Part shown: piece after piece, positions 1 through 64,000 of the stretch
How positions within the stretch are numbered: the first letter of the stretch is position 1
Layout: each line of letters starts with the position of its first letter
Origin: an uncultured Chloroflexia bacterium
Lineage (GTDB): Bacteria > Chloroflexota > Dehalococcoidia > DSTF01 > WHTK01
DNA: 64,000 nucleotides
Direction of reading: 5' to 3'
NCBI GenBank assembly: GCA_963703905.1
Contig: CAVPFY010000006.1
Span: 34,918-98,917 of the forward strand
Program-made: the position numbers and the translations under genes
The notes under the pieces: model-generated
The model's input: only the letters and a program-made list of their open reading frames with translations
Told to the model about the DNA's origin: nothing
Databases searched by the model: none

Positions 1-308
1 CGCGCCGTGGTGAAGTCGCCGACGCGCTCCATCGACAGCAGGATGCGCCAGGCCGCCGCGATCAGGATGGCCGACGCTGGCGAAGCGGCCCAGGCCGTCG
101 GCCAGCGCCATCGTCTGGAAGTCGGGCGTGGCCGGGCGGGCAGCGCAGATGACCGCGGCCAACGCGCCCAACACGCCGACCAGGCTGAGCCAGCCCAGGA
201 CGCGCTTGTCTGGCGATCAGGCAGGTCAGCATCAGGATCGAGCAGCGCCGCGACCACCAGGACGATCAGCGGCGAGATGACGGGAAGATTGAGCGTCGGA
301 AAGGTCAT
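1..308 (-). CDS. nuoN: NADH-quinone oxidoreductase subunit N (5' part, truncated by window edge, frameshifted)
   Basis: ATG at 308 just after nuoM; hydrophobic N-terminus MTFPTLNLPVISPLIVLVVAALL; position in operon. Only about 100 codons are visible. Confidence 0.75.
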   Translation of the reverse strand, partial: MTFPTLNLPVISPLIVLVVAALLDPDADLPDRQTSASWAGSAWSACWARWPRSSALPARPRPTSRRWRWPTAWAASPASAILIAAAWRILLSMERVGDFTTA

Positions 309-369
309 AAGCGCTCACTTCAACGTACGCGGTCGCGTGAGACCATGCGATTGACGAACGTCACCTGCG

Positions 370-1934
370 TCACGGCATCCGTTCACGGCATTTGCTCAAC
401 CACCATCGTGACCGCCGGCGCGCTGCTGCAGCGCATCCGCCACCGCCTGCGCCGACGGGTTGATCTTGTCCAGGAACAGGTTCGGGAACAGGCCGATGAC
501 GAAGAACAGGATCGACGATCGGCACCAGGATCAGCACCTCGCGCCGGTTCAGGTCGGTGCACGTGCCGCGTTCTCCGGCTTGGTCAGCGGCCCCTGGAGC
601 ATCTGGCGGACGGCGCTGCAGCAGATACCAGGCGGCCAGGATGATGCCGAGCGTGCCGAAGACGGCGAAGGCGCGGATTGCGTCTGGAACGCGCCGAGCA
701 GGATGTTGAACTCGCCGACGAAGCCGTTCAGCCCCGGCAGCCCGGCCGACGACAGCGCCACGACGACGAACAGGAAGCCGAAGATCGGGATCTGCTTCCA
801 CAAGCCCGCCGAAGTCGGCCAGCAGGCGGGTGTGCCGCCGGTTGTAGAGCATGCCGACCAGCAGGAACAGGGCGCCGGTGCTCAGGCCGTGGTTGACCAT
901 CTGCAGGGTCGCGCCGGCGATCCCCTGCGCGTTCAGCGCGAAGATGCCGAGCATCACGAAGCCCAGGTGCGCCACCGACGAGTAGGCGACCAGCGACTTG
1001 ACATCCTTCTGCACCAGCGCCACCAGCGCGCCGTAGAGGATGCCGATGAGCGCCAGCGCCGCGATCCACGGCACGAACGTGATGCGTGGCCTCCGGGAAG
1101 AGCGGCAGGCAGAAGCGCACGAAGCCGTAGGTGCCCATCTTCAGCAGGACCGCGGCCAGGATCACCGAGCCGCCGGTCGGCGCTGCCACGTGGGCGTCGG
1201 GCAGCCAGGTGTGGAACGGGAAGATCGGCACCTTGATGGCAAAGGCCAGCGCAAACGCCAGGAAGAGCCAGATCTGCAGGTTCGGCGCCAGGCTGCATCT
1301 TCTGCAGCTGCCAGCAGGTCGAAGGTGCCGCCCTGGCAGTAGAGCACCAGGATGGCGACGAGCATCAGCGCGCTGCCGGCCAAGGTGTAGAGGAAGAACT
1401 TGAGCGCCGCGTAGATGCGCCACGGCATCGACCGGCCCAGGAAGTTGTAGGTGCCGTGCGGATCGCCCCAGCCGCCGATCAGGAAGTACATCGGGATCAG
1501 GGTCAGCTCCCAGAAGACGAAGAACAGCACCAGGTCGAGCGCCACGAAGACGCCGATCATGCCCGCTTCGAGCAGCAGCATGAGGAAGAGGTAGGACTTG
1601 CAGCCGCTGCTCGATCCCTTCCCAGGAGAAGATCAGCACCAGCACCGTGAGCAAGGTGGTCAGCAGCACCAGGAACAGGCTCAGGCCGTCGACGCCCACG
1701 AGGTACTGGATGTTGAACTGCGGCACCCACGGCACGCGCTCGACGAACTGCATGCCCGCCTCGCCGGTCTGCCACCAGACGAACAGCAGGCAGCGAGACG
1801 GCGAAGGTGGCCAGGCTGACCAGCAGCGCCCACCACTTCTGGAGGCTCGCTCGCCGCGGCAGGACCAGCAGGACCAGCCCGCCGACCAGCGGCAGGAAGA
1901 TGATGATCGAGAGCAACGGAAGATTGGGATTCAT
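370..1934 (-). CDS. nuoM: NADH-quinone oxidoreductase subunit M (operon 1; frameshifted)
   Basis: Motifs across frames: [71 protein letters not shown]. Confidence 0.95.
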
Positions 1935-1941
1935 GAGCTGC

Positions 1942-3922
1942 TCAGTCAGCCTCAGTTGACGCAGACTGGCTCGACCATCGCTCATCGTCATCGATCACCA
2001 GCCACGCCAGCAGCGCCACCGCGCCGAACAGGATCGACGAGCGCGTACAGCCCCACCATGCCGGTCTGCAGCCGGCGCGCCTGCGTGCCGACCCAGCCGG
2101 TCGACGCCGGCCAGCGCCGTTGACCGCGCCGTCGATGCCGCGCTGGTCGAACGGCGCCGGCGAACCAGCCGGACAGCGCCCGCAGCGGCTCGACGACGAC
2201 CTTGTTGTAGGCCTCGTCGACGTAGTACTTGTTCTCGACCAGCGTGGCGAACCAGCCCAGCGACTGCGCGCACGCGCTTCGGCAGCGTCGGTGTCCACGA
2301 CGTAGGCCCGGTAGGCCAGGTACGCGCCGCCGAGCGCGACCAGCGCCGACAGCGCCAGCAGCACCCACTCGATGGGCTAGCGCTGGCGTCCGCAGTTCGG
2401 ACGCGCTGTCCGCGGTGCGGCCTGCGAAGACCGGCTCCAGCCAGTGCTCGATCAGCGAGAGGCGCGGCACGCCGAGGTAGCCGGCCAGCGCCGCGCCGAT
2501 CGCCAGGATGATCAGCGGGACGGTCATGACGCGCGGCGACTCGTGCGCGTGGCTGAACAGCTTCTTGTCCCGCTCCTGCCCCCAGAACGGCACGAACACC
2601 GCCCGGAAGGAGTAGATCGCGGTCAGGACCGCAGTGATCGAAGCCGACGAGCCACAACAGCAGCGGCGACTTCAGCCAGGCGTAACCAGAGGATTTCATC
2701 CTTGCTGAAGAAGCCGGAGAGGAGCGGGATGCCTGCCAGCGCGGCCGCGCCGATCAGGAAGGTCCAGTAGGTCGTCGGCATCTTCGCGCGCAGGTTGCCC
2801 ATCTTGCGGATGTCCAGCTCGCCGTGCAGCGCGTGCATCACGCTGCCGGCGCCCAGGAACAAGCAGCGCCTTGAAGAAGGCGTGCGTCATCAGGTGGAAG
2901 ATGCCCGCGCCATAGGCGCCCACGCCCACGGCCAGGAACATGAAGCCGAGCTGCGAGATGGTGGAATAGGCCAGGATGCGCTTGAGGTCGGTCTGCGTCA
3001 GCGCGATGGTCGCGGCAAAGAGCGCGGTCGACCACGCCGATCGACCGCCACCCAGATGCCCGCTGGTCGGCGCCAGGCCGAAGAGCACGGCCGGAGCGGG
3101 CGATCATGTAGACGCCGGCGGTCACCATGGTCGCGGCATGGATCAGGGCCGAGACCGGGGTGGGGCCTTCCATCGCGTCGGGCAGCCAGACGAAGAGCGG
3201 GATCTGCGCGCTCTTGCCGGTGGCCGCCAGCAGCATCAGCAGGGTCACGGCGATCGGCGACGCGCGCTGCCCACGGCCCACGGCCTGCGGCGCCGTCGCG
3301 AAGACCTCGGTGAATTGCAGCGTGCCCAGGCTCGTCCAGATGAACATGATCGCCAGCAGCCAGGCCGAAGTCGCCGATGCGGTTGACGAGGAATGCCTTC
3401 TTGCCGGCATCCGCCGCCGAGGGCTTCTCGAACCAGAAGCCGATCAGCAGGTAGGAAGCCAGGCCGACGCCTTCCCAGCCGACGTAACAGCAGCAGGTAG
3501 TTGTTGGCCAGCACCAGCGTCAGCATCATCAGGATGAAGAAGTTCAGGTAGGCGAAGAAGCGCGGGTAGCGCGCGTCGTCGTGCATGTAGCCGACGGAGT
3601 AGACGTGGATCAGGAAGCCGATGCCGGTGACGACCAGCGCCATGGTGATGGAGAGCTGGTCGATCAGCAGCGCGATGTCGACCTGGAAGTCTGCCGGCGA
3701 TCATCCACTGACCACAGCACGACCTCGTGGCTGCGCTCCTCGGCGGGCAGGCCCAGCATGCTGGACGAACATCGCCGACCGCCACGCGCGAAGCTCAGCA
3801 GCACCATCGCCGGCGCCAGCAAGCCGACGACGCGCCGGCCCAGCCGCGTGCCGAAGAAGGCGATGATCAGCGAGTCCCCAGCGCGGGGAACAACAAGCAT
3901 CAACCAGGCAGTAATCAAGCAT
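1942..3922 (-). CDS. nuoL: NADH-quinone oxidoreductase subunit L (operon 1; frameshifted)
   Basis: [95 protein letters not shown]. Confidence 0.95.
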
Positions 3923-3937
3923 GAGAACTCTCCAGGT

Positions 3938-4241
3938 CTAACCCTTCAGCAGGTTCACATCCTCGATGTTCGTCGTGTCCTTGTGCCGGACGACCGTCAT
4001 CACGATGGCCAGGCCGACGGCGACCTCGGCGGCGGCGACGACCATCGCCATCAGCACGAAGATCTGGCCGTTCAGGTCCAGGAAGTGACGCGCCAGCGCG
4101 GCGAAGGTCAGGTTGACGGCGTTGAGCATCATCTCGACCGACATGAAGATGATCAGCACGTTGCGCCGGATCAGCACGCCGAACGCGCCGATGGCGAAGA
4201 GGATGGCGCTGAGGACCAGATAGTAAGCTGGTCGGGACCAT
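3938..4241 (-). CDS. nuoK: NADH-quinone oxidoreductase subunit K (operon 1)
   Basis: GVLIRRNVLIIFMSVEMMLNAVN and VAAAEVAVGLAIV. Confidence 0.95.
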
Positions 4242-4256
4242 CGATCGACAACCTCA

Positions 4257-4797
4257 GGCGATGAGCGCTCAATCGGGCGGCGCGCGCCAGCACCACCGCC
4301 CCGATCATGCCGACCAGCAGCAGGACCGACGTGAGCTCGAAGGGCAGCAGATAGTCGGTGTAGAGCACCGTGCCGATCGCCTGAACGCTGCCGCGCGCCG
4401 AAGGCCGCCGCGCTGCCCTGGACCGGGTTGAGCTGCCCGGCGACGAGGCCATAGCCGACGCCGGCCAGCAAGCAGCACGGCCAGCACGATCGCCGGCGAT
4501 CCGCGGCCACGGCCGACCCGGCATGCCGAGATGGCCGTGCTCGAGCCGGGCATGTCGGTCAAGCTCGCCGCCGCCGATGAGCATGACCACGAACAGGAAC
4601 AGCACGACGATCGCGCCGGCATAGACGATGACCTGCACCGCGGCCAGGAACTGCGCCTGAAGCATGATGTACAGCGCCGCCAGCGTGCCGAAGTTGACCA
4701 GCAGGAACAGCGCGCTGTACACCGGCTTGCGGCTCAGGATCACGCCCAACCGCGGCGACGATGGCGATCAGGCGAAGACGATGAACAGGACAGCATG
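4257..4797 (-). CDS. nuoJ: NADH-quinone oxidoreductase subunit J (operon 1; frameshifted)
   Basis: KPVYSALFL, AQFLAAVQVIVYAGAIVVLFLFVVML, YLLPFELTSVLLLVGMIGAVVL. Confidence 0.93.
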
Positions 4798-4799
4798 CC

Positions 4800-5333
4800 T
4801 CGCCTCGGCTTCAGGCGTAGATGAGCCAGGTCTCGTATCAGCGGCCTTATTCCGCCCGCACAATCACGTTCGGCACGTCCGGATTCAGCAACTCCTCTTT
4901 CGTCCAGCAGGAACCCATCCCGGTTGTAGACGGCCAGCTCGAAATCGTGGCCCAGCACAATGGCCTCCACCGGGCAGGCGGTCTCGCAGTCGCCGCAGAA
5001 GACGCAGCGCATCAGGTTGACCTCGTAGACCCTGGCGTAGCGCTCGCCGGGGCTGACCGGGTTGTGCCGGATCATTCTCCGCCGCCTCGACGTGGATGGC
5101 GCCCGGTCGGGCAGGCCGCCTCGCACAGACAGCAGCCGATGCAGCGTTCCAGGCCGTTCTCGTAGCGCCGCAGCTCGTGGCGCGCCCGGAAGCGCGGGTA
5201 GACCGCGATCGGCTGCTCCGGGTATTGCACGGTGAGCGGCTTGGTGAAACAGCGCCTTCAGCGTACGCCCATGGCCTTCGGCGATCTCGCCGACGTCCCT
5301 CGATGACATCGACATCACTGCACACTCAGCCAT
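4800..5333 (-). CDS. nuoI: NADH-quinone oxidoreductase subunit I (2x[4Fe-4S]; frameshifted)
   Basis: [26 protein letters not shown] and [23 protein letters not shown]. Confidence 0.93.
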
Positions 5334-5348
5334 ACATCGTCATCACCG

Positions 5349-6373
5349 TCAGCGTCTACTGCAACAACACCACTGCACACCGCCGTGATCGCCAGGTAGA
5401 TCAGCGCCAGCGGGAAGCAGGAACGTCCAGCAGAACCGCAGCAGTTGGTCGTACCGCGGCCGGGGCACGCTGGCGCTCACCCAGATGAACAGGAAGACCA
5501 GGGCGAGGACCTTGCCGACGAAGTAGACCGGCCCCAGGATCGGGACCTGGTCCACGAACGGCCCGCGCCAGCCGCCGAAGAACAGCGTGACGGCCACGAC
5601 CGCTGGCGCCCAGGATGTGCAGGTATTCGGTCATGTAGAACAGCGCGAACTTGATGCTGCCGTACTCGGTCTGGAACCGGCCACCAGCTCGTTTTCGGTC
5701 TCGGGGAAGTCGAACGGGCTTGCGGCTGGTCTCGGCCAGCATGGTGATGAAGAAGAACGGGAAGGCCAGCAGCAGCCAGACCCGGAAATACCAGGGCACC
5801 GGGACGATGGGCGTGACGATCTGGTTCAGGCTCAGCGTGCCGTACACCAGCAGCACGCGCGATGAGCAGGATGCCCATCGGCAGCTCGTAGGAGAGCATC
5901 TGCGCGCTGGTGCGCAGCGCGCCGAGCAGCGAGTACTTGTTGTTGCTGGCCCAGCCGCCCAGGATGATGCCATACGTGCCGACGCCCGCCACCGCCAGCA
6001 CCCACAGGACGCCGATGTTGACGTCGGCCACCACCAGCGGGATCTTCGTGCCGAACAGGGTGATGGTCGGGCCGACGGGAATGACCGCGAAGATGAGCAG
6101 CGCCGGCACGATCGCCAGCGCCGGGCCCAGCACGAACAGGATCTTGTCGACGTGTAGCCGGGGATGATCTCTTCCTTGAAGATCATCTTGAGCGCGTCGG
6201 CAATCGGATGCCCCAGGCCGAACTTCCAGGCCCGGTTCGGGCCGATGCGCAGCTGGAACCGGCCGATCAGCTTGCGCTCGAACCAGGTCAGATACGCGAA
6301 GCCGGTCAGCAGCACCACGACCAGGACGATCGACTTGATGGCCGGAATGATGAATCAGATTGATCCAGTCCAT
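5349..6373 (-). CDS. nuoH: NADH-quinone oxidoreductase subunit H (operon 1; frameshifted)
   Basis: TWFERKLIGRFQLRIGPNR, IADALKMIFKEE, WASNNKYSLLGALR..AQMLSYE, AETSR.PFD, PRPRYDQL. Confidence 0.95.
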
Positions 6374-6387
6374 GCCGCTAGTCCTGT

Positions 6388-9144
6388 TCAGTCGAAGTTG
6401 AAGTGTTGAAGGTCAGGATCGCCTACATTCGCATGCACTTGCATCGTACCAGCACCGGTTCGCCGCGGCCTGCGCCCAGCGTCTCCGCCGGGCGCGCCGG
6501 TCAGGCCGGACGGAATCCAGGCTGTGCCGGGCTGCACCGAGGCATCGGCCCGCAGCGCCAGCAGCAGCTTCGTGTCGCCGGCGACGTCACGACGACCTCG
6601 GTGCCTTCGGTCAGGCCGGCCGCCGGCCAGGTCGGCGGGATTCAACGGCAACGAACGGCGCAGGCGCCAGCGTTGCGCACCTGCTTCGGCGCCGTGCGCA
6701 TGAACGCGCCGCCATCCCACAGCACCGGGCCGCTCACCAGCCAGATAGCTGCCCGGCCGGCGCCGCCGAGCGACTGGCGACCTCGAGACCGGCTCGCACG
6801 CGGCTGCGCCGGCCGCGCCAGTGCGCTCGGCGGGCCATTGCAGGCCGCCGTCGCCCAGCGTCTCCCAGCGGATGTCCGGCGTAGGCCGGCACGGCCTTGC
6901 CGATCTCTTCCAGCACGTCGCCGACGCGTGGGGTAGTTCCAGGGCTTGGGCGACCGGCCCGGCCTTGGCCTGCTGCTTCTTGCGCTTCCAGTCAGGCGGC
7001 TTGACGACGGAACCTGCTGCGCGCGTTCCGCCTGGGCTGCGACGGTTGCCGGCTCAATGCCGTCGGTCATGCCACATCTCGGCCAGCGTCGGCCAGGATC
7101 TGCCCAATCGGCGCGGCTCTCGCCCACGGCTCGCTGGATGCCCTGCGGCCCGCGCTGGACGCGGCGCTCCAGGTTGGTGTAGGTGCCATCAGCTTCGGCG
7201 AAGCTGGTCGCGGGCAGCACCACGTCGGCCAGCTGCGCCGTCTCGGTCAGGAAGAGGTCCTGCACGACCAGGAAATCCAGCCTGCGCAGCGCCTCGGCGG
7301 CCCGGCTGGCACGGCGGCCGGGTTCGCGCCCATCACGAACAGCGCCCGCACGCCGCCCGCCACCATCTGCTGATAGGACAGGCCCGGCTCGGCGGGCGGC
7401 TGCGACGCCCCACAGCTTGCCCAGGCGCTCGCGCACGGCCGCATCGCCGACCGGCAGCTGGCCGGGCAAGCGTATCGGGCAGCACGCCCATGTCGCGCGC
7501 GCCCTGGCTGTTCGCCTCCGCGCCCGACGTAGGCCAGCTGGTCGCCGCTGACCCAGCAGCATGCGCCAGGTTGCTCAGCGCGGCCACGGCCAGCGCGGCC
7601 GCGCTCGCCGCGTGCCGCCTCCGGCCCGTAGATGAAGAGCGGCGATTTGGCGCCGGTGCAGGAGCTCGACGGCAGCCGCCGAGTCGGCCGGCGACAGGCA
7701 CCCGGATCTGCCGGCCGCAACGCTCCGGCTGCTATCCGAGCGCCTGGTCGCCCATGGCTCTTCCTGATTCGCCTCGGGCTGGTCCGCCGCCTGAATCGGC
7801 CGACAGCCAGGCTCATTGAGCGCGCACCGCTTCGTTGCCCGGCAGCACGCGGCAGATACGCGCCCTTCCTGGCTCGGGATACGTATAACGCGCCAGCTCG
7901 ATGCGCCGCGGGTTGATGATCAGCAGCTTGGCGCCCGCGCCGCGGCACGGCGCGCTTGATGTGCAGGTCGAGCACCGGCGCCGCCTCGCTCGGATCGAAG
8001 CCGACCAGCACGATCAGGTCGCTCTTGGCGATGTCGGCGATGGCCGGACAGCCCCGTGGCGATGCGCCCGCACGGCCGAGCCATCCGGGAAGTCCACGTT
8101 GTTGCGTGCCGACCAGCGCCCGGAAGAACTTCTGGAACAGATAGGCCGCCTCGTTGCTGACCCGCGCCGAGGCGACGCCGCCGACCGCGCTCGGCGCCGC
8201 TGTGCCTCAGCGATCGCGCTCCAGCGCCTCGACGATCCGGCGCCAGCGCCTCATCCCAGGTCGCCGGCCGCAGCTCGCCGCTCCTCGCGCACCAGCGGCG
8301 TCGTCGAGCCGCTCCGGATGATCCACGTACTGGTGCAGGAAGCGGCCCTTGTCGCAGATCCACTCGTCGTTGACCGCCATGTTCTCGCGGGCCACGATGC
8401 GGCGCAGCGCGTGCGACGCGCTCGTCCAGCCGCAGGTTGCAGCCGACCGGGCAGTGGGTGCAGACGCTGGGCGTCTTCTTGATCTCCCAGGGCCGGTAGC
8501 GGAAGCGGGCCACGCGGTTGGTCAGCGCGCCCACCGGGCAGATGTCGATGATGTTGCCCGAGGTCTTGGCGTCCACCGGCTGGCCGGGGAAGATGTCGAT
8601 GACCGTCTCGCCGCCGCGCTCGAACAGGCCGAGCTGCGGCTTGTCTTCCCACTCTTCCAGGTAGCGGATGCAGCGCCAGCACAGGATGCAGCGCTCCTGG
8701 TCGAGCATGATCAGGTCGCTGATCGGGTAGTGCTTCTGCTTGTGGCGCTTCGGCTCGACGAACTGGCTGACGCCCGGCCCGTACTCCATCGTCTGATCCT
8801 GCAGCGGGCACTCGCCGCCCTTGTCGCAGATGGGGCAGTCGAGCGGGTGGTTGATCAGGATGAAGCCCAGGTTGGCCTCGCGCACCGTGCTTCACCTGCT
8901 CGCGTGTCGGTGCGGACGACCATCCCTTCGCTCACGCGCACGGTGCAGGCGGTGTCCAGCCGGCTGCCGCGTGGGCCGGCGAATTCCACCAGGCACATGC
9001 GGCACGCGCCCAGCGGGTCGAGCTTGGGGTGCGAGCAGAAGACCGGAATCTCGATGCCGGCCGCTTGGCGGCATCCACCACCAGCGTCCCCGCGGGCACG
9101 GCTACTTTGCTGTCATCAATGGTCAGGTTGACCAGATCAGGCAT
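6388..9144 (-). CDS. nuoG: NADH-quinone oxidoreductase subunit G (frameshifted)
   Basis: [57 protein letters not shown] (N7 cluster motif), and the molybdopterin-fold tail [29 protein letters not shown]. Confidence 0.93.
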
Positions 9145-9146
9145 AG

Positions 9147-11123
9147 CTAGATCCTCGGATCTTCAGGATATCGTCGCGTGACCGCTAACGCCGCACCGTC
9201 GGCGCGTTGAACTGCTCTTCCATGCGGCAGCTCGGGCGTCGTCACGCCCGACGGCACGCCGGCATCGGGCCGGTAGATCGGGCCGCACCGGGATGACCGG
9301 CTGTCTCGCTGGCCGCGGCGATGGCCGCATCGAACTCGGGCCGGAACTTGGCCAGGTTGCTCTGCAGGCCCCAGACGGCCGCGTAGCCGAACGGGCAGAA
9401 GCTCTTGCCGCCGATCATGTCGGCGATGTAGAGCATCAGGGCAGATGTCTTCGACGCGGCCCTCGCCGTGCTCGATGCGCTCCAGGATGTCCTCCAGCCA
9501 GCCGGTGCCCTCGCGACACGGCGTGCACTTGCCGCAGCTCTCCTCGCGGTAGAAGGCCAGCGTGCGCCGGGCCACCTCGACCATGCTCTGGTTCTGCGCC
9601 GATGACGATCACCGCGGCCGAGCCCAGGCTCGAGCCGGCCTTCGGCGAGGCTCTCGATAGTCCAGCGGCGTGTCGAGTTGGCTGGCATCGAGCAGCTGCA
9701 TCGACAGGCCGCCGGGGACGACCGCCTTCAGCTCGCCCGCATCCTCGGTCAGCCCGCCGCCGTAGTCGTAGATCAGCTCGCGCAGCGTGGTGCCGTGCGG
9801 CAGCTCGTACAGGCCGGGATACTTCACCTGGCCGCTGAGGCAGAAGATGCGGAAGCCGGTGCTCTGCGCGGTGCCCCACTGCTTGTACCAGTCCGCGCCG
9901 TGGCGCAGGACGTGCGGCACGTTGGCGATCGTCTCGACGTTGTTGACGATGGTCGGCTTGGCGTAGAGGCCCTCGACCGCCGGGAAGGGCGGCTTGAGGC
10001 GCGGATGGCCGCGGTAACCTTCCAGCGAGGTGAGCAGCGCGGTTTCTTCGCCGCACTCGTAGGCGCCCGCGCCACGATGGACGACGACCTCCAGGTTCTT
10101 GCCGCGTGCCGAAGATGTTCTCGCCCAGGAAGCCCTTGGCCTCGGCCTCGGCGATGGCGCCTTCCAGCCGCTCGCGCCGCGAAGTAGTACTCGCCGCGGA
10201 CGTAGATGAAGGCCCGCTCCGCCTCGATGGCATAGCGCGGCCAGGATGATCCCCTCGACCAACTGGTGGGGATCGTACTCCATGATCATGCGGTCTTTGA
10301 AGGTGCCCGGCTCCGACTCGTCGGCGTTGACGACCAGGTAGCGCGGATACGTGCCCGCCGGGCAGGAAGCTCCACTTCTGGCCGGCAGGGAAACCCGCGC
10401 CGCCGCGGCCGCGCACGTTGGCGGCCTTCATCTCGTCGATCACCTGTGCCGGCGTCTTGCCGCCCGTCAGGACGCTGCGCGCCGTCTCGTAGCCGCCGTC
10501 GGCGATGTAGGTGTCGATCTTGTGCGAATCGGGCTTGTCCACGCGGCCCAGCAGGAAGTTGGTCTCCGGCTTGCCGCCGTGGCGGATAGGGGCCGAGCGG
10601 CCAGCGCTCGCACGTGTCGAACCCCTGGCCCGACGGCGATCAGCGCCAGCGCCTCGTCCACTTCTTCGGGCGTGTCCAGCTCCTCGAAGTAGCGGATCTT
10701 GCCCGTGGCCTTCTCGGTGCACATGAACATCGGCGCGGTGGCGCACGACGCCCAGGCACTCGACGTGGCCCAGGGTGAACCGGCCATCGGCGGTCGTCTC
10801 GCCGAAATCGATGCCCAGCCGCTCCTTCAGCGCACTCGGCCAGCTGGCCGGAGCCGCGCAGCATGCACGGCACGTTGGTGCAGACCTCGATGTGGTACTG
10901 CCCCGGCTCGCGGTGCGTGTTGCAGCATGTGGTAGAAGCTGGCGAACTCGCCGACTTCGGTCGACATCCAGGCCGAACAGCTCGGCCACCTCGGCCATGA
11001 CTTCGGGCGGCAGCCAGCCGACCTCGCGCTGGGCCACGTACAGCGCCGGGCCCAGCGCCGAGCGGGCCACGGGATAACGGGCCTGCAAGGCCCGGATTTC
11101 AGCTTTAGCTTTTCGGAAAGCAC
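9147..11123 (-). CDS. nuoEF: NADH-quinone oxidoreductase subunits E and F, apparently fused (NuoEF; frameshifted)
   Basis: NuoE: YPVARSAL, SFYHM, IEVCTNVPCMLRG, VECLGSCATAPM. NuoF: VRGRGGAGFP, GAGAYECGEETAL..SLEG.RG.PRLKPPFP, NNVET, ESCGKCTPCREG, KSFCPFG. No stop, SD or start seen between the two parts. Confidence 0.85.
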
Positions 11124-11166
11124 TCAGTCCTCCGAGAAAGCAGTCGAACGGTCTACCTGTCTACCT

Positions 11167-12939
11167 CTACCGATCCACATCCCCCAACACAATATCAATC
11201 GTCCCGATGATCACGACCAGATCGGCGATGAGGCCGCCGCGTGCCATCGTGTTCGGTGGCCTGCAGGTTGACGAACGACGGCGTGCGCACGTGCAGCCGG
11301 TAGGGATGGCCGTGCCGTCGCTGACCAGATAGAAGCCCAGTCTCGCCTTGCGGGCTCTTCGACGCACTCGTACACCTCGCCCTTGGGCGGCGATGAAGCC
11401 CTCGGTCATCAGCTTGAAGTGGTGGATCACCGCCTCCATGCTGGTGTCGAGCTCCTGCCGGGGCGGCAGCGCCATCTTGCGGTCGGCCGTCCACACCGGG
11501 CCATCGGGCAGGTTCTCCAGGGCCTGCTCGATGATGCGCAGGCTCTGGCGCATCTCTTCGACGCGCACCAGGTAGCGGGCGTAGGTGTCGCCCTCGGTCG
11601 CGGTCGGGACCTTGAAGTCGTAGTTTTCGTAGCCGCTGTAGGGCCGCGCCTTGCGATAGTCGAAGGCCAGGCCGCGTGGCGCGCAGCATCGGGCCGGTGA
11701 CGCCCAGCGCCAGCGCTTGCTGCCGCGGTCAGCTTGCCGATCGCCGACGGTGCGCGCCTGCCACACCGGGTTGTCGGTGACCATGCGCTCGTATTCGTCG
11801 ATGCGCCTCGGGAATGATCCGCAGCACATCCTGCACCCGGTCCGCGAAGCTGGGCGGCACGTCCTTCCAGACGCCGCCGGGGCGGATGTACGAGAGTGGT
11901 CAGGCGCGCGCCGCTGACCAGCTCGAAGATGTCGAGGATCTGCTCGCGCTCGCGGAAGGCGTACATCAGCAGCGCATGGCTGACGCCCGAGGCGTCCATG
12001 ACGTGCGTGCCCAGCCAGACCAGGTGCGAGGCCAGGCGCTGCAGCTCGGCCATGATGACGCGGATCACCTGCGCGCGCTGCGGGATCTCGACGCCCATCA
12101 GCTTCTCGACCGCCAGCGCAGTAGCCCAGGTTGTTGCTCATGGACGAGACGTAGTCCATGCGATCGGTGTAGGGCGGTGAAGTCCTTGTAGCGGATCGTC
12201 TCGCCCTGCTTCTCGAAGCCGGAGTGGAGGTAGCCGATGTCGGGATAGACCGCCACGACCGTCTCGCCGTCCAGCTCCACGATCACGCGCAAGCACGCCG
12301 TGCGTCGACGGGATGCTGCGGCCCCATGTTGAGGATCATGTGCTGGTTGGCGTCGGCCTGCTTGGGCGGCACCTGCGGCACGGCCTTCGCCTCGACGATC
12401 TGCTTGCCGAAGGACTCGAACTCCTCGTCCTCCCAGGTCATCGAGAAGGGCACCGGCTCGCCGCCGCGCGGGCACATCCTTGCGCAGCGGATGATTGGGC
12501 CAGTCGAGCGGCATCAGGATGCGGCGCAGGTCGGGATGGCCGTCGAACTTGATGCCCATCAGGTCGTAGACCTCGCGCTCGGGCCAGTTGGCGCCGGGCC
12601 AGAGGCCGGTGAGCGTGGGCACGACTGGGTTGTCGCCGCCCGGCGCCGGCACCTTGAGTCGCAGCCGCTGGCCGCTGGCTCGTGGAGACGCAGGTGATAG
12701 ATGGCGGTGAAACGCTCCTTGCCGTCGTAGCCTGGATAGCTGGCTCCAGTCCACCGCGGTCAGGTTGGCCAGATGATCGAAGCGCAGCTCCGGATCATCG
12801 CGCAGAAGCGCGCCACCGGCGACCAGGTCTTGCGGCCGGACGGTCACCGTCGTCTCGCCGCGGAACTCGTATCCGCGCTGGATCGCACTCGCTGGACTGT
12901 CGCACTGGAGCTTCTCGACCGCTGGAGAGTTGTCTGCGG

Positions 12940-12943
<4 letters not shown>
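11167..12943 (-). CDS. nuoCD: NADH-quinone oxidoreductase subunits C/D, fused (frameshifted)
   Basis: NuoC: [32 protein letters not shown], continuing without a stop into NuoD: [66 protein letters not shown]. Confidence 0.9.
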
Positions 12944-13512
<569 letters not shown>

Positions 13513-13558
13513 GACTTCGTACGCGTCCGAATGTTTCAACGTACCGAACGTTACGCAT

Positions 13559-13916
13559 TCACTGCCACTTGAACGCGTCGTTCTTCCAGGCGTAGACGAA
13601 GCCGACCAGCAGGATCACGAGGAAGATCGCCATCTCGACCAGCCCGAACACGCCCAGCTTGCGCGCCGACACCGCCCAGGGGTACATCAGGATGACTTCA
13701 ACGTCGAACAGGATGAAGAGGACGGCGATGACGTAGAACTGGACGGGGAACCGGCGCTTGGCATCGCCGAAGGGCAGGATGCCGGATTCGTAGGCTTCAT
13801 TCTTGGCGCGGTTGTACCGCCTCGGGCCCAAGGAGCGCCGAGACGATCAGCGCGATGACGGCAAACGCACCCGCGACGACAACCATCACCAGAATCGGCA
13901 GATAGCCTTCAGGCAT
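13559..13916 (-). CDS. nuoA: NADH-quinone oxidoreductase subunit A (operon 1; one frameshift)
   Basis: MPEGYLPILVMVVVAG.., AYESG, QFYVIAVLFILFDVEVILMYPWAV. Confidence 0.95.
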
Positions 13917-14010
13917 ACCGCGAAGACTCCTTGGAGCTGCGCTACAACGCGTCGATAAGGTTGTGAAAGTTTGGGGAGTCGGCGAACCGGACGCATAGGC
14001 CCACGCCGCT

Positions 14011-14028
14011 TTGCAAAGTCTATCACGA
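14011..14028. promoter_or_regulatory. Weak Rex-like operator overlapping the operon 1 -10 element
   Basis: TTGCAAA-GTCT-ATCACGA matches 10 of 14 defined positions of TTGTGAA-N4-TTCACAA; an isolated TTGTGAA half-site is at 13961. Confidence 0.25.
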
Positions 14029-14046
14029 ACCAATGCACCTTGTCAA
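14017..14046 (-). promoter_or_regulatory. Putative sigma70-type promoter of nuo operon 1
   Basis: On the minus strand TTGACA (14046-14041), N18, TGn-TAGACT (14022-14017), about 100 nt upstream of nuoA. Confidence 0.6.
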
Positions 14047-14162
14047 ACCGTCTGGCGCAGAGGCCGGCCAGCTGGGTCATAATGTGATAACAGATACAAG
14101 CGATAGTTTCGGCGCACTTGGCCTCAGATCCGGAATCTCGCTTCCCTTTTGGGCGTTTCTCT

Positions 14163-14191
14163 TTGCATTGCTCCTCGGATTATGCTACAAT
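14163..14191 (+). promoter_or_regulatory. Putative sigma70-type promoter of nuo operon 2
   Basis: TTGCAT-N17-TACAAT with an extended -10 TGn; SD GGAGGG at 14301 before GTG 14313. Confidence 0.65.
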
Positions 14192-14312
14192 TCGCACGCA
14201 ATTCATGGCCGGGGGCTGCTCTCCTCAATCCTGGCCGAGTGCTCAATTCCACGAATCCTGCGTGCCGATCTCATCGCGCGGCATGTGCGGCCAACCCAAA
14301 GGAGGGTAGACC

Positions 14313-14669
14313 GTGCTTTCGCAGTACGCATTCATCGGCATCTTTGCTGTTATTGCCCTTGCTTTACCCATCATCGGCCTGGCCATTGCCTGGCTGCTTC
14401 GCCCCAAGAAGCCCAATCCCGCCAAGAACGCCACCTACGAATGCGGCATGGAGACCATCGGTGACACCTGGGTGCAGTTCAAGGCCCAGTACTATCTGTA
14501 TGCCTTGATCTTCGTGGTGTTCGACGTCGAGGCGATCTTCATCTTCCCCTGGGCTGTCGCCTACAACAAGCTCGGGCTGCTACGCCCTGGTCGAGATGGT
14601 GCTCTTCGTGGCCATCCTGTTCGGCGGCCTGCTGTACGCCTGGCGCAAGGGCGCCCTGGAGTGGCGTGA
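14313..14669 (+). CDS. nuoA: NADH-quinone oxidoreductase subunit A (operon 2)
   Basis: [42 protein letters not shown] (last part after a frameshift). Confidence 0.95.
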
Positions 14670-14705
14670 ACGTACGACGCCGGGACGAATGAGCGTGATG
14701 AGCCT

Positions 14706-15900
14706 GTGACGATTAGCAATACGTGCGCAACTTCTTCGTCAATCTCGCTCAGCTCCTGGACCGCCTGGCTCAGCGGCTTGCTGCCGCCGTGGGCCGTCGA
14801 CCTGGTGAACTTCCTCATCGTCGGCGATCATCCTGGTGATGATGCCGGTCATCGCCACGCTGACGCTGACCTGGATGGAGCGCAAGGTCATCGGCCGCAT
14901 CCAGAACCGCATCGGGCCGAACCGGGTCGGGCCGTGGGGCATCTTCCAGGCGATCGCCGACGCCGTCAAGATGTTGATCAAGGAAGACATCGTCCCCGAC
15001 AACGCCGACAAGCCGGTCTTCAACCTGGCGCCGATCCTGATCTGCGGCGGCGGCCGCGCTGCTGTGGGCGGTCATCCCGTTCGGCCGCAACATGATCGGC
15101 CAGGATCTGAACATCGGCGTGCTCTACCTGATCGCCATCGGCTCGATCACCACCGTCGCCGTCCTGATGGCCGGCTGGTCCTCCAACAACAAGTTCGCCC
15201 TGATCGGCGCGTTCCGCGTGGTGGCGCAACTGCTCAGCTACGAAATCCCCATGGTGCTCTCCATCGCCGCCGTGGTGCTGCTGGTCGGCACCATGCGCAT
15301 GGGCGCAGATCGTCGAGGCCGCAGATCGTGCCCTTCATCCTGGTCTTGCCCGCGGCCTTCATCGTCTACATGCTGCGCCGCGATCGCCGAGACGGGCCGC
15401 GCGCCCTTCGACCTGCTGGAAGCCGACTCCGAGATCGTGGCCGGCTACTTCATCGAGTACAGCGGCCTGAAGTTCGGCTGGTTCTACATCGCCGAGTACG
15501 GCAACCTGTTGGCCGTCTCGGCCATCGCCACCACGCTGTTCCTGGGCGGCTGGCGCGGCCCGTTCGTGTGCAGCTGCGCCGGCTCTCGGGCCGTTCTACT
15601 TCATCGCCAAGACGATCGCTGGTCGTCTTCCTGCTGATGTGGATTCGCGGCACCTGGCCGCGTTTCCGCATCGACCAGATGCTGGGCTTCGCCTGGAAGG
15701 TGCTGGTGCCGGCATCGCTGGCGAACCTGCTGTGGGTCGCCATCGTCCTGAAGCTGCCCGTGCCCGACGGCGGTGCAGTGGCTCTTGCTTCTGGCCGGCA
15801 ACTCTGGCATCGTGCTGGCAGCGCTGACGCTGCTGGGCCGGGCGGCGAAGCGTACGCAGCAGCAGACGGTGCCGCGTACGTGCACGGCACGGGATCGTGA
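14706..15900 (+). CDS. nuoH: NADH-quinone oxidoreductase subunit H (operon 2; frameshifted)
   Basis: [96 protein letters not shown]. Confidence 0.95.
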
Positions 15901-15947
15901 GTCGCAGGCTGCTCGCACACGGCACGTCACCGACGGAGAGAAGCATC

Positions 15948-16445
15948 ATGCAACAAGTCGATCTTCATCGTCCTTGCCGTGCATCACCCTGGGCGCGGCG
16001 GTGCATGGTCGTGACCTCGCGCAGAACCTGTTGCGCAGCGCGCTGTGGCTGATCCTGGCCTTCTTCGGCATCGCGGGCATCTTCGTCTTGCTGCAACGCC
16101 GAGTTCCTGGCGGTGGTGCAGGTGCTGATCTACATCGGCGCCATCTCCATGCTGATCATCTTTGCGATCATGCTCAGCCGCAGCGTCATGGACCCCAGCA
16201 GCCGCGCTTCAACGAGCAGTGGGGCATCGTCGGCGGGTTCGCAGCGCTGCTCTTCGTGGCGCTGGCTGCCGTTGTGACGCGCGTCGCCTGGCCGGTCGGC
16301 ACCGGCCGTGCCGCCCGCGGACGCCATCCAGCGCCTTGGCGCCGCACTTCGTCGGCCCCTACGTGGTGCCGTTCGAGGTCGCGTCGGTGCTGCTGGTCGT
16401 GGCGCATGATCGGCGCGATCATCATCGCACGGGAGCGGGAGATAG
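15948..16445 (+). CDS. nuoJ: NADH-quinone oxidoreductase subunit J (operon 2; frameshifted)
   Basis: [47 protein letters not shown]. Confidence 0.9.
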
Positions 16446-16455
16446 GAGCGTACGC

Positions 16456-16774
16456 ATGGTTCCACTCGACCTGGTATCCTTGTTCCTGGTCTGCCGCCGC
16501 GCTGTTCTGCATCGGCGCTGTTCGGCGCGTTGGCGCGGCGCAACGCCGTCGGCGTGCTGATGGGCATCGAGCTGATGCTGAACGCCGTCAACATCAACCT
16601 GGTCGCCTTCTGGCGCTACACGGACGCGCTGCGCAGCTGACCGGCCAGGTGTTTGCCGTCTTCGTCATCACCGTGGCAGCCGCCGAGGCCGCCGTCGGCC
16701 TGGCGCTGATCATCGCCATCTACCGGCAGCGCAACACGGTCAACGTCGAAGAACTGGACATGATGAAGGGATAG
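16456..16774 (+). CDS. nuoK: NADH-quinone oxidoreductase subunit K (operon 2; frameshifted)
   Basis: [50 protein letters not shown]. Confidence 0.93.
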
Positions 16775-16809
16775 AGCGCGCATAAGCGGACGTCACGTAT
16801 CGTACTCGA

Positions 16810-19115
16810 ATGCCGATCTTCAATCTCGACTCTGGCTCTGCCGCCCGTCTCCTGCCGTTTGCCTGGCCGTTCGTCGCTGATCGTGCTGTGGGCGCAACCG
16901 CAGCAAGAAGCTGAGCGCGGGCCTGGCGATCGGCGGCATCGGCCTGTCCTGGATCATCGGTTGGGCGATCGCCTTCACCACCTTCCGGGCTCGAGGGCTT
17001 CGGCCGAGGACCCTTTCCGGCTGTTCCGCGATTGGCTGCCCACCGGGCAGCACCTGGCAGGCGTTCGGCTTCGCGGTCGATCCGCTGACCGCGCTGATGC
17101 TGTTCATGGTGCCGTTCGTCTGCTTCCTGATCTTCGTCTACGCCGTCGGCTACATGGGGGTCGGCAAGCCGCTGGGCGCGCACGACGAGCGCGGCAGGCC
17201 GGCCGAGCCGGGGCACGTCGACCCGCTGGCCAGCCGCTTCTTCGCCTACATCGCGCTCTTCGCCACCGGCATGCTCGGCCTGATCCTCTCCGACAACCTG
17301 ATCATGCTGTTGATCTTCTGGGAGATCATGGGCCTGTGCTCCTACCTGCTGATCGGCTTCTGGTTCGCGCGCAAGTACGACGACCCGAAGAAGATCACTC
17401 CCAAGGAGGCCGGGCTGAAGGCCTTCCTGACCACGCGCATCGGCGACACGATCATGCTGGCGGGCATCCTGCTGCTGTACATCCAGACCGGCTCGCTGAG
17501 CTTCGCGGAGATCTTCAAGCCGGAGACGCTGGAGCAGCTTGGCGACGACGACGACCAACCTGCCGCTCCTCGGCCCGGTGCCGTGGGCCACGCTGATCGC
17601 GCATCCTGATCTTCTGCGGCGCCATCGGCAAGAGCGCGCAGTTCCCGCTGCACGTCTGGCTGCCCGACGCGATGGAAGGCCCGACCCCGGTCTCGGCGCT
17701 GATCCACGCGGCGACCATGGTGTCGGCCGGCGTCTACCTGATCATCCGCACCTATCCCGCTGATGGCCGGCGGTCCGAACACGGGCCGGCGCTTGCAGCT
17801 TCATCGCCTTCATCGGCGCGTTCACGGCGCTCTTCGCCGCCACCATCGCGCTGGCGCAGAACGACATCAAGAAGGTGCTGGCCTACTCGACCATCTCCCA
17901 GCTCGGCTTCATGTTCGCCGCGCTGGGCATCGGCGCCTACGTGGCGGCCATCTTCCACCTGCTGACCCACGCCTTCTTCAAGGCGCTGCTGTTCCTCGGC
18001 TCCGGCAGCGTGATCCACGGGATGGAGCACGGCCATCACGAGGCGGCACGCGGACACGGGACGCGGGAGCATGCGGACACGGAGCACGCCGTCACACGAT
18101 CACGCAGTCCGGAACCGGCCATCCGCAATCGTTCGATCCCCAAGACATGCGCAACATGGGCGGCCTGCTCCGCAAGATGCCGCGCACGGCCTGGACCTTC
18201 ATCATCGGCGGGCTGGCGCTGAGCCGGCTTCCCCATCGTCACCGCCGGCTTCTGGAGCAAGGACGAGATCCTGGCCGACGCCTGGGTCAACGGCCACACG
18301 CTCGTCTTCGTCGCGCTGGCGCTGGCCGCGCTGCTGACCGCGTTCTACACCGCCCGCCAGATCGTGATGACCTTCTTCGGCAAGCCGCGCACCGCCGCGG
18401 CCGAACACGCCAGCGAGCACGACAGCATCTTCGCTGGATGACCATCCCGCTGATGGTGCTGGCGGTCTTCGCCGTTGCGCTGCGGCTGGGTCGGCATCCC
18501 GACGACCTTCCCGGTCCTGGGCAGCTCTCTCCGACCAATCCGTTCCACCATTACATCGGCAGCCTGGCCGAGGCGCTGCACATCGAGGCCGCCGAGCTGC
18601 CCTTCAACGCGGTGCCGCTGCTGGACTTCGCTGGTCGTGGCGCTGGGCGGCTTGCTGCTGGGCTGGCTGGTCTATCGCGGCGTCTCAGCGCATCGGCATG
18701 CAGGCCGACGATCCCGCCTGGTCGCCGTTGCAGATCGTCGATCCGCTGGCGAGCCGCTGGGCCGCGTCTACAGGGTGCTGCAGAACAAGTACTACTTCGA
18801 TGAGCTGTACGCCAAAGTGTTCGTCAAGGGCACGCAGCGGCTGTCCAACTGGCTCTACCGCTTCGACGACTTGTGGGTCATCGATCCCATCGTGGATGGC
18901 GTGGGCAAGCTGTGGCGCCGGCATCTCCGAGATCGGCCAGCTGGTTCGACACGCACGTCGTGGACGCGCGCCGTGAACGGCATCGGCGCCGTCACCAGGC
19001 TGGTTCGGCGGCGCCGTCCGCGTGATCCAGACCGGCAAGGTGCAGAACTATCTGCTGGTCGGTGCTGGTGACCGTTTCGGTGCTGCTGGGCGCGTTCCTG
19101 TTGCTGCCGAAGTAA
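16810..19115 (+). CDS. nuoL: NADH-quinone oxidoreductase subunit L (operon 2; long form with insertions; frameshifted)
   Basis: [89 protein letters not shown]. Confidence 0.95.
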
Positions 19116-19179
19116 GTCGGCGATGCGTCATGGTTCGCTCATTGTCGGCATCCGCTGATTCCCATCGGAGGGACGCTTC

Positions 19180-20775
19180 ATGAATAGCTCACTTCTGACC
19201 CTCATCATCTTCATTCCCTTGGTCGGCGCCATCCTGACGCTGCTGCCCTGGGGCAAGTGGCTGAAGCTGGGACAAGGCGCGCGAGGAACGGCTCATCAAG
19301 AATGGCGCCATCGTCATCAGCCTGCTCCCGCTGGTCCTGTCGATCTTGCTGTGGTTCGGCTACAACACGGCCGCCGGCGGGTTCCAGTTCCAGGTCAATG
19401 TGCCGTGGATCCCGGCGCTGAATGTCAACTACCACATGGGCGTGGACGGGCTGAGCGTGCCGCTGGTCTTCCTGACCACGTTCCTGACCACACTGGGCCT
19501 CTGCTATTCGGCGCAGGACGATCAAGGTCCGGGTGCGGGAGTTCTTCTTCCTGTTCCTGCTGCTCGAAATGGGCATGCTCGGCGTCTTCGTCTCGCTCGA
19601 TCTGGTCTTGTTCTACGTCTTCTGGGAGATCGGCCTGGTGCCCGATGTATTTCCTGATCGGCATCTGGGGCCAGCCGAAGGACCGCCCGCAGTACTCGGC
19701 CATCAAGTTCTTCCTCTACACCCTGGCCGGCTCGGTGTTCATGCTGCTGGCGATCCTCGGCATCTACTTCACGACCGGCACCTTCGACATCGTCGAGGCT
19801 GCGCAGGCTGCAGCCGTTCGCCGGCAACTTCGTGCTGTCCAGCCTGGCCTTCTGGGCCTTCTTCATCGCCTTCGCCATCAAGGTGCCGAGCTGGCCGTTC
19901 CACACCTGGCTGCCCGACGCCCACACCGCCGCGCCGACGGCCGGCTCCGTGATCCTGGCCGGCGTCCTGCTGAAGCTGGGCGCCTACGGCATCCTGCGCA
20001 TCTGCCTGCCGATCTTCCCGGACACGTTCAAGGCGCTACGCGCCTGGTCATCGTGGCGCTGGGCGTGATCTCGATCATCTACGGCGCGCTGGTGTCGCTG
20101 GCCCAGTGGGACCTGAAGCGGCTGATCGCCTACTCGTCGGTCAGCCACATGGGCTACGTCCTGCTGGGCGTGGGCGCGGCGGCGCTCGCCGATCGGCGCA
20201 GCCGAGCTGGGTCGATGCCAGCACGATGGCGCTCGAACGGCGCGGCGCTGCAGATGTTCAACCACGGCATCAGCACCGGCGCCCTGTTCTTCCTGGTCGG
20301 CGTGATCTACGAGCGGGCGCACCTGCGCGATCTGAAGATGTTCGGCGGGTTGAGCAGCAAGCTGCCCTACTACTACGGCCTGTTTGCGGTGACGGCCTTC
20401 ACCTCGCTGGGCCTGCCCGGCCTGGCCGGCTTCTGGGGCGAGTTCTTCGTCTTCCGGGGCGCGTTCGACATCGTGCCGGTCTGGGCGGTCGATCGGCATC
20501 ATCGGCATCGTGCTGACCGCGGCCTACATCCTCTGGAAGATCATCCAGTACGTCTTCCTGGGCCAGTACGATCCGCACAAGATCGAGCACTGGACCGATG
20601 TCGAGACCGGCGCCGAGTGCACACGAGCCGACGCGACGTGGTCGCTATCGAGAAGGTCACGCTGTGGCCGCTGGTCTTCTTCATGGTCTTGCTCGGCATC
20701 TTCCCGACGCCTGCTGTTGAGCTTCTTCAACACCGACGTTTCGTGGCGCTGATGAGCGGCTTCGCCGGTAAGTGA
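19180..20775 (+). CDS. nuoM: NADH-quinone oxidoreductase subunit M (operon 2; frameshifted)
   Basis: [65 protein letters not shown]; the key Glu and Lys residues are retained. Confidence 0.95.
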
Positions 20776-20803
20776 GACGGAACTGGACTGGAGCTGGACG
20801 CCT

Positions 20804-22326
20804 ATGATACTCGAGCTGATCTCGGTCTTATCTGCTAGCCCGGAGATCTGATCCTGCTGCTGACACGCGCGGCGCTGGTGTTCGGCCGCTGGACCTCATC
20901 TGGCCGCGCGAGGCGTCAGCCGGCGAACGGTCTGGCTGCCCTACGTGGCGCTGGCCGGCCTGGGCGCTGGCGGCGCTGGGCTTGATCCCGGCGTCGCATG
21001 CGCCGCAGCACGGGCGACGCGCAGGTCGCGTCGACGATGCTGGCCGTCGATCCGTTCGCGCTCTTCTTCAAGGCCCTGGCGATCATCGGCGTGGCCATCG
21101 TCATCCTGACCGCGATCCCCTATCATGCGCGGCCGCACGCCCTATCCGCGGCGAGTTCTACGCGCTTCCTGCTGATCGCCGGCCTGGCGATCTGCCTGGC
21201 CGTGAGCGCCGACCAACCTGATGATGATCTATCTGGCATGGAGTTCCTCAGCATCACCAGCTACATGCTGGCCGGTTACCTCCGGGAGGACCGCAAGTCG
21301 GGCGAGGCGGCGATCAAGTACTTCCTGTACGGCGCGACCGCCTCGGCGGTGATGCTCTACGGCATGTCGCTGCTGTACGGCGCGACCGGCACGACCGATC
21401 TGGCGGGCATCGCGCAGGCGCTGAGCGGCAAGGCCGCACGGCGAGCTGCTCTGGCTGGCGCATCCCGGCGATCATCCTGCTGCTGGCCGGCTTCGGCTTC
21501 AAGGCCAGCCTGGTGCCGTTCCACCAGTGGGCGCCCGACACCTACGAAGGCGCGCCGACCCCGGTCACCGCGTTCCTGTCCACGGCGTCCAAGGCCACCG
21601 GCTTCGCCATCCTGATGCGCGTCTTCATGGTCGCCCTGGGCTCGTGCGCAGGCGCAGTGGACGGCGCTTGCTGGTCGCCGTGTCGATCCTCACGATGACG
21701 CTGGGCAACCTGACCGCCCTGCGGCAGACGAACATCAAGCGCCTGCTGGCCTATTCGTCCATCGCCCAGGCCGGCTACATCCTGATCGGCGTGGCCGCGG
21801 TGCTCGCCGACTCCGACAGCGCCTTCACCGGCATCAACGGCGTGCTGATCTACCTGTTCGCCTACCTGTTCACGAACCTCGGCGCCTTCGCGGTGGTGAT
21901 CGCGATCGAGAACTGCCACGGGCAAGTACCGAGCTCAAGGACTACGCCGGGCTGATCCGGCGCGCGCCCTGGCTGGCCGCGCTGCTGCTCATCTTCCTGC
22001 TCTCGCTGGCCGGCATCCCGCCGACGGCCGGCTTCATGGGCAAGTTCTTCGTCTTCGGCGCCGCGGTGCAGAGCCAGATGTGGGTCCTGGTGGCGATCGC
22101 GGCCGTCAACAGCGTGATCGCCGCGTTCTACTACTTGAACGTCGTGCGCTACATGTTCTTCATGCCCGCCGAGGCGGACGCACCGATCCATGCGGGTGGC
22201 GGCGCCTCTGACGGGGCGCCATCGTGTTGACTGCCGTTGTCACGCTGCTGGTGGGCCTGTGGCCGTCACCTGCTGATTCGACTGGGCGAGCGATTCGGCG
22301 CAGAGCTTGCTGTTGTTCCTGAGGTG
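20804..22326 (+). CDS. nuoN: NADH-quinone oxidoreductase subunit N (operon 2; frameshifted)
   Basis: [84 protein letters not shown]. Confidence 0.93.
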
Positions 22327-22337
22327 AGGATGCGAAT

Positions 22338-22840
22338 GTGACGCAGAGCCAGAATCACTCCGAGAACATCATCGTCGCAAGCATCGCACGGAGAACCGGC
22401 TGCGCGTCTGGAGCCGCGAGGTACCGGAACTGATCTGGCTGGCGGTCGCGCTCGTGGGGCTTCCTGCTGCTGAGCTGTCTATCCCAGGGCGCGGCATGCT
22501 CTATTGGATACGGCGCGCCGGCACGGCCGAGACCGCCATCCCTGCTGCGCGTAACCTGCAGGAGCGGCTACTCGCTGCGATAGCGGTCGCTCGGCGGCTC
22601 AGATCGTCGGCGCTTCTGCTGCTCTTTCTCGGCCTGGCTATGCCATCGTGTATCGTCTGCGGTGGCGGCTGATGCATTCGCCCGTCGCTGACTGACGTGC
22701 ATTGCCTTCGCTGCGGCGGCGAGATCCATCGGGTGCACCGCCACTTGCCGGATCGTATCATCAACTGGTTCGTACCGGTGCGCCGCTATCGCTGCTCTGA
22801 CAAGGACTGCCGCTGGGAGGGGGTGCGCGTCTCCGCGTAG
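22338..22840 (+). CDS. Hypothetical membrane protein with C-terminal Cys4 Zn-ribbon-like domain (reconstructed across frameshifts; not in the ORF track as one ORF)
   Basis: GTG 11 nt after the nuoN stop with a GAGG SD; two hydrophobic stretches; clean C-terminal frame VHCLRCGGEIHRVHRHLPDRIINWFVPVRRYRCSDKDCRWEGVRVSA* (22697-22840). Confidence 0.55.
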
Positions 22841-22882
22841 CGACACCGCACGTCCGGCGCCCCGGCGGCCATAGGAGTCGAT

Positions 22883-24481
22883 ATGCGGCTGTCCGAGCTC
22901 CTGGCCGGTGTGCCCGGCATTCTGGCCATCACCGGCAGCCCCGACATCGAGGTAGCTGTCGTCGTCGCGGATTCGCGCCAGGCGGGGCCTGGCGCTTTGT
23001 TTGTCGCGTACCGCGGCGTCGGCGTGGACGGCCACGACTACATCCCCGATGCGCTCGCGCGTGGTGCAGCTGCGATCGTTGGCGAAGCGCCGGACTGTCG
23101 CTGCCCCGGTCTACGTGCAAGTGGCCGATGGGCGTGCCGCGCTCGCCTGGCTGAGCGCTGCCTGGCACGGGCATCCCAGCCGCAAGTTGGCGCTGGTTGG
23201 CGTCACCGGCACCGACGGCAAGACCACGACCTCGAACCTGCTCTACGCCATGCTGCGCGCGGCCGGGCGGCGATGCGGGCCTGATCAGCACCGTCAACGC
23301 CGTCATCGGCGGGCCAGATCTACGATACGGGCTTGCATACCACTACGCCGGATGCGCCCGAAGTCCAGCGCTATCTGGCCCGCATGGTCGCCGCCGGGAC
23401 CGAGGTGGCCGTACTGGAAACGACCTCTCATGGACTGGCCCAGCATCGGGTGACCGGCCTGCGCGTTCGATGTGGCAGTAGTCACCAACATCACCCACGA
23501 GCACCTCGATTTCCACGGCTCCTATGAGGCGTATCGGGAGGCCAAGGCCACGCTGTTCCGGCTGCTGGGCCGGAGCCACAGGAAGCCGGGTCTGCCGAAG
23601 ATGAAGGTACTGAATGCCGACGATGACTCCTTTGCCTTTCTGAGTGGCATTCCCAGCGACCAGACGATCTTCTATGGGTGGGGGACGGATCGAGCGGCTG
23701 CCCTGCCCGAAGGAGTACGCGCGATTGCTAGCCTGGGACGTGGCGGCTACGCCGTCCGGCCTCCGGTTTGAGACCGAGTTCCGGCCCGGCCCGACTGGGC
23801 GGCCCCCCGGCCGTTGGCTGGTGACATCGCCACTGATAGGCGACTACAACGTCGCTAACATTCTGGCGGCTACGGGCGCGGCGCTGGCGCTGGGCGTCCC
23901 GTCGGAGGCGATTGTCCAGGGTGTTGGGCAGTTGCGTGGCGTCATAGGCCGGATGGAACGCATTGATCGCGGCCAGCCCTTCACAGCCATCGTGGATTTC
24001 GCGCATACGCCGAACGCACTGGCGGTTGCGCTGCAAGCCGCCGCGCCGGCTGATAGGTGATGGGCGCGTCATCGTGGTGTTCGGTAGCGCCGGCCTGCGC
24101 GATCGCGCCAAGCGTCGGATGATGGGAACCGTAGCCGCGCAGCATGCCAATTTCACCATCGTCACGGCGGAAGACCCCCGCACAGAAGATCTGGCTGCGA
24201 TCATGGCCGAGACGGCTGCAGCGCTGGTTGAAGCCGGACGGCAAGAGGGGCGCGACTTTGTTCGGATTCCCGATCGGCAGCAGGCGATTCTGAACGCGGT
24301 GCGCCGAGCGCAGCCGGGCGATATCGTGCTGGTCTGCGGTAAGGGGCACGAGCAATCCATGTGCTTCGGTACGATCGAACATCTGTGGCGCGACCAGGAT
24401 GCGCTGGCGTGGGCGTTGGACGCTCGCAGCGGTGCGCCGCCGGGGCCGCCCCCTTCATCCTGCCGACGTGGCCCGGGCTGA
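22883..24481 (+). CDS. murE: UDP-N-acetylmuramoyl-L-alanyl-D-glutamate--diamino acid ligase (frameshifted)
   Basis: DSRQ..PGALFVA..G...DGHDY, GVTGTDGKTTT, TTPDA, NITHEHLDFHG, VDFAHTPNAL, GKGHEQ. Confidence 0.92.
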
Positions 24482-24503
24482 GCGCGCCAGAAGGCGAATT
24501 GGC

Positions 24504-24531
24504 TTGACTTTCTTGTGGAATGGCATACAAT
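24504..24531 (+). promoter_or_regulatory. Putative sigma70-type promoter about 365 nt upstream of corA
   Basis: TTGACT-N16-TACAAT. Confidence 0.5.
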
Positions 24532-24896
24532 CGCGAGGTGTGGCTATGGCTGGTTCCCGGTGGGGAACTTGTGCAAGCCGGTGGTTATTCTGAGAAGAGC
24601 AATGCAATCCGATTCTTCACCCAGTAATAGTACGAACCCGGCGCAACGCCGGGCAATCGAGCGTGTCCAGAGGCGGCCTGCCGGCCAGTCCTGCACTTAT
24701 CACTTCATTATTTCAGGGAACTTGCCCCGGATCTGAACCTTCAGCCGCCGGCGCCCCTGAACTGCCGGCGGTGCAACGCTTCTGCTGCAATACCGTAAAT
24801 CACAGAGCGCGCCCTGTTGCCGGGCGCACGGGAGGCGGCCGTGAAGCGACTAACCCTGTCGAACTGCCTGGAATATGCGCGCGGGTGGTTCCGGCC

Positions 24897-25826
24897 ATGA
24901 TTACTATCTACAAGAGCACGGATCAGGGCCTGGAAGTCATCCCGGAGGTCACACGTGGGTGTTGGGTCAACGTAGTGGATCCGACCGCCGACGAGATCGC
25001 CCAACTGAAGGAATTGGGTATCCCGCCGGAGTTCATCACCTATCCGCTGGACTTGGACGAACGTGCCCGTGTAGAGCGCGAGGATGGCGAGTTGCTTATC
25101 CTGTTGCGCGCTCCGTTTTATCAAGGTCCGACGGCCGATATCCCTTATGCGACGATGCCGCTGGGCGTGGTGCTCGATAGCCAGTGGATCCTGACGATTT
25201 CGCGCCGTTCGACCGAAGTTCTGCAGGAGCTGGCCGCGGGGCGGGTGCGCGGTCTTTCGACAGCCAAGCGCAACCGATTCATCTTGCACCTGCTGCATCT
25301 GACGGCTTCCAAGTATCTCAGTTATTTGCGGGAGATTAACAAGGCATTGGACATCCTGGAGGATCAGCTCCAGGTCTCCACCCGCAACAAGGAGTTGCTG
25401 GGCATCCTGCGCTATCAGAAAAGCCTGGTCTATTTCACTGAAGCACTCAGATCGAATGAGCTAATGATGGAGCGTTTGCAGCGCGGCCAATTCTTCACCA
25501 CCTACCCCGATGACGAAGACCTGCTGGAGGACGCTCTGACCGAGAATCAGCAGGCCATCGCGATGACCAACATCACCACGGACATTCTCAGCTCGATGAT
25601 GGACGCCTTTGCTTCGATCATCTCGAACAACCTGAACATGGTGATGAAATTCCTGGCGGCGGCTACCATCATCCTGATGACCACGAATATCTTGTCTAGC
25701 TTCTGGGGCATGAACGTCGCTGTGCCGATGGCGAACTGGCCGTGGGCTTTTCCGGTCATCCTTGGTCTTTCGGTCTTGCTGGCCTTGCTGGTCGCGCGGA
25801 TCTTCATCCGGCGGGATTGGATGTAA
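24897..25826 (+). CDS. corA: CorA-family Mg2+/Co2+ transporter
   Basis: WVNVVDPT..E, LDLDERARVE, ASIISNNLNMVMKFL, and the signature GMN (FWGMNV) followed by a final TM helix. Confidence 0.92.
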   Translation: MITIYKSTDQGLEVIPEVTRGCWVNVVDPTADEIAQLKELGIPPEFITYPLDLDERARVEREDGELLILLRAPFYQGPTADIPYATMPLGVVLDSQWILTISRRSTEVLQELAAGRVRGLSTAKRNRFILHLLHLTASKYLSYLREINKALDILEDQLQVSTRNKELLGILRYQKSLVYFTEALRSNELMMERLQRGQFFTTYPDDEDLLEDALTENQQAIAMTNITTDILSSMMDAFASIISNNLNMVMKFLAAATIILMTTNILSSFWGMNVAVPMANWPWAFPVILGLSVLLALLVARIFIRRDWM

Positions 25827-25846
25827 GGCGCGAGACGGCGATTGAG

Positions 25847-25880
25847 GCGGGCCTGCCCAACGAGCAGGCCCGTTTTGTTG
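25847..25880 (+). terminator. Intrinsic terminator after corA (possibly bidirectional, as the CHAT gene converges here)
   Basis: GCGGGCCTGC-N7-GCAGGCCCGT followed by TTTG. Confidence 0.75.
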
Positions 25881-25886
25881 TGCGGC

Positions 25887-27226
25887 TCAGGAGGAGAGGC
25901 GTCTCTCGAGGGCTTCCAGACGGCTGGTGACAAGAGCCAGGCCGTAGTGGGCTGCCTCGCGGGCGTCGGGGTTCGGGTTATCCAGGTGTGTGCGATAGGC
26001 CTGTTCGGTGCGTTTTAGCGTCTTGCGCCATTGCTTCAACTGTGCCGGTTTGGCCAGCGCCCAATCTTCGCCCAGCGCCATGCTGGCCTGTAAGGAGCCG
26101 AGCATCAGGGCGGTTCGCGTCGGGTCGGCCCCACCCTGGTGGGCGACCAACTCCGACAGGTCGAAAATGATGCCGTCGGCAGCGTGGGTGTGCAACACCG
26201 GGGCGGCCCAGCCTGCGCTACGCGGGTAGAGCACGTACAGCATGTTCGCGCGTGAGCCAGCGCCACGTCTACCTGTCCGGCGTTTTCGCCCGTGCAGAGT
26301 TGTTGATAGAACTCGCGCGCGAAGGTGGCCGCTTCCTGGTCTACTACCGGGAATTGCATGGCGATCACAGCGGGCACGCCGCGCCGCGCCAACTGCGGCC
26401 CCAGACCCGCGAACGGCTGCCCGCGATCCACCCGTCCGACACTGCACGCATTTAGGACCACCAGGCGCAGTGAGTGGTGATTGTCTAGCAGCCGAGAGAA
26501 GCCATCACCATCCACCACATCGGGCTTGCCGTCTGAACCGTTCAGCGCTACGTAGCCCGTGCCATTCACAAATGCACCGTGGCCGCTGAAGTGGAGAATC
26601 GCGCATTTTTCTTCCAGCAAAGCATCCGATAGCGCCTGCCGGGTCACCGCGCCGTCCAGCACGCGCAGGCGGGCCAGATCCGGGAGCCCGGCGATGACAT
26701 CGGCAATGGCGACGTGCTCCTGTGCCAGAGATAGATCGGGCGCCGCGGGTAGAATGAGGAGGAACTCCACAGGCCAGTCCGTCTTTTGCTCTGTCAACGG
26801 ACCGAACTGCGCGACTTGATCCAGGTAACGGACGAGTGGGGTGCTAATGCTGGTGGCAAAGAAGTGATCGCGCCGCGGGTCGTACAGCAGCTCCCAGGGC
26901 AGGGCATTGATCTCCGGCGCATCCAGGCACAGCCGCACGCGCAGGCCGCGCCCCAGGCGCTCCGCTCGATCCCAGGCCACTCGCAGATGTGTTTCCACCT
27001 CGTCGGGGAAGAGCCAGCGAAACAAGGCTGCACCGGCTAGACGCAACGGCGCCAGGTCGGTTGCCTTGTCCGGTGGCTGCGGGACCGCCCCCAGCGTGTC
27101 CCAGAAGCCCTTCGCGAGGAGCGGCAACGATGCGGTGACGCGCCCCAACCCTTCGGCTTCGGCGGAGAGCGCGTAGTTCGTCTGCTGGCGTGGCGCTACG
27201 GTGAGAGTGAAGTTATTGTATGGCAT
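25887..27226 (-). CDS. CHAT-domain (caspase-like) protein with a C-terminal helical extension (one frameshift near 26250)
   Basis: LPWELLYD, ILHFSGHG (catalytic His), LVVLNACS (catalytic Cys), GVPAVIAMQFPV...A..FAREFY, WAAPVL. Confidence 0.88.
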
Positions 27227-27242
27227 GGGAGCGCTACTGGCG

Positions 27243-27271
27243 AGTATATGCAAAGGCGCACAAATTGACAA
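27243..27271 (-). promoter_or_regulatory. Putative promoter of the CHAT gene
   Basis: On the minus strand TTGTCA (27271-27266), N17, TATACT (27248-27243). Confidence 0.55.
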
Positions 27272-27293
27272 GGCGGGGCGGGGAGGCTACAAT
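27265..27293 (+). promoter_or_regulatory. Putative promoter of the DUF5656-like / proS-like genes
   Basis: TTGACA-N17-TACAAT. Confidence 0.7.
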
Positions 27294-27326
27294 TTCGCAG
27301 CCTCTGAGGCAGACAGGGAGTCAGGC

Positions 27327-28226
27327 TTGGTTGATTATCGGGATCGTGTAAGTGTGTTGGTCTGGGTGGTGCTGATTGGATTGGCCGCCCAGCGGTTTTT
27401 GGCATTGCCGACGCGCGTTTTTTCGGCAACGGTTCTCGGCTCGCCTATCACCCTCAACATCACAACGAATACGATCCTCGGCGCGTTGCTGGCGGCCCTG
27501 GTGGCCAGCGGAGCAGAGGCGGTGGTCCGCGCGTATCCGCACGCCCTGACTCCTGGCGCGGACCTGGGCGATTGGAACTCGATGAACGGCCGGTCGGGCA
27601 GCGCGTCGTCCGGGTACCCGCCGCTCCAGATCCCCCGGTTTGGCGTTGGCGGGCATTGGGTGTTCTGGGGCTTGCCAATCGCCCTGATCGGGGTGGCGCT
27701 GTTGCTGCTTCCGGTCGCCCCTTCCAGCACCTACTGGCTCATCGGCCTAGTGCTCACCGGTATCGCCCTGGGCGTCGCCATGGCAGGTATCTATTATACG
27801 ATTGACCCGTTCGCCGTCGGCTACCGCAGAGCGCACGTTGGCCTGAATACGTTGACCTATGCCGCCGCGCTCGTGCTCTTCCTGGTGGTCTATCGGACGC
27901 GTGTTCGCAGTATCGTTTCGGCCACCGAGATCACCCTGATCGGTGGCCTGCTGGCGTTGGAATTGCTGCGCGGCAGCGAGCGGCCCCTGTCGCAAGTCGC
28001 GCTCTATGCGGCCATCACCGGTCTCATCCTGGGCCAGGCCACCTGGGCGCTGAACTACTGGCGGCTGGACAGCCTGACGGGCGGCCTTGTGCTCCTGCTC
28101 CTGTTCTACAATGCGGTAGGGCTGGCGCAGAACGTGCTCCAGGGCCCCATCCGGCGGCGTGTCCTCATCGAGCACGCCCTGGTAACCGTCCTGGGGTTAG
28201 CCCTGACCTGGAGGTTTGCGCCGTGA
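27327..28226 (+). CDS. Multi-pass membrane protein, DUF5656-like
   Basis: About 9 hydrophobic segments; TTG start downstream of the promoter with SD GGGAG. The family call is from recalled resemblance (HP..., WALNYW, LLFY) and was not searched. Confidence 0.6.
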   Translation: MVDYRDRVSVLVWVVLIGLAAQRFLALPTRVFSATVLGSPITLNITTNTILGALLAALVASGAEAVVRAYPHALTPGADLGDWNSMNGRSGSASSGYPPLQIPRFGVGGHWVFWGLPIALIGVALLLLPVAPSSTYWLIGLVLTGIALGVAMAGIYYTIDPFAVGYRRAHVGLNTLTYAAALVLFLVVYRTRVRSIVSATEITLIGGLLALELLRGSERPLSQVALYAAITGLILGQATWALNYWRLDSLTGGLVLLLLFYNAVGLAQNVLQGPIRRRVLIEHALVTVLGLALTWRFAP

Positions 28227-28290
28227 GCCCCACGCTCGCGGGGTAAGATCCGCTCCTGAGGGTCGCCTTCTGGCCCGTAGGGAGGACTTG

Positions 28291-29929
28291 ATGCGCCTCT
28301 CACAACTCTTTTCGCAGACACTCCATACCACTCCCGGCGACGATCGGCTGCCCGGTCATCAGTTGCTGGTGCGCGGCGGGTTCGTGCGGCCGCTCGGCGC
28401 GCACGAGTTCGCATTTCTGCCGCCTGGCGTGCGCGTCCGCCGCCGGATTGAGGAGACGGCACGCGCACGGCTAGCGGCAAGCGGCGCGCAAGAGGTGGCG
28501 CTGCCGGGGTCCGGGGACACGCTGGACAATCTGCTTGCAACCACGCGTGCTGTGCTGCAATCCTACCGGCAGTTGCCGGTGTGGCTCTACCGGGTGGCGC
28601 CCGTTGCGAAGGAGGATGCTGCTGGGAGTGGGTTGTTCGGCTCGCAAGATGGCCGTGCCCTTGACCTCTATTGCCTGCATTTGGGTTCTGATGAATCGGC
28701 GACGACTTACCCGCAGGTAATGGCAGTGGTTGGGGATGTTGTGGCAGCCTGTGGCCTGGAAGGGTGGATCGTGGAGGCGGCTGACGCACCTGGCGGCGCG
28801 CCGGCCCTGGCAGCGCACGCCACGGTCTTGCCGCTGGCGGTGGGCGCGTTGGCCGTATTGCACTGTCCGACTTGCGGCTATGCCGCCAGCCAGGAGGCCA
28901 GCGCGCAGCGGGCGGGCTGCACTCGCCGCGGAACCGGCGTTACCCATCGAGCCTGTCGAGACACCCGACTGCAAAACCATCGCCGACCTGGCCCGATTCC
29001 TTCAGATTCCAGCAGCCCGCACGGCGAAGGCCGTCTTTCTGACCGCTGAGCCGGGGCAGAAGGGCGGGCAACTGATTTTCGCGGTGGTACGCGGCGACAC
29101 CGATTTGAACGAAACCAAGCTGCGTCGGGTGCTGGGAGCGCGTTCGCTGGCGCCTGCCAGCAGCGAAGCCATCCGGGCGGCCGGCGCGGAGCCGGGTTAT
29201 GGCTCACCTGTGGGCCTGAACGGCGTGACGGTGATCGTGGACGCCCTTGCAGCCGCGTCGCCGAACCTGGTCGCGGGCGCCAACCGCCTCGGTTATCACT
29301 TACGCAATGTGAATTATCCTCGCGACTACTCGGCCAACGAAGTTGCCGATATCGCTTTGACCCAGGTCGGCGACCCGTGCCCGGCCTGCGGTACGCCGCT
29401 GGCAACCGTTGCGGCTGCGGAGTTGGCCCGAGTCTCACGGATCGGTAACGGCCCGGCGCAGGCAGCGAACCTGACAGTGCTGGATGCCGATGGACGACCC
29501 GCTCCGGTATCCCTGGTGCAGGCTCGCATCTACCTCGACCACCTGCTGGGTGCTCTTGCCGAGGCGCACCACGACGCGCGCGGGCTGATCTGGCCCGCGG
29601 CAGTCACCCCGTATGACGTCTACCTGATGACGGCGGGCAAAGCACTGCCCGAGATTCTGGCAGCCGCCGAACGTCTGTATGAAGAGTTGACACTGGCGGG
29701 TTTCACCGTCCTCTATGACGACCGCGATGAGCGAGCGGGCGTGAAATTCAACGACGCGGATCTGCTTGGGCTGCCGGTGCGCATCGTGGTCGGTGAACGG
29801 GGATTGCGCGAAGGGGTGGTCGAGGTCAAACTCAGGTCAGGTGCCGGAGCCATGCCGGTGTCCCTGGCTGACATGTCGGCTCGATTGACGGAGATGTTGC
29901 GGTCGTCGCGCCCGGCCCCGGAGTTATAG
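28291..29929 (+). CDS. Prolyl-tRNA synthetase paralog with degenerate catalytic domain and retained INS editing and anticodon-binding domains (one frameshift near 28900)
   Basis: ProRS-like N-terminus MRLSQLF.QTL...P....HQLLVRGGFVR; SYRQLP; CPTCGYAA; INS domain TPDCKTI...KAV...VRGDTDLNETKL...GAEPGYGSPVG...GAN; C-terminus GLIWP....P..V...LYDDRDERAGVKFNDADLLGLP.R.VVG. Motifs 2 and 3 are substituted. Strong SD GGAGG. Confidence 0.85.
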
Positions 29930-30889
29930 CGGCGCGGCGGTGGTTGCATTCTCGGGCGATGTAGCCGTGGTGATTGCCGACCCCATGCCGGGGCGCAGGA
30001 GCAATACGGCGCTGAGGATGCAGGCCGTGCCCAACCACTGGCCCAAATCCAGGCGCTCGCCGAAGAACAGGTAGCCGAAGAGGGCCGCGACGACCGGCTC
30101 CCAAGTCGCGACGATGGCGGCCACGCTCACCGGGACCCACTGTACCCCGATGGCGAACGAGAGGCTCGCCAGGAGCGTCGGAACGAGGGCCATGCCGAGG
30201 AGCAGCCCGATGGACTCGGGCGAAGCGAAGCCGCGCGCCAGTTCGGCGCGCGGCGCCAGCGCCAGCAAAGTGCCGGCTCCGATAAGCAGGCCATACACCT
30301 GCACCACCCAGGGCCGGTTGCGCCGCACCAGCACCTTGTTGAAAATACTGTAAAGGCCATACGTCAAGCCTGCAGCCAGGCCCATCAGGATACCGGCAGC
30401 GTTCAGTCGGAGCAACGCCAGGTTATAGATGCGGGCCACCAGCGCTGCACCGAGCACTGCCAGCAATAGCGCTGCCACCCCACGCCGACCCAGGTGTTCG
30501 CCCATCCAGCGCGAGGAAATCACCGCCACCCAGGCCGGCGACGTATACAGCAGGACGGCCGCCACCGCCACGCCGGTCAGATGAATGGCATTGACATAAG
30601 TGACAAAGAAGAGCGCGACCCCGAATATGCCGTATGCCAGGAAGCCCAGCCAGTCGCGGCGAGGCACGCGCAGGTTCACGCGCAAGAGCAGCAGCACAAC
30701 CAGCAAGATGACGCCGCCAAGCGCCCCGCGCAGGGCCGCCGCAGCCAGTGGTGTCATGCTGTGGCGGTCAATCAGCAGCGTGTAGAAGACGCCGATGGTG
30801 GCCCAGAATGTAGCGGCAGTCAGGATGAGCAGGTAGCCGCGCACGGCGTTGTCTCTCAGCGCCGAGGGCGACGAAGATGATGAAGCCAT
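29924..30889 (-). CDS. EamA/DMT-family transporter
   Basis: 10 TM with two EamA repeats; LLYTSPAWVAV, WEPVVAALFGYLFFGERL. The start may be GTG 30844. Confidence 0.9.
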   Translation of the reverse strand: MASSSSSPSALRDNAVRGYLLILTAATFWATIGVFYTLLIDRHSMTPLAAAALRGALGGVILLVVLLLLRVNLRVPRRDWLGFLAYGIFGVALFFVTYVNAIHLTGVAVAAVLLYTSPAWVAVISSRWMGEHLGRRGVAALLLAVLGAALVARIYNLALLRLNAAGILMGLAAGLTYGLYSIFNKVLVRRNRPWVVQVYGLLIGAGTLLALAPRAELARGFASPESIGLLLGMALVPTLLASLSFAIGVQWVPVSVAAIVATWEPVVAALFGYLFFGERLDLGQWLGTACILSAVLLLRPGMGSAITTATSPENATTAAPL

Positions 30890-30939
30890 TGCGCACGATT
30901 ATATCCGGCCACGTCGGGCCGGCCAAAGAGGAGGTTAGG

Positions 30940-31911
30940 ATGGTATCGAAGCTGCTGTATCTTTCGCGGGCGGACGTGCAAGCGATCGGCGTTACTATGC
31001 CTGAGATCATCGCCGCGCTGGAAGTGGCCTTTCGAGAGCACGGCGGGGGGAAGGTGGAGATACCGCCCAAACCTGGCGTACATTCCCGCCCGGATGCTTT
31101 TATCCATGCCATGCCTGCTTATATCCCAGCGTTGCACTCTGTTGGGGTGAAGTGGGTGAGCGGCTACCCGGAGAACTACAAACACGGACTGCCCTACATC
31201 AGCGGGTTGCTCATCCTTAACGATGACGAAACCGGCTTGCCGCTGGCGGTGATGGACTGCACCTGGATCACGGGTGCTCGCACCGGCGCGGCGACTGCCC
31301 TGGCGGCGCGCTACCTGGCGCGGCCGGAATCCGAGACCGTGGGAGTGCTGGGTTGCGGCGTGCAGGGGCGGACCAACGTGGCGGCGCTGGCGGTGGCGTT
31401 TCCGCTGAAGCGAGTACGGGCCTACGACCGCACGCGCGCCAACGCCGAACGCTACGCCGCCGACATCCGCGAGCGTCATGGTCTCGAGGTCGAGGTGGTG
31501 TCTGAGCCGCGCCGGGCCGTGACGGGTTGCGACTTGGTGGTGACGGCGGGCCCTATCTTGCGGACTCCCCACGCAACCATTCAGCCCGGTTGGCTGGACG
31601 CAGGGGCCTTCGCCTCATTGGTGGACTTTGACTCTTACTGGTCGGGCGCGGCGATGCGCGAGGCTGACAAGTTTTGCACAGACGATGTGCCGCAACTCGA
31701 GCACTACCGCGAGATCGGCTACTTCCAGGACATTCCGCCCATCCACGCCAGCCTGGGCGAGTTGGTCACCGGCAAGAAGCCGGGCCGCCAGTCGGCGCGC
31801 GAGCGCACACTGGCCTGCAACCTCGGCCTCGCACTGGACGACATGGCGACCGCGCCGCTGGTCTATCGTGGTGCCGTGGATCGCGGCATCGGAACCTGGC
31901 TGGAGTTGTAG
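30940..31911 (+). CDS. Ornithine cyclodeaminase / mu-crystallin family protein
   Basis: HAMPAY, GVKWVSGYPEN, LNDDETGLPLAVMDCTWITGARTGAATA, GCGVQG, GLALDDMA. Substrate unknown. Confidence 0.9.
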   Translation: MVSKLLYLSRADVQAIGVTMPEIIAALEVAFREHGGGKVEIPPKPGVHSRPDAFIHAMPAYIPALHSVGVKWVSGYPENYKHGLPYISGLLILNDDETGLPLAVMDCTWITGARTGAATALAARYLARPESETVGVLGCGVQGRTNVAALAVAFPLKRVRAYDRTRANAERYAADIRERHGLEVEVVSEPRRAVTGCDLVVTAGPILRTPHATIQPGWLDAGAFASLVDFDSYWSGAAMREADKFCTDDVPQLEHYREIGYFQDIPPIHASLGELVTGKKPGRQSARERTLACNLGLALDDMATAPLVYRGAVDRGIGTWLEL

Positions 31912-31987
31912 CACTATCGGCTTGCAGTGCGCGCCGCACGCGTCTATCCGCCAGCCGCATCTCTGTCAGTCGGATCGTTGAGTCCGC

Positions 31988-33070
31988 TTACCTTCGAATG
32001 GGTACGTTTGTTGCCTCGGCCACGCGTGCCGCAAGCTGCCGGGGTTGACCTCGAAACGCTTCGAGTGGCGCTCGTCCCTCGGCCAGTTCGTGTAACGTTT
32101 GAGTGAGGGTATCGTTCACGGGACTGTGGACGCCCACCCGCTGCCCATATCGCGCCACCGCGCCGTTCAACCAGTCCACTTCGAGTGGGTTACCTGCTTC
32201 CAGGGCCAAACGAAGCGACGGCAGCTTAGAGCCGCGGCCGCCTATCACGAACCGATGCAAAACGCGCGCGAGCACTCGTGGCGGTAACTGCGCGGCCACC
32301 GGTAAGAATGCCCCCAGCGGATAGCCTCCTAGCGACACTGCTCGGATATCAAGTGCGCGCATGACGACAATCGCCTCCTGCCAGGCGCGCGCCTCCAGTT
32401 CCGCTGCTATGGGGTCAGACATGACTTGCGCCGGTGTCCAGCCGAGGATGGCGCACTGCGCGTTGGCAAGGAGGTTCATCAGCAGCTTGGTCCACTTCAG
32501 GCAGCGCGCGTCGGGGAATCGCCGGACGGTGAATCCAGCCCCGGTTAACGCGGCGGCGGCCGGCGCCATCGCCGGAGTCTCTCCGCTCCACGCTGCCAGC
32601 CCGATGTCGTAGCGGGCGCGGTGTACCTGCACCTGTCCCGGCTGTGGCACAGAGACCGGCGTATCTATCGCGCCGGCGAGGACGCGTTCCGGTCCGAACG
32701 CCTCGGCGAGCGCTTCTTCATTGCCGACGCCGTTCTGGAGGGTGAGGATCGGTGGGGGGACAGGCGTCGCGGCGCGCAGCTCGGCGATAACTTCAGCCGT
32801 GTCATAGGCTTTGACTGTGAGGAGCGCCAGGTCAAATGCGACGCCCGTGTCGCTCGCCTCGCTCATGGCAAATGCTTCTGCTAGGCTGCCAACCGCGTGA
32901 GCCGGAGCGACACGGGGCGCGGCGTCTGGTTCGATGAGGGTCAATCCGGCGCGGCGCACGGCCTCGACTAAGGCGGGACGGCCCACCAGCCAGACATCAT
33001 GCCCGGCCAACGCCAGTCGGGCTCCCACGAACGAGCCAACCGCGCCGGCCCCGATGACGAGGATGCGCAT
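31988..33070 (-). CDS. panE: Ketopantoate reductase family protein
   Basis: MRILVIGAGAVG, LTVKAYD, LTLQNGVGNEE, KWTKLLMN, EVDWLNGAV. Confidence 0.85.
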   Translation of the reverse strand: MRILVIGAGAVGSFVGARLALAGHDVWLVGRPALVEAVRRAGLTLIEPDAAPRVAPAHAVGSLAEAFAMSEASDTGVAFDLALLTVKAYDTAEVIAELRAATPVPPPILTLQNGVGNEEALAEAFGPERVLAGAIDTPVSVPQPGQVQVHRARYDIGLAAWSGETPAMAPAAAALTGAGFTVRRFPDARCLKWTKLLMNLLANAQCAILGWTPAQVMSDPIAAELEARAWQEAIVVMRALDIRAVSLGGYPLGAFLPVAAQLPPRVLARVLHRFVIGGRGSKLPSLRLALEAGNPLEVDWLNGAVARYGQRVGVHSPVNDTLTQTLHELAEGRAPLEAFRGQPRQLAARVAEATNVPIRR

Positions 33071-33077
33071 GGGAACT

Positions 33078-34359
33078 CTACGTCAGCCCGTACGCTTCGG
33101 CCAGCACCTCCACCGTGTGCACCACGTCCAGGCCCGTGTTGCGCCAGGTTCCAGCGGCAGGTCTCGTTGTCGCAGATGGCCAGATCGGCGCCCGATGCCA
33201 CGATCGGTCGAACAGCGGCTGGCCGACGGCGCTGGGCGATGTCGTACTTCTCGTGCTTGTAGCCGTAGGTGCCGGTGATGCCGCAGCAGTCGACGCCCAT
33301 CTCCTCGACGCGTCAGGCCCGGCACCAGCGCCAGCAGGTCGAGCGCGGGCCGGCCGATGCGGTGCAGCTTCTGGTGACAGGAGGTGTGGTACGGGAGGTA
33401 GCGTCCGTCTGCGGCACGAAGTCGGTCGCAGCCTTCCCGGCCTCGTGCTGCAGCCACAGGAACTCGTTGATGTCGTAGACGTGCTCGGCCAGCCAGCTTC
33501 GCCTCCGCCGTGTGGATGCCCAGCATCTCGCGGTAGTCCGACTTCAGCTCCAGCCCGCAGCTCGTGCCGCCGACCACGATGGGGATGCCCTGGGCCAGCG
33601 TAGGGCGCCAGCTTGCGGAGGTTGGCCCGCGCGTAGCGCCGCGCGCCGTCGAAGTCGCCGTTGGACTGCATCGGCAGGCCGCAGCAGTTCTGCTCCGGCA
33701 GGATGACCTCGAACCCGTTGTGCTCCAGCACGGCGACGATGGCCTTGCCGACCTCCAGTTCGTAGTGTTGGTGGCGCAGCCGTGGAAGTAGGCGACTTGT
33801 GGCGCACCTGGTCCGCGGCAGGCGCCTTCTCACGCTGGTGCTGGCCGAAGAACCAGCCGCGGAACTTGGTGAAGTGGAAGGTGGGGAACGGCGCGTCCCG
33901 GTCGATGCCGACCGTCTTTTCCATCAGCATCCGCACCGGCCGGAACCCCATCACCGGTTCGCGAGCGGCGCGACCCAGCCGCCCACCTGGCCGAGCACCT
34001 CGTTGCAGCCGAACAGCCAGTTGCGCCACCAGTTGCAGGTCGAGCGGATTCTCGCGCAACTGCTGTCTTGCGCAGCTCGGCCTTGGCCGCGGTGTTGATC
34101 TCCATCACCTTGACGCCGTGCGGGCAGACCAGCGTGCAGACGCCGCAGCCCGAGCAGTAGTCCAGCGAGTGATCGGGCGAGGGCGATTCCGGGGTCGCGG
34201 AAGCGCTGCGCCTGCGGGCCGACGTACTTCGGCCCCGGGAACAGGTCGGTGACGGGCACGACCGGGCACGCGCTGGTGCAGATGTTGCACTTGACGCACA
34301 GGTCGGCGGTGCGCCGGATGTCTTCGAGTAGCAGGAGTGTAGGTCATGTAGTGTCTCAC
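33078..34359 (-). CDS. glpC: Anaerobic glycerol-3-phosphate dehydrogenase subunit C (frameshifted)
   Basis: CVKCNICT..CP, FPGPKYVGPQAQRFR, CSGCGVCTLVCPHGV, CCG domains (QNCCGLPMQSNG; DCCGITGTYGYKHEKY). Confidence 0.9.
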
Positions 34360-35660
34360 GACATGGACGGTTGCCGATGACGATGGGCACAGCAGTCTTC
34401 ATCGTCATCGTCATGGTCTCGCCGCGCGGTACGCCGTCGCCAGCCACACGCCTTCGGTCGAGCCTTCGGCCAGCGGGTCACAGCCGGCCAGCAGCCGGCC
34501 GGCGACGCGGACGTTCTCCAATCGAGCACCCGGCCATCCACGTCCACCGGCTGCATGCGTCCGCGTTGGCGCGCACGCCGGCCGCGTGGATCGGTGGCGA
34601 GCTGCTGACCCAGAAAACTGCGGCTCGAACCAATCGCCCAGGCCTCGCTGGCGCCTGCCACCGGCAGATCCGAACACCGCTTCGCGCAGCATCCCGTGGT
34701 GGTCGCTGGTGATGCCGCCGCCGTAGAGGCCGCCGGTCGCCAGGATGATGCGTGTCCGCTCGAGTAGGTCAGTCGCGCGTCGCGCCCGGCACACGCACGC
34801 CGGTGCATCGCCCGCCCGTCGACATCACCGCCCGCGGCCGTCATGTCGAGCAGGAGCTGCACGCCGGCGCCCTGCCAGCGCCCGTTTGAACGCCGTTGAA
34901 GAGCCGCATCCCCGGCACGCTGGGCGGCAGGGTCGGGATCTCGAAGACGGGCACGCCCAGGCGGTCCTGCAGGTCGCGCCAGGCCTCGGCGTGCCGTTCC
35001 AGCCCGAGCACGGCGGGGAAGCCGACGCGCGTCGCGCCCTCCAGCCTCGGCTTGAGCAGCTACGCGAGGCGCTCTCGCACGTCCGCCCGGTCGAAGAGCC
35101 GCGCCAGCCCGACGGGGGTGGCGTCGAACTTGCTGGTCTGCACTTCCGGCAAGGTCGAAGGCATCGGCCTGCGCGGCGTAACCTTGCCGTGCCAGGTTGT
35201 CGGCGCACAGCGCCGGGTAGAAGTCGCGCCAGCCGTCCGGCCCGGCGATCAGCATGGCGCCGCCATCTCGCAGGTCGCCGCTGCGAAGCTCTCCGGCACG
35301 ACGGCCGCCCGCACCTCGCGCCCAGCGCCGTCGGCAGCACGAAGTTGCCGTTCAGATCCGGATCGCCTGCATAGCTCAGGCCCGCCGGCTCGCACGCCTG
35401 GCGCAGCATCGACGATGCCCGCCCGCGATCGCATCGACCCCCGCCAGCGCGTAGGGGTGCTCCGGGTGCATCGCGATCCAGCGTTCCAGCCCCGCGCCCA
35501 AGGGTTCGGCTGTATCCAGGACGCCGAGCCAACCTGGCATGATGTGCGTCGTGCCGATGCCCGCGGCCAGCACGCTCACCTGCGCGCCGCGCCGACGGGC
35601 CATCCATGCTGCCAGGAGCCCCGCCGGCCCGGCGCCGATGACCAAAACGTCATTCCCATC
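34356..35660 (-). CDS. glpB: Anaerobic glycerol-3-phosphate dehydrogenase subunit B (frameshifted; possibly fused to GlpA)
   Basis: DVLVIGAGPAG, DFYPALCADNL, RVGFPAVLG, FEIPTLPPSVPGMRL, LATGGLYGGG, GVWLATAY. Confidence 0.88.
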
Positions 35661-37291
35661 GGGCTGCCCTCCGTCGCCGTTCGTAGTGACGGCTTCAGCC
35701 GTTCCGTCTCGGCCCACTTCCAGCCGATCCAACCCCAGAATCACCGACCGGTAGATCTGCTCGTCCAGCAGCGCCTGGCGCAGGCTCTGGCCCCACAGCA
35801 GCGGCCGCTGGCCCTTCCAGCGCCGCTGCGCGAAGTCCGCCAGGGCGCGGTGGCCTGCGGGGCGTCCTGACGTGCCCGACGTCGTGCAGGATGCCGCCGC
35901 GCGCGATAGCCGCAGAAGCCGCCCTGGCACGGCCCCATGCCCAGCCGCAGATCGCGCCGCAGATCGTCCAGCACCCACGGCGCGCCGATATCCGGATGGG
36001 CGCGCGCTGCGTCCTCGCAGTCTGCGAGCGGGTGACCAGCTCGCACTCGCAGATCAGCGGGTCGAGCGTCGTCGCTGTCTTCGACATCCTCCAGGCGATG
36101 CCCCAGCCAGTGCGGCTTGCGGCGGCGATCAGGGGAATCCGCGCGTCGGGCAAAACATAATCTTGCCGTCTGGCAGGGCTCGGTCACGCCCAGCTGCGCG
36201 CAGACCACATCGGCGGCGCGCTCGGCCATCAGGCGGTAGGTGGTGAACTTGCCGCCGACCACCGTCACCAGCCCGCTGACGCCGTCGCGCGTGGCATGAT
36301 CCAGCACGGCGAAGGTGCGCTTGGCCTCGCGGCCTCGGCGCCGCCGCCTTCTTCGTAGAGCGGGCGGACGCCGGCCCAGGCGCGCAGGGCGCGCACCTGG
36401 CTGAAGCCGGGCACCATCTTCTCGCCCTCATCCAGCATCCGCGCACTTCCCACGGCTCGACGCTGGTGTCGTTCGGGTCGGGCACGTTGACCGAGGTGGT
36501 GCCGATCACGGCGACGGTGCCGACCGGCACCAGGATGTCGCCGTCGCCCGGCGGGTGGCAGCGGTTGATGATGGTGTTGACGAAGCGGTAGGCCATCGCG
36601 ACCATCGTGCCCTTGCTGGGCCGCACGGTGACCGGGCAGCCCGCCATGCGCCGCGATCTGCCCGGCCCACGCGCCCGCCGCGTTGACGACCAGCGGATGC
36701 CGCCAGGAAACGCTCCTCGCCCGTGCGCCGGTTGCGCACCGTGACGCCGGTCACTCTGCCGCCCTGCACCGTCAGGCCGACGACCTCGTGGTAGGTGAGC
36801 ACCGTGCCGCCGTGCGCCTGGATGGCCGCGCCAAGCGCAGTGCAGCACGTCGAAGGAGTCGCACGAGGCATCGGGCACGCGGAAGGCGCGGCTGATGCGC
36901 GGGTTGAGCGCCGGTTCTTGCCGCAGCATCTCGGCGACCGGTGATCTCCTCGGCCTCGATGCCGCACGCGCGGCAAGCCGCCAGCCACTTGTCGGCGTAG
37001 GCAGGGTCGTCGTCCGGCGTCGCGACGAAGAAGCCGCCGGTGTCCTCGATGGCGTGCGGCACGATCCGGCGCAGGATGCGGTTCTCGTCGATGCACTCGC
37101 GCGCCGATTCGGGGTCGCGCACGGCGTAGCGCCCGCCGGAGTGCAGCAGCCCGTGGTAGCGGCCGGACGTGCCGTCGGTCAGATCGCGCCGCTCGACCAG
37201 CGCCACGCGCAGCCCGCGCAGCGCCAGGTCCAGCGCGGTCCCGCCGCCCGTCGCGCCGCCGCCGATGACGATGACGTCGAATGACTGTCAT
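35660..37291 (-). CDS. glpA: Anaerobic glycerol-3-phosphate dehydrogenase subunit A (frameshifted)
   Basis: DVIVIGGGATG, GTSGRYHGLLHSGGRYAV.D...A.ECI.EN, VNAAGAW, WAGVRPLY, GGKFTTYRLMAE, ICECELV, R.GMGPCQGGFC. Confidence 0.92.
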
Positions 37292-37319
37292 GGTAACGGC
37301 GATGATACGATGACGTCAT

Positions 37320-38843
<1,524 letters not shown>

Positions 38844-38917
38844 CTCGGCATCCTTCTTTGGACGCAAAAGGGGCACGCCGTGCGTGCCCCTGAGTGATCG
38901 GCGCATACCGCCGGCGG

Positions 38918-39421
38918 CTAAAACTCGTGGAACTTGCCGTGTACGGCGCCGCAAATGGGACAGCGCTCCAGCGCTTCGCCCGCCATGGTGTAACCGCACA
39001 CACCGCACACGAACACTTTCGGGAGCACCATGTCTGCACCGCCGGCAACGGCATCACGCGCCTGGGCATAGAGGGTCGCGTGGACCTTCTCGGCCTCCAA
39101 CGCGTCATTCATGCTCCGCAAGGCGCGCTTTTCCTCCTGCAGGGTGGCGACGTTCATGTAAGTTGGATACATCTCGGCGATCTCGAACGTCTCGCCGCCC
39201 AGCGCTGCTTCCACGTTTTGCAGCGTCTTGCCGACGCCGCCCAGAGCGCGCAAGTGGTTGGCCGCGTGCATCTGCTCGGAAAAGGAGGCGGCCTGGAACA
39301 GGCGGGCCACATTGACCAAGCCTTCGCGTTCCGCAAGTTCAGCGAAGACTGCGTATTTCAGATGGGCTTGGCTTTCACCGGCGAACGCATCTGACAAGTT
39401 CTTCTGGGTCATGTCCTTCAT
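38918..39421 (-). CDS. rbr: Rubrerythrin
   Basis: [13 protein letters not shown] diiron motifs, and a C-terminal rubredoxin-like CGVCGY...CPICG. Confidence 0.93.
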
Positions 39422-39563
39422 CGTTGAAACTTCTCCTCGCTAGGGTAGGTTGATAGCGGCCCGTGATGCACTGGGGCCGGTTTGAGGATAGTTTCACGAT
39501 AGCATACGCCCCGCATTCTGTCAAAAAGTGACAATTATCACGAAAATGACGCTGCACGTCCGC

Positions 39564-40187
39564 TCACCAGAAGGTGATCCGGCGCTCCGTCCCATCGGCC
39601 AACCGCTTCAGGTTGGGTTTCAGTGCGATCAGCACGATGACCGCTACCGGCAGGCCAAAGAGCAGATTTTGCCACGGATGCATCACAGGCTCAAAGATCG
39701 CCAGCGAACCCAGCGTAACCACCGCGCCGATCCCGACTGTGATGGTCGCCAGCGAGGCATAGCGCCCAACGTATAGCATGGACAGTCCCAGCAGGGCCAC
39801 GATGGTCCCGGCGACGGGGTCGAGGGCTACCAGCGCCGCGGCGGCCGTCGCGCCGCCCGCGCCGCCGCGCCACCCCAGGAAGAGCGACCAATTGTGCCCG
39901 GCGACGGCAGCCATGCCGGCAAGCGCCGCGGCGGCGTCCGAGCCTAATACATAACGCCCCAACCATACGGCGAGCACCCCCTTGGCGACGTCTCCGACGC
40001 CGGTGATCACGAAGGGAGCCATCCTGCCGGTGGCGCGCAGCACGTTCGTTCCTCCAGTGCGCCCGCTGCCGTGCTTTCGCACATCCACCCCCCAGGCGCG
40101 CCCCGCCAGGTAACCCACGGGAATTGCGCCGAGTAGGTATCCGCCTACTGCCGCCAGCACGAGCTTAAGCACGACCTCAGCCTGCAC
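39564..40187 (-). CDS. plsY: Glycerol-3-phosphate acyltransferase PlsY
   Basis: [38 protein letters not shown]...GGAG. Confidence 0.9.
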
Positions 40188-40202
40188 GATCAGTATTCCT
40201 CA

Positions 40203-40950
40203 GTGTTCCAGGATTTTGCTCAGGAAGAGCTTCGTCCGCTCGTGCTTCGGCGCGGTGAACAGGGAGTCGGGTGTGGTGTCTTCGACGATCTTGCCCTCAT
40301 CCATGAAGATCGATTCGCTGGGCGGCGGCGCGAGCAAAGCCCATCTCGTGCGTCACTACCGAGCATGGTCATGCCGCTTTTCGCCAGGTCCATCATCACG
40401 TCCAGCACTTCTTTGATCATCTCCGGGTCCAGCGCGCTGGTTGGCTCGTCGAAAAGCATGATCTTGGGATTCATCGCCAGCGCGCGCGCAATGGCGACCC
40501 GCTGTTGCTGCCCACCGGAGAGCTGGCCGGGATAGGAGTCGGCCTTCTCGGGGATGCCGACGCGTGTCCAGCAATTCCAGCGCCGTTCGCGTCGCCTCGT
40601 CTTCACTGCGCTTGCGTACCGATCCGCTGCGCCAGGCGTGATGTTCTGCAGCGCCGTCAGATGGGGAAACAGGTTGAACTGTTGGAACACCATGCCGACT
40701 TCGGCCCGCACCGCGTTGATGTCGGTGGACTTGCGGGTTAGGGGGATGCCGTCCACGATGATTTCGCCCGAGGTGACCGGCTCCAGGTGGTTGATACTGC
40801 GCAGCAGAGTGGATTTGCCCGACCCGCTGGGTCCGATGATGACCAATACCTCGCCGGGCTGCACGTTGAGCGACACATCGTCCAAGCGCATGGCACCTTC
40901 GGCCGAACCATTTATGGACATGGCTGACTGTAATGATCGGTTCGACCGAC
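40203..40950 (-). CDS. Polar amino-acid ABC transporter ATP-binding protein (GlnQ-like; frameshifted)
   Basis: [59 protein letters not shown]. Confidence 0.93.
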
Positions 40951-40959
40951 GCTACACCC

Positions 40960-41823
40960 CTATCCGTCTTGTCTATCGTCGAGCCGCCGTTCCGCCGCCG
41001 TGAAGAGGCGTGTGAAGAACAGCGTCATGATCAGATAGATCAAGGCGACCATCGTGAAGGTATCGAAGCTCAGAAAGCTGCGCGCAACGAACTCACGCCC
41101 GCGCCGGGTCAGGTCAGATACCGCCAGGACCGAAACCAGCGAGGAATCCTTGAGCAAGGTCACGAACTCGTTGCCCACGGGCGGCAGGATCACGCGAATC
41201 GCCTGCGGCAAGATGATGTAACGCATGGACTGCAAATAGTTCATGCCGAGTGAGCGGGCAGCCTCCATCTGACCTTTGGGGATGGATTGAATGCCGGCGC
41301 GGAAGATCTCGGTCATGTAAGCGCCGTAAGCCACGGTGAAGCCGATCACGGCGGCGGTGAATGGCTCAAGCCTGCGATCCAGGATATACTGCCCTGCGGC
41401 CGGGGCAAAGCCGCTGACCCATGTACCTGTGACATCCCGCAACTGCGGCAGCGCGAACCAGATCCACAGTAGCCACACCAACACCGGGATGCCGCGCACT
41501 ATTTCAACGTATAGGGATGCCGTGCCCTTGATGAGCCGGTTGTGCGAAACCCGCCCCAGGCCACCGATCATGCCGACAATCAGGATGAAGAAGAATGAGG
41601 TGATCGTGATTTTAAGTGTGACAACGATGCCATCCCGCACGAAACTGAAAATCTCGGCGTATGGTTCGGGAACGCCCCGCACCAGGAAGGCCACCAGGGC
41701 GACGACCGCGAAAAACAGCAGCCACCAGCGATCAGACCGCGCCCACAACTCGCGGCCCCAATCGTCCAGGCTGGGCCGGACCGTTGTACCGGGTGCAGTG
41801 GCCGGTGAGGCCGGGTCTGCCAT
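40960..41823 (-). CDS. Polar amino-acid ABC transporter permease (HisM/GlnP type)
   Basis: YVEIVRGIPVLV, AYGAYMTEIFRAGIQSIPKGQMEAARSLG, PQAIRVILPP.GNEF..LLKDSSL. Confidence 0.93.
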   Translation of the reverse strand: MADPASPATAPGTTVRPSLDDWGRELWARSDRWWLLFFAVVALVAFLVRGVPEPYAEIFSFVRDGIVVTLKITITSFFFILIVGMIGGLGRVSHNRLIKGTASLYVEIVRGIPVLVWLLWIWFALPQLRDVTGTWVSGFAPAAGQYILDRRLEPFTAAVIGFTVAYGAYMTEIFRAGIQSIPKGQMEAARSLGMNYLQSMRYIILPQAIRVILPPVGNEFVTLLKDSSLVSVLAVSDLTRRGREFVARSFLSFDTFTMVALIYLIMTLFFTRLFTAAERRLDDRQDG

Positions 41824-42009
41824 GCGCTTTTCTCCCTGTGGTGGGGTTGCGGGCGGGATAGCTACTGCCCGCAACGGTCATGACATCGCGATCTGACTAG
41901 GGCACTGCCTGCAATGCAGCCACAGCGGCTTCGTGGTTCGGCTGGTCTTGTGGCCCGCTACATTGTGCGGTGAAAGCCGGGCGTGATCCGTAGGCTATGT
42001 TCCTCGCCC

Positions 42010-42963
42010 CTACCTTCGCAGTCGCGGGTCCAGCGCATCGCGCAGCCCGTCGCCGAGCAGGTTGAAGCCAGCACCGTCAGCATGATCAGCAACGCCGGGG
42101 AAGAAGACCAGGTGCGGCGCGGTGAAGACCTGGTTGCGCTCCGCGCCGAGCATCGAGCCCCATTCGGCCATCGGCGGCTGAGCGCCCAGCCCCAGGAACG
42201 ACAGCGCGGCCGCGTCGAGGATTGCCGTGGCGATGCCCAGCGTGCCCTGCCACGATCAGCGGCGTCAGCGCGTGCGGCAAGATGCTCTTGAAGACCAGCC
42301 GAGGTGGGGGCGACGCCCACTGCGCGTGCGGCCATCACAAAATCCAATTCTTTGACGGACAGGACACTGGCGCGGCTCACGCGCGCATAGGCCGGGATGG
42401 AGACGATGCCGATCGCCAGCAGCGCATTGATCAACCCTTCGCCCAACACCGTGACGATGGCGATGGCCAGCAATAGCGCCGGAAACGCCAGCAACACATC
42501 CATGACCCGCATGATGATGTTGTCGCCCCAGCCGCCCAGCATAACCCGCCAGCGCCCAGCAGCGTGCCGATGACGATGGCAAAGCCCACCGTGGTGAAGC
42601 CCACGATCAGCGACACCCGCGAGCCATAGACCACCCGGCTGAACAAGTCGCGCACGTTGCCGTCGATGCCCAGGATGTGCTGCGGTTGGTCTTCCGGGCA
42701 ACCCAACAGGTGGATACACGGCGGCTGGCGCTTCTTCACCTTCTCGACGCCGATGAGCACCTTGTCCGGCGCGTAGGGCGCGATGATGGGGCGCGGTCAG
42801 CGCCACCAAGACCAGAAGCCGACAGGATGACCATCCCGACAATGGCCGACCGGTTGCGGAAGAGCGCCCGCAGGGCATCCTGCATCGGCGTGCGCGGCGG
42901 ATCGGCTGAGCGACTCGGCTCCGTGCTGGCCGGCGTGATGGCCGTGGCTGTGGCAGTCGTCAT
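42010..42963 (-). CDS. dppC: Peptide/nickel ABC transporter permease, DppC-like (frameshifted)
   Basis: HILGIDGNVRDLFSRVVYG.RVSL, MRVMDVLLAFP, AAALSFLGLGAQPP..EWG.ML, GDGLRDALDPR. Confidence 0.88.
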
Positions 42964-42974
42964 AGGGTGCTAGC

Positions 42975-44056
42975 TCAGGCGGACCCGCGGGTCCAGGAAC
43001 GCGTAGAGCGATGTCTACGAGCAGGTTGACAATGACATAGATTACGGCAATGACCAGCGTGAACCCCTGGACGATCGCATAGTCGCGCGCCTGGATGGCA
43101 TCGAACAGAATGCGACCCACCCCGGACAGATCGAAGATGGTCTCGGTCAGCACGGCGCCGCCCAGCAGGCCGCCCAGCGACAGGCCGATGATCGTCACCA
43201 CCGGGATCATGGCATTGCGGAAGCCATGGCGCATGACGACGACGCTGCTCGCGCAGGCCCTTGGCACGCGCGGTGCGGATGTAGTCCAGGCCCAGCACCT
43301 CGAGCAGGCTGGAGCGGGTCATGCGCGCAATCAGCGCCATGGGGATCGTGCCCAGCGCGATCGCCGGCAGAATCAGGTGCTTGGCCGTATCGCAAAAAGC
43401 CGGTCCAGTTGCCTGTCACCAGGGAGTTAAAGAGATGCAGGTTGGAAAGGAACATCAAGCACCGTGAAGAGCCGGTCCATCGGTAATGGTGAGATTCCAG
43501 CTCTCGATCAGCGAGGGCAGGAGAACGCCCGCCGTATTGCGCCCCGACGGCGGCAGCCAGAATGGGGTGCCCTTCAGCAGCAGCGCAAAGACGTAGGCCA
43601 GCATCAAGCCCAAGCCAGAAGACCGGCATGGAGACGCCGACATTGGCGACCACCATGGTGCCCACGTCCACCGCCGAATTGCGCTTGACGGCCGAGATGA
43701 TCGCCCAGCGGAATGCCCACCAGTGACGGCGAAAATCAGCGCCGCAGAGCGCCAGCTCGATCGTCACCGGCAGTCGCTCGATCAGAATATCGGTGCACCG
43801 GCGGCCGTAGCGGAAGGAATCGCCCAGGTCACCGTGCAGGACATCGCGGAGATAAATGCCGAACTGCACCGGGATCGGCTTGTCCAGCCCGTAGCGCTCG
43901 TTGAAGGCATCGCATACCTGGTCGGTGGCCTTCTCGCCCAGCATGGCGCGGCAGGGGTCGCCAGGCAAGCAGGCGCGCCATGGCGAAGGTGACGAACAGG
44001 ATGCCGAGCAGCACCGGGATGGCAGCCAGCAAGCGCTGGCTGATGAAACGTATCAT
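42975..44056 (-). CDS. dppB: Peptide/nickel ABC transporter permease, DppB-like (frameshifted)
   Basis: [69 protein letters not shown]. Confidence 0.9.
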
Positions 44057-44146
44057 GCTCGCTTACGCTCTCTTGACCTTAACTGAAAGGGCGCAGCCCG
44101 ACTGCAACACGTGCTATCCGACTGCGCCCGATCATCGGACTTCCGC

Positions 44147-44186
44147 GAACGGGGCGGGCGGCCCACGAGCGCTGCCCGCCCCGTTC
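44147..44186. terminator. Strong stem-loop after the substrate-binding protein gene (mRNA-stabilizing or partial terminator)
   Basis: GAACGGGGCGGGCG-N12-TGCCCGCCCCGTTC, 13 of 14 positions complementary; no clear U-tract. Confidence 0.6.
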
Positions 44187-44195
44187 ATCCGGTCG

Positions 44196-46693
44196 TTACT
44201 CCGCAGGCGGTGCGTTCAGGAACTGGCCCCGAACAGCGCCGGGAAGTAGGTGAAGTCGCCGTCGCGGCCCTTGTGCAGCGGGTTCGCGGCGTCCCACTGG
44301 ACCGCGTAGGAGAGCCACCACGTCCTTGGCGATCCAGCGTGCTGCCATCATGGAACTTGACGCCCTCGCGCAGGGTGAAGGTCCACTCGGTCAGGTCGTC
44401 GTTGGCTTCGCAGCTTCTCGCCAGGGCCGGCTCCACATCGGTGCCGCCGACCTCGTAGGCCAGCAGCGACTCATTGATCTGCTCGCAGGCCCGGCAGGAT
44501 CTCGCCGTCCGTCTCGTCGGCGCAGTAGAGGCCGATCGGCTCGGCGTTCTGCATCCAGACGAACTGCGTGCGGCCGCCCGGAGTCCATCACGCGAAGCTC
44601 TCGTGCGTCAGCGGGCTGGCGTGCGCGCCCTCGACGTCAGCCTTGAAGGCCGTCGCCGAACCGCCGTGCGCCACGGGCATCATCGGCACGTGCTGCTTGA
44701 CCAGGTCGTTGGCCTCGTCGTAGAGCTGCTTGCGCTGCGGCCTGGTCGGCCAGCGGCGGCCTCCTTCAGGATGGTCGTCGATATCCGGGAAGCCTGTGCC
44801 GAACTGCGGCGAAGCGCCTGCGCCGAAGTGGTAGTCCAGGAAGTTGGTCTGATCGGGATAGTCGGCGCCCCAGCCCAGCAGGTACAGCGTGCAGCGTCGC
44901 CCTTGATCGCCGCGTCGAGGAAAGCGCCAGACTCCATGACGTCGATCTCGGCGTCGATGCCCAGGTTCTGCTTGAGCTGGGCCTGGATGTCCTGCGCCAC
45001 CACGCCGGGCTCGGGCAGGTAGCCGCGCACCACGTCGCGGTAGGAGAGCTCGGTCTCGAAGCCGTTCGTCGAAGCCCGCTTCGGTCAGCAGCTTCTTGGC
45101 CGTCGGCCGGGTCGAACTCGTACCAGTCCTCGCCCTCGCAGCCGCCGAGGATGGCGCAGGCGTGAAGTGGGTCGCCACCGATCGAGCCCGTCGGGATAGA
45201 AGTTGTCGACGATGCGCTGGCGGTCGATGCCCATGGCGATCGCCTGGCGCACCTTCTCGTTGTCGAAGGGCGCTGATCGTGTTGTTCATGCCGAGGTAGA
45301 AGATGTTCAGCGCGGCGCGCGGGTACAGCTTCAGCGTCGTCGTCGCCCTCGATCGTGGCGAAGTCATCCGGGCCGGGGTTGTCGATGCCGTCCACGGTGC
45401 CGGACTGCAGCTCGAGCAGGCGGGCCGCGCCTTCCGTGCTCCAGCGGAAGACCAGGGTCTCGGCCTTGGCCGGTTCGCCCCAGTAGTTCGGGTTCGGCTT
45501 CAGGATGATGCTGTCGCCCTTGCGCCACTCCTCGAGCATGTAGGGGCCGGTGCCGACGGGCTTTCGGTCAGCGATCCCCGCCGCCGCCGGTCGCTCTCCA
45601 GGTAGGCCTTCGGAAGGCTGGATCGGCGAAGGCCGAGAAGGCAACCTTGGAGGGGAAGGCCACATCGGCTGGCACAGAGCGTGAACTTGACCGTCTGATC
45701 GTCCACCGCCTCGATGGACTTGATGCTCGCCGCCGTAGTCGCAGTTGGCGGCCTCGTAGCTGGTGTCGGTCACGGTCTTCGCCTGGTAGCCGCCCTCAGC
45801 CGGCAGCAGCCGGCTTCAGCGGCTCGCGCCGATCCACTTCGCGTAGATCTTGTCGTACTCGCCGCTGGCCTTGACGTTCTGCCAGGCCGGCGTTGAACAG
45901 CGGCAGAGACCTGCTTGGGATCGCCCTTCTGGACGGTCAGCGCATAGTACTCGTTCGGTGACGATCTCGCCGACGATCATCAGCTTGCCCTTGAACTGCT
46001 CGGACTGCAGCGCATAAGTTGGCGGCCACGGGGGTATCCACGATCACGGCGTCGATGTTCTTGTTGAGCAGGTCCAGCATGGCCAGGTCAGGCGTGTCGT
46101 ATTGCTTCAGGGTCGGCGTCCTTGATCTTGTCACCGACGTAGATCGCGCCGGTCGTGCCGATCTGCGCGCCGACCGTCTTGCCCGCCAGAGTCCGTCTCG
46201 GTCTTGATGGCGGCTGTCATCCGCCCGCACCACGACGGCCTGATTGGCATCGAAGTACGGGTCGGAGAAGTCGTACTTCTTCTTGCGCTCATCGGTGATG
46301 GTGACCGAGGAGAGGATGCCGTCGTAGGCGCCGCCCTCCAGGCCGGCGAAGATGCCGTCCCAGGCGGTGTTCTTGATCTCGACCTCGAACTCCTGATCCT
46401 TCGCGATGGCCGTGATCAGGTCCATGTCGAAGCCGACGATGTTCTTGCTCTCGTCCACGAACTCCATGGGCGGGAACGATGCATCGCTGGCGATGACGAA
46501 CTTCTTGGCCGCTGGCGCCGCGGTCGGCTCGGGGGCCGGTGCTTGGGCGCCTCGGTCGGTTCGGCGGCAGCGGGCGCTTCGGTAGGGCCGCGGGCTCCGC
46601 AGCCGGCGCGGGCGCGCGCCTGGCGCAGCCGGCCAGCAACCCCAACACCAGGATGGCGAGGGCTGCAATGCTCAGGAACTTGAACAGCTTCAT
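44196..46693 (-). CDS. Lipoprotein substrate-binding protein, apparent fusion of SBP family 3 (amino acid) and circularly permuted SBP family 5 (peptide) domains (frameshifted)
   Basis: Signal peptide and lipobox LLAGC; family-3 domain ASDASFPPMEF..GFDMDL..TAWDGIFAGL..ITDERKKKYDFSDPY..GAQIGTTG..YDKIYAKW; short Ala/Glu linker; family-5 domain PVGTGPY....W..GD.I.L..NP.YWG, IFYLGMN, KVRQAIAM.IDR, GWGADYPD; single stop at 44196. Confidence 0.8.
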
Positions 46694-46844
46694 GTGAGTG
46701 ATCTCCTCCTAAAGAGAATCAGCAACCATAGGATATGCTGGGCAGGGGTAACGCGCTCTGCAGATGGTCGCACCTCCTTATCGAACCCACTTGGCAGGCA
46801 CGACTCTGAGCACGCCAGATGAGCGGGCAATGCGGATGACGCAC

Positions 46845-46873
46845 ATTATAGGGACTTAATCGGGCGGTGTCAA
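46845..46873 (-). promoter_or_regulatory. Perfect-consensus sigma70 promoter of the hybrid ABC operon
   Basis: On the minus strand TTGACA (46873-46868), N17, TATAAT (46850-46845); SD AGGAGG before ATG 46693. Confidence 0.8.
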
Positions 46874-47762
46874 TCAAGGTGCCAGACCAGCCGGTTTGCA
46901 GCGACAGGTCGTCGTCGACTCGAGTTTCGGCCTGCAAGGCGCTCAGGCACGCCAGCACCGTCGTTTGGGTCAGCCAGTAGATCACCGGGTTCGGGATGTT
47001 GACGCCCAGGTGGTCGGCCGTGAGCCGCACGATCTCACCTACCTCATCGGCCTCTGATAGCGCCGCCGACCGCGTCGCGGATTTCGACCAGACGCGCCGC
47101 GTTCGATGTGCGCCCACGGCCCAATCTCGGCCTCCGCCGGGCCATGCCCCGGCACGAATGCGGTCACCTGCCCGTCGAGATTCGGCAGCGTCCGCCAGGG
47201 TCGCAGCCGTTCGTCGCACGTCCACATAGAAGGGAATGCCGTGCTTCTGCAGCACTTCCGGGGCGAAGCAAGCGTCGGCGAGAAAGCAGACGCCGCCGCC
47301 GACGATCATCATCTGATTCGGCGAGTGACCCGGTGCGGGCAGGATACGGGACGGCACACCGCCTAGCACCTGATCCCCCGTCCCTAGCACCCCGTCCACC
47401 GGGCACGGCTCGGCCAGGGTGAACTTGTGGCGCAGCTCGGCGATGGGAGCGCGCCGGAGAAGAGGTAGAGCGGCTCCAGATCGGGTTGGCCACCACGGCC
47501 GCTTCCAGCGCCGGCGCGTAGACCGGCGCGCCCGTGCGCGCGCGGATCGTCGCCGCGCCGCCGAAGTGGTCGGCGTGCGCGTGGGTGATGACGACGGCGC
47601 CAAGATGTGACCCAGGCTCTCGACGATGGCGCAGGATCTTCTTGGCAGTGTCGCGATCCAGGCCGGTGTCCACCAGCACCGCGCTGGCCATCCTGCGACG
47701 ATCAGGCCGGCGTTCGAGCCGCCGCGGAGTTGATAGGCTGTTCGGTGAGCGGACAGTTCCAT
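46870..47762 (-). CDS. MBL-fold metallo-hydrolase (frameshifted)
   Basis: [16 protein letters not shown] (HxHxDH), PGHSP, FLADA, VPGHG. Confidence 0.88.
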
Positions 47763-47797
47763 AATGCAAAACGTGGTGCGATTGCGTGCACCGTCGC

Positions 47798-48540
<743 letters not shown>

Positions 48541-48542
48541 CG

Positions 48543-49400
48543 TTACGTCCGGACGTGCGGACGACGAGGTCGTCCCGTCCGGCCTTGCCGACGGCGCCGC
48601 GGCCCAGGTACGCCTCGATCACCTTCGGGTTGTTCTGGATTTCCTTGGGCGTGCCGCGCGCGATCACCTCGCCGAAGTCCATCACCGTGAGCTTCTCGCA
48701 GATGTTCATCACCAGGCGCATCTGGTGCTCGATCAGCAGGATGGTCAGGTTGAAGCGGTCGCGGATGAAGTGGATGAACTCCATCAGCCGGCCGATCTCG
48801 CTCGGGTTCATGCCGGCGGCCGGCTCGTCGAGCAGCAGCAGCTTGGGATCGCTGGCCAGGGCACGGGCGATCTCGACGCGGCGCTGCTCGCCGTAGGGCA
48901 GGTTCTTGGCCAGCTCGTTCTGGATGCCGCTCCAGGCCGAAGATCGCCAGGAAGTCCTGCGCGCGCTCGATCATCTCGCGCTCTTTGGCCTCGAAGCGGC
49001 GGGTGCGCAGGATGCCGTCGAACAGCCCGTAGCCGGCGTGCGGGTGATAGGCGATACGCACATTGTCCAGCACGGTCAGGTTCGGGAACAGGCGGATGTT
49101 CTGGAAGGTGCGGCCGATGCCCGATCTGCGTGATCTCGAACGGCTCCAGCCCGACCAGCGGCTCGCCGCAGAAGATCGATCTCGCCGCCGGTCGGCACGT
49201 ACAGGCCGGTGATCATGTTGAAGACGGTGGTCTTGCCGGCGCCGTTCGGGCCGATCAGCCCGTCCAGCGCGCCCTTGCTGCACGGTCAGGTCGAAGTTGC
49301 CCACCGCGCGCAGGCCGCCGAACTGCTTGGTCAGCCCAGTGATCTCCAGCACCGGCGCAGGCAACCAGCCGTGGCAGCGGCAGCTCTGGGATTGCATCAG
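48543..49400 (-). CDS. livG: Branched-chain amino-acid ABC transporter ATP-binding protein LivG (frameshifted)
   Basis: [68 protein letters not shown]. Confidence 0.93.
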
Positions 49401-49431
49401 TGTCAGGTTGTCATCGTCGTCCTCTCTCACG

Positions 49432-50839
49432 CTACTTGCCTGCCGGCTGCATGCCGCCGCAGAGGGCACGTCCCGGCCGTGGCGGCTCGTCGAGCTGGAC
49501 TTGCGCGGCGGGACGATCGGCCGCTTCAGGAAGCCCCACTCGACGTTGCCCAGCAAGCCCTGCGGCCGCAGCAGCATCAGCAGGAGCAGCGCGATCGGGT
49601 AGAGCACGAAGCGCCAGGTCGGCGCCTCGGTGCCCAATCTGGCCCAGGAGCACGCGCAGCAGGCCTTCCAGGAAGAAGATCCAGCCGAAGGACGCCGCGA
49701 TGGTGCCGGTCATGCTGCCCAGGCCGCCGAACACGATGATGATCAGCGGGTTGAAGCCGACGAGGAAGTTGAAGGTGCCGGGGCTCAGGAAGCCGATGTA
49801 GTGGGCATAGATGCCGCCGCCGATGCCGGCAAACAGGCTGCCGATGACGAAGGCCAGCAGCTTGTAGTGCGCGACATCGATGCCCATCGCCTTGCCGGCC
49901 GTCTCGTCCTCGCGCACCGACATGATCGCGCGCCCGGTGCTGGAGTAGATCAGGTTGCGCATGACGATGATGACCACCACCAGGAAGACGAAGGCCCAGA
50001 ACCAGGTGGTCAGCTTGGGAATGCCGATCATGCCGCGGCCGCCCTTCATCTCGGGGAACGGCAGGATGCGTGTCGGAGTTGACCATCAGGGTCTGGACCA
50101 CGATGGTGAAGCCCAGGGTGGCGATGCCGAAGTAGTCGCTGCCCAGCGTCAGCACCGGCAGGCCGAACAGGAAGCTGATTCGGCCGCAAACGCGCCGCCG
50201 ATCAGCACCGCCAGCAAGAAGACCACCTGCTGCGACCGGGCACTGAGCAGGAAGCCGGGCGCATCGGCGCGTGCCGAAGCCGGGCGCACAGCGCCGCGTC
50301 GATGGGATTGCCGATCGACGACGGCGATGCACGCCGGCAAGCACCGCGCCGACCAGGTAGAGCGTGAACTGCGACAGGACCGGCATGCCCTTGTAGCGCT
50401 TGACGAGGCGGCCGACGCCCCAGGATCATCGATCCCGCCGAGGATCACGCCCAGCCCGGCCACGAACAGGCCGCTGGCATCCCCGATTGACCCAGCGATA
50501 GGTGATGTCTGCCGCCGCGTAGGCGCCGATGCCGTAGAAGCCCCACTGGCCCAGGCTGAACTGCCCGTTGAAGCCGTAGATCAGGTTCAGCCCCAGGGCC
50601 ACCATCGTCATCGCGCAGGCCTGGAAGAGCAGGCCCCGGTCGAAGTCGTTCAGGACCTGGAAGCCGCCGAACTCGGTCAGCAGCCAAGCTGGACGATCGC
50701 CGAACGCGGCCACGATGCCCACGATCTTGGCCCACAGCGGCTTGCGGCCCAGCACCCACAGCACGCCATAGACCCAGGCCAGGACGGCGACGATCTTGAC
50801 GACGGAAATGAGCAAGGAATCGCAGAGTTCAATATCCAT
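49432..50839 (-). CDS. livM: Branched-chain amino-acid ABC transporter permease LivM (frameshifted)
   Basis: LGLNLIYGFNGQFSLG..GFYGIGAY, DYFGIATLGF, GRAIMSVREDE, IVFGGLGS. Confidence 0.9.
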
Positions 50840-50850
50840 GCGCTGGCCCC

Positions 50851-51997
50851 CTATGCCTTCTCCCGCTCGGGCTCGCCGAAGATGCCGGTCGGGCGAACCA
50901 GGAGCACGAGGATCAGGATCGTGAAGGCGACCGCGTCGCGCATCGGCGTGGAGATGTAGCCCATGGTCAACGCTTCGGCCTGGCCCATGATCAGCGCGCC
51001 GACGAACGCGCCGGGGATGCTGCCGATGCCGCCCAAGCACCGCGGCCACGAAGGCCTTCAGGCCGGGCAGGATGCCCAGCTGCGTGCAGATCGACGGATA
51101 GGCGATGGCGTACAGCACGCCGCCCAGGCCGGCAAACGCCGCGCCGACGGCGAAGGTGAACGAGATGACGCCGTCGACGTTGATGCCCATCAAGCGGGCG
51201 GTCGGCTTGTCGAACGAGGTGGCGCGCATGGCCTTGCCGATCTTGGTGCGGCGCACCAGGAACTGCAGCAACACCTGCACCACGATCGAACGCGACCATG
51301 ATGATCAGGAAGATGTTGGAGAAGATGATGCGCTGTTCGGCGGCGGCGCCTGGCCCGGCTGCAGCTTGATGGATGCCGTCGCTGATGTACCAGGTCACGA
51401 CCTCGAACGGCCGTTGGTAGGGAATGAAGCGGGGCGAGAAGACGAAATTGAGTGCCCCGAAGAATTCCAGGAAGAACGATACGCCGATGGCGGTGATCAG
51501 GGCGGCGATGCGCGGCGCATCGCGCAGCGGCTTGTAGGCCACGCGCTCGATGATGACCGCCAGAGCCATGCAGACCACCATCGAGAGCAGCATCACGGTG
51601 ACGGAGCCGATGACCACCGCCAGCCACGGCGGGCATGCCTGGGAAGACCGCTGCGCGGCCACAGGTGAAGCTGGAAGCGCGCCACGGCATAGAAGCTGAC
51701 GAACGCGCCGACCATGAACACGTCGCCGTGGGCGAAGTTGATCAGCTTGACGATGCCGTAGACCATCGTGTAGCCCAGGGCGATCAGCGCATAGACGAAG
51801 CCCAGTTGCAGGCCGCTGAGCACGATCTGGATGAAACAGGATCGGGTTCTTGATAGCAGTTGCGTGACCAGGACGATAGACGCACCAGCACGGCCAAGAA
51901 GCAGCAGAGAACGCCCTGGCCGATCCAGGCCAAGCCGCGCCCCGGGTCGTCGCGCGCGGCATAGGACGTCTGCTGGGACACGCTCGCCTTGTTGCAT
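50851..51997 (-). CDS. livH: Branched-chain amino-acid ABC transporter permease LivH (frameshifted; start approximate)
   Basis: YALIALGYTMVYGIVKLINFAHGD, IERVAYKPLR, GKAMRA, GLKAFVAAVLGGIGSIPGA. Confidence 0.9.
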
Positions 51998-52042
51998 CCG
52001 CGGAATACCTCCGAGGTCGAGATGAAGGGCGAGCTGGACAAG

Positions 52043-52093
52043 TAGGCAAGTAGACGAGGCGTCGACCGAACGATCCGCCCTGTCTACTTGTCT
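52043..52093. repeat. Inverted repeat or stem-loop between livK and livH, built on a CAAGTAG heptamer
   Basis: (GA)CAAGTAG-GCAAGTAGAC ... GTCTACTTGTC. Confidence 0.55.
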
Positions 52094-52149
52094 TACGATA
52101 GGGCGACTATGCGTCGCCCGTCCATCTGACGATCAGGCGCGCTGGAGCC

Positions 52150-53397
52150 TTACGGGTTGACGACCGAGTTGAACTTGACGCTTGTCCGGCTGACCTCCAG
52201 GATGGTCGCCGACTTGATCGGGTTGTGCTGCGCGTCGAAGGTGATCTTGCCGGAGACGCCGTCGAAGGTGATCCTGGCAAGCGCGTCCTTCACCTTGGTC
52301 GGTGTCGTCCGCGCCGGCGGCCTTGATGGCCTCCAGCATCAGGTTGGTGGCGTCGTAGGCCAGGGCGGCCAGCGCATCCGGCACCTTCGGGTTGCCCTTG
52401 TCGTCCTTGTACTTGGCGCCGATAGGTCTTGAGGAAGTTCTGCACCTCCGGGCGCGGGTCGTCCGGCGAGTAGTGGTTGGTGAAGTAGCCACCGGCCGCC
52501 GCCGTCTTGTCCAGGTCCGACGAATCCCAGCCGTCGCCGCCCATGAACGGGGCGGTGATGCCCTTTTCCTTGGCCTGCTTGGTCGACCAGGTTGACGACG
52601 TTGTAGTAGTCGGGCAGGTAGATCATGTCGGGCTTGGCCGTCGGCGACCTTGGCCAGGATGGCCGAGAAGTCGGTGTCCGTCCCGGTGTAGTTTTCCTTG
52701 CCGACGATCTTGCCGCCACCTGCGGCGAAGGCCTTCTCGAAGAACTCGGCCAGGCCCTTGACGTAGTCGTTGGCCTGGTCGAGCATGATGAAGGCGGTCT
52801 TGGCCTTCAGGTTCTCCATGGCGAACTTGGCGCCCACCGTGCCCTGGAACGGGTCGATGAAGCAGGCGCGGAAGATGTAGTCCTTGACCTTGCCGTCCGC
52901 GCCGACGGTCACGCCGGGTTGGTGGAGGTCGGGCTGATCTGGATGACCTTCTTGGCGTTGGCGATCTCGGAGATCGGGATGGAGGCCTTGGAGCAGACTT
53001 CGCCGATGATGTAGTGGACCTTGTCCTGGTCGATGACCTTGTTGGCCGCATTGACGGCCGGGTCAGGGGTGCACTGGCTGTCTTCGACGATCGGCACGAT
53101 CTTCTTGCCGTTGACGCCGCCCTTGGCGTTCCACTCTTCGATGGCCAGCAGGGCGCCATCGCGGGTCACACGCCGAAGGTGGGCACAGGGCCGGAAAGCG
53201 GGGCCAGGATGGCGATCTTGAGGTCGCCGCCCGCGCGGCTCTGCGGCAGCAGGCTCTTCAGCAACGGGCTCTGCAGCAGGTTCTTCAGCGGCAGGTTGTT
53301 CCGCCGGAGCGGCCGGCGCCGGAGCGGCTGGTGCGGCGCAGGCAGACAACACCAGCGCAACCAACACGAACAAGCTGAGGAACTTCAGTGTACGCAT
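52150..53397 (-). CDS. Branched-chain amino-acid ABC transporter substrate-binding lipoprotein (LivJ/LivK family; frameshifted)
   Basis: Lipobox LSAC, APLSGPVPTFG, WNAKGGVNGKKI, IGEVCS, ISPTSTNP, FRACFIDPFQG, ALAYDA. Confidence 0.92.
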
Positions 53398-53666
53398 TGG
53401 ACTTTCTCCTCCGTGAAGTTTGGATGTCGGAATGGACGGACGATATCGGTTACGGCAAGTTGAGCGTTGCCGGACGTCACGACGCGAAGCAGCGCATGAA
53501 GTCGCGCTGCAACTTTGCATTCCGGCACGCATAGGTCCGCCACCGGAACTATACCGGTAGGGCCATAGCAAGAACATGAGGCCAGTGAACACGTCGTTGT
53601 GCAATCGTCCGGCCAGGGCAGTGGGGATGCCGGAGTACCTTATTTCACGAACGCAATGTAAGCGGG

Positions 53667-53695
53667 ATTATAATAAAGGCATTTGCAAATGTCAA
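53667..53695 (-). promoter_or_regulatory. Perfect-consensus promoter of the liv operon
   Basis: On the minus strand TTGACA (53695-53690), N17, TATAAT (53672-53667). Confidence 0.8.
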
Positions 53696-53700
53696 GCGGC

Positions 53701-53729
53701 TTGACAGGGGGGCGACCCGCACCTATAAT
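53701..53729 (+). promoter_or_regulatory. Perfect-consensus promoter of the 53795 membrane protein gene
   Basis: TTGACA-N17-TATAAT. Confidence 0.8.
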
Positions 53730-53794
53730 CAGAACCGCCCACCCCGGTCCGCCCATTCATGCCGGGAATATCGTTGGCTGGAGTCAAATGCCTC

Positions 53795-54190
53795 ATGCAA
53801 CAGCAAACATTGGCGCGCCCCGGTGTCATTACCGCGTTGCTAATCTTGCAGGTGATTCCGTTGCTCCTGTTCCCGGCCTCGTCCTTCTCGCCGACGACAC
53901 AGGAATGGTGGCTGCCGGTCCTGCTGGTGCTGATGGTGGTGGTCGCGGATTTCCAGCTGATCGTGCGGCGCAGTACGGCGGCGTGGCCGTGGTATCTGAT
54001 TTCTTTCGCCCAAGGCTTCAACATCATCAGCCGTCTGCTCATGGTCTGGCCACATGCCACGGTTGCGGCAGGCGATCAGACAGTCTTCAACGGGCCTTAC
54101 GTGCTGCTCACCGGCATCTCCATGTTGATGTCGATCTTCTTCCTCTGGTACTTCGAGAAGCCAAACGTCCGCGTGGGCCTCTTGCACTGA
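53795..54190 (+). CDS. Hypothetical small membrane protein (about 4 TM)
   Basis: Clean ORF with hydrophobic helices, GGAG SD and a dedicated promoter; no recognised motif. Confidence 0.75.
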   Translation: MQQQTLARPGVITALLILQVIPLLLFPASSFSPTTQEWWLPVLLVLMVVVADFQLIVRRSTAAWPWYLISFAQGFNIISRLLMVWPHATVAAGDQTVFNGPYVLLTGISMLMSIFFLWYFEKPNVRVGLLH

Positions 54191-54249
54191 ACCTCACTGT
54201 GGCGTCGCGGCGTCTTTCGGCGCATCTGCCGGGACTGCGGCGCTCGTGG

Positions 54250-54665
54250 GCCCACTGACTGGGATATCCTGCCCTGTCGGCGGGCGCGCTGCCAGCAACG
54301 GCTCTTCGTCCGCCGGCACTCTGCATCACCAGTTGGCCGTGGAAATGCGCGCCGTCGTCCAGCAGGAACGACCGCACGTTGATGGTGCCCCACATGCGCC
54401 CACCCTCCAGCAGCTCCACCCGATCGGCCGTGATCGTGCCCTTGTAGGCGCCGGCGACCGACACCGTCTTGGCCTTGATGTCGCACAGCACCCGACCCGT
54501 CTCGGTGATCAGCACGTTGCCCGGCGTCTCGATGCTGCCGCCCTCGACCGTGCCGTCCAGCCGCACGCTGCCATCGCAGCGCAGCTGGCCGTTGAAGGTG
54601 GCCCGCGGTCCGATGATCACCTCGATCTGATCCGGCGCAGGCCGGGATTCACGTCTGAAAACCAT
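54250..54665 (-). CDS. Bactofilin (polymer-forming cytoskeletal protein); 3' end uncertain
   Basis: IIG....F.GQL...G.VRLDGTVEG.I...G.V.I...G.V...I.A..V.V.G...G.I.A..VEL...G...G.I....L....GA.F.G repeat pattern. Confidence 0.88.
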
Positions 54666-54675
54666 GCAGTTGCTC

Positions 54676-55176
54676 CTAAGGCGTGCTGCTGCGCGCCTGA
54701 GTGATGACCTGTTGTTCTTCGTCGGTCAGCGGATAGGGCGATTCCCACGTGGCCAGCGGCTTGCCGTACACCCGCGTCACATCACGGCTGTGCAGGCTGC
54801 TGATCACCACGCCGTTGCCGTCCTCATCGGCCAACGCCAGCGCGAAGCTCTGATCGCCGCCGGCATCTCGAAACGGGTTGAAACGCAGGAACCCGACCCG
54901 CTGCACATGGCGGCGGCCATCGCGCTCCAGTCGCCGTGCCAGGGTGTCCAGTTCACCAGTGCGTTCTACGGCCGCGCCCACGCGCTGCGTATGGGATTCC
55001 AGTATCTCGGCCAGATTGTCACCGTCGGCGCCGGTAGTCAACGCGCGATAGTGCACTTCCAGCCGCTGCAGTTTGATGATCAGCCAGATCACAGTCCCCA
55101 GAAGCGCCAGCACGAGAATCACCAGCGCGATCAGCAGCGGACCACCGTAGAGGGACAGCCAAGGCACCGTCACCGT
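54676..55176 (-). CDS. DUF4446-family protein
   Basis: N-terminal TM, coiled coil, then [47 protein letters not shown]. Confidence 0.85.
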
Positions 55177-55187
55177 GTGGGAAATCC

Positions 55188-56141
55188 TCACGCCTTCTCG
55201 ATCAGGGAACTGATGGACTCGCCGACGTGAATCCGCCAGATCACTTGAGCCAGCAGCTCGGCCACCGAGAGGACGGTGATCTTGGGGTGTGCCCGGATGT
55301 TCCAGGGGCTGTGCAATCGTGTCGGAGATGACCAGCTGCTTGATATAGGGCTGCTCCAGCCGCTCCAGGGCCGAAGGCAACAGCACGCCGTGCGTGATCG
55401 CCAGATAGATCTCCGGCCGTGCACCGGCCTGCACTAAATCGTCCACCTGATCCAGCACGCTGCCGCCGGCGATCACGTCGTCGATGATGATAGGGATTTT
55501 GCCTTCGATGTCACCGACCACGTGGCTGATCCGGGTGGTTGTGAAATCCTCGCGACGCTTGTGCATGACGACCAGCGGCAAGCCCAGGATCTCCGCGTAC
55601 TTGCCGGCAAACTTGGCCCGTCCCACATCGGGTGAGACGATCGCCGCATCGCGAATTCGGGCCGGCGGAAGTACGCCGCCAGGACCGGCAGCGCCGTCAG
55701 TGGATCGACCGGCACCTCGAAGAAACCCTGTGTCGCGGGCGCGTGGACGTCGAAGTAGATCACGCGGCAGACGCCCATCGCCTCCAGCATCGTCGCCACG
55801 ACCTTCGCGCTGATGGCTTCGCGGCCGTGGGCCATGCGCTCTTGCCGGCCGTAGGGATAGTACGGGACGACCGCGGTGATCTCGTGAGCCGACGCGCGCC
55901 GGAACGCATCGACGTAGAGGAGCAATTCCATCAGGTTGTCGTTGACGGGGGCCGAGCAGGGCTGGATGATGAACACGTCCTGGTCGCGCACGGCCTCGTC
56001 GATCGAGACGTGGATCTCGGTATCTTTGAGGTGTGTCGTGGTGCAGCGGCCTAACGGTATATTCAGGATCTGGCTGACTGCCTCGGCGAGCGGACGGTTG
56101 GCGGATCCAGAGAAGATTCGCAACGGGTGATGTGTGCCCAT
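55188..56141 (-). CDS. prs: Ribose-phosphate pyrophosphokinase (frameshifted)
   Basis: [56 protein letters not shown]. Confidence 0.93.
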
Positions 56142-56215
56142 GCCTCCCCTCCTCTTGCTGAGGGTCTCGCGCGCATGATAACATCGAGGCGTTGAGCCTG
56201 CAAACAGGAGACCCC

Positions 56216-56821
56216 ATGACCACGCCGCGCAAACTGCTGATCGCCACGCGCAACGCCGGCAAGGTCCGCGAATATCGGGAGCTGCTCGCCGCTCTGCCGC
56301 TGGAAGTGACCTACCTGGATGCCGAGGGCATTACGCTGGAGGTGGAAGAGACCGGCGATACCTTCGCCGACAACGCCGTGCTGAAGGCGACCACCTACGC
56401 CCGCGCCAGCGGCCTGTGGACGTGGGCCGACGATTCGGGGCTGGAAGTGGATGCGCTGGGCGGCGCGCCGGGCGTCTATTCGGCGCGCTACGCCGGGCCG
56501 AATGCCAGCGACGCCGACCGCTATCGCAAGCTGCTGGACGCGCTGGCCGGCGTGCCGTGGGACCAGCGCACCGCGCGCTTTCGCTGCGTCGTGGCGCTGG
56601 CGACCCCGGAGGGCGGAGACGTGCGTACCACCGAGGGTGTATGCGAGGGCATCATCGCTTTCGGCCCGCTGGGCAACAACGGCTTCGGCTACGATCCGGT
56701 ATTCTATCTGCCCGATCGGGGCGTCACCATGGCGCAACTGCCGCCGGAGGAGAAGCACGCCATCAGCCACCGCGGCCGCGCCGCGCGGGCGATGGTTGCG
56801 GTGCTGTCAGGAATGATATAG
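56216..56821 (+). CDS. rdgB: Non-canonical purine NTP pyrophosphatase (RdgB/HAM1)
   Basis: [67 protein letters not shown]. Confidence 0.95.
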
Positions 56822-56931
56822 GGACGCGTCCGTTCACAGTCCGGCTTATTGGGCTTTGCTTGACAAAGCGAGAGGCACCATCCACGGCGCGCTAAAGCGG
56901 CCCTGTGGCTACAAGCGGGCCTTTGCAAGCG

Positions 56932-57417
56932 TCACACCAGGTCGGCGATGCTTGCGGCAAGCTGCTCGCGCGTCTCCGCCAGCAGTTGCGGGATCAGCTT
57001 CACGTCGCCCAGCACGGCCATGAAGTTGTTGTCGCCGCTCCAGCGGGGGACGATGTGCAGGTGGACGTGGTCTTTCACGCCTGCGCCCGCCGCCGCGCCG
57101 ATGTTGGCCCCGACGTTGAAGCCGTCGGGGCGCATCGTCGCCCGCAGGGCGCGCATCCCCAGCGTCACCATCGCCATCAGACCGGCCATTTCGTCGGCGT
57201 CCAGCGCTTCCAGCGTTTCGACGTGACGATAGGGCACGGCCATGATGTGGCCGCTGTTGTAAGGATACTTGTTCAGCACCAGGAACGCGCGTTCGCCGCG
57301 GTGCACGATCAGGCTCGCGGCGTCATCTCCCGCGTCCAACATGACACAGAAGATGCACCCATCCTGCTTGTGACTCCGGATGTACTCCATCCGCCACGGC
57401 GTGAATGCGCGTTCCAT
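56932..57417 (-). CDS. HIT-family hydrolase
   Basis: PWRMEYI, CIFC, LNKYPYNSGH, GFNVGANIG..AGAG...HVHLHIVPRWSGD. Confidence 0.93.
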   Translation of the reverse strand: MERAFTPWRMEYIRSHKQDGCIFCVMLDAGDDAASLIVHRGERAFLVLNKYPYNSGHIMAVPYRHVETLEALDADEMAGLMAMVTLGMRALRATMRPDGFNVGANIGAAAGAGVKDHVHLHIVPRWSGDNNFMAVLGDVKLIPQLLAETREQLAASIADLV

Positions 57418-57448
57418 CGGCTCTCTCTTCCGCTCCTTGCTCCCTGCT

Positions 57449-59483
57449 CTACTTTCCCAATACCTTCAGGGCGTGCGCCGCCACATTCTCCGGCGTGATC
57501 CCCAGGTGGGCCATCACCGCCGGCCCCTTGCCCGACTCGCCGAAACGGTTGATGCCGACCATCGCGCCCCCGGCCCCGGCGTAGCGCTCCCAACCTTGCG
57601 TGATGCCCGCTTCCACGGTCACACGCGCGGCGATGGCAGGGGGCAGCACGCTGTCGCGGTAGGCCGCATCCTGCGCGTCGAACAGCTCCCAGCTGGGCAT
57701 GCTGACCACACGCGCCGGCCACGTCCTGCTGCGCCAGCAGGTCGCGCGCCGCCATTGCCACGGAAACCTCCGACCCTGTGCCGATCAGGATCACGTCGGG
57801 TTGCCCGTTCTCGGCGTCGGCCAGCACGTAGGCCCCGCGTTCCAGTGTGCCGGGCGCACCGGTCCCGGATAGCACGGGCAGGTTCTGGCGGGTGAGCAGT
57901 AGCGCTACCGGGCCGTCGCGGTGCGTCAGGGCATAGCGCCAGGCTGCGGCGGTCTCGTTGGCATCGGCGGGGCGAATGACGGTCAAGGAAGGGATCGCCC
58001 GCAGCGCCATGGCATGCTCGATGGGCTGGTGGGTCGGGCCGTCCTCGCCCAGACCCACCGAGTCGTGCGTCCAGACGAACGTCACTGCCGTTCCCATAAT
58101 GGCGGCCAGCCGGACCGTCGGGCGCATGTAGTCGGAGAAGACCAGGAACGTCCCGCCATAGGGGAAGACGCCGCCGTGCAGCGCCAGCCCGTTCAGCGTC
58201 GCGCCCATGGCGTGCTCGCGGATGCCCCAGCGCACGTAGCGCCCGGCGAAGTCGCCCGGCTTGATATCGGTGACGCCCTTGAAGCGGGTGTTGTTCGACG
58301 GCGTCAGGTCGGCGGAGCCGCCTATCAACGTCGGGATGCGCGGGGCGATGGCATCCAGTACTTTGCCGGAGGCTGAGCGCGTCGCCAGCTTGTCTCCCGG
58401 TTTCCACACCGGCATGTCGGCGTCCCAGCCCTCGGGCAGCACACCGGCCAGCGCGTCTGCGCAGCATCGCCGCCTGTTCCGGGTATTCCCGTTCGTAGCC
58501 GGGCCACAATGCTTCCCAGGCTGCCTGCCGTTCGCGCCCGGCATCCAGTGTTGACCGGTACAGCGCCAGCACATCGTCCGGTAACCAGAACGCTTCGTCG
58601 GCGGGCATCCCGAGCGCTTGCTTGGTCAGGCGGATTTCGTCCGCGCCCAACGGCGAGCCGTGCGCCTCAGCCGTGTCCTGCTTGTTCGGGCTGCCATAGG
58701 CGATGTGCGCCTTGCAGACGATGAGAGAGGGCCGGTCTGTCGCCGCTTGCGCCTGCACGATGGCTGCCTCAATGGCCGGGCATATCGTAGGCGTTCACGG
58801 TCTGCACGTGCCAGCCGTACGCCCCGAAGCGCGAGCGGGACGTTGTCGCTGTACGATAGCGATGTCGGGCCGTCAATGCTGATGTTGTTGTCGTCGTAGA
58901 AGTAGATCAGCTTGCCCAGGCCCAGGTGACCGGCCAGCGAAGCCGCCTCGTGGCTGATGCCTTCCTCGAGGTCGCCGTCGCTGCAAATGGCATAGGTGTA
59001 GTGGTCCAGCAATGCGTAGCCCGGCCGGTTGAAGTTGGCCGCCAGGAAAGCCTCGGCCAGCGCCATGCCCACGCCGGTAGCGAAGCCCTGGCCCAGTGGG
59101 CCGGTGGTCGTGTCTACGCCGGGCGTCACGCCGTATTCCGGATGGCCGGGCGTGATACTGCCCAGTTGCCGGAACTGCTTGAGCTGTGCCAGCGGCACGT
59201 CGTAGCCGGCCAGGTGCAGCAAGGCGTAGAGCAGCATGGAACCATGACCGGCCGAGAGGATGAACCGGTCGCGGTTGAGCCACTTCGGGTCCGCCGGGTT
59301 GTGGCGCAGGAAGCGCGTCCAGAGGACGTGAGCGACGGTGGCCATCCCCATGGGCATGCCGGGGTGACCCGAGTCGGCGGCTTGCACGGCGTCCATTGCC
59401 AGCCCGCGAATGACGTTGGCCGCAGTGACGTCCAGATCACTGAAAGGCGCCGGATGATGCGAAAGATTGGCTACGGTTTGCAC
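57449..59483 (-). CDS. tkt: Transketolase (frameshifted)
   Basis: [64 protein letters not shown]...[24 protein letters not shown]. Confidence 0.96.
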
Positions 59484-59519
59484 GCTTCCTCCGTTTGCGA
59501 TTCATATCGAGTTGGGGCC

Positions 59520-59549
59520 AGTGTAACAGATAGATGCCTCGCGTCTCAA
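59520..59549 (-). promoter_or_regulatory. Putative promoter of tkt
   Basis: On the minus strand TTGAGA-N18-TACACT with TGn. Confidence 0.5.
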
Positions 59550-59578
59550 ACTGTGGCTCCTGCCCGCGCGGTTTTTTC

Positions 59579-59608
59579 TTGACACGAACGTATGTTCTAT
59601 GGTATAAT
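59579..59608 (+). promoter_or_regulatory. Consensus promoter containing a LexA-type operator GAAC-N4-GTTC (59586-59597) between -35 and -10
   Basis: TTGACA-CGAACGTATGTTCTATGG-TATAAT (N18, TGn extension). Confidence 0.75.
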
Positions 59609-59614
59609 AGAGCT

Positions 59615-59840
59615 GTTCGCATGGCCCGGCGAGTTGCGAGTTCTGACTTCTGACTTCTGACATTAAGCAAAGGGCCAACAATGACAAGAGAGGTGCGTTA
59701 AACCCTATAAGACGCACCTCTGTTTTGACGTGTCCGGCGACCGGAGCTCCAAAACATGGATTAAGCGCCGCCAGTTCACGGGGGACACGCCCGGCGGTGG
59801 ATGGCTTAATGTCAGAAGTCAGAAGTCAGAACTCGGTGTC
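59615..59840 (+). ncRNA. Candidate SOS-inducible structured non-coding RNA (ends approximate)
   Basis: Strong LexA-box promoter upstream, no plausible plus-strand ORF, long terminal stem, and birA has a separate promoter. Inference only. Confidence 0.3.
59637..59835. repeat. 199-bp element bounded by perfect 32-bp inverted repeats containing (TTCTGAC)x3, with an internal 10-bp hairpin
   Basis: CGAGTTCTGACTTCTGACTTCTGACATTAAGC (59637-59668) is the exact reverse complement of 59804-59835; internal AGAGGTGCGT/ACGCACCTCT at 59689-59721 is followed by GTTTT. Confidence 0.9.
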
Positions 59841-59844
59841 CTGC

Positions 59845-59874
59845 TTGACGGCCCGCCGTTTCCACCGGTACACT
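59845..59874 (+). promoter_or_regulatory. Putative birA promoter, implying a leaderless mRNA
   Basis: TTGACG-N18-TACACT ends 7 nt before ATG 59882; no SD. Confidence 0.5.
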
Positions 59875-59881
59875 GCACGCC

Positions 59882-60688
59882 ATGAGTGATCTTTCGGCGC
59901 AGCAAATCCAACTCGCATTGCGCACGCGCCGGCTGGGCCGGCCCTGTCTCTTTTTTCCCCAGACCGGCTCGACGAACGATGTGGCCGATGCCTATGCGCG
60001 GGACGGGGCCGCCGAAGGGTTGGTAGTGGTCACCGACGAGCAGACCACCGGGCGCGGCCGCCTCGACCGGCGCTGGTGGGCGCCGCCCGGCAGTGGGTTG
60101 TTGATGTCGTTGTTGCTCCGGCCGCCGATCCCGCTACGCGAGGCCGGCCGCCTGACCATGTGCCTGGGGTTGGGCGCGGTCGAGGGGATCGAAGCGGTGA
60201 CCGGCGTGCGACCCGCGCTCAAATGGCCGAATGATCTGTTGCTCGATGGCCGCAAGCTGGGTGGCATGCTCACGGAACTGCGACCGGAAGGCGACCGTAT
60301 CGCCTACGCGGTGTTGGGGCTCGGCCTGAACGCCAACCTCTCGCGCCGCGACGATACGCTGCCCGCCGACCTGCTCGGGGAAATCGCCAGTCTATCGGAT
60401 GCGCTGGGCCATGCCGTGGACCGGGCGGAGTTGCTCGCCGCTATCCTGCTGCGCTGCGAAGTGTGGTACGATGGATTGCTCGCCGCGCCGCTCGACACGG
60501 TATTGCCTGATGCTTGGGCACAGCGCCTGGACACGCTGGGCCGCACGGTGACCGTCGCCACGCCGCAGGGCGTCTTGCATGGGCGGGCTGTGGGCGTCAC
60601 GCCGGAGGGCGCGTTGCGCCTGGAGGACGCCGAAGGCCGCGCCCAGATCGTGTGGAGCGGCGACGTCACTGCGGTGCGCGCCGGGTAA
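59882..60688 (+). CDS. birA: Biotin--[acetyl-CoA-carboxylase] ligase without an N-terminal HTH (group I)
   Basis: TGSTND, EQTTGRGRLDRRW, LKWPNDLLLDGRKLGGMLTE, GLGLN, C-terminal SH3-like GVTPEGALRL..SGDV. Confidence 0.95.
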   Translation: MSDLSAQQIQLALRTRRLGRPCLFFPQTGSTNDVADAYARDGAAEGLVVVTDEQTTGRGRLDRRWWAPPGSGLLMSLLLRPPIPLREAGRLTMCLGLGAVEGIEAVTGVRPALKWPNDLLLDGRKLGGMLTELRPEGDRIAYAVLGLGLNANLSRRDDTLPADLLGEIASLSDALGHAVDRAELLAAILLRCEVWYDGLLAAPLDTVLPDAWAQRLDTLGRTVTVATPQGVLHGRAVGVTPEGALRLEDAEGRAQIVWSGDVTAVRAG

Positions 60689-60766
60689 CCGTCGCATGGC
60701 TTGGTGCGCCGGGTGCTCCGTGTTATAATCGCGGTAACGGTCACCCGCCGTGAGGGACCTCAGAGT

Positions 60767-61345
60767 TTGCGCAACCACCCCCGAACCGTTGCGACGTTGG
60801 TCGCACTCGTGCTGCTGGCAAGTCTGCTGTCATGGGCCTCTACCGGCCGGGCTGCGGGCCGTTCGCTGTGGCAGTCGCCTCTGCAGTCTCCGCTCCCTAC
60901 ACCCGGCGTCACGCCGACCGTGGCCTTACCCTTGCCTGCCAGCCCGGCCCTGCCGTTGCCCGTTACTCCGACGGAGACCGTGTTCGTTCCCGCTGTGATT
61001 CCGCCCACTGCCACGCCTATCACACCGTCTGCCATACCGCCCACCGTGCCGCCCACGTTCACGGCCACGCCGGAAGGTTTCCTGCCGCCGCCCACGCTGG
61101 TGCTTGCCGAAACGGCGACCGCGGCGGCGCTGCCTACCCGTGCATCCGTGTTGAGCACCTCTATTGCAGCGCGGACCCCGCGTCCGACGCCGACGGGAGA
61201 TGCCGGGGGTAGTCCGGCTGCCACCGTTTTCGACAGCGGTGTTCGGGCCGTTACGACGCTGTGGCTGTTCTGTGGAGTGGCGCTATTGACCGGCGCGGCC
61301 CTGACGTTACTCTGGTTCTGGCGGCGACCGCCCGGCGCGCCCTAG
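60767..61345 (+). CDS. Hypothetical Pro/Thr-rich secreted protein with a C-terminal membrane anchor
   Basis: Signal peptide (..LLASLLSWASTGRA), QSPLQSPLPTP and PT-rich body, C-terminal TM and WRR. TTG start inferred from the promoter TTGGTG-N17-TATAAT at 60701-60729. Confidence 0.75.
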   Translation: MRNHPRTVATLVALVLLASLLSWASTGRAAGRSLWQSPLQSPLPTPGVTPTVALPLPASPALPLPVTPTETVFVPAVIPPTATPITPSAIPPTVPPTFTATPEGFLPPPTLVLAETATAAALPTRASVLSTSIAARTPRPTPTGDAGGSPAATVFDSGVRAVTTLWLFCGVALLTGAALTLLWFWRRPPGAP

Positions 61346-61357
61346 GAGCGGCGGACA

Positions 61358-62875
61358 GTGGCGCGCCGTGTGGCGCACCCCAGGGAGCGCCTGTGGCTTC
61401 TCGCCATCGTGGTGTGCGCCTTCGCCGTGCGTGTCGCCGGCCTGGCCAATCAAAGCCTGTGGCGCGACGAGGTAGATTCACTGCGGTTCGCCACGCGTAC
61501 CATGGCGGAGCTGGCCGCCGATTTCTCGGCGGCCGGCCAGAACGGGCCGCTCTATTTCCTGGCGTTGCGGCCCTGGCTGGCCGTCGCCGGCCCGACCGAG
61601 TTTGCGCTGCGCTTCCCCTCGGTTCTGGCCGGAACGCTGGCGGTGACCGCGCTCTACGTGTTGGTGCGGCGGCTGGCGGGACGGTGGGCGGCTGCTGTGG
61701 CAGCGTTGCTGGCAGCAACGGCCCCTTACCTGATCTGGTATGGTCAGGAAGCGAAGATGTACGCCGCGCTGACCGTGCTCGTGCCGCTTTCGCTGTGGCT
61801 GGCGCTGGAGGCGAGCCAGCGCGGGGGCCTGTGGCGGTGGGTTGCGCTCTACGCCGTGACCAGCGCGGCGATTTACACGCACATCCTGGCCGCCCTGGTC
61901 ATTCCAGTTCAAGCGGCCTGGTTGTTGCTGGCGCCGAACATCGGGATGCGCCGCCGTTGGGGGACGCTGGCGGCGTATCTGCTGGCGCTCTTCTTGCCCT
62001 ATCTGCCGCTGGTGCGCTGGCAGGCGGTATACTGGCAGGCCGCCCTGGCGAGGAGCAGTCCGGCGCCGCGTCCGCCGGGCGATTTCCTGGCGGTGCTCGC
62101 TGTGTCGTTCAGCCGGGGTATCAACCCGGCGCGCGGTCCGTGGGAGTTGCTGCCGATGTTCCTGGCGGCGCTAGCCGGGGCGGCGCTGCTATCGGTGAAG
62201 CGGCCGATGGGATCCAGCCGGGTGAAGGCGTTGCTGCTCATTTGGCTGGCGCTGCCGGTAGTGTTGGCGCTGATCATTTCGCCGGGCCTGCCTGTGCTCG
62301 CCGAACGGTATCTCATCTGGGTGCAGCCTGCCCTTCTGGCGCTGGCGGCGTTGGGTATCGTGGCGTTGGCGCGGGTGTGGCGGCCGCTGGGAATGGGATT
62401 GCTGGGCGCCGTCCTGGCCGTGAATGTGGTCGGATGGGTCGAGCAGACCGCCCGGCCGGTGAAGTCCGACTTTCGGGGCGCGGCGCAGTATGTGGAGATG
62501 CACCGCCGGCCCGGCGACGTAATACTGTACCAGATACCTTATGGCCGTTACGCCTTCACGTATTATCATGCGATGCGGAGCGCCGCGGCCACGCCTGGTT
62601 GTCTGCCCGAGGCTGAGCTATGGTTCACGGATGACTGCGGGCGCGGCGCCTACGCGTCGCTGCCGTACGCCGACGGCCCCTACACGAATGCCGGCCTGAG
62701 CGCAGATGAAGCAGCAGCCCAGATGGCCGCCAGCATTGGCGATGCGCCGGCCGTGTGGTTGGTGGCGACCGAGCCGGAAATGTGGGACGCCCGCAACCTG
62801 ACCGGCGCCTGGCTGCAAGCGCATGGCCGGGAAACGGATCATATCGCACTGGCCCGCGTGGCCGCGACGCGCTGA
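61358..62875 (+). CDS. GT-C fold membrane glycosyltransferase (GT39/PMT-like)
   Basis: QSLWRDE, NGPLYF, EFALRFPSVLAG, PYLIWYGQEAKMYA, YTH, ERYL, KSDFRGAAQYV...RPGDVI. Confidence 0.85.
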   Translation: MARRVAHPRERLWLLAIVVCAFAVRVAGLANQSLWRDEVDSLRFATRTMAELAADFSAAGQNGPLYFLALRPWLAVAGPTEFALRFPSVLAGTLAVTALYVLVRRLAGRWAAAVAALLAATAPYLIWYGQEAKMYAALTVLVPLSLWLALEASQRGGLWRWVALYAVTSAAIYTHILAALVIPVQAAWLLLAPNIGMRRRWGTLAAYLLALFLPYLPLVRWQAVYWQAALARSSPAPRPPGDFLAVLAVSFSRGINPARGPWELLPMFLAALAGAALLSVKRPMGSSRVKALLLIWLALPVVLALIISPGLPVLAERYLIWVQPALLALAALGIVALARVWRPLGMGLLGAVLAVNVVGWVEQTARPVKSDFRGAAQYVEMHRRPGDVILYQIPYGRYAFTYYHAMRSAAATPGCLPEAELWFTDDCGRGAYASLPYADGPYTNAGLSADEAAAQMAASIGDAPAVWLVATEPEMWDARNLTGAWLQAHGRETDHIALARVAATR

Positions 62876-62897
62876 CGCGTTACGCTGAGGGGAACCC

Positions 62898-63680
62898 GTG
62901 ACGGCAACCTATCATTCGGAAACCAAAATGCCGCGATTCGACTTCATGTTCCCGGCGCGCGCCGAGACGACCCGCACCAACGGTGAACCCGACTGGATGC
63001 CTTCTCCGGAGGAAGTGGCGCGTGCCCGGGGGAGGCTGCAGCGAGAAGGTGTGCTATCGGACTTCATCGGCCTCCAGCCTGAGCCGCTCGTGCCGGTGGG
63101 TGCGACGCCCTGGCTCTGGTGGGTGGCGGCGGTACTGTGGCTGGTGATCTGGCCCGTAGCGGTCGTGGCGCGGCTGCGATTCAGTGCGCTGGCCTGGATT
63201 CCGATGTGGGTCATCGTCGCGCTGGCCGTGGTGCACATGGCCGCCCTGGCCGCGCCGGTGCTCTACAGCGAGCGCCAGTCGGGGAATGCCGCCGTGCGCC
63301 GCCGCTTCGGCAGGGTGGGCACCCTGCCCGAGATGCTGGCTCTGGGGCCGGGCGAGTTCGAGGCGTGGACGGGGATGCTGTTCCGCCTGCTCGGTTACCG
63401 GGTCTTGGACACGCAGTTGACCGCCGACCACGGTATTGACCTGGTGGTGAGCAGCACTCAGATGCGGCGCGGCCTGGTGCAGTGCAAACGTTATCGAGGC
63501 ACGGTGGGCGAACATACCGTGCGCGACCTGTATGGCACCATGACGCACGAAAACGCCGAGTTCGCCTGGTTGGTCACCACCGGGGCTATCTCGCGCCAGG
63601 CGCGCGAATGGGCCGAGGGTAAACCGATCGCACTGTGGGATGGTCGAGAGCTGACGGAGATGGCGCGCCGCTATCGTTGA
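62898..63680 (+). CDS. Membrane-anchored Mrr-type restriction endonuclease domain protein
   Basis: Two N-terminal TM helices, then L..LGPGEFE.....LF..LGY, DHGIDL, VQCKRY...VG...VRDLYG, LVTTG..S..A..WA...PI.LWDG..L. Confidence 0.88.
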   Translation: MTATYHSETKMPRFDFMFPARAETTRTNGEPDWMPSPEEVARARGRLQREGVLSDFIGLQPEPLVPVGATPWLWWVAAVLWLVIWPVAVVARLRFSALAWIPMWVIVALAVVHMAALAAPVLYSERQSGNAAVRRRFGRVGTLPEMLALGPGEFEAWTGMLFRLLGYRVLDTQLTADHGIDLVVSSTQMRRGLVQCKRYRGTVGEHTVRDLYGTMTHENAEFAWLVTTGAISRQAREWAEGKPIALWDGRELTEMARRYR

Positions 63681-63703
63681 TCGGCCGTGGCTGAGGAGGA
63701 AAC

Positions 63704-64000
63704 ATGAAACGACCGAATGTGGATCGCCCCCTGGTCTTCGCGCATCGCGGTGCGTGCCGGGTGGCCCCGGAGAACACGCTCCCGGCCTTCGAGGCGGCAA
63801 TCAGGCTGGGCGCCGATGGCGTCGAGCTCGACGTCCAATATAGCTCCGATGGCCGTCTGGTCATCTTTCACAACCCGATGCTGGACGACACGACGAATGG
63901 CGCCGGCCGTCTCACTTCGCATACCTTCGAAGAACTCCGCGCGCTGGACGCGGGCGGCTTCTTCGCCCCGGAATTCGCCGGCACACAGATTCCCACCCTT
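63704..64000 (+). CDS. Glycerophosphodiester phosphodiesterase (5' part, truncated by window edge)
   Basis: VFAHRGA...APENTLPAFEAAI.LGADGVELDVQ.SSDG.LVIFH...LD.TTNG; SD GAGGAGG. Confidence 0.92.
   Translation, partial: MKRPNVDRPLVFAHRGACRVAPENTLPAFEAAIRLGADGVELDVQYSSDGRLVIFHNPMLDDTTNGAGRLTSHTFEELRALDAGGFFAPEFAGTQIPTL

Follow-up and report, generated by a model that had tools for sequence, protein, structure and literature searches.

According to PMC6606698 and PMC9040806, the 2M complex I described by Chadwick, Hemp, Fischer and Orphan in 2018 has a NuoL lateral helix about 26 residues longer than usual, and PMC7117926 gives the Chloroflexota 2M form as a nuoL-M-M-N operon with nuoB-CD-I located elsewhere. 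Yu et al. (2022, mBio) reported helix insertions in the NuoL of Complex_I_1 and Complex_I_2 of Ca. Manganitrophaceae, besides the five-pump Complex_I_3, and left open whether the insertions in the former two accommodate extra pumps or mark a transition (PMC9040806). A mismatch between helix length and nuoM number was already noted by these authors; the present work names a lineage that carries it. Experiments with E. coli NuoL helix mutants (Belevich et al. 2011) indicated that the helix tolerates many changes, and that inserting 6-7 residues between NuoL and NuoM lowers pumping efficiency (PMC3274701); the length and register of the helix therefore matter.

The DNA analysed here ("the window") is a stretch of 64,000 nucleotides from a genome (G000) whose assembly is very noisy (3.9 Mb in 8 contigs, with an estimated completeness of 60%). 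An earlier note on this DNA had claimed that the NuoL encoded by a membrane-only operon, NuoL2, carries a 26-residue tandem duplication in its lateral helix while the operon has only one nuoM. It had proposed that the extended helix may recruit a fourth antiporter subunit in trans, for example NuoM1 of the neighbouring operon, to give a hybrid enzyme or, alternatively, that it is a relic of a lost second nuoM.

Two divergent operons and a single nuoM

A tblastn search of the window with genes from L013, a homologous contig free of such errors, revealed two divergent complex I operons, one complete and one confined to membrane subunits. Their components are as follows.

Extending past the start of the window, minus strand: complete complex I operon, A1-B-C-D-EF-G-H1-..-K1-L1-M1 (tblastn with L013 genes).
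14313 to about 22326, plus strand: membrane-only operon A-H-J-K-L-M-N, nuoA2 to nuoN2 (tblastn with L013 genes).
14313..14667, plus strand: nuoA2, first gene of the membrane-only operon (tblastn with L013 NuoA, 79-86% identity, one frame change).
14827..15900, plus strand: nuoH2 (tblastn with L013 NuoH; PF00146 matches at G000:C6:49744-50658).
15974..16441, plus strand: nuoJ2 (tblastn with L013 NuoJ, match at G000:C6:50891-51358).
16493..16774, plus strand: nuoK2 (tblastn; the frame ends with VEELDMMKG and a stop at 16774).
About 16790..19115, plus strand: nuoL2, about 760 aa with many indel errors, a member of the long-helix NuoL family (three-frame reading).
19180..20775, plus strand: nuoM2, with no second nuoM in the operon; it belongs to the first-position M type and not to the M2 paralogue (tblastn with L013 NuoM; placement of the relatives' M).
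20804..22326, plus strand: nuoN2 (tblastn with L013 NuoN, 67-95% identity in four frame pieces).

Indel errors occur about once per 50-150 nt across window positions 16790-22326 and likely throughout the window. The apparent 531-aa "ORF" at 19180-20775 reflects a frame 1 that is open by chance; the true nuoM2 frame runs 1-2-3-1 via hidden indels.

The single nuoM of the earlier note is borne out: one such gene (19180-20775) lies between nuoL2 and nuoN2, with gaps of 64 nt (L2-M2) and 28 nt (M2-N2), and clean relatives show the same L-M-N adjacency. The second nuoM between nuoL and nuoN by which 2M operons are recognised is absent from this operon. That note had also suggested looking for an orphan nuoM elsewhere in the genome. 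The PF00361 search of G000 was run and found no orphan antiporter gene, all 33 matches falling within four L-M-N triples. The 850-nt gap between L and M in locus L018 was considered as a possible pump remnant and discarded; it contains an unrelated 204-aa ORF (L018:10432-11046). Several Anaerolineae do carry a weak orphan PF00361 gene, located in an uncharacterised membrane cluster that has no counterpart in G000. In G041 (L097:2191-5912; counterparts in G043 and G052-G055) this cluster comprises three membrane genes, encoding proteins of 565 aa, 217 aa and 483 aa, the last of which is a divergent PF00361 protein. The adjoining 719-aa gene is one that we take, by eye only, for an aldehyde:ferredoxin oxidoreductase.

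In the noisy assembly of G000, four NuoH and four L-M-N arms were found, against only three each of NuoD and NuoB, among which there is no spare set. Complex I genes occupy C1:546-556 kb, C1:623 kb, C3:68-80 kb and C6:34-57 kb, and one NuoB is isolated at C1:622917-623843, a long way from the A-D-H-J-K-L-M-N cluster to which it belongs. The arrangement of a membrane-only operon diverging from a complete one recurs in L013, L014, L019 and L036, and a separate fused nuoCD is present in the relatives G041, G052 and G053. In this assembly no Q module belongs to the membrane-only operon, which presumably makes use of the peripheral arm encoded by the divergent complete operon.

Downstream, a Mur ligase gene follows the nuoN2 region. 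Positions 22338-22840, after nuoN2, encode a small protein that has TM helices, a tail of the form C-x2-C...C-x4-C and no Pfam match; counterparts were found only in L013, L014, L017, L018 and L019, at 28-50% identity. The possibility that a lengthened NuoH provides the docking site was weighed and set aside: NuoH2 (388 aa) aligns like Thermus Nqo8, has short end extensions and is not unusual.

A duplicated unit in the lateral helix of NuoL2

To read the helix region through its errors, window positions 18760-19118 were aligned with four clean homologous loci (L013, L017, L018 and L019). The alignment located five surplus single bases, near 18922, 18939, 18967, 18997 and 19063. All five errors in 18780-19115 are thus insertions, and their removal yields one open frame in which 18787-19115 reads as three consecutive segments of 26 aa (HL-a, unit 1 and unit 2) followed by 29 aa.

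18787..18864, plus strand: HL-a (KYYFDELY...WLYRF, 26 aa), a segment that all NuoL share (matched in alignments to solved NuoL/NdhF chains).
18865..18944, plus strand: extra unit 1, 26 residues (78 nt plus 2 inserted error bases).
18945..19024, plus strand: unit 2, corresponding to the one unit that ordinary NuoL possess (78 nt and 2 error bases).
19025..19115, plus strand: IQTG turn, anchor helix TM16 and TAA stop at 19113-19115 (frame reading; AF2 model of the homologue P0043).
2054..2233, minus strand: lateral helix of nuoL1, of ordinary one-unit length, the internal comparator (NKYYVDEAY...RRLQTG, spacing about 55).

The KYY-to-QTG spacing in NuoL2 is 79 residues, against about 55 in NuoL1 of the window, 53 in the NuoL of contig C3 and 53-54 in ten NuoL from related genomes; the NuoL of contig C1 likewise has one unit. 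When the profiles of the two units are compared, positions 5-25 of one fall on positions 5-25 of the other, in register (P = 3e-5), and both units of the homologue P0002 align to one and the same single unit of solved NdhF/NuoL chains. These data establish the tandem duplication in the NuoL2 lateral helix. The extra unit was found in none of the solved structures, every NuoL/NdhF/ND5 chain either skipping it or taking both units on one. At the DNA level, the two units have no degree of identity pointing to recent copying.

The duplication claimed in the earlier note is therefore upheld by both the spacing and the in-register profiles, and its reading of 80 nt as 26 codons plus 2 error bases is exact, two surplus bases lying between the two D-G-x-V-x-G units. 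Its flanking counts need correction: about 28 residues, not 31, precede IDP after KYY, and fifteen, not 22, lie between VDGAVNG and QTG. In length and position the insertion matches the mark cited for 2M complex I in PMC6606698 and PMC9040806.

In an alignment of 72 family members, unit 1 has a column identity of 0.54, compared with 0.51 in unit 2 and 0.58 in HL-a, and contains invariant Asp residues. Its hydrophobic moment (0.53) is the strongest of the helix segments and is reached by 0.85% of shuffles. The hydrophobic face rotates by about 170 degrees at the junction between HL-a and unit 1. A break at this junction is therefore likely, and the single straight helix drawn by AF2 is doubtful. 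The AF2 monomer model, built for P0043 with the family alignment (overall pLDDT 86), has one helix at residues 630-705 (pLDDT 65-81), a break at 706-711 at the QTG turn and a further helix, TM16, at 712-732. Foldseek comparison of this model with NuoL/NdhF/ND5 chains gave TM-scores of 0.78-0.84 normalised to the target, at 31-38% identity. The rmsd was 13-16 Å for most chains and 4.5-5 Å, over shorter alignments, for two partial maps, namely a membrane-tip map and an ND4/ND5 focus refinement. This pattern would fit a matching core combined with a strap that does not superpose.

The NuoL core itself is recognisable by PF00662 and PF00361 on the homologues, PF00361 in the window and the order TM15-lateral helix-TM16. 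A His-rich loop insertion (HGMEHGHHE...) lies at about 18000-18130, between conserved core helices of NuoL2; it occurs family-wide and is variable.

Distribution and history of the long helix

A search of 5.8 billion proteins returned thousands of NuoL2 relatives, of which the best 120 were inspected. These are mostly Chloroflexota NuoL, the listed full-length members measuring about 700-777 aa; the closest homologues listed, P0001 and P0002, are 83% and 80% identical to NuoL2 over its C-terminal 304 residues. Among the best 120, all 96 homologues with a complete C-terminus have a spacing of 79-80 residues. Measured from KYY to the last residue before IQTG, the length is 78-79 residues in 71 of 72 aligned family members, and it is fixed down to members at about 58% identity. 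A search of 40 relatives from the same genus, family and order yielded no close orthologue of NuoL2; all NuoL found there are ordinary and 35-48% identical, so that the operon is atypical for the family of the organism.

The gene context of the long helix was surveyed by scanning one genome per species for the helix region. This gave 80 loci, picked by likeness to the long helix, whose ORFs were assigned to types using BLAST and a tree that comprised all M/N-like ORFs. Full-length two-unit NuoL occurs in 34 operons with L-M-N and 16 with L-M-M-N in named genomes, a ratio that is not an unbiased frequency, the loci having been selected by their helix. The helix has the same length in both classes. 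Single-M long-helix operons occur in Anaerolineae and Caldilineae and also in records named Symbiobacterium, Ignavibacteria, Zixibacteria, Cytophagia, Poribacteria, Armatimonadetes and Ca. Fervidifonticultor; in these seven non-Chloroflexota groups, every sampled long-helix operon is single-M. Two operon forms occur: A-B-C-D-H-I-J-K-L-M-N, which lacks E, F and G, and the membrane-only A-H-J-K-L-M-(M)-N. Three units are found in L030 and L038, and four near-identical 27-residue units (spacing 134) beside a single nuoM in L034:2892-5129 and L047:8279-10528. Unit number thus varies among close relatives, unmatched to the number of pump genes.

A NuoL tree was built by a quick method with the helix columns removed and few ordinary NuoL as outgroup. 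All long-helix NuoL stand apart from the relatives' ordinary NuoL, and the non-Chloroflexota branches are all single-M. A 2M clade of 24 rows (support 99) lies inside Chloroflexota. NuoL2 falls in a 13-row single-M clade, its nearest neighbours being L018 (84% identity), L014, L017, L013 and L019. The second-position NuoM of Chloroflexota 2M operons form one clade on a long stem (support 100). For both M and N, the trees place the window's relatives within single-M Chloroflexota clades, apart from the M and N of 2M operons. The frame-broken M and N of the window were themselves placed via relatives that are 55-95% identical (L013, L014 and L017-L019); on this basis the locus combines two units, a spacing within 78-81, the order L-M-N and M and N of single-M clades, the traits of a long-helix, single-nuoM lineage. 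By sequence and gene order, it is an ordinary member of that widespread lineage. As far as these trees reach, a single nuoM is established as the ancestral state of the window's clade, and the long helix predates the M2 paralogue and has a wider distribution.

One locus, L089, does record a recent loss of M2: its M and N are nested in 2M clades, and its spacing of 81 residues is unchanged. In the N tree (L031-L094), the NuoN of 2M Chloroflexota group with those of Ignavibacteria and Zixibacteria and not with single-M Chloroflexota NuoN; in the same operons, NuoL and the first NuoM are Chloroflexota-like. This hints that M2 and N may have been gained as a module, or that N evolved fast beside M2.

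Possible roles of the extra unit

The account that we consider probable is that of a long-helix, three-segment NuoL lineage for which a single nuoM is ancestral, working in a three-pump arm that is held by a longer clamp. In this lineage three 26-residue segments, rather than two, make up the lateral helix that joins TM15 to TM16, the extra one having arisen by in-register tandem duplication of a (F/I)D-x3-(V/I)D-x-x-V-(D/N)-G-x-G unit. One nuoM would be the usual and ancestral gene set of the lineage, and the Chloroflexota 2M form, adding a distinct M2 paralogue, would have appeared later on the long-helix background. The window operon would then be complete, and the extension not left over from a lost nuoM. 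As part of the same account, the extra unit is probably kept under selection, as an amphipathic surface helix adding about 39 Å. We suppose that the helix acts as the usual strap holding the membrane arm together, and would speculate that, in three-pump arms, the extra 39 Å most likely lets TM16 dock one module nearer the quinone end, across the NuoK/J/A bundle, without requiring a fourth pump. Against a three-pump clamp, the strict period of 26-27 residues corresponds to the width that has been argued for a single antiporter subunit and fits a fourth module equally, and the four-unit, single-nuoM loci L034 and L047 are not explicable by a straight strap. These four-unit relatives fit neither the three-pump nor the four-pump simple picture.

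The lateral helix could instead be a ruler, with one 26-residue unit per module. NuoM2 would fill two positions (L-M-M-N), or NuoM1 would be borrowed, and three genes would supply four pumps as in 2M complex I, with a fifth proton per cycle; NuoM would take more positions in the three- and four-unit variants, and 2M would be the later, gene-duplicated form. We know of no case in which one nuoM product occupies two positions. Several observations are in keeping with a ruler. The helix length is constant within one residue across the family and equal in 2M and single-M operons; the long helix is wider in distribution than M2, as expected if gene duplication later turned a homomeric double occupancy into two separate subunits; unit number takes the values 2, 3 and 4 among close relatives; and an extra unit of 26 residues, about 39 Å, is what is said, in PMC9040806 and PMC6606698, to accommodate the extra NuoM in 2M. 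However, four units with one nuoM would imply six pumps, by our own estimate energetically implausible for forward electron transfer from NADH or ferredoxin to menaquinone. We hold a ruler to be unlikely, though not negligible.

Borrowing of NuoM in particular finds little room. In G052 and in G053, NuoH, a fused NuoCD and a long-helix L-M-N set were each found once, and the single-M long-helix enzyme appears to be their only complex I, with the proviso that these are MAGs and may be incomplete. As there is no second complex I in G052 and G053 to lend a NuoM, borrowing cannot be general. Both carry one divergent orphan antiporter-like gene of a kind absent from G000; G041, a complete chromosome, has two L-M-N sets, and its separate fused nuoCD serves the membrane-only operon. 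As for a special hybrid assembled from two operons at this locus, nothing suggests it: the earlier note had itself named many single-M relatives of equal helix length as the finding that would tell against its proposal, and such relatives are what the survey returned.

Docking of a partner other than an antiporter, either the small membrane protein encoded after nuoN2 (TM plus Cys4) or a neighbouring respiratory complex, strikes us as improbable. In its favour, the extra unit 1 is conserved and strongly amphipathic. In the window, as in the five relatives closest to it, nuoN is followed by the conserved small gene, with identities of 28% to the window copy and 33-50% to those of L014 and L017-L019. 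Yet this gene is confined to the nearest clade while the long helix extends to many phyla, and long-helix operons have no extra gene in common.

A relic, in which an ancestor had the M2 paralogue and lost it, the helix being not yet shortened, is more doubtful again. L089 demonstrates that M2 can be lost with the 81-residue spacing retained, and the window's clade is near the 2M clade in the L tree. However, that clade does not have the pattern of L089, which makes a relic of nuoM loss unlikely: in all three trees (L, M and N) it lies inside single-M lineages, with M and N separate from those of 2M operons. Moreover, outgroup phyla combine the long helix with a single M, and unit 1 is conserved like the rest of the helix, whose length is fixed down to about 58% identity. 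Lastly, an artefact of a noisy long-read assembly, whether a duplicated 78-nt unit or a dropped nuoM, has next to no probability in spite of five inserted bases in 336 nt and a completeness of 60%, the same spacing in 96 of 96 independent homologues excluding an assembly duplication of the 26-codon unit, clean assemblies showing the L-M-N adjacency, and the units lacking the DNA-level identity of a recent copy.

The locus itself is one of many; the question for complex I bioenergetics is raised by the class, in which operons with only three pump genes conserve, across many phyla, a helix whose length would suffice for four pump modules. Whether helix length reports pump number bears on the H+/e- ratios used in metabolic models of Chloroflexota and others. 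Should the helix indeed be a ruler, many bacteria would build a four-pump complex I from three pump genes. In practice, the 26-residue insertion is not usable as a genomic marker of 2M without counting nuoM.

Comparison with described complexes places NuoL2 as follows. It resembles 2M complex I in a lengthening of about 26 residues at the same place, and the NuoL of sampled 2M Chloroflexota operons are its close kin; its operon may also share the split layout described for Chloroflexota 2M, a membrane-subunit operon apart from nuoB-CD-I (PMC7117926). The window differs from 2M complex I in that a second NuoM is absent from both operon and genome, and in that M and N are of the single-M type. 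The Ca. Manganitrophaceae complexes share a NuoL with a helix insertion and differ in phylum (Nitrospirota). The E. coli mutants carry small engineered insertions that break register, whereas NuoL2 carries a natural duplication of a whole unit. With solved NuoL, Nqo12, NdhF and ND5 chains (such as 3rko, 4he8, 6hum and 8qby), NuoL2 has in common the fold and the TM15-helix-TM16 order; those chains have one unit where NuoL2 has two, and NuoL2 has in addition loop insertions, including the His-rich one.

Follow-up and report, generated by a model that had tools for sequence, protein, structure and literature searches.

What is a prolyl-tRNA synthetase (ProRS) for when its aminoacylation site has decayed, its editing and anticodon-binding domains have been retained, and an intact proS lies elsewhere in the same genome? 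The question is raised by a gene on the + strand at positions 28291 to 29929 of the 64,000-nucleotide (64-kb) stretch of DNA that was analyzed (here called the window). An earlier note had read it as a catalytically dead ProRS paralog that might be an anticodon-guided trans-editor or a tRNA-binding regulator. Our results support that interpretation, with hydrolysis inferred from sequence, but they also bring out what it overlooked: a frameshift within the gene, the INS-less archaeal-type ProRS that usually accompanies such proteins, and the absence of that partner here.

The 1,639 nt from 28291 to 29929 do not form a single reading frame. Frame 1 ends at a stop at 29049, and the part encoding the INS editing domain and the anticodon-binding domain (ABD) is in frame 2, owing to an extra A at 28900; the earlier note treated the interval as one gene reading and passed over this +1 shift silently. 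Without the extra base there is a 1,638-nt ORF encoding a 545-residue protein, and this corrected protein is the one discussed below. The base is absent, and the ORF intact, in a 97.5% identical contig from a short-read metagenome (JGI contig L029), and the only working proS of the genome, on contig C1, carries two comparable single-base insertions. Because two insertions in the sole functional proS cannot be real, this assembly (8 contigs, 60% completeness) must have a background error rate of one indel per 1.6 kb. Together with the intact frame in the related strain, this makes an assembly error the most likely explanation of the shift. The claim that the gene lies in a low-error region was thus wrong for the gene as a whole, but the accompanying claim about the catalytic motifs was right: three-frame translation shows that their loss reflects substitutions and one deletion, not frame artifacts.

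A strong Shine-Dalgarno sequence, GGGAGGA (28280 to 28286, read off the sequence), has its GGAGG core 5 nt 5' of the ATG at 28291, as had been stated. The consensus promoter said to accompany it could not be confirmed, as no sigma-70 consensus was found upstream of the gene. Its neighbors are a DUF5656 gene (upstream), an EamA gene, an OCD/mu-crystallin gene in another transcription unit, and an ApbA gene. Genes for proline or hydroxyproline catabolism are not among them, nor were any seen at three other loci (L030, L037, and L043). In an empty-site/synteny comparison with a genome of the same genus, the homolog of the upstream DUF5656 gene was just 30% identical and was in a different context.

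The first 72 residues (28291 to 28506), comprising the N-terminal segment and the motif 1 region, are still ProRS-like and are matched by the NCBIfam proS models. Decay of the class II catalytic core begins immediately afterward and affects both its N-terminal half (residues 73 to 205, 28507 to 28906) and its C-terminal half (residues 363 to 440, 29378 to 29611). As the earlier note had recognized, GSGDTLDNLL (residues 73 to 82, nt 28507 to 28536) stands where the THEE loop should be; it replaces about 39 canonical ProRS residues that include GPTHEE, and pairwise alignment of the window protein with a full-length relative leaves a 29-residue gap at this TXE loop. The motif 2 site (28588 to 28677) reads YRVAPVAKEDAAGSGLFGSQDGRALDLYCL, with R140, E142, R151, and R153 (E. 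coli numbering) changed to K, D, G, and Q, respectively. Farther along, ELARVSRIG (29420 to 29446) substitutes for EVGHIF.LG, and motif 3, MGCYGIG..R, has become LVQARIYLDHL (29513 to 29545), in which the G.G is gone and H stands in place of R450. The earlier note had read these motifs correctly. The window protein matches none of the seven catalytic positions compared (E. coli T109, E111, R140, E142, R151, R153, and R450), and 2 of 12 catalytic residues are left in a near-identical ortholog (P0001).

Profile searches agree with this picture. The corrected protein has no Pfam tRNA-synt_2b (PF00587) match; its two halves score 62.9 and 179.7 bits against TIGR00409 (cut-off, 306.7) and 79.7 and 237.2 bits against NF006625 (cut-off, 558), and in a search of its own genome with curated proS models the locus never rose over the cut-off. 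What separates it from a bacterial-type Proline--tRNA ligase is thus the score, the motif 2 and 3 residues, and the TXE loop, while the INS and ABD are those expected of such an enzyme. With the proline-binding TXE loop missing and the motif 2 and 3 arginines that bind ATP replaced, the protein is probably no longer able to activate proline or charge tRNA.

The rest of the protein was said to be well preserved, and it is. The INS domain (residues 223 to 362, 28958 to 29377) matches Pfam tRNA_edit with 89.6 bits and contains the motifs TAKAVF, VRGDTDLNETKL, and PGYGSPVG. E. coli T257, I263, and L266 have their counterparts within TPDCKTIADLARFL (28961 to 29002), K279 has its counterpart (K246 of this protein) within TAKAVF (29021 to 29038), and H369 within GYHLRNVNYPRD (29273 to 29326); with D350, all the INS editing residues checked are kept. 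In the E. coli enzyme, K279A abolishes editing, and aminoacyl specificity is set by L266 and H369 (bioRxiv 10.1101/2020.09.11.293571). The domain match, the lysine (K279), the GxxxP loop (PGYGSPVG, 29192 to 29215), and the gatekeeper histidine (H369) place the domain in the INS superfamily (PF04073). The ABD (residues 441 to 545 plus the stop codon, 29612 to 29929) matches Pfam HGTP_anticodon with 60.7 bits and carries the motif DDRDERAGVKFNDADLLGLP at 29717 to 29776; in this domain, D, R, G, K, D, G, and P show no variation among 150 relatives. An AF2 model of the protein (pLDDT 93.9, pTM 0.90) predicts that the class II scaffold is still folded. The best fold match is Enterococcus faecalis ProRS (2J3L; TMq 0.75 to 0.78 over 469 columns), and the best sequence match is Staphylococcus aureus ProRS (5ZNJ; E=9e-62).

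The window protein is not an isolated case. A search for orthologs, which the earlier note had proposed, uncovered a large Chloroflexota family: the same pattern is seen in no fewer than 96 representative clusters (≤50% identity) of full-length degenerate proteins. We defined members as bacterial-type ProRS homologs that have no more than 6 of 12 catalytic residues, conserve the INS and ABD, and fall inside an all-degenerate clade. The window protein belongs by this definition, as it sits in a clade of 8 to 9 sequences that are all degenerate, a placement that holds on the full tree and on a tree built from the INS and ABD columns only, and it has derived states in common with another sequence (P0002). 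The trees require several independent origins of the degenerate state. Members include Chloroflexus aurantiacus J-10-fl ABY35009.1 and Roseiflexus RS-1 ABQ90656.1, with intact copies in 11 Chloroflexus species genomes and in Roseiflexus, and an Anaerolineales form of 400 residues (WKZ39828.1) has shed the catalytic core and kept the INS and ABD. None of 40 relatives has an ortholog, although one of the genomes covered belongs to the same genus and is 96% complete. When genome contigs were searched with the family profile, 75 of 80 loci proved canonical (10 to 12 of 12 catalytic residues) and only two (L037 and L043) clearly degenerate, the pattern [AP]GVKFxDAD in that search being common to canonical ProRS as well. 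We found no published description of a degenerate-ProRS family in the literature.

Selection on the gene is domain specific. Comparison of two strains gives a dN/dS of 0.09 in the INS, 0.27 in the ABD, and 0.56 in the N-terminal remnant of the catalytic core. These values are based on 36 substitutions; for the INS and ABD combined, dN/dS lies below neutrality (P = 0.005). Counts of nonsynonymous and synonymous changes in these two strains do not differ significantly between the catalytic remnants and the INS plus ABD (Fisher P = 0.30), so we rely on the family-level contrast instead. There, the usual conservation pattern is inverted: mean pairwise identity for the INS is 0.51 in the family versus 0.36 in canonical ProRS, whereas the catalytic core falls from 0.494 to 0.225 in its N-terminal half and from 0.502 to 0.346 in its C-terminal half. 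The N-terminal/motif 1 region remains moderately conserved (0.40 versus 0.51). Among 100 degenerate relatives, the equivalents of T257, I263, L266, K279, D350, and H369 are 87 to 100% conserved, with the INS lysine, aspartate, and histidine at 100%, while the catalytic residues are down to 5 to 65%.

These observations point to a family whose most likely task is to clear proline tRNA of alanine attached to it in error. For the window protein itself, we put the probability that it is an anticodon-guided trans-editor of Ala-tRNAPro ("ProRS-ed") at roughly 0.6. In the mechanism we propose, the ABD would bind tRNAPro via G35/G36, like canonical ProRS, in which INS editing needs these two anticodon bases as read by the ABD (PMC3973320; PMC11295145). 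The 3' end of the tRNA would then enter the INS pocket, which would hydrolyze mischarged Ala-tRNAPro produced by the cell's working ProRS, and the conserved histidine would prevent hydrolysis of Pro-tRNAPro.

The accompanying synthetase differs between the family at large and this genome. In a 401-genome survey, uncorrected for phylogeny, an archaeal-type, INS-less ProRS was present in 28 of 33 candidate carriers versus 49 of 200 genomes with the canonical bacterial type. The genomes G041 to G045 all have the archaeal-type enzyme (TIGR00408), and in family f44 both proS types occur in tandem in 8 genomes. The normal pairing would therefore amount to a split ProRS, in which an INS-less synthetase is complemented by a family member. 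In the genome of the window, whose assembly is 60% complete, no TIGR00408 match exceeded 70 bits, so that no archaeal-type ProRS was found. A proS with intact motifs, which the earlier note had asked to be looked for, is present (G000:C1:526936-528659), and the dead copy is thus not the only one; it is of the bacterial type and has its own INS, with lysine and histidine in place. A recent duplication of this gene was considered as the origin of the window protein and ruled out, as the two are 47% identical over residues 215 to 520 (INS to ABD) and the window protein belongs to a distant, old clade. With an INS-bearing ProRS and no archaeal-type partner, the usual rationale for the family does not apply here, and the local role is less clear: the protein would be either a redundant second editor or one with a somewhat different substrate or role.

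A broader scenario, which we offer tentatively, is that Chloroflexota have split ProRS repeatedly, the archaeal-type enzyme being the one that charges and the bacterial-type enzyme, once displaced, surviving as a proofreader, and that in this genome such a proofreader is maintained by purifying selection alongside a ProRS that can itself edit. If so, the protein does something beyond the reach of a cis INS. Candidates for this extra role would be action on another aminoacyl substrate, clearance of Ala-tRNAPro that is already off the synthetase, and docking of a YbaK-type deacylase.

The last of these candidates borders on a different reading, which we consider unlikely: a protein that binds tRNAPro without hydrolysis, acting as a regulator or sensor of charging or as a platform that gives a YbaK-type deacylase its tRNA specificity, perhaps in a heterodimer formed with the active ProRS. 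An editing-competent ProRS in the same genome argues for a nonredundant role, and the N-terminal/motif 1 region, where the dimer interface lies, is among the parts still conserved. YbaK has no tRNA specificity of its own and acts in complex with ProRS (PMC3973320; PMC11295145), and a free-standing tRNA_edit ORF is found immediately upstream of the dead ProRS in one Ardenticatenia MAG (G041). A PF04073 survey of 38 genomes, which compared the distribution of free-standing INS-like proteins with that of the dead ProRS, found a YbaK-like ORF in many genomes with a dead ProRS and none in six genomes with only the archaeal-type enzyme; the Pfam model used cannot separate YbaK from ProXp-ala. Mere binding, however, would need neither a fully conserved INS lysine, aspartate, and histidine nor a GxxxP loop and hydrophobic pocket maintained across independently degenerated lineages.

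Somewhat less probable still is that the copy in this genome is a pseudogene, a redundant relic that became dispensable beside an INS-bearing ProRS and has been decaying since a recent, real frameshift. The shift at 28900, the missing archaeal-type partner, the lack of an ortholog in any of the 40 relatives, and the dN/dS of 0.56 in the catalytic remnants would all fit such a history, and copies broken by a stop and split are known from other lineages (TAA in G328 and TAG in G252). The intact frame in the 97.5% identical strain and the insertions in the sole functional proS of the same assembly tell against it, as does the constraint on the INS and ABD described above. That the protein is still a synthetase, with an unorthodox active site or as a ProRSx-like isoform charging an unusual tRNA, is very improbable: the full-length class II scaffold folds with high predicted confidence and ProRSx is a precedent for active ProRS paralogs (PMC10404621), but the motif 2, motif 3, and TXE-loop residues are lost, the catalytic segments are unconserved among relatives, as could not be the case if these shared an active site, and ProRSx is restricted to Actinomycetes, where it lies beside a tRNAProX gene (PMC10404621), whereas ARAGORN found no tRNA gene within the window.

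Several known systems are close to the window protein. Bacterial-type (P-type) ProRS with a cis INS, such as E. coli ProS and the enterococcal and staphylococcal enzymes above, is homologous over the whole length, has its domains arranged alike (core N, INS, core C, ABD), and agrees in its INS active-site residues and ABD motif; the difference is the missing aminoacylation site, which means that the window protein can act only on tRNA that a different enzyme has charged. ProXp-ala (PrdX) belongs to the same PF04073 fold superfamily, is like the window protein in its predicted hydrolysis of Ala-tRNAPro in trans, and typically partners an INS-less ProRS, as the family does and the window protein does not. 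It is, however, a single domain that reads acceptor stem positions G72/A73 (PMC3973320), whereas the window protein has an ABD and a dead scaffold and, by virtue of that ABD, is predicted to recognize G35/G36. With 545 residues, it does not resemble a free-standing trans-editor (a single domain of ~150 to 250 residues without an RNA-binding module), and it scores only 15 bits against TIGR00011 YbaK_EbsC (cut-off, 153).

The window protein is also analogous to crenarchaeal ThrRS-ed of the ThrRS-cat/ThrRS-ed pair, a synthetase paralog that has lost synthesis, kept its editing and anticodon domains, and proofreads in trans on behalf of a second synthetase that lacks editing (PMC11295145). ThrRS-ed comes from an unrelated synthetase family with an unrelated editing fold and has lost its catalytic domain, whereas most degenerate ProRS proteins keep a full-length, decayed core and only the short Anaerolineales form has shed it. 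ProRSx of Streptomyces and Kitasatospora is likewise a diverged bacterial-type ProRS paralog beside a housekeeping enzyme, but it has intact motifs, is active, and alters decoding (PMC10404621), features that set it apart from the window protein.

The catalogue of tRNAPro proofreading consists of the cis INS and eight single-domain trans-editing families, and trans-editors generally lack RNA-binding domains (PMC11295145); the INS-superfamily trans-editors listed in that 2024 review are all single-domain proteins. If our reading is correct, the family would add a new architecture, an INS and a ProRS ABD on a dead scaffold, in which the tRNA is recognized by its anticodon and not by its acceptor stem. 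It would also be a second natural instance of a synthetase split from its editor, and would clearly illustrate recurrent subfunctionalization following the displacement of a synthetase. Current annotation of the family is inconsistent, even in Chloroflexus aurantiacus and Roseiflexus, varying among "proline--tRNA ligase," "YbaK/EbsC family protein," and "hypothetical," and this can mislead counts of the aminoacyl-tRNA synthetase complement.

The paralog at window positions 28291-29929 (+) has lost the catalytic motifs of a bacterial ProRS, and the earlier note's reading of each of them was correct. The place of the proline-binding TXE loop is occupied by GSGDTLDNLL, leaving a 29-residue gap relative to a full-length relative; motif 2 carries K, D, G, and Q for R140, E142, R151, and R153 (E. 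coli numbering); EVGHIF has become ELARVS; and motif 3, G.G..R, reads ARIYLDH. These losses consist of substitutions plus one in-frame deletion, and inspection of all frames of the gene found no canonical motifs hidden in another frame. Pfam searches of the protein matched tRNA_edit (the INS editing domain) and HGTP_anticodon (the anticodon-binding domain, ABD), with no match for the class II core, and the NCBIfam proS equivalogs matched with scores under their cut-offs. In E. coli ProRS, K279 is essential for editing, while L266 and H369 determine aminoacyl specificity, H369 being the gatekeeper against Pro-tRNAPro (bioRxiv 10.1101/2020.09.11.293571). Residue mapping showed T257, I263, L266, K279, D350, and H369 (E. 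coli numbering) all to be identical in the window protein, with 87-100% conservation in the degenerate set described below. The earlier note as a whole thus stood for the motifs, and the Shine-Dalgarno sequence it reported is real; the promoter scan gave no upstream consensus promoter, and the ORF is broken in the assembly.

The span's length of 1639 nt is not divisible by three. The ProRS-like N-terminal part lies in a frame-1 ORF from the ATG at 28291 to a stop at 29049 (+), and the INS and anticodon-binding parts lie in an overlapping frame-2 ORF ending at the stop at 29929 (+). Alignment with L029, a JGI metagenome contig of 1916 nt (sample 3300047519) that is about 97.5% identical to the window, showed one indel only: the window has an additional A at position 28900. 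P0001, the ORF of L029, runs ...CPTCGYAASQEAARSGRAALAAEP... within one frame, and deletion of base 28900 restores a 1638-nt ORF of 545 codons plus a stop.

A proS with intact motifs is present elsewhere in the genome, though read in three frames. This gene (G000:C1:526936-528659; locus L001 1501-3263) is the only catalytically competent proS of the genome, and no archaeal-type ProRS was found there that could replace it. Its motifs are perfect (GPTHEE, TKFRDEQRPRMGLVRGREF, GIEMGHIF, and MGCYGIGTTR), and it passes from frame 1 to 2 to 3 via two single-base insertions, one being an extra G within ...GCGATC[G]CCGGTCCAAGCC... Because an essential proS cannot be broken twice, and because the assembly, 3.93 Mb in 8 contigs, has a "complete" score of only 60%, insertion errors appear to occur assembly-wide at about one base per kilobase. 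One insertion in a 1.6-kb paralog is therefore expected background, and the extra A at 28900 is very probably an assembly error. A CHAT-domain gene at 25887-27271 (-) also consists of two overlapping minus-strand ORFs in different frames (25887-26447 and 26105-27271), probably another assembly frameshift.

No ortholog was found among 40 relatives, one of them a 96%-complete genome of the same genus; each had only a canonical ProRS, with 36-42% identity to the paralog. Orthologs exist farther afield. P0001, from a large protein collection, is the same protein from another sample, and P0002, P0079, and P0080 (about 575 amino acids; overall identity of P0002 to the window protein, 41%) have derived, noncanonical motif states in common with it. 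These three and the window protein have LARV instead of EVGHIF. AAGSG at motif 2 is shared with the window protein by P0002 alone, the strings of P0079 and P0080 being related but different, and the degenerate motif 3 (canonically MGCYGIG..R) reads LV.A.I..D in P0002 and LAC... in P0079 and P0080. When a family profile of P0001, P0002, P0079, and P0080 was searched against 1.84 billion representatives, the best 150 matches scored 405-867 bits. An alignment of 150 sequences contained 100 that retained no more than 6 of 12 catalytic residues, our definition of degenerate. The INS lysine is present in all 100 and the GxxxP loop in 98-100%; many are 510-550 amino acids long, with the same TXE-loop deletion.

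On trees built from all columns and from INS and ABD columns only, the degenerate sequences cluster far beyond chance, with at least four independent origins of the degenerate state on the former and at least seven on the latter. The window protein nests in a well-supported, all-degenerate clade distant from the canonical ProRS of its own genus; a copy from an Ardenticatenia metagenome-assembled genome (MAG) resembles clade members P0088 and P0093 in sharing TAKSLF, PGYGSP.G, and LLGRYRF. Named members include ABQ90656.1 of Roseiflexus sp. RS-1 (571 amino acids) and ABY35009.1 of Chloroflexus aurantiacus J-10-fl (525 amino acids), which has a basic patch, WGQRRRKRPQSRQR, in place of motif 2. 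In ten more of the Chloroflexus species sampled, the copy is intact and 524-529 amino acids long. In Chloroflexus loci L143-L152 this place is Arg/Lys rich (W[SCG][WQL]RRR[KQR][RQ]...) and conserved in the sampled species, and possibly serves as a new surface for contact with RNA. An Anaerolineales mini form, WKZ39828.1 (400 amino acids; L158, G303:C1:3519490-3520458), keeps about 60 N-terminal ProRS residues, the INS, and the ABD, the catalytic core being wholly gone. Source names in the family vary among "proline--tRNA ligase," "YbaK/EbsC family protein" (the RefSeq-style name of the mini form), and "hypothetical."

Conservation follows the domains. Mean pairwise identity in the degenerate (n = 96) versus canonical (n = 35) set was 0.225 versus 0.494 for the N half of the catalytic core, 0.346 versus 0.502 for its C half, 0.509 versus 0.357 for the INS, and 0.443 versus 0.383 for the ABD, where the broader taxonomy of the canonical set inflates the INS and ABD ratios and makes the collapse of the core all the more striking. 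Between the window and L029, which differ by 19 synonymous and 17 nonsynonymous changes, dN/dS was 0.33 overall, 0.09 for the INS, 0.27 for the ABD, and 0.30 and 0.56 for the C and N halves of the core. Pooled INS and ABD fell under neutrality (P = 0.005) and the catalytic remnants marginally so (P = 0.06); with few changes and two strains, the difference between these classes was not significant (P = 0.30). The purifying selection seen on the INS is an argument for continued use of the protein. An AlphaFold2 model of P0001, built with a 79-row family alignment, was confident throughout, catalytic remnant included (mean pLDDT, 93.9; pTM, 0.90). Its closest structures are the bacterial ProRSs 2J3L and 2J3M (TMq 0.75-0.78), and the best sequence match was 5ZNJ (E = 9e-62). 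These results predict that the protein retains its class II scaffold in a structural capacity, probably to keep the INS and ABD correctly positioned relative to each other and perhaps also to serve as a dimer interface.

Taken together, we consider the window protein a non-charging member of a degenerate ProRS family, with a probability of roughly 0.9. The INS domain hydrolyzes Ala-tRNAPro, and its tRNA specificity comes from anticodon bases G35/G36 via the ABD, unlike that of ProXp-ala (PMC3973320; PMC11295145). Since both domains are kept on a ProRS-like scaffold, anticodon-guided clearance of Ala-tRNAPro is expected: the ABD would bind tRNAPro by its anticodon, the dead scaffold would hold both domains as in ProRS, and the INS would then clear Ala-tRNAPro released by another synthetase. 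The earlier note's proposal of a dead, full-length, anticodon-guided trans-editor is supported, and we lean toward the protein working as such a deacylase, its hydrolysis being a step that we infer. The protein is homologous to bacterial ProRS but lacks the catalytic features that define that enzyme; although a member of the INS superfamily, it lies outside every single-domain trans-editing family. It differs from ProRSx in being without catalytic motifs, and, unlike the case of ProRSx, no tRNA gene was found in the 64-kb window (PMC10404621). Functionally, it resembles ThrRS-ed, the trans-editing half of the split ThrRS of Crenarchaeota. In the open-access literature, our searches turned up no account of a catalytically dead, full-length ProRS that retains the INS and ABD.

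Such proofreading would bring the greatest benefit to cells whose working ProRS is the INS-less archaeal type, which matches the family's distribution, tandem operons, and recurrent evolution. We classed 401 genomes of the phylum by their match to bacterial-type ProRS (TIGR00409). Archaeal-type ProRS was also present in 49 of 200 canonical genomes (E ≤ 1e-140), 28 of 33 intermediate-score genomes (the degenerate candidates), and all 16 weak-match genomes (E > 1e-35; families f31 and f35); the intermediate and canonical classes differed at P = 4e-11 (Fisher's exact test, ignoring kinship of the genomes). Five intermediate genomes lack it: the window's own plus four, of which at least three have two partial matches each or belong to an otherwise canonical genus and look like cases of fragmented canonical genes. 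The weak-class genome examined (G303, f31) has the mini form, and G088 (f31), with no match at the survey threshold, has the same 416-aa open frame. A recheck with the degenerate profile found full-length intact ORFs in 20 of 30 candidate genomes; the others had the mini form, ORFs ended by contig edges or split between contigs, or broken copies. The copies at G328:C1:3287654-3289351 and G252:C44:17923-19390 are split and contain in-frame stops (TAA and TAG, respectively), which means that genuine pseudogenization of family members also occurs in certain lineages. A clearly degenerate copy was found in two species genomes of the related-locus search, the Ardenticatenia MAG (G041) and Anaerolineae Ch132 (G042), and each of them also has an archaeal-type ProRS scoring over the curated cut-off. 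Eight genomes of family f44 (G075, G183, G192, G246, G254, G270, G278, and G334) have the two ProRS genes in a conserved same-strand tandem, archaeal-type first and bacterial-type immediately downstream, with gaps of 47-874 nt; erosion of the bacterial-type copy has already begun in G254, where 7 of 12 catalytic residues remain. Six genomes (G004, G005, G049, G050, G074, and G109) have archaeal-type ProRS only, with no PF04073 (INS-like) matches.

The working ProRS of the window's genome is bacterial type, with its own, apparently editing-competent INS (TLKAVF, AGSASPVG, and VHLRNVNY), and, given this redundancy, the paralog may have a somewhat different role. ProRS type differs from species to species inside the window's own family, so the lineage may have swapped synthetase type while keeping the proofreader or may have acquired the proofreader laterally. 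Genus g3 of this family contains both species with archaeal-type ProRS alone and species with bacterial-type ProRS alone. No free-standing INS-like ORF was found in the window's genome; a same-genus genome (G001) has, instead of a dead ProRS, a free-standing 168-aa tRNA_edit ORF (L163 523-1029 [-]; G001:C55). The Ardenticatenia MAG has a free-standing tRNA_edit (YbaK-like) ORF of 169 amino acids (G041:C48:56161-56523 [-]) upstream of, and divergent from, its dead ProRS (56664-58370 [+]). Two genes downstream of the window paralog, in a separate transcription unit, is an ornithine cyclodeaminase/mu-crystallin gene (30877-31911 [+]; 223 bits), possibly tied to proline metabolism without an evident link to the paralog. 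The surroundings of the paralog show no proline-catabolism genes. In both the window (29924-30889) and the Ardenticatenia MAG (L037 7763-8692), the gene after the dead ProRS encodes an EamA transporter; EamA being a common family, this adjacency may be chance.

Follow-up and report, generated by a model that had tools for sequence, protein, structure and literature searches.

The question raised by this locus, which lies in a window of 64,000 nucleotides (the whole stretch of DNA that was analysed) from an uncultured Chloroflexia bacterium, is whether a single lipoprotein really joins an amino-acid-binding module of family 3 to a peptide-binding module of family 5, as a first, sequence-only reading had claimed, with a stop codon standing between the two in the assembly, and, if it does, which translocators and which ATPases such a receptor would serve. 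In coordinates of the window, the gene is laid out as follows.

44196..46693, minus strand: fused SBP3-cpSBP5 lipoprotein gene, a conceptual ORF of ~825 aa, frameshifted in the assembly
46625..46693, minus strand: signal peptide and lipobox MKLFKFLSIAALAILVLGLLAGC, with Cys23, the same as the N-terminus of the homologue P0001
46507..46624, minus strand: flexible tether rich in Ala, Pro, Glu and Thr, from the lipid anchor to the first module (from the translation)
45828..46506, minus strand: family-3 (PF00497) module, ArtJ/GlnH/AncQR-like (from Pfam, PDB matches and Foldseek)
45774..45827, minus strand: inter-module Ala/Glu/Pro linker, holding the TGA at 45818-45816 that is judged artefactual (from DNA alignment to L090)
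44589..45773, minus strand: family-5 segment A, equivalent to E. coli DppA ~123-502, with the VVR and GWGAD motifs (from alignment)
44588..44590, minus strand: second in-frame TGA, likewise judged artefactual, within the family-5 fold (from frameshift comparison)
44199..44587, minus strand: family-5 segment B, equivalent to DppA ~4-120, the usual N-terminus (from alignment)

The start ATG at 46693 is preceded by AGGAGG and the product opens with the single signal peptide and lipobox that had been placed there. The lipobox, LLAGC, conforms to the bacterial lipoprotein pattern L-[AS]-[GA]-C with its Cys as residue 23, a residue that is invariant in the fusion homologues (56/56), and from it the fused protein is predicted to be a lipid-anchored bacterial lipoprotein. 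The tether that follows is 27-55 aa long in homologues, with a median of 40, and in an AF2 model of the orthologue P0020 (residues 19-56) it has a pLDDT below 50. The family-3 module is complete, matching PF00497 at 136.7 bits against a gathering cut-off of 26.4 (5e-40, residues 66-287 of the stitched window protein) and ending ...GEYDKIYAKWIG at 45830-45828. Beyond it, the gap from KWIG to NCDYGG is ~75 nt, or ~27 codons, in agreement with the median spacer of 25 aa in clean fusions, and the family-5 module (PF00496, 292.7 bits against a cut-off of 32.4, 5.5e-87) then runs to the TAA at 44198-44196, lacking a separate signal peptide, SD or start. The sequence-only reading therefore stands as regards both domains and the Ala/Glu linker between them. 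Indeed, the model of P0020 (overall pLDDT 86) has two independently folded modules with a disordered linker between them.

The in-frame TGA at 45818-45816 is in frame with both of its flanks, and this favours taking it as real, in which case the gene would represent the fused type after a recent split or pseudogenisation, and its family-5 part would not be exported. It had been described as lying in an indel-rich patch; the TGA is certainly there, but the indels pervade the whole window, which is a very noisy long-read assembly in which the neighbouring genes are equally broken. A frameshift-aware alignment to P0001, a clean homologue, has to switch frame at least 30 times (22 of +1 and 8 of -1) over the 2498 nt of the fused gene; once corrected, the translation shares 79% identity with the intact 821-aa P0001. 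Moreover, a second TGA, just as 'in-frame' as the first, stands in the middle of the family-5 fold, where ESFA*WTPGG is found in place of ENFAVMTPGD, the cause being a -1 and a +1 indel separated by 6 nt.

At the junction itself, the frameshift-aware protein-to-DNA aligner favoured in-frame read-through of the TGA, because in its scoring a stop is cheaper than three frameshifts. The aligner leaves the junction undecided, and the argument for an artefact therefore rests on the DNA alignment to L090, to which the fused gene is 87.7% identical. In that alignment the junction carries three +1 insertions, at ~45826, 45813 and 45804, all within 23 nt, and apart from these single bases the linker DNA matches that of the clean fused relative. 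With the insertions removed, the window reads WIG.AAEAAAPAEGGYQ where P0001 has WIGGAAEAAAPVEGGNQ, the two linkers being identical at ~15/17 positions. Judged against the closest clean relative, three 1-nt insertions have shifted the frame in which GCT-GAA is read, and this produces the TGA.

That its dismissal takes three insertions within 23 nt, more than the average error density predicts, counts in favour of a real stop, as does the occurrence of split SBP3/cpSBP5 gene pairs in other species. In such genuine splits, for which the valid two-gene controls are L102 and L029, the second gene encodes a signal peptide and a lipobox of its own together with a linker of ~20-70 residues, and the window has no room for these. 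(A further candidate, L101 in genome G071, was rejected as a true split, being in a long-read MAG with an out-of-frame linker and C-terminus.) Set against the matching linker DNA and the density of frameshifts, both within the gene and in those adjoining it, a real stop appears very improbable, and the TGA is judged to be an artefact of insertion errors in a long-read assembly that is unpolished; the real gene is probably one open frame. Recoding of the TGA was also considered and rejected, since clean relatives have an ordinary Ala/Glu/Pro linker without a stop and the TGA is out of the ancestral frame.

The search for proteins of ~800 aa with both PF00497 and PF00496 returned more than 100 uninterrupted homologues, with identities of up to 76% across the full length of the query and with open Ala/Glu/Pro linkers at their junctions. 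Counted around a clean carrier genome, ~19 of the 37 species of one Anaerolineae-type order encode the fusion in one stop-free frame of at least 819 aa. The claimed fusion of an SBP3 and an SBP5 can thus be regarded as confirmed at the level of sequence, the protein carrying predicted amino-acid-binding and permuted dipeptide-binding modules. In the 40 taxonomic relatives that were searched the fusion was not found, the only matches being to ordinary SBP5 proteins at ~30% identity, even within the same genus. The sequence-only reading knew of no described 3+5 fusion, and the literature searched likewise yielded neither a cross-family 3+5 SBP fusion nor a permuted family-5 SBP; the fusion proteins are apparently a widespread, undescribed family of the Chloroflexota.

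Within these proteins the permuted family-5 module invariably occupies the C-terminal position, and its N-terminal partners include LivK-like, SBP_bac_8 and SBP3 modules as well as another cpSBP5. Triple SBP fusions also exist, and these adjoin a third transporter. Such chains contain two to three SBPs of different structural clusters (LivK-like/SBP_bac_8, then SBP_bac_3), with the permuted DppA-like module last.

As to what each module might bind, the family-3 module matches the PDB entries 6h30 (1e-54) and 4zv1 (6e-47), and in the P0020 model (residues 57-285, pLDDT ~90) it has the two-lobed fold, with Foldseek matches to ArtJ (2q2a), AncQR (4zv2) and ArgBP (6svf). The clamp residues of the family, that is the Arg of S-x-T-I-T-x-x-R, the Thr-Thr pair and the Asp, are all present; in P0020 numbering R132, T175 and T176 are conserved in 56/56 sequences and D212 in 47/56. 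We take the roles of these residues in clamping the alpha-carboxylate and alpha-amino groups to be those assigned by the HisJ/LAO structures. The module is accordingly best described as a predicted binder of polar amino acids.

The family-5 module has its best sequence and fold matches in DppA and GbpA (E values of 1e-66 to 1e-71; TM 0.68 over ~380 residues), in an order that is not the canonical one from N to C: query residues 15-391 align with DppA/GbpA 122-502, and residues 400-509 align with 4-120. This circular permutation formed no part of the sequence-only reading. Segment B, the displaced part, is modelled in P0020 with a pLDDT of 88-97. The permuted order is common to all homologues, and an origin by misassembly was rejected on the ground that every clean homologue has it. 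The VVR and GWGAD motifs hold the equivalents of DppA R355 and D408, respectively, and both are conserved. We take Arg355 of DppA to be part of the clamp for the peptide termini. A role of DppA Asp408 in this clamp has been described (PMC3295651), and the corresponding P0020 residues, R545 and D598, are invariant (56/56). Against the NCBIfam DppA equivalog model NF043070 the module scores 242 bits, far below the cut-off of 1005, and it is therefore DppA-like and not a DppA orthologue. It is a predicted dipeptide binder of the DppA/GbpA type, for which glutathione is also a possible ligand.

Comparison with known systems helps to place the fusion. The nearest parallel is the SBD1-SBD2 tandem of Lactococcus lactis GlnPQ (6h30), in which two SBDs also share one polypeptide with short flexible linkers; the SBP3 module of the fusion is homologous to both of these SBDs (1e-54), and GlnPQ is likewise a PAAT-type importer with a GlnQ-type ATPase. 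In GlnPQ, however, both SBDs belong to family 3, are covalently fused to the permease and feed one translocator, whereas the modules of the fusion come from structural clusters F (PF00497) and C (PF00496) and are encoded by a separate lipoprotein gene, ending at the TAA, with two translocators encoded downstream. ArtJ, AncQR and GlnH (2q2a, 4zv1 and 1ggg) have the same fold as the family-3 module, 35-42% identity and the conserved Arg and Thr-Thr motifs, but are stand-alone SBPs, while the module here is the membrane-proximal one of a two-module lipoprotein. E. coli DppA of the DppABCDF system (1dpp, 8z1y) and Haemophilus parasuis GbpA (3m8u), the best matches of the C-terminal module, share with it the equivalents of Arg355 and Asp408, and DppB/DppC-like permeases follow the fusion gene; the differences are the permuted chain, the absence of a signal peptide belonging to the module itself and the absence of DppD/F from the operon.

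The genes downstream on the same strand are the dppB, dppC, polar amino-acid permease and GlnQ-type ATPase genes that the sequence-only reading had named, and plsY lies after the last of them.

42973..44056, minus strand: DppB/NikB-like peptide-type permease, frameshifted in the assembly
41958..42963 (upper limit ~42963), minus strand: DppC/GsiD-like peptide-type permease, frameshifted in the assembly
40960..41874, minus strand: GlnP-type polar-amino-acid permease (HEQRo_perm_3TM), an intact ORF of 304 aa (from NCBIfam on a clean orthologue)
40203..40943 (upper limit ~40943), minus strand: GlnQ-like ATPase, frameshifted in the assembly

This arrangement recurs. Among fusion loci with enough flanking sequence, 13/15 have DppB-DppC together with a GlnP-type permease and GlnQ, whereas the GlnP-type permease/GlnQ pair lies directly downstream in none of the ~55 stand-alone permuted-SBP5 loci. 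In L002, L021 and L030, DppD and DppF are kept between DppC and the amino-acid permease. The fusion thus tracks a merged operon of DppB, DppC, in some cases DppD/F, the GlnP-type permease and GlnQ, and the conserved co-location with both types of permease that the first reading would have needed is found.

It could be argued that only one of the modules is a transport receptor, the other being a spacer, scaffold or sensor that might, for example, hold the permuted family-5 module off the membrane or regulate the partner translocator. The always C-terminal position of the permuted module and the variety of its N-terminal partners would fit such a role, as would the few fusion loci that have no amino-acid permease (L025 and L020) or no DppBC (L032). 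Yet 56 divergent fusions show little or no variation in the clamp residues of either module, and both cognate permeases are co-encoded in the great majority of loci, as counted above. Furthermore, the operon's GlnP-type permease is the only one found in the genome, where it gives a single tblastn match, and no other SBP3 partner for it is detectable there. A single working receptor module therefore seems improbable, and the reading in which both modules deliver ligand is preferred.

The remaining part of the question is which ATPase would drive DppBC. A true hybrid importer had been proposed, and in its strict form the operon's one GlnQ-type ATPase would energise both the GlnP-type permease and DppB/DppC. 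GlnQ is indeed the sole ATPase of the operon in the window and in its closest syntenic relatives (L001, L003, L012, L019 and others), as would be the case if DppD/F had been lost from the arrangement that survives in L002, L021 and L030. But ~43 of the ~55 stand-alone cpSBP5-DppBC cassettes have neither DppDF nor GlnQ, and therefore the ATPase-less state of DppBC predates the merger and is independent of it. In the genome, similarly, 11/12 DppBC pairs have no adjacent ATPase, and the ATPases that are retained beside these DppBC genes are of the DppD/F type, with the oligo_HPY domain. On this evidence the claim of a hybrid importer is not supported, and the sharing of GlnQ is distinctly unlikely.

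An alternative source of energy is offered by an orphan DppD-DppF pair at C1:705805-707795, which has no permease within 3 kb and shares only 50-65% identity with the DppDF encoded in the L002 operon. Among type I importers, multitask orphan ATPases are well established (MsmX, MsmK and MsiK; PMC7658222), although those on record serve sugar (CUT1) importers, which have one MalK-like NBD, and not importers of the Dpp/Opp type. The genomic pattern of such systems, importer operons without an NBD gene and an NBD locus apart from the permeases, is also found here, many ATPase-less operons and an orphan ATPase locus being present in one genome; the difference is that a putative DppD/DppF heterodimer would serve peptide-type permeases. 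The orphan pair is, from this gene arrangement, a candidate ATPase acting in trans on DppBC.

The overall picture is of a single lipid-anchored receptor of ~825 aa, consisting of a ~40-residue tether, an ArtJ/GlnH-type module, a ~25-residue spacer and a permuted DppA/GbpA-type module, whose gene would head a merged operon for two distinct type I ABC translocators. The modules would bind different ligands and dock on different translocators: the family-3 module would use the GlnP-type permease, with GlnQ as its ATPase, and the family-5 module would use the DppB/DppC heterodimer. The energy for DppBC would come not from GlnQ but from ATPases of the DppD/DppF type that are encoded at another locus, possibly the orphan pair at C1:705.8-707.8 kb. 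This reading, taken as a whole (one dual-module receptor, an artefactual stop, two translocators and DppDF in trans), is the best explanation, at a probability of roughly 65%. It draws on the architecture and its conservation, on the stop being judged artefactual by comparison with relatives, on the presence of both sets of permease genes downstream and on the conserved clamp residues. The benefit of the fusion may lie in the use of one anchor, a fixed 1:1 stoichiometry and co-localised uptake of peptides and amino acids. A bolder proposal, and an unlikely one, is that the multi-receptor lipoproteins of Chloroflexota hold two to three ABC translocators as one assembly, or that GlnQ serves peptide permeases, such that uptake is coupled.

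Tandem SBDs are a key model of receptor competition for a translocator; to our knowledge, all those described are repeats of one family that are joined to a single permease, as in GlnPQ and its relatives. The fusion is a natural and widespread lipoprotein that joins the receptors of two structural clusters ahead of both cognate translocators, and as such it is well suited to asking whether tethering unrelated receptors alters the kinetics of delivery, the stoichiometry or the way in which transporters are organised in space. Natural circular permutation is tolerated here by a cluster-C binding protein, which then takes many N-terminal partners, and this is also of use for biosensors and protein engineering. 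For genome annotation there are two consequences. Noisy long-read MAGs artificially split the fusion gene, and automated annotation labels the fusions merely as 'peptide/nickel substrate-binding protein', with the result that amino-acid uptake capacity is under-called in Anaerolineae MAGs.

The fusion gene, at 46693-44196 on the minus strand, would encode a single lipoprotein (~825 aa) in which a family-3, polar-amino-acid module (SBP3, PF00497) is followed by a DppA-like family-5 module in circularly permuted order (cpSBP5, PF00496). The observation made in the sequence-only reading is correct in every element, since the start and lipobox, both modules, the TGA and the downstream genes are all found.

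Fusion gene and downstream genes in the window
46693, minus: start ATG, preceded by AGGAGG
N-terminus, minus: signal peptide and lipobox, opening MKLFKFLSIAALAILVLGLLAGC (translated from ATG 46693)
Between signal peptide and family-3 module, minus: Ala/Pro/Glu-rich tether (three-frame reading)
Ending ...GEYDKIYAKWIG at 45830-45828, minus: family-3 module (PF00497, 5e-40)
45818-45816, minus: TGA between the two modules
Running to TAA 44198-44196, minus: family-5 module (PF00496, 5.5e-87)
44056-42973, minus: DppB/NikB-like permease, 3' of the fusion gene
~42963-41958, minus: DppC/GsiD-like permease, 3' of the DppB-like gene
41874-40960, minus: GlnP-type permease, 3' of the DppC-like gene
~40943-40203, minus: GlnQ-like ATPase, 3' of the GlnP-type permease
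3' of the GlnQ-like ATPase, minus: plsY, last gene of the series

Beyond the signal peptide no single frame remains open, and three frames are needed to read the gene. Nearly all genes in the surrounding region are fragmented, and the genome comprises 3.9 Mb in 8 contigs, yet has a completeness score of only 60%, a combination which fits the pattern of an unpolished long-read assembly. The closest clean relative, L090 (a JGI contig encoding the intact 821-aa protein P0001), was taken as the reference. In DNA alignment with it the fusion gene is 87.7% identical with 75 indel events, only two of them multiples of three, and the window has a net excess of 32 bases; frameshift-aware protein-to-DNA alignment has to change frame at least 30 times over 2498 nt (22 of +1, 8 of −1) and yields a product with 79% identity to P0001. 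Over 44196-46693, frameshift errors occur about once every 83 nt, with 1-nt insertions favoured. Given these frameshifts, and the in-frame stops that errors create, any ORF-level reading of the window needs a clean relative as its guide.

The TGA at 45818-45816, placed in an indel-rich patch by the sequence-only reading, can be accounted for by three single-base insertions relative to L090, at ~45826, 45813 and 45804; the junction in L090 runs ATCGGCG-GTGCCGCTGAAG-CGGCTGCT-CCGGTTGAGGGC and that in the window ATCGGCGCGAGCCGCTGAAGCCGGCTGCTGCCGGCTGAGGGC. In other words, the TGA would be GCT-GAA in a register shifted by one base, and because the three insertions sum to three bases both of its flanks stand in the same frame. 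With the inserted bases removed the window reads WIG.AAEAAAPAEGGYQ, the P0001 counterpart being WIGGAAEAAAPVEGGNQ. A second in-frame TGA, at 44590-44588 (ESFA*WTPGG against ENFAVMTPGD in P0001), arises from a −1/+1 indel pair six bases apart; its position midway through the family-5 fold makes a gene boundary there impossible. From these alignments the TGA between the modules is very probably an artefact (probability ca 0.9).

A search with the stitched window protein for proteins of about 800 aa with both PF00497 and PF00496, as had been proposed, returned more than 100 uninterrupted examples with 53-76% identity across 91-100% of the query, the named ones all stemming from Chloroflexota MAGs (Anaerolineae, Caldilineales, Ardenticatenia); public annotations describe these proteins as generic substrate-binding proteins. 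Among 37 species representatives of the order containing one clean carrier, the module pair occurs in 34, and in about 19 of the 37 it lies in a single stop-free frame of at least 819 aa. The spacing from WIG to NCDYGG in the window, only ~27 codons, agrees with that of the fused forms (median 25). Genuine two-gene states also exist and, as sequences, look different from the window gene: at locus L102 the SBP3 gene ends ...YDQIYAKWIGGKPPAAPAQ* and is followed by a separate permuted family-5 gene that has a signal peptide, a lipobox (MLLGVLAGC) and a ~70-residue linker of its own, and at L029 two separate lipoprotein genes stand in the opposite order. In L101 (G071:C12:39600-42700, from a long-read MAG, on the contig of L032) the fusion is seemingly split, its linker and C-terminus being out of frame, suggestive of one and the same split artefact recurring in public MAGs; on this contig a GlnP-type permease and GlnQ lie directly 3' of the fusion, without DppBC.

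The family-5 module (44196-45775, minus strand) places the equivalent of DppA ~123-502 ahead and that of ~4-120 behind, and so is a circularly permuted form of the DppA fold. This order is common to every homologue, whether stand-alone lipoproteins (P0094), tandem doublets or fusions to other SBP families, and the module occurs at no fewer than 599 loci of species-representative genomes, most of them from Chloroflexota. A few belong to Acidimicrobiia, the isolate Ilumatobacter nonamiensis being among the carriers. In the tandem doublets (P0013, P0031) a 'normal-order' unit spans the junction.

The AlphaFold2 model of a clean orthologue, P0020 (pLDDT 86.4), contains a disordered tether (residues 19-56) and two well-folded modules (57-285 and 297-817) with a disordered linker between them. 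Foldseek pairs the C-terminal module with GbpA (3m8u) and DppA (1dpp), at TM 0.68 over ~380 residues; its matches for the N-terminal module are ArtJ, AncQR and ArgBP (35-42% identity), the best solved sequence match of that module being the GlnPQ tandem SBD1-SBD2 (6h30, 1e-54). The counterparts of DppA Arg355, which we take to be a peptide-terminus clamp, and of Asp408 are invariant in 56/56 fusions, and the Arg and Thr-Thr motifs of family 3 are likewise invariant (56/56). In DppA, Asp408 clamps the peptide terminus (PMC3295651). From motifs and model, both modules look functional.

Comparison of 80 named loci bears out the predicted co-location with both permease types. DppB-DppC followed by a GlnP-type permease and GlnQ lie downstream of the SBP3-cpSBP5 fusion in 13 of the 15 loci with enough flank (DppD/DppF being kept at L002, L021 and L030), whereas stand-alone cpSBP5 genes are followed by DppB-DppC, with DppD/F too in only ~12 of ~55, and a GlnP-type permease with GlnQ directly 3' in 0 of ~55. 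Larger chains occur among P0117, P0059, P0065, P0080, P0054 and the products of L091 and L092. They comprise LivK-like+cpSBP5 (911 aa), LivK-like+SBP3+cpSBP5 (1183 aa), SBP_bac_8+SBP3+cpSBP5 (~1265 aa) and, at 989 aa, one chain with an extra cytochrome-c-type domain (PF13442); in each the permuted module comes last. The LivK-like triple fusion (L091:10001-13552) lies between LivHMGF and DppBC/GlnP-type permease/GlnQ, and the SBP_bac_8 one (L092:10001-13795) is flanked by two sugar-type permeases on one side and DppBCDF on the other; neither a GlnP-type permease nor GlnQ was seen there. In most cases, then, a lipoprotein's set of modules matches the translocators encoded beside it, which is evidence of the Rosetta-stone type for each module acting with a transporter of its own. 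At L002 the far end of the DppBCDF/GlnP-type permease/GlnQ operon is occupied by a second SBP3-cpSBP5 fusion gene, a divergent one (L002:19054-21474), whose modules share 25% and 35% identity with the P0020 modules, implying old paralogous fusions with different specificities.

The further proposal, that the lipoprotein serves a hybrid ABC importer, is not sustained. The majority of cpSBP5-DppBC cassettes have no ATPase even where GlnQ is not nearby, and in the source genome, of 12 DppB/DppC pairs (among them those at C1:285.7k, C1:490.7k, C4:16.4k and C7:68.5k), 11 are without an adjacent one, a lone DppD-DppF pair being found at C1:705805-707795. This suggests that Dpp/Opp-type importers in the organism may share multitask ATPases, an idea carried over by analogy from type I sugar importers, for which orphan multitask ATPases are established (PMC7658222). 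A role of the chain in scaffolding an assembly of several transporters, or in permitting cross-family ATPase use, seems unlikely. The GlnP-type permease of the operon and the SBP3 module of the fusion are each the only one of their kind detected in the genome.

The nearest known concept is GlnPQ, whose tandem SBDs belong to one family, are fused with the permease and supply a single translocator, whereas the window fusion joins modules of clusters F and C in a separate lipoprotein facing two translocators. Neither a 3+5 SBP fusion nor a family-5 SBP in permuted order was found described in the literature searched. The fusion is real, widespread and undescribed there, though in its mechanism it plausibly extends known principles.

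The fusion operon is absent from all 40 taxonomic relatives examined, same genus included. Yet synteny of the window with the Anaerolineae MAGs L001 and L003, neither of which is among the 40, exceeds 20 kb and takes in the Liv operon, plsY and all that lies between. Possible explanations of this discrepancy are a patchy or transferred operon, a mis-binned contig (C6) or poor placement of an error-ridden genome. An MBL-fold hydrolase gene, with scores below all NCBIfam cut-offs, lies at ~46900-47770 (minus strand) in the window and at 8927-9820 in L001; in both, and in L003, it is conserved as the gene separating the fusion gene from the LivKHMGF operon.

Follow-up and report, generated by a model that had tools for sequence, protein, structure and literature searches.

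Positions 59579-59835 of the window (the whole 64,000-nt stretch of DNA analysed here), between tkt and birA, probably form an SOS-inducible non-coding RNA gene that is under direct LexA control and has a long double-stranded stem. An earlier note on this DNA had proposed a DNA-damage-inducible structured RNA, and this proposal now gains strong comparative support from 17 further loci and from stems that covary and whose pairing is strand-specific. To our knowledge, stand-alone non-coding RNA genes repressed directly by LexA are very rare, and we know of none described for Chloroflexota. The genome carrying the locus (G000) comprises 3.93 Mb in 8 contigs with 66% G+C.

Results

A consensus promoter with a LexA box in its spacer

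The sigma-70-type promoter TTGACA-N18-TATAAT lies on the plus strand at 59579-59608. Its -35 hexamer (59579-59584) and -10 hexamer (59603-59608) are separated by an 18-nt spacer and match the consensus at 12 of 12 positions. The -10 is extended by TG, and a T-tract lies upstream. The spacer holds a predicted LexA operator at 59586-59597, the Cheo-type box GAACGTATGTTC, which has no strand. Both the consensus scan and the sequence itself confirmed that a perfect promoter with GAAC-GTAT-GTTC between the hexamers is present, as had been described before. The palindrome GAAC-N4-GTTC is that of LexA regulons with the Gram-positive/Chloroflexota-type operator, and here it overlaps the promoter of its own transcript. 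LexA would be expected to bind at 59586-59597 and to place the promoter under SOS induction. Only 4 perfect TTGACA-N16-18-TATAAT sites (both strands) and 18 perfect GAAC-N4-GTTC boxes occur in the whole 3.93-Mb genome, so their coincidence at one site is far beyond chance.

As judged from its distribution, the LexA motif is valid in G000, because boxes occur at the lexA, recA, imuB-like, radical SAM and Endonuc_Holl genes. The promoters of both lexA (C5:125114-125723) and recA (C2:110758-111729) carry one-mismatch boxes. Boxes also lie in or adjoin the promoters of the imuB-like Y-family polymerase gene (PF00817), the radical SAM gene and the Endonuc_Holl nuclease gene (PF10107), and boxed promoters precede a 41-aa zinc-ribbon protein and a 26-aa hydrophobic peptide. 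Placement of the box between -35 and -10 was seen again at the imuB-like gene, at the zinc-ribbon gene and at the radical SAM promoter of g40, a genus of the same order, where TTGACA-A-GAAC-N4-GTTC-N5-TACTAT with identical spacing drives the radical SAM gene. These promoters indicate that operator-in-spacer is a normal SOS promoter design in the lineage, and the predicted boxed promoter at 59579-59608 is the best match to that design. We rejected the idea that it is what remains of the radical SAM gene that LexA controls in this order: the orthologue is intact at C2:339997-340842 and has its own box. The lexA and recA genes are each split over several frames in the assembly, which points to many indel errors, and such errors explain the 60% completeness estimate.

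A perfect stem without an open reading frame

Transcription would start at about 59615, placed 7 nt past the -10. The short 5′ leader (59615-59636, plus strand) is predicted to pair weakly with the 3′ trailer (59836-59845); this pairing is stronger in other members of the cassette family described below. The left arm (59637-59668, plus strand) consists of three TTCTGAC heptamers and ATTAAGC, and the right arm (59804-59835, plus strand) is its exact complement. The arms have 32 nt each, are 100% complementary and enclose 135 nt. With TTCTGAC three times per arm, the element contains at least three tandem inverted 7-nt units in intergenic DNA and is in this sense STRR-like. The heptamer word of the left arm is unique within the G000 genome. 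Folding of 59615-59845 gave -111.7 kcal/mol (z = -8.2), nearly all of which is owed to the long stem; the enclosed 135-nt loop folded alone gave z = -1.9.

The three TTCTGAC units place a TGA in every one of the three frames of the left arm. Between the arms the longest ORF has fewer than 20 codons (about 19), and every frame of the core is rich in stops. The earlier statement that no plausible plus-strand ORF lies downstream of the promoter was thus borne out. Among the 18 family members we found no conserved small ORF with a start and a stop, such as a type I toxin or a small SOS protein would have; an AUG-NNU-UAA triplet is confined to one subgroup of the 18. Downstream of the stem there is no clear terminator, and transcription could therefore run on into birA.

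Heptamer hairpins across the genome

The 32-bp terminal stem pointed out before exists and is perfect, yet it is not a unique fold, being one of the heptamer-repeat hairpins found throughout the genome. Tandem Repeats Finder gave 978 period-7 arrays in G000. Inverted pairs of heptamer arrays number about 87, compared with 12 in the control, and have a median loop of 48 nt. Such arms bracket a 23S_rRNA_IVP gene (PF05635, E 9e-39), the tRNA-Ala in the rRNA spacer, a 23S rRNA insert and a cyclophilin gene, and they also surround a 106-nt loop immediately 5′ of the lexA promoter. The tRNA-Ala spacer and the 23S insert are places where stems undergo RNA processing. No core common to the cassette loop and the loops of the other G000 heptamer hairpins was found. 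Since the stem belongs to a genome-wide class, its 32 bp alone are no evidence of a dedicated RNA gene. Heptamer repeats are known in cyanobacteria and Xanthomonas (PMC4692102), and 23S rRNA intervening sequences are excised by RNase III (PMC4990558).

Of 8 SOS promoters, 3 have a heptamer array no more than 70 nt away; the figure is 1 of 27 for near-consensus promoters and 2.8% for random positions. This closeness was noticed after the fact and is suggestive.

A conserved core between the arms

The core matched by the covariance models R2 and R3 spans 59686-59769 on the plus strand. It contains the hairpin P1 (59689-59721, plus strand; AGAGGTGCGT / ACGCACCTCT), which is predicted from the fold and from covariation over 16 members. 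P1 is a perfect 10-bp helix of 59689-59698 with 59712-59721, and its loop UUAAACCCUAUAAGA is conserved in the family. Two conserved motifs follow on the same strand. M1 (59722-59734) reads GUUUUGACGUGUC, with GUUUUGACGCGUC as the family consensus (alignments A3, A4 and A6), and M2 (59755-59767) reads CAUGGAUUAAGCG, with CAUGGCUUAAGCG or ACGCGUUAAGAC as the consensus in the alignments. M2 pairs in part with M1 to give helix P2. As DNA, both M1 (GACGCGTC) and M2 (GCTTAAGC) are palindromic, and these palindromes could be protein-binding sites.

The tkt-birA copy is the most divergent member of the family. It has the outer P1 helix and the loop motif UUAAACCC-UAUAAGA and lacks both the inner P1 helix (GGGN-UUAAA-NCCC in the family) and the GGCCCCAUUU/AAAUGGGGCC inner stem.

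The earlier note had seen a terminator-like inner hairpin here, which corresponds to the conserved P1. The sequence 3′ of P1 varies among the 18 members (GCUUCGAC, GUCGCGGC, CUAUUGAC and others), as does the length of the P1 loop (11-40 nt). Because no U-run is conserved after P1, the hairpin is no intrinsic terminator, and the consensus scan gave no terminator call in the P1 region. An internal promoter at the TTGACG in M1 was considered and dismissed, as no member has a -10 at the right spacing. Searches of the G000 genome for a complementary target, an antisense partner or a similar loop returned chance-level matches only.

The cassette family in G093 and G094

G093 and G094 are Anaerolineae-type MAGs and the closest relatives by BirA and tkt. 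When 59560-59860 was used as the query against the genomes of the closest relatives, the promoter itself was matched five times in G094 and three times in G093. At four loci (L234, L236, L238 and L239) the promoter is followed by arm, core and arm: a heptamer left arm whose word differs per locus, a hairpin core, GTTTTGACGCGTC, CATGGCTTAAGCG and a complementary right arm. A sequence-only core model (R1) matched 9 loci in G093, 8 in G094 and 1 in G000, the tkt-birA locus, giving 18 members in total.

All 18 members have heptamer-repeat arms and the conserved core (P1, GUUUUGACGCGUC and UUAAG). Twelve of the 18 are preceded by a LexA-box promoter that deviates from the 20 specified bases at no more than one position and lies on the same strand, 116-226 nt 5′ of M1. 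Eleven of these 12 are in G093 and G094; in the tkt-birA copy the promoter has 0 mismatches and lies 118 nt 5′ of M1. Among the remaining six, the promoter is degenerate in two orthologous members, two others have a promoter whose operator is another palindrome (TAGCAC-N4-GTGCTA), and the last two lie directly 3′ of the stop codon of a LexA-driven gene for Prim-Pol (PF09250) and DUF3987. The promoter-cassette units of G093 and G094 stand in front of unrelated genes, in either orientation.

R2, a covariance model trained on 10 other members with the tkt-birA sequence left out, gave 59686-59769 as its sole match in the 64-kb window, at a modest score (21.6 bits, E 0.017 over 130 kb). R3 gave 51.4 bits and E 3.9e-8 for the same interval, again as the sole match, in the whole G000 genome. 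With R3 the family was absent from 400 other genomes (222 genera) of the class of G000, and among 37 genomes of the order of G093 only G093 and G094 were positive.

Rfam 15 had no match over 59579-59845 (E up to 10); at eight member loci (E up to 0.1) the sole matches were to microRNAs and are due to chance. The earlier note had proposed an Rfam and covariation check; it yielded no Rfam family, whereas stem covariation was seen in the G093/G094 family. The core pattern was absent from viral contigs, and the exact promoter pattern was not found in metagenome contigs. Blastn of the region in 40 taxonomic relatives gave chance matches and heptamer-array noise only. Within G000, blastn, the heptamer pattern search and the covariance model found no near-identical copy besides the locus itself, so this is no MITE- or REP-like repeat. 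By the Rfam scans the cassette belongs to no described family.

Covariation, strand bias and arm turnover

RNAalifold on 10 members predicted P1, and P2 between M1 and M2. In a 16-member alignment, P1 showed both-side changes in 6 of 7 pairs with 89% of cells paired, where the cells are not independent events, as the family spans three genomes and two related ones supply 16 of the 18 members. The covariation score of P1 exceeded those of 500 of 500 shuffles and of every slid control. In the same alignment P2 varied on one side only. Alignment A6 is fitted to the model.

G·U cells outnumbered A·C cells by 16:2 in P1 and 34:3 in P2, which indicates a fold on the transcribed strand. The promoter-side strand was more stable than its complement in 14 of 18 cassettes (Wilcoxon p = 0.005); the cassette boundaries from automatic folding overrun the arms, and only the arms and the forward-versus-reverse energies were taken from them. 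Both asymmetries fit an RNA structure on the transcribed strand, and a DNA cruciform predicts neither.

G093 and G094 share at least four orthologous loci, whose flanks are 82-92% identical. At orthologous loci both arms have changed their heptamer word (e.g. TTAGAAC vs TTCCGAC) and are always complementary, and the core is kept. One heptamer word is favoured per genome. As read from these alignments, the core is maintained while both stem arms are rewritten in concert. Replacement of the arms at flanks of about 90% identity, with a conserved core, is a striking case of concerted stem evolution, whose mechanism would be of general interest.

The tkt-birA neighbourhood and the origin of the block

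The element is bounded by two other candidate promoters. On the left and outside the element, the consensus scan found the tkt promoter TTGAGA-N18-TACACT at 59520-59549 on the minus strand. On the right, the birA promoter TTGACG-N18-TACACT lies at 59845-59874 on the plus strand, 7 nt 5′ of the ATG (59882), so birA would be nearly leaderless. A homologue of the birA promoter (TTGACG-N18-TTACACT) occurs at a matching distance from the ATG (9 nt) in the closest relatives (L158 and L145), and a block homologous to the tkt promoter is kept in relatives with tkt-birA synteny. That tkt and birA each have a promoter of their own, as the earlier note held, is therefore supported by conservation of both. 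BirA was identified by Pfam PF03099 and PF02237, and the tkt side is Transketolase_N. The genes downstream encode a class I biotin ligase, PMT_2 and Mrr_cat.

In 40-93 genomes of the nominal order we found neither tkt-birA synteny nor a LexA box before birA, and the birA neighbourhood of 29 nominal-order relatives likewise had neither. Closer BirA proteins (57-69% identity) came from metagenome contigs and GTDB genomes of Anaerolineae-type MAGs, in which tkt and birA are divergent. Their syntenic spacers of 110-300 nt contain the conserved tkt and birA promoters together with palindromic inserts of various kinds, a 120-nt MITE-like insertion and an IS. None of these tkt-birA spacers contains a LexA box or promoter or an SOS gene, which weakens the readings as a scar and as a birA leader. 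The leftover promoter of a deleted SOS gene, offered earlier as an alternative, accordingly loses ground, as the syntenic relatives show neither such a gene nor a LexA promoter.

BirA of G000 is 69% identical to that of G093 and 39% to that of a same-genus genome, whereas the recA locus is 81% identical to the congener and 48% to G093 (values from an antisense-frame query, a proxy for DNA similarity). Given this difference, the tkt-cassette-birA block looks horizontally acquired from the G093/G094 lineage, or the contig looks chimeric. A second biotin-ligase-like gene is on contig C1 of G000. No identical BirA or Tkt-N protein in other assemblies is on record.

Discussion

The main rival to an RNA gene is a DNA-level role tied to the Prim-Pol element, to which we give a small chance. 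The cassette would then act as a replication origin, a recombination site or a non-autonomous mobile element of the LexA-controlled Prim-Pol/DUF3987 element. The heptamers would be iterons or terminal repeats, GACGCGTC and GCTTAAGC would be protein-binding palindromes, and the LexA promoter would activate or mobilise the site in SOS. In both G094 (L235/L248) and G093 (L237/L259) the same LexA promoter drives the Prim-Pol and DUF3987 ORF with a cassette right after the stop, and such a copy, of which each relative genome has one, suggests a connection with a mobile element. The family is also multi-copy and scattered beside unrelated genes, M1 and M2 are both perfect DNA palindromes, and the tkt-birA spacer of relatives accepts insertions (the MITE-like 120-mer and the IS). 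Each genome uses one arm word (TTCCGAC in G093, TTAGAC in G094), as expected if a genome-specific protein reads the arms. However, the roughly 10:1 excess of G·U over A·C on the promoter-side strand is at odds with a cruciform, which would favour neither strand. Most copies occupy orthologous positions in the two genomes and are thus long-lived, without recent transposition. Coreless heptamer hairpins are common genome-wide, which means that arms of this kind do not mark the element in particular. G000 has a single copy, no copy of the leader of the Prim-Pol element and no Prim-Pol/DUF3987 homologue (tblastn with both halves, E up to 1e-3, in an assembly that may be incomplete). The absence of the core pattern from viral contigs also speaks against it.

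The other alternatives concern what the promoter serves. It could give the birA operon an additional promoter that responds to DNA damage, in which case the hairpin would be a heptamer element that lies by chance in a long 5′ leader. It does point toward birA, 274 nt downstream, with no canonical terminator after the stem, and heptamer hairpins occur in many intergenic places of G000. We nevertheless consider this improbable: birA is served by a promoter of its own, 7 nt from the ATG, which is kept in the closest relatives, no relative examined has a LexA box upstream of birA, and the class I biotin ligase, PMT_2 and Mrr_cat downstream are non-SOS functions. The units in G093 and G094 precede unrelated genes in either orientation, and one would not expect a chance passenger to have a conserved core. 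Somewhat less probable still is a decaying relic, either the remains of a lost SOS gene or a dead horizontally transferred copy that is inactive in G000. The single copy in G000, its absence from the 400 genomes of the class, its place as the most divergent member, and the far greater resemblance of tkt and birA to the G093/G094 lineage than to the nominal relatives of G000 would suit such a relic. Decay, on the other hand, would strike first what is intact here, namely the 12/12 promoter, the perfect operator and the perfectly complementary 32-nt arms; P1 is a perfect 10-bp helix, and no relative has an SOS gene at the site. That assembly errors mask a tiny SOS-induced protein or type I toxin is hardly credible. 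The assembly does contain many frameshifts, with lexA and recA split over several frames, and the SOS regulon of G000 includes the 26-aa hydrophobic peptide and the 41-aa zinc-ribbon protein. But the arm has stops in all three frames regardless of indels, the core is full of stops in every frame, and the 18 members share no conserved ORF.

The closest working likenesses to the proposed RNA gene may be DinR (PMC10907235) and leader-trailer processing stems. [quoted passage not shown] Its synthesis depends directly on a LexA-repressed promoter and it is released endonucleolytically (PMC10907235); the same is predicted for the cassette RNA. One cassette per relative genome also lies at the 3′ end of a LexA-driven mRNA, that of the Prim-Pol gene. 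DinR differs in requiring Hfq, in being excised from a coding mRNA by RNase E and in having ftsZ as its target (PMC10907235). Most cassettes, in contrast, are stand-alone genes with their own promoter and a 25-45-bp enclosing stem, and have no sequence similarity to DinR.

In rRNA and tRNA operons, leader-trailer processing stems are RNase III substrates. There, too, the 5′ and 3′ flanks form a helix of tens of base pairs that surrounds a stable RNA; the cassette differs in enclosing an RNA of about 135 nt and in having a stem sequence that is swapped quickly between genomes. In retrons, the a1/a2 inverted repeats of msr-msd flank a structured ncRNA of 150-250 nt behind a promoter. The cassette resembles this arrangement of inverted repeats around a structured RNA behind a promoter, but no reverse transcriptase gene lies beside it (the neighbours are Transketolase_N and biotin ligase, and varied genes in G093/G094), and no retron was hit in Rfam.

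SOS-linked type I toxin-antitoxin RNAs (tisB/istR and dinQ/agrB; PMC3567139) are likewise short LexA-controlled intergenic transcripts. They comprise a small hydrophobic toxin and an antisense RNA, whereas the cassette has no possible ORF and no antisense partner was found. The LexA-bound small-RNA loci MTS1082 and MTS2823 of M. tuberculosis (PMC3381160) also combine a LexA site and a non-coding transcript, in a bacterium whose SOS box is of the GAAC type. Induction was not shown for these loci, and one site is without an SOS box (PMC3381160); the box of the cassette is perfect, lies within the promoter and is conserved across paralogues. Heptamer hairpins such as the cyanobacterial STRR and the Xanthomonas/Nostoc GGGNATC repeats (PMC4692102) have the same tandem inverted 7-nt arms. 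A further likeness is with 23S rRNA intervening sequences, whose stems RNase III cuts (PMC4990558). All of these are without a dedicated promoter or a conserved core, and the cassette adds a LexA-box promoter and a covarying core.

On the preferred reading as an RNA gene, LexA in the undamaged cell would occupy GAACGTATGTTC, in the spacer of a very strong promoter, and block RNA polymerase. After DNA damage, RecA-stimulated self-cleavage of LexA would free the promoter. The transcript from about 59615 would fold at once into a giant hairpin with the 32-bp heptamer stem, weak leader-trailer pairing and a 135-nt core, which would present hairpin P1, the single-stranded GUUUUGACGYGUC and the UUAAG motif. 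The long perfect stem would be a substrate of the RNase III type and is probably processed by such an enzyme, with the core probably released as a small stable RNA. The same cutting probably also prevents useful run-on into birA. The core RNA may then act in trans. G000 has only one copy of the family, compared with 8-9 each in G093 and G094.

A bolder extension, which we regard as rather unlikely, is an SOS-triggered, RNA-guided layer acting on repeat-marked transcripts through the conserved core RNA and the short heptamer duplex RNAs left by RNase III cutting. If it were true, DNA damage would switch on sibling RNAs whose stems are genome-specific and have both arms rewritten in concert. Their targets could be the roughly 87 other heptamer hairpins, at mRNA 3′ ends, in rRNA inserts and in IVP cassettes, or alternatively the LexA-controlled Prim-Pol mobile element. 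This would be the first wiring of the puzzling cross-phylum heptamer-repeat hairpins to a defined signal.

The proposed gene is a clean unit of a 30-bp promoter-operator and a hairpin RNA of about 220 nt, and the paralogues and orthologues of the family already reveal its constrained parts. The family would bridge the non-protein part of SOS regulons and the intergenic heptamer hairpins of several phyla, both of which are unexplained.

Origin of the tkt-birA block

In the window, the block at 58626-60688 was compared with relatives. Its Tkt-N and BirA are nearest to Anaerolineae-type MAGs, with identities of 81-85% and 62-69%, respectively. BirA of the genome from the same nominal genus is only 39% identical to the window's BirA. 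Unlike BirA, the recA locus of the source genome (G000) is nearest to that same-genus genome. The source genome also carries a second biotin-ligase-like gene on contig C1 (compared stretch C1:138344-138949). The tkt-birA block may have been acquired horizontally, or the contig may be chimeric.

The window's biotin ligase (59882-60688, 268 aa) is a short class I enzyme without an N-terminal HTH, and it is therefore not a BirA-type repressor. Its ATG lies 7 nt after the end of the -10 hexamer, and the predicted mRNA would be almost leaderless.

The tkt-birA spacer of the relatives is an insertion hot spot. Of two near-identical metagenome contigs (L060 vs L061), only one carries a palindromic, MITE-like insert of 120 nt, accompanied by a TTCCCTTTGAC duplication. 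In two other metagenome relatives (loci L091 and L071), one has an IS with its transposase within the birA leader and the other has a ~200-nt insert in the spacer.

Indel errors are abundant in the source assembly and probably come from unpolished long reads. The genes for lexA (C5:125114-125723) and recA (C2:110758-111729) are each split over 3-4 different reading frames. Because of these errors, completeness is estimated at 60% despite assembly into 8 contigs.

Heptamer arrays and small LexA-linked genes in the source genome

Across the whole source genome we counted ~87 inverted pairs of heptamer-repeat arrays, supplied by a few word families (TCAGCTN, CAGTAAT, GGAACAN, TGGAATN, CAGAGTG and GCATAAN). 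Examples lie at C1:4514-4931, C1:1084409-1084853, C2:696244-696480, C2:698942-699210 and C3:259709-260367. Such pairs enclose a 23S_rRNA_IVP gene (PF05635) and an entire cyclophilin gene, as well as the tRNA-Ala that lies in the rRNA spacer and a segment inserted into 23S rRNA. Of the 8 SOS promoters, 3 have an array within 70 nt; the corresponding figures are 1 among 27 other promoters near the consensus and 2.8% for random positions. The three are the orphan promoter between tkt and birA (C6:94503), lexA (C5:125060) and recA (C2:111905). The radical SAM SOS promoter is likewise flanked by arrays, which fall below the filter.

Two small genes are linked to LexA boxes. The first (C4:72668-72830, plus strand) is driven by a promoter close to the consensus that carries the LexA-like boxes GTGTTCTAAT and CGAACAAACGTAC. 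Its product, the hydrophobic peptide MLIIAIAVVICSAYLLWQIWEADLVD (26 aa), is a candidate for a membrane toxin or an inhibitor of division that is induced in the SOS response. The second (C7:111720-111960, minus strand) encodes a 41-aa four-cysteine zinc-ribbon protein (MPQRRRLIYRPSGPRCPDCGG...) that had no match in Pfam; its two LexA boxes lie in and after its TTGACA promoter.

LexA-type promoters in the relatives

Among the 18 cassettes, which combine heptamer-repeat arms with a conserved core and in most cases have a LexA-box promoter, 10 carry the decamer TTATGACAAC or a close variant directly adjoining the upstream side of the -35 hexamer (L234, L236, L238, L239, L247, L250, L251, L252, L256 and L257). 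The window's cassette lacks the decamer and has GGTTTTTTC at this place. At L247 (G093:C4:113.4-113.8 kb), a second LexA-box promoter (TTGACAAAGCGAACAGACGTTCGTATACT) lies no more than 40 nt downstream of the cassette and its own LexA promoter. It drives a gene beginning MDIREKLNVLGQAAQYDD, which we take to resemble the "DNA modification/repair radical SAM" family.

The cassettes' LexA-box promoter also stands before a different leader at L232 (G094:C85), L235 (G094:C108:556-860) and L237 (G093:C14). At all three loci this conserved leader (GCAGGTAATGGCGTAGATGTTGACATG...) is ~170 nt long, ends in a terminator-like hairpin and precedes a Prim-Pol plus DUF3987 gene. The leader had no match in Rfam. 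The unit resembles a mobile element that is under LexA control and has a leader RNA of its own.

One orthologous pair of cassettes, L255 (G094:C144) and L258 (G093:C12:236 kb), has no LexA box. Their promoter reads TTGACT-TTT-TAGCACATTTGTGCTA-TCAT, and its spacer holds a perfect palindrome. This arrangement suggests that some members of the cassette family are controlled by a second repressor.
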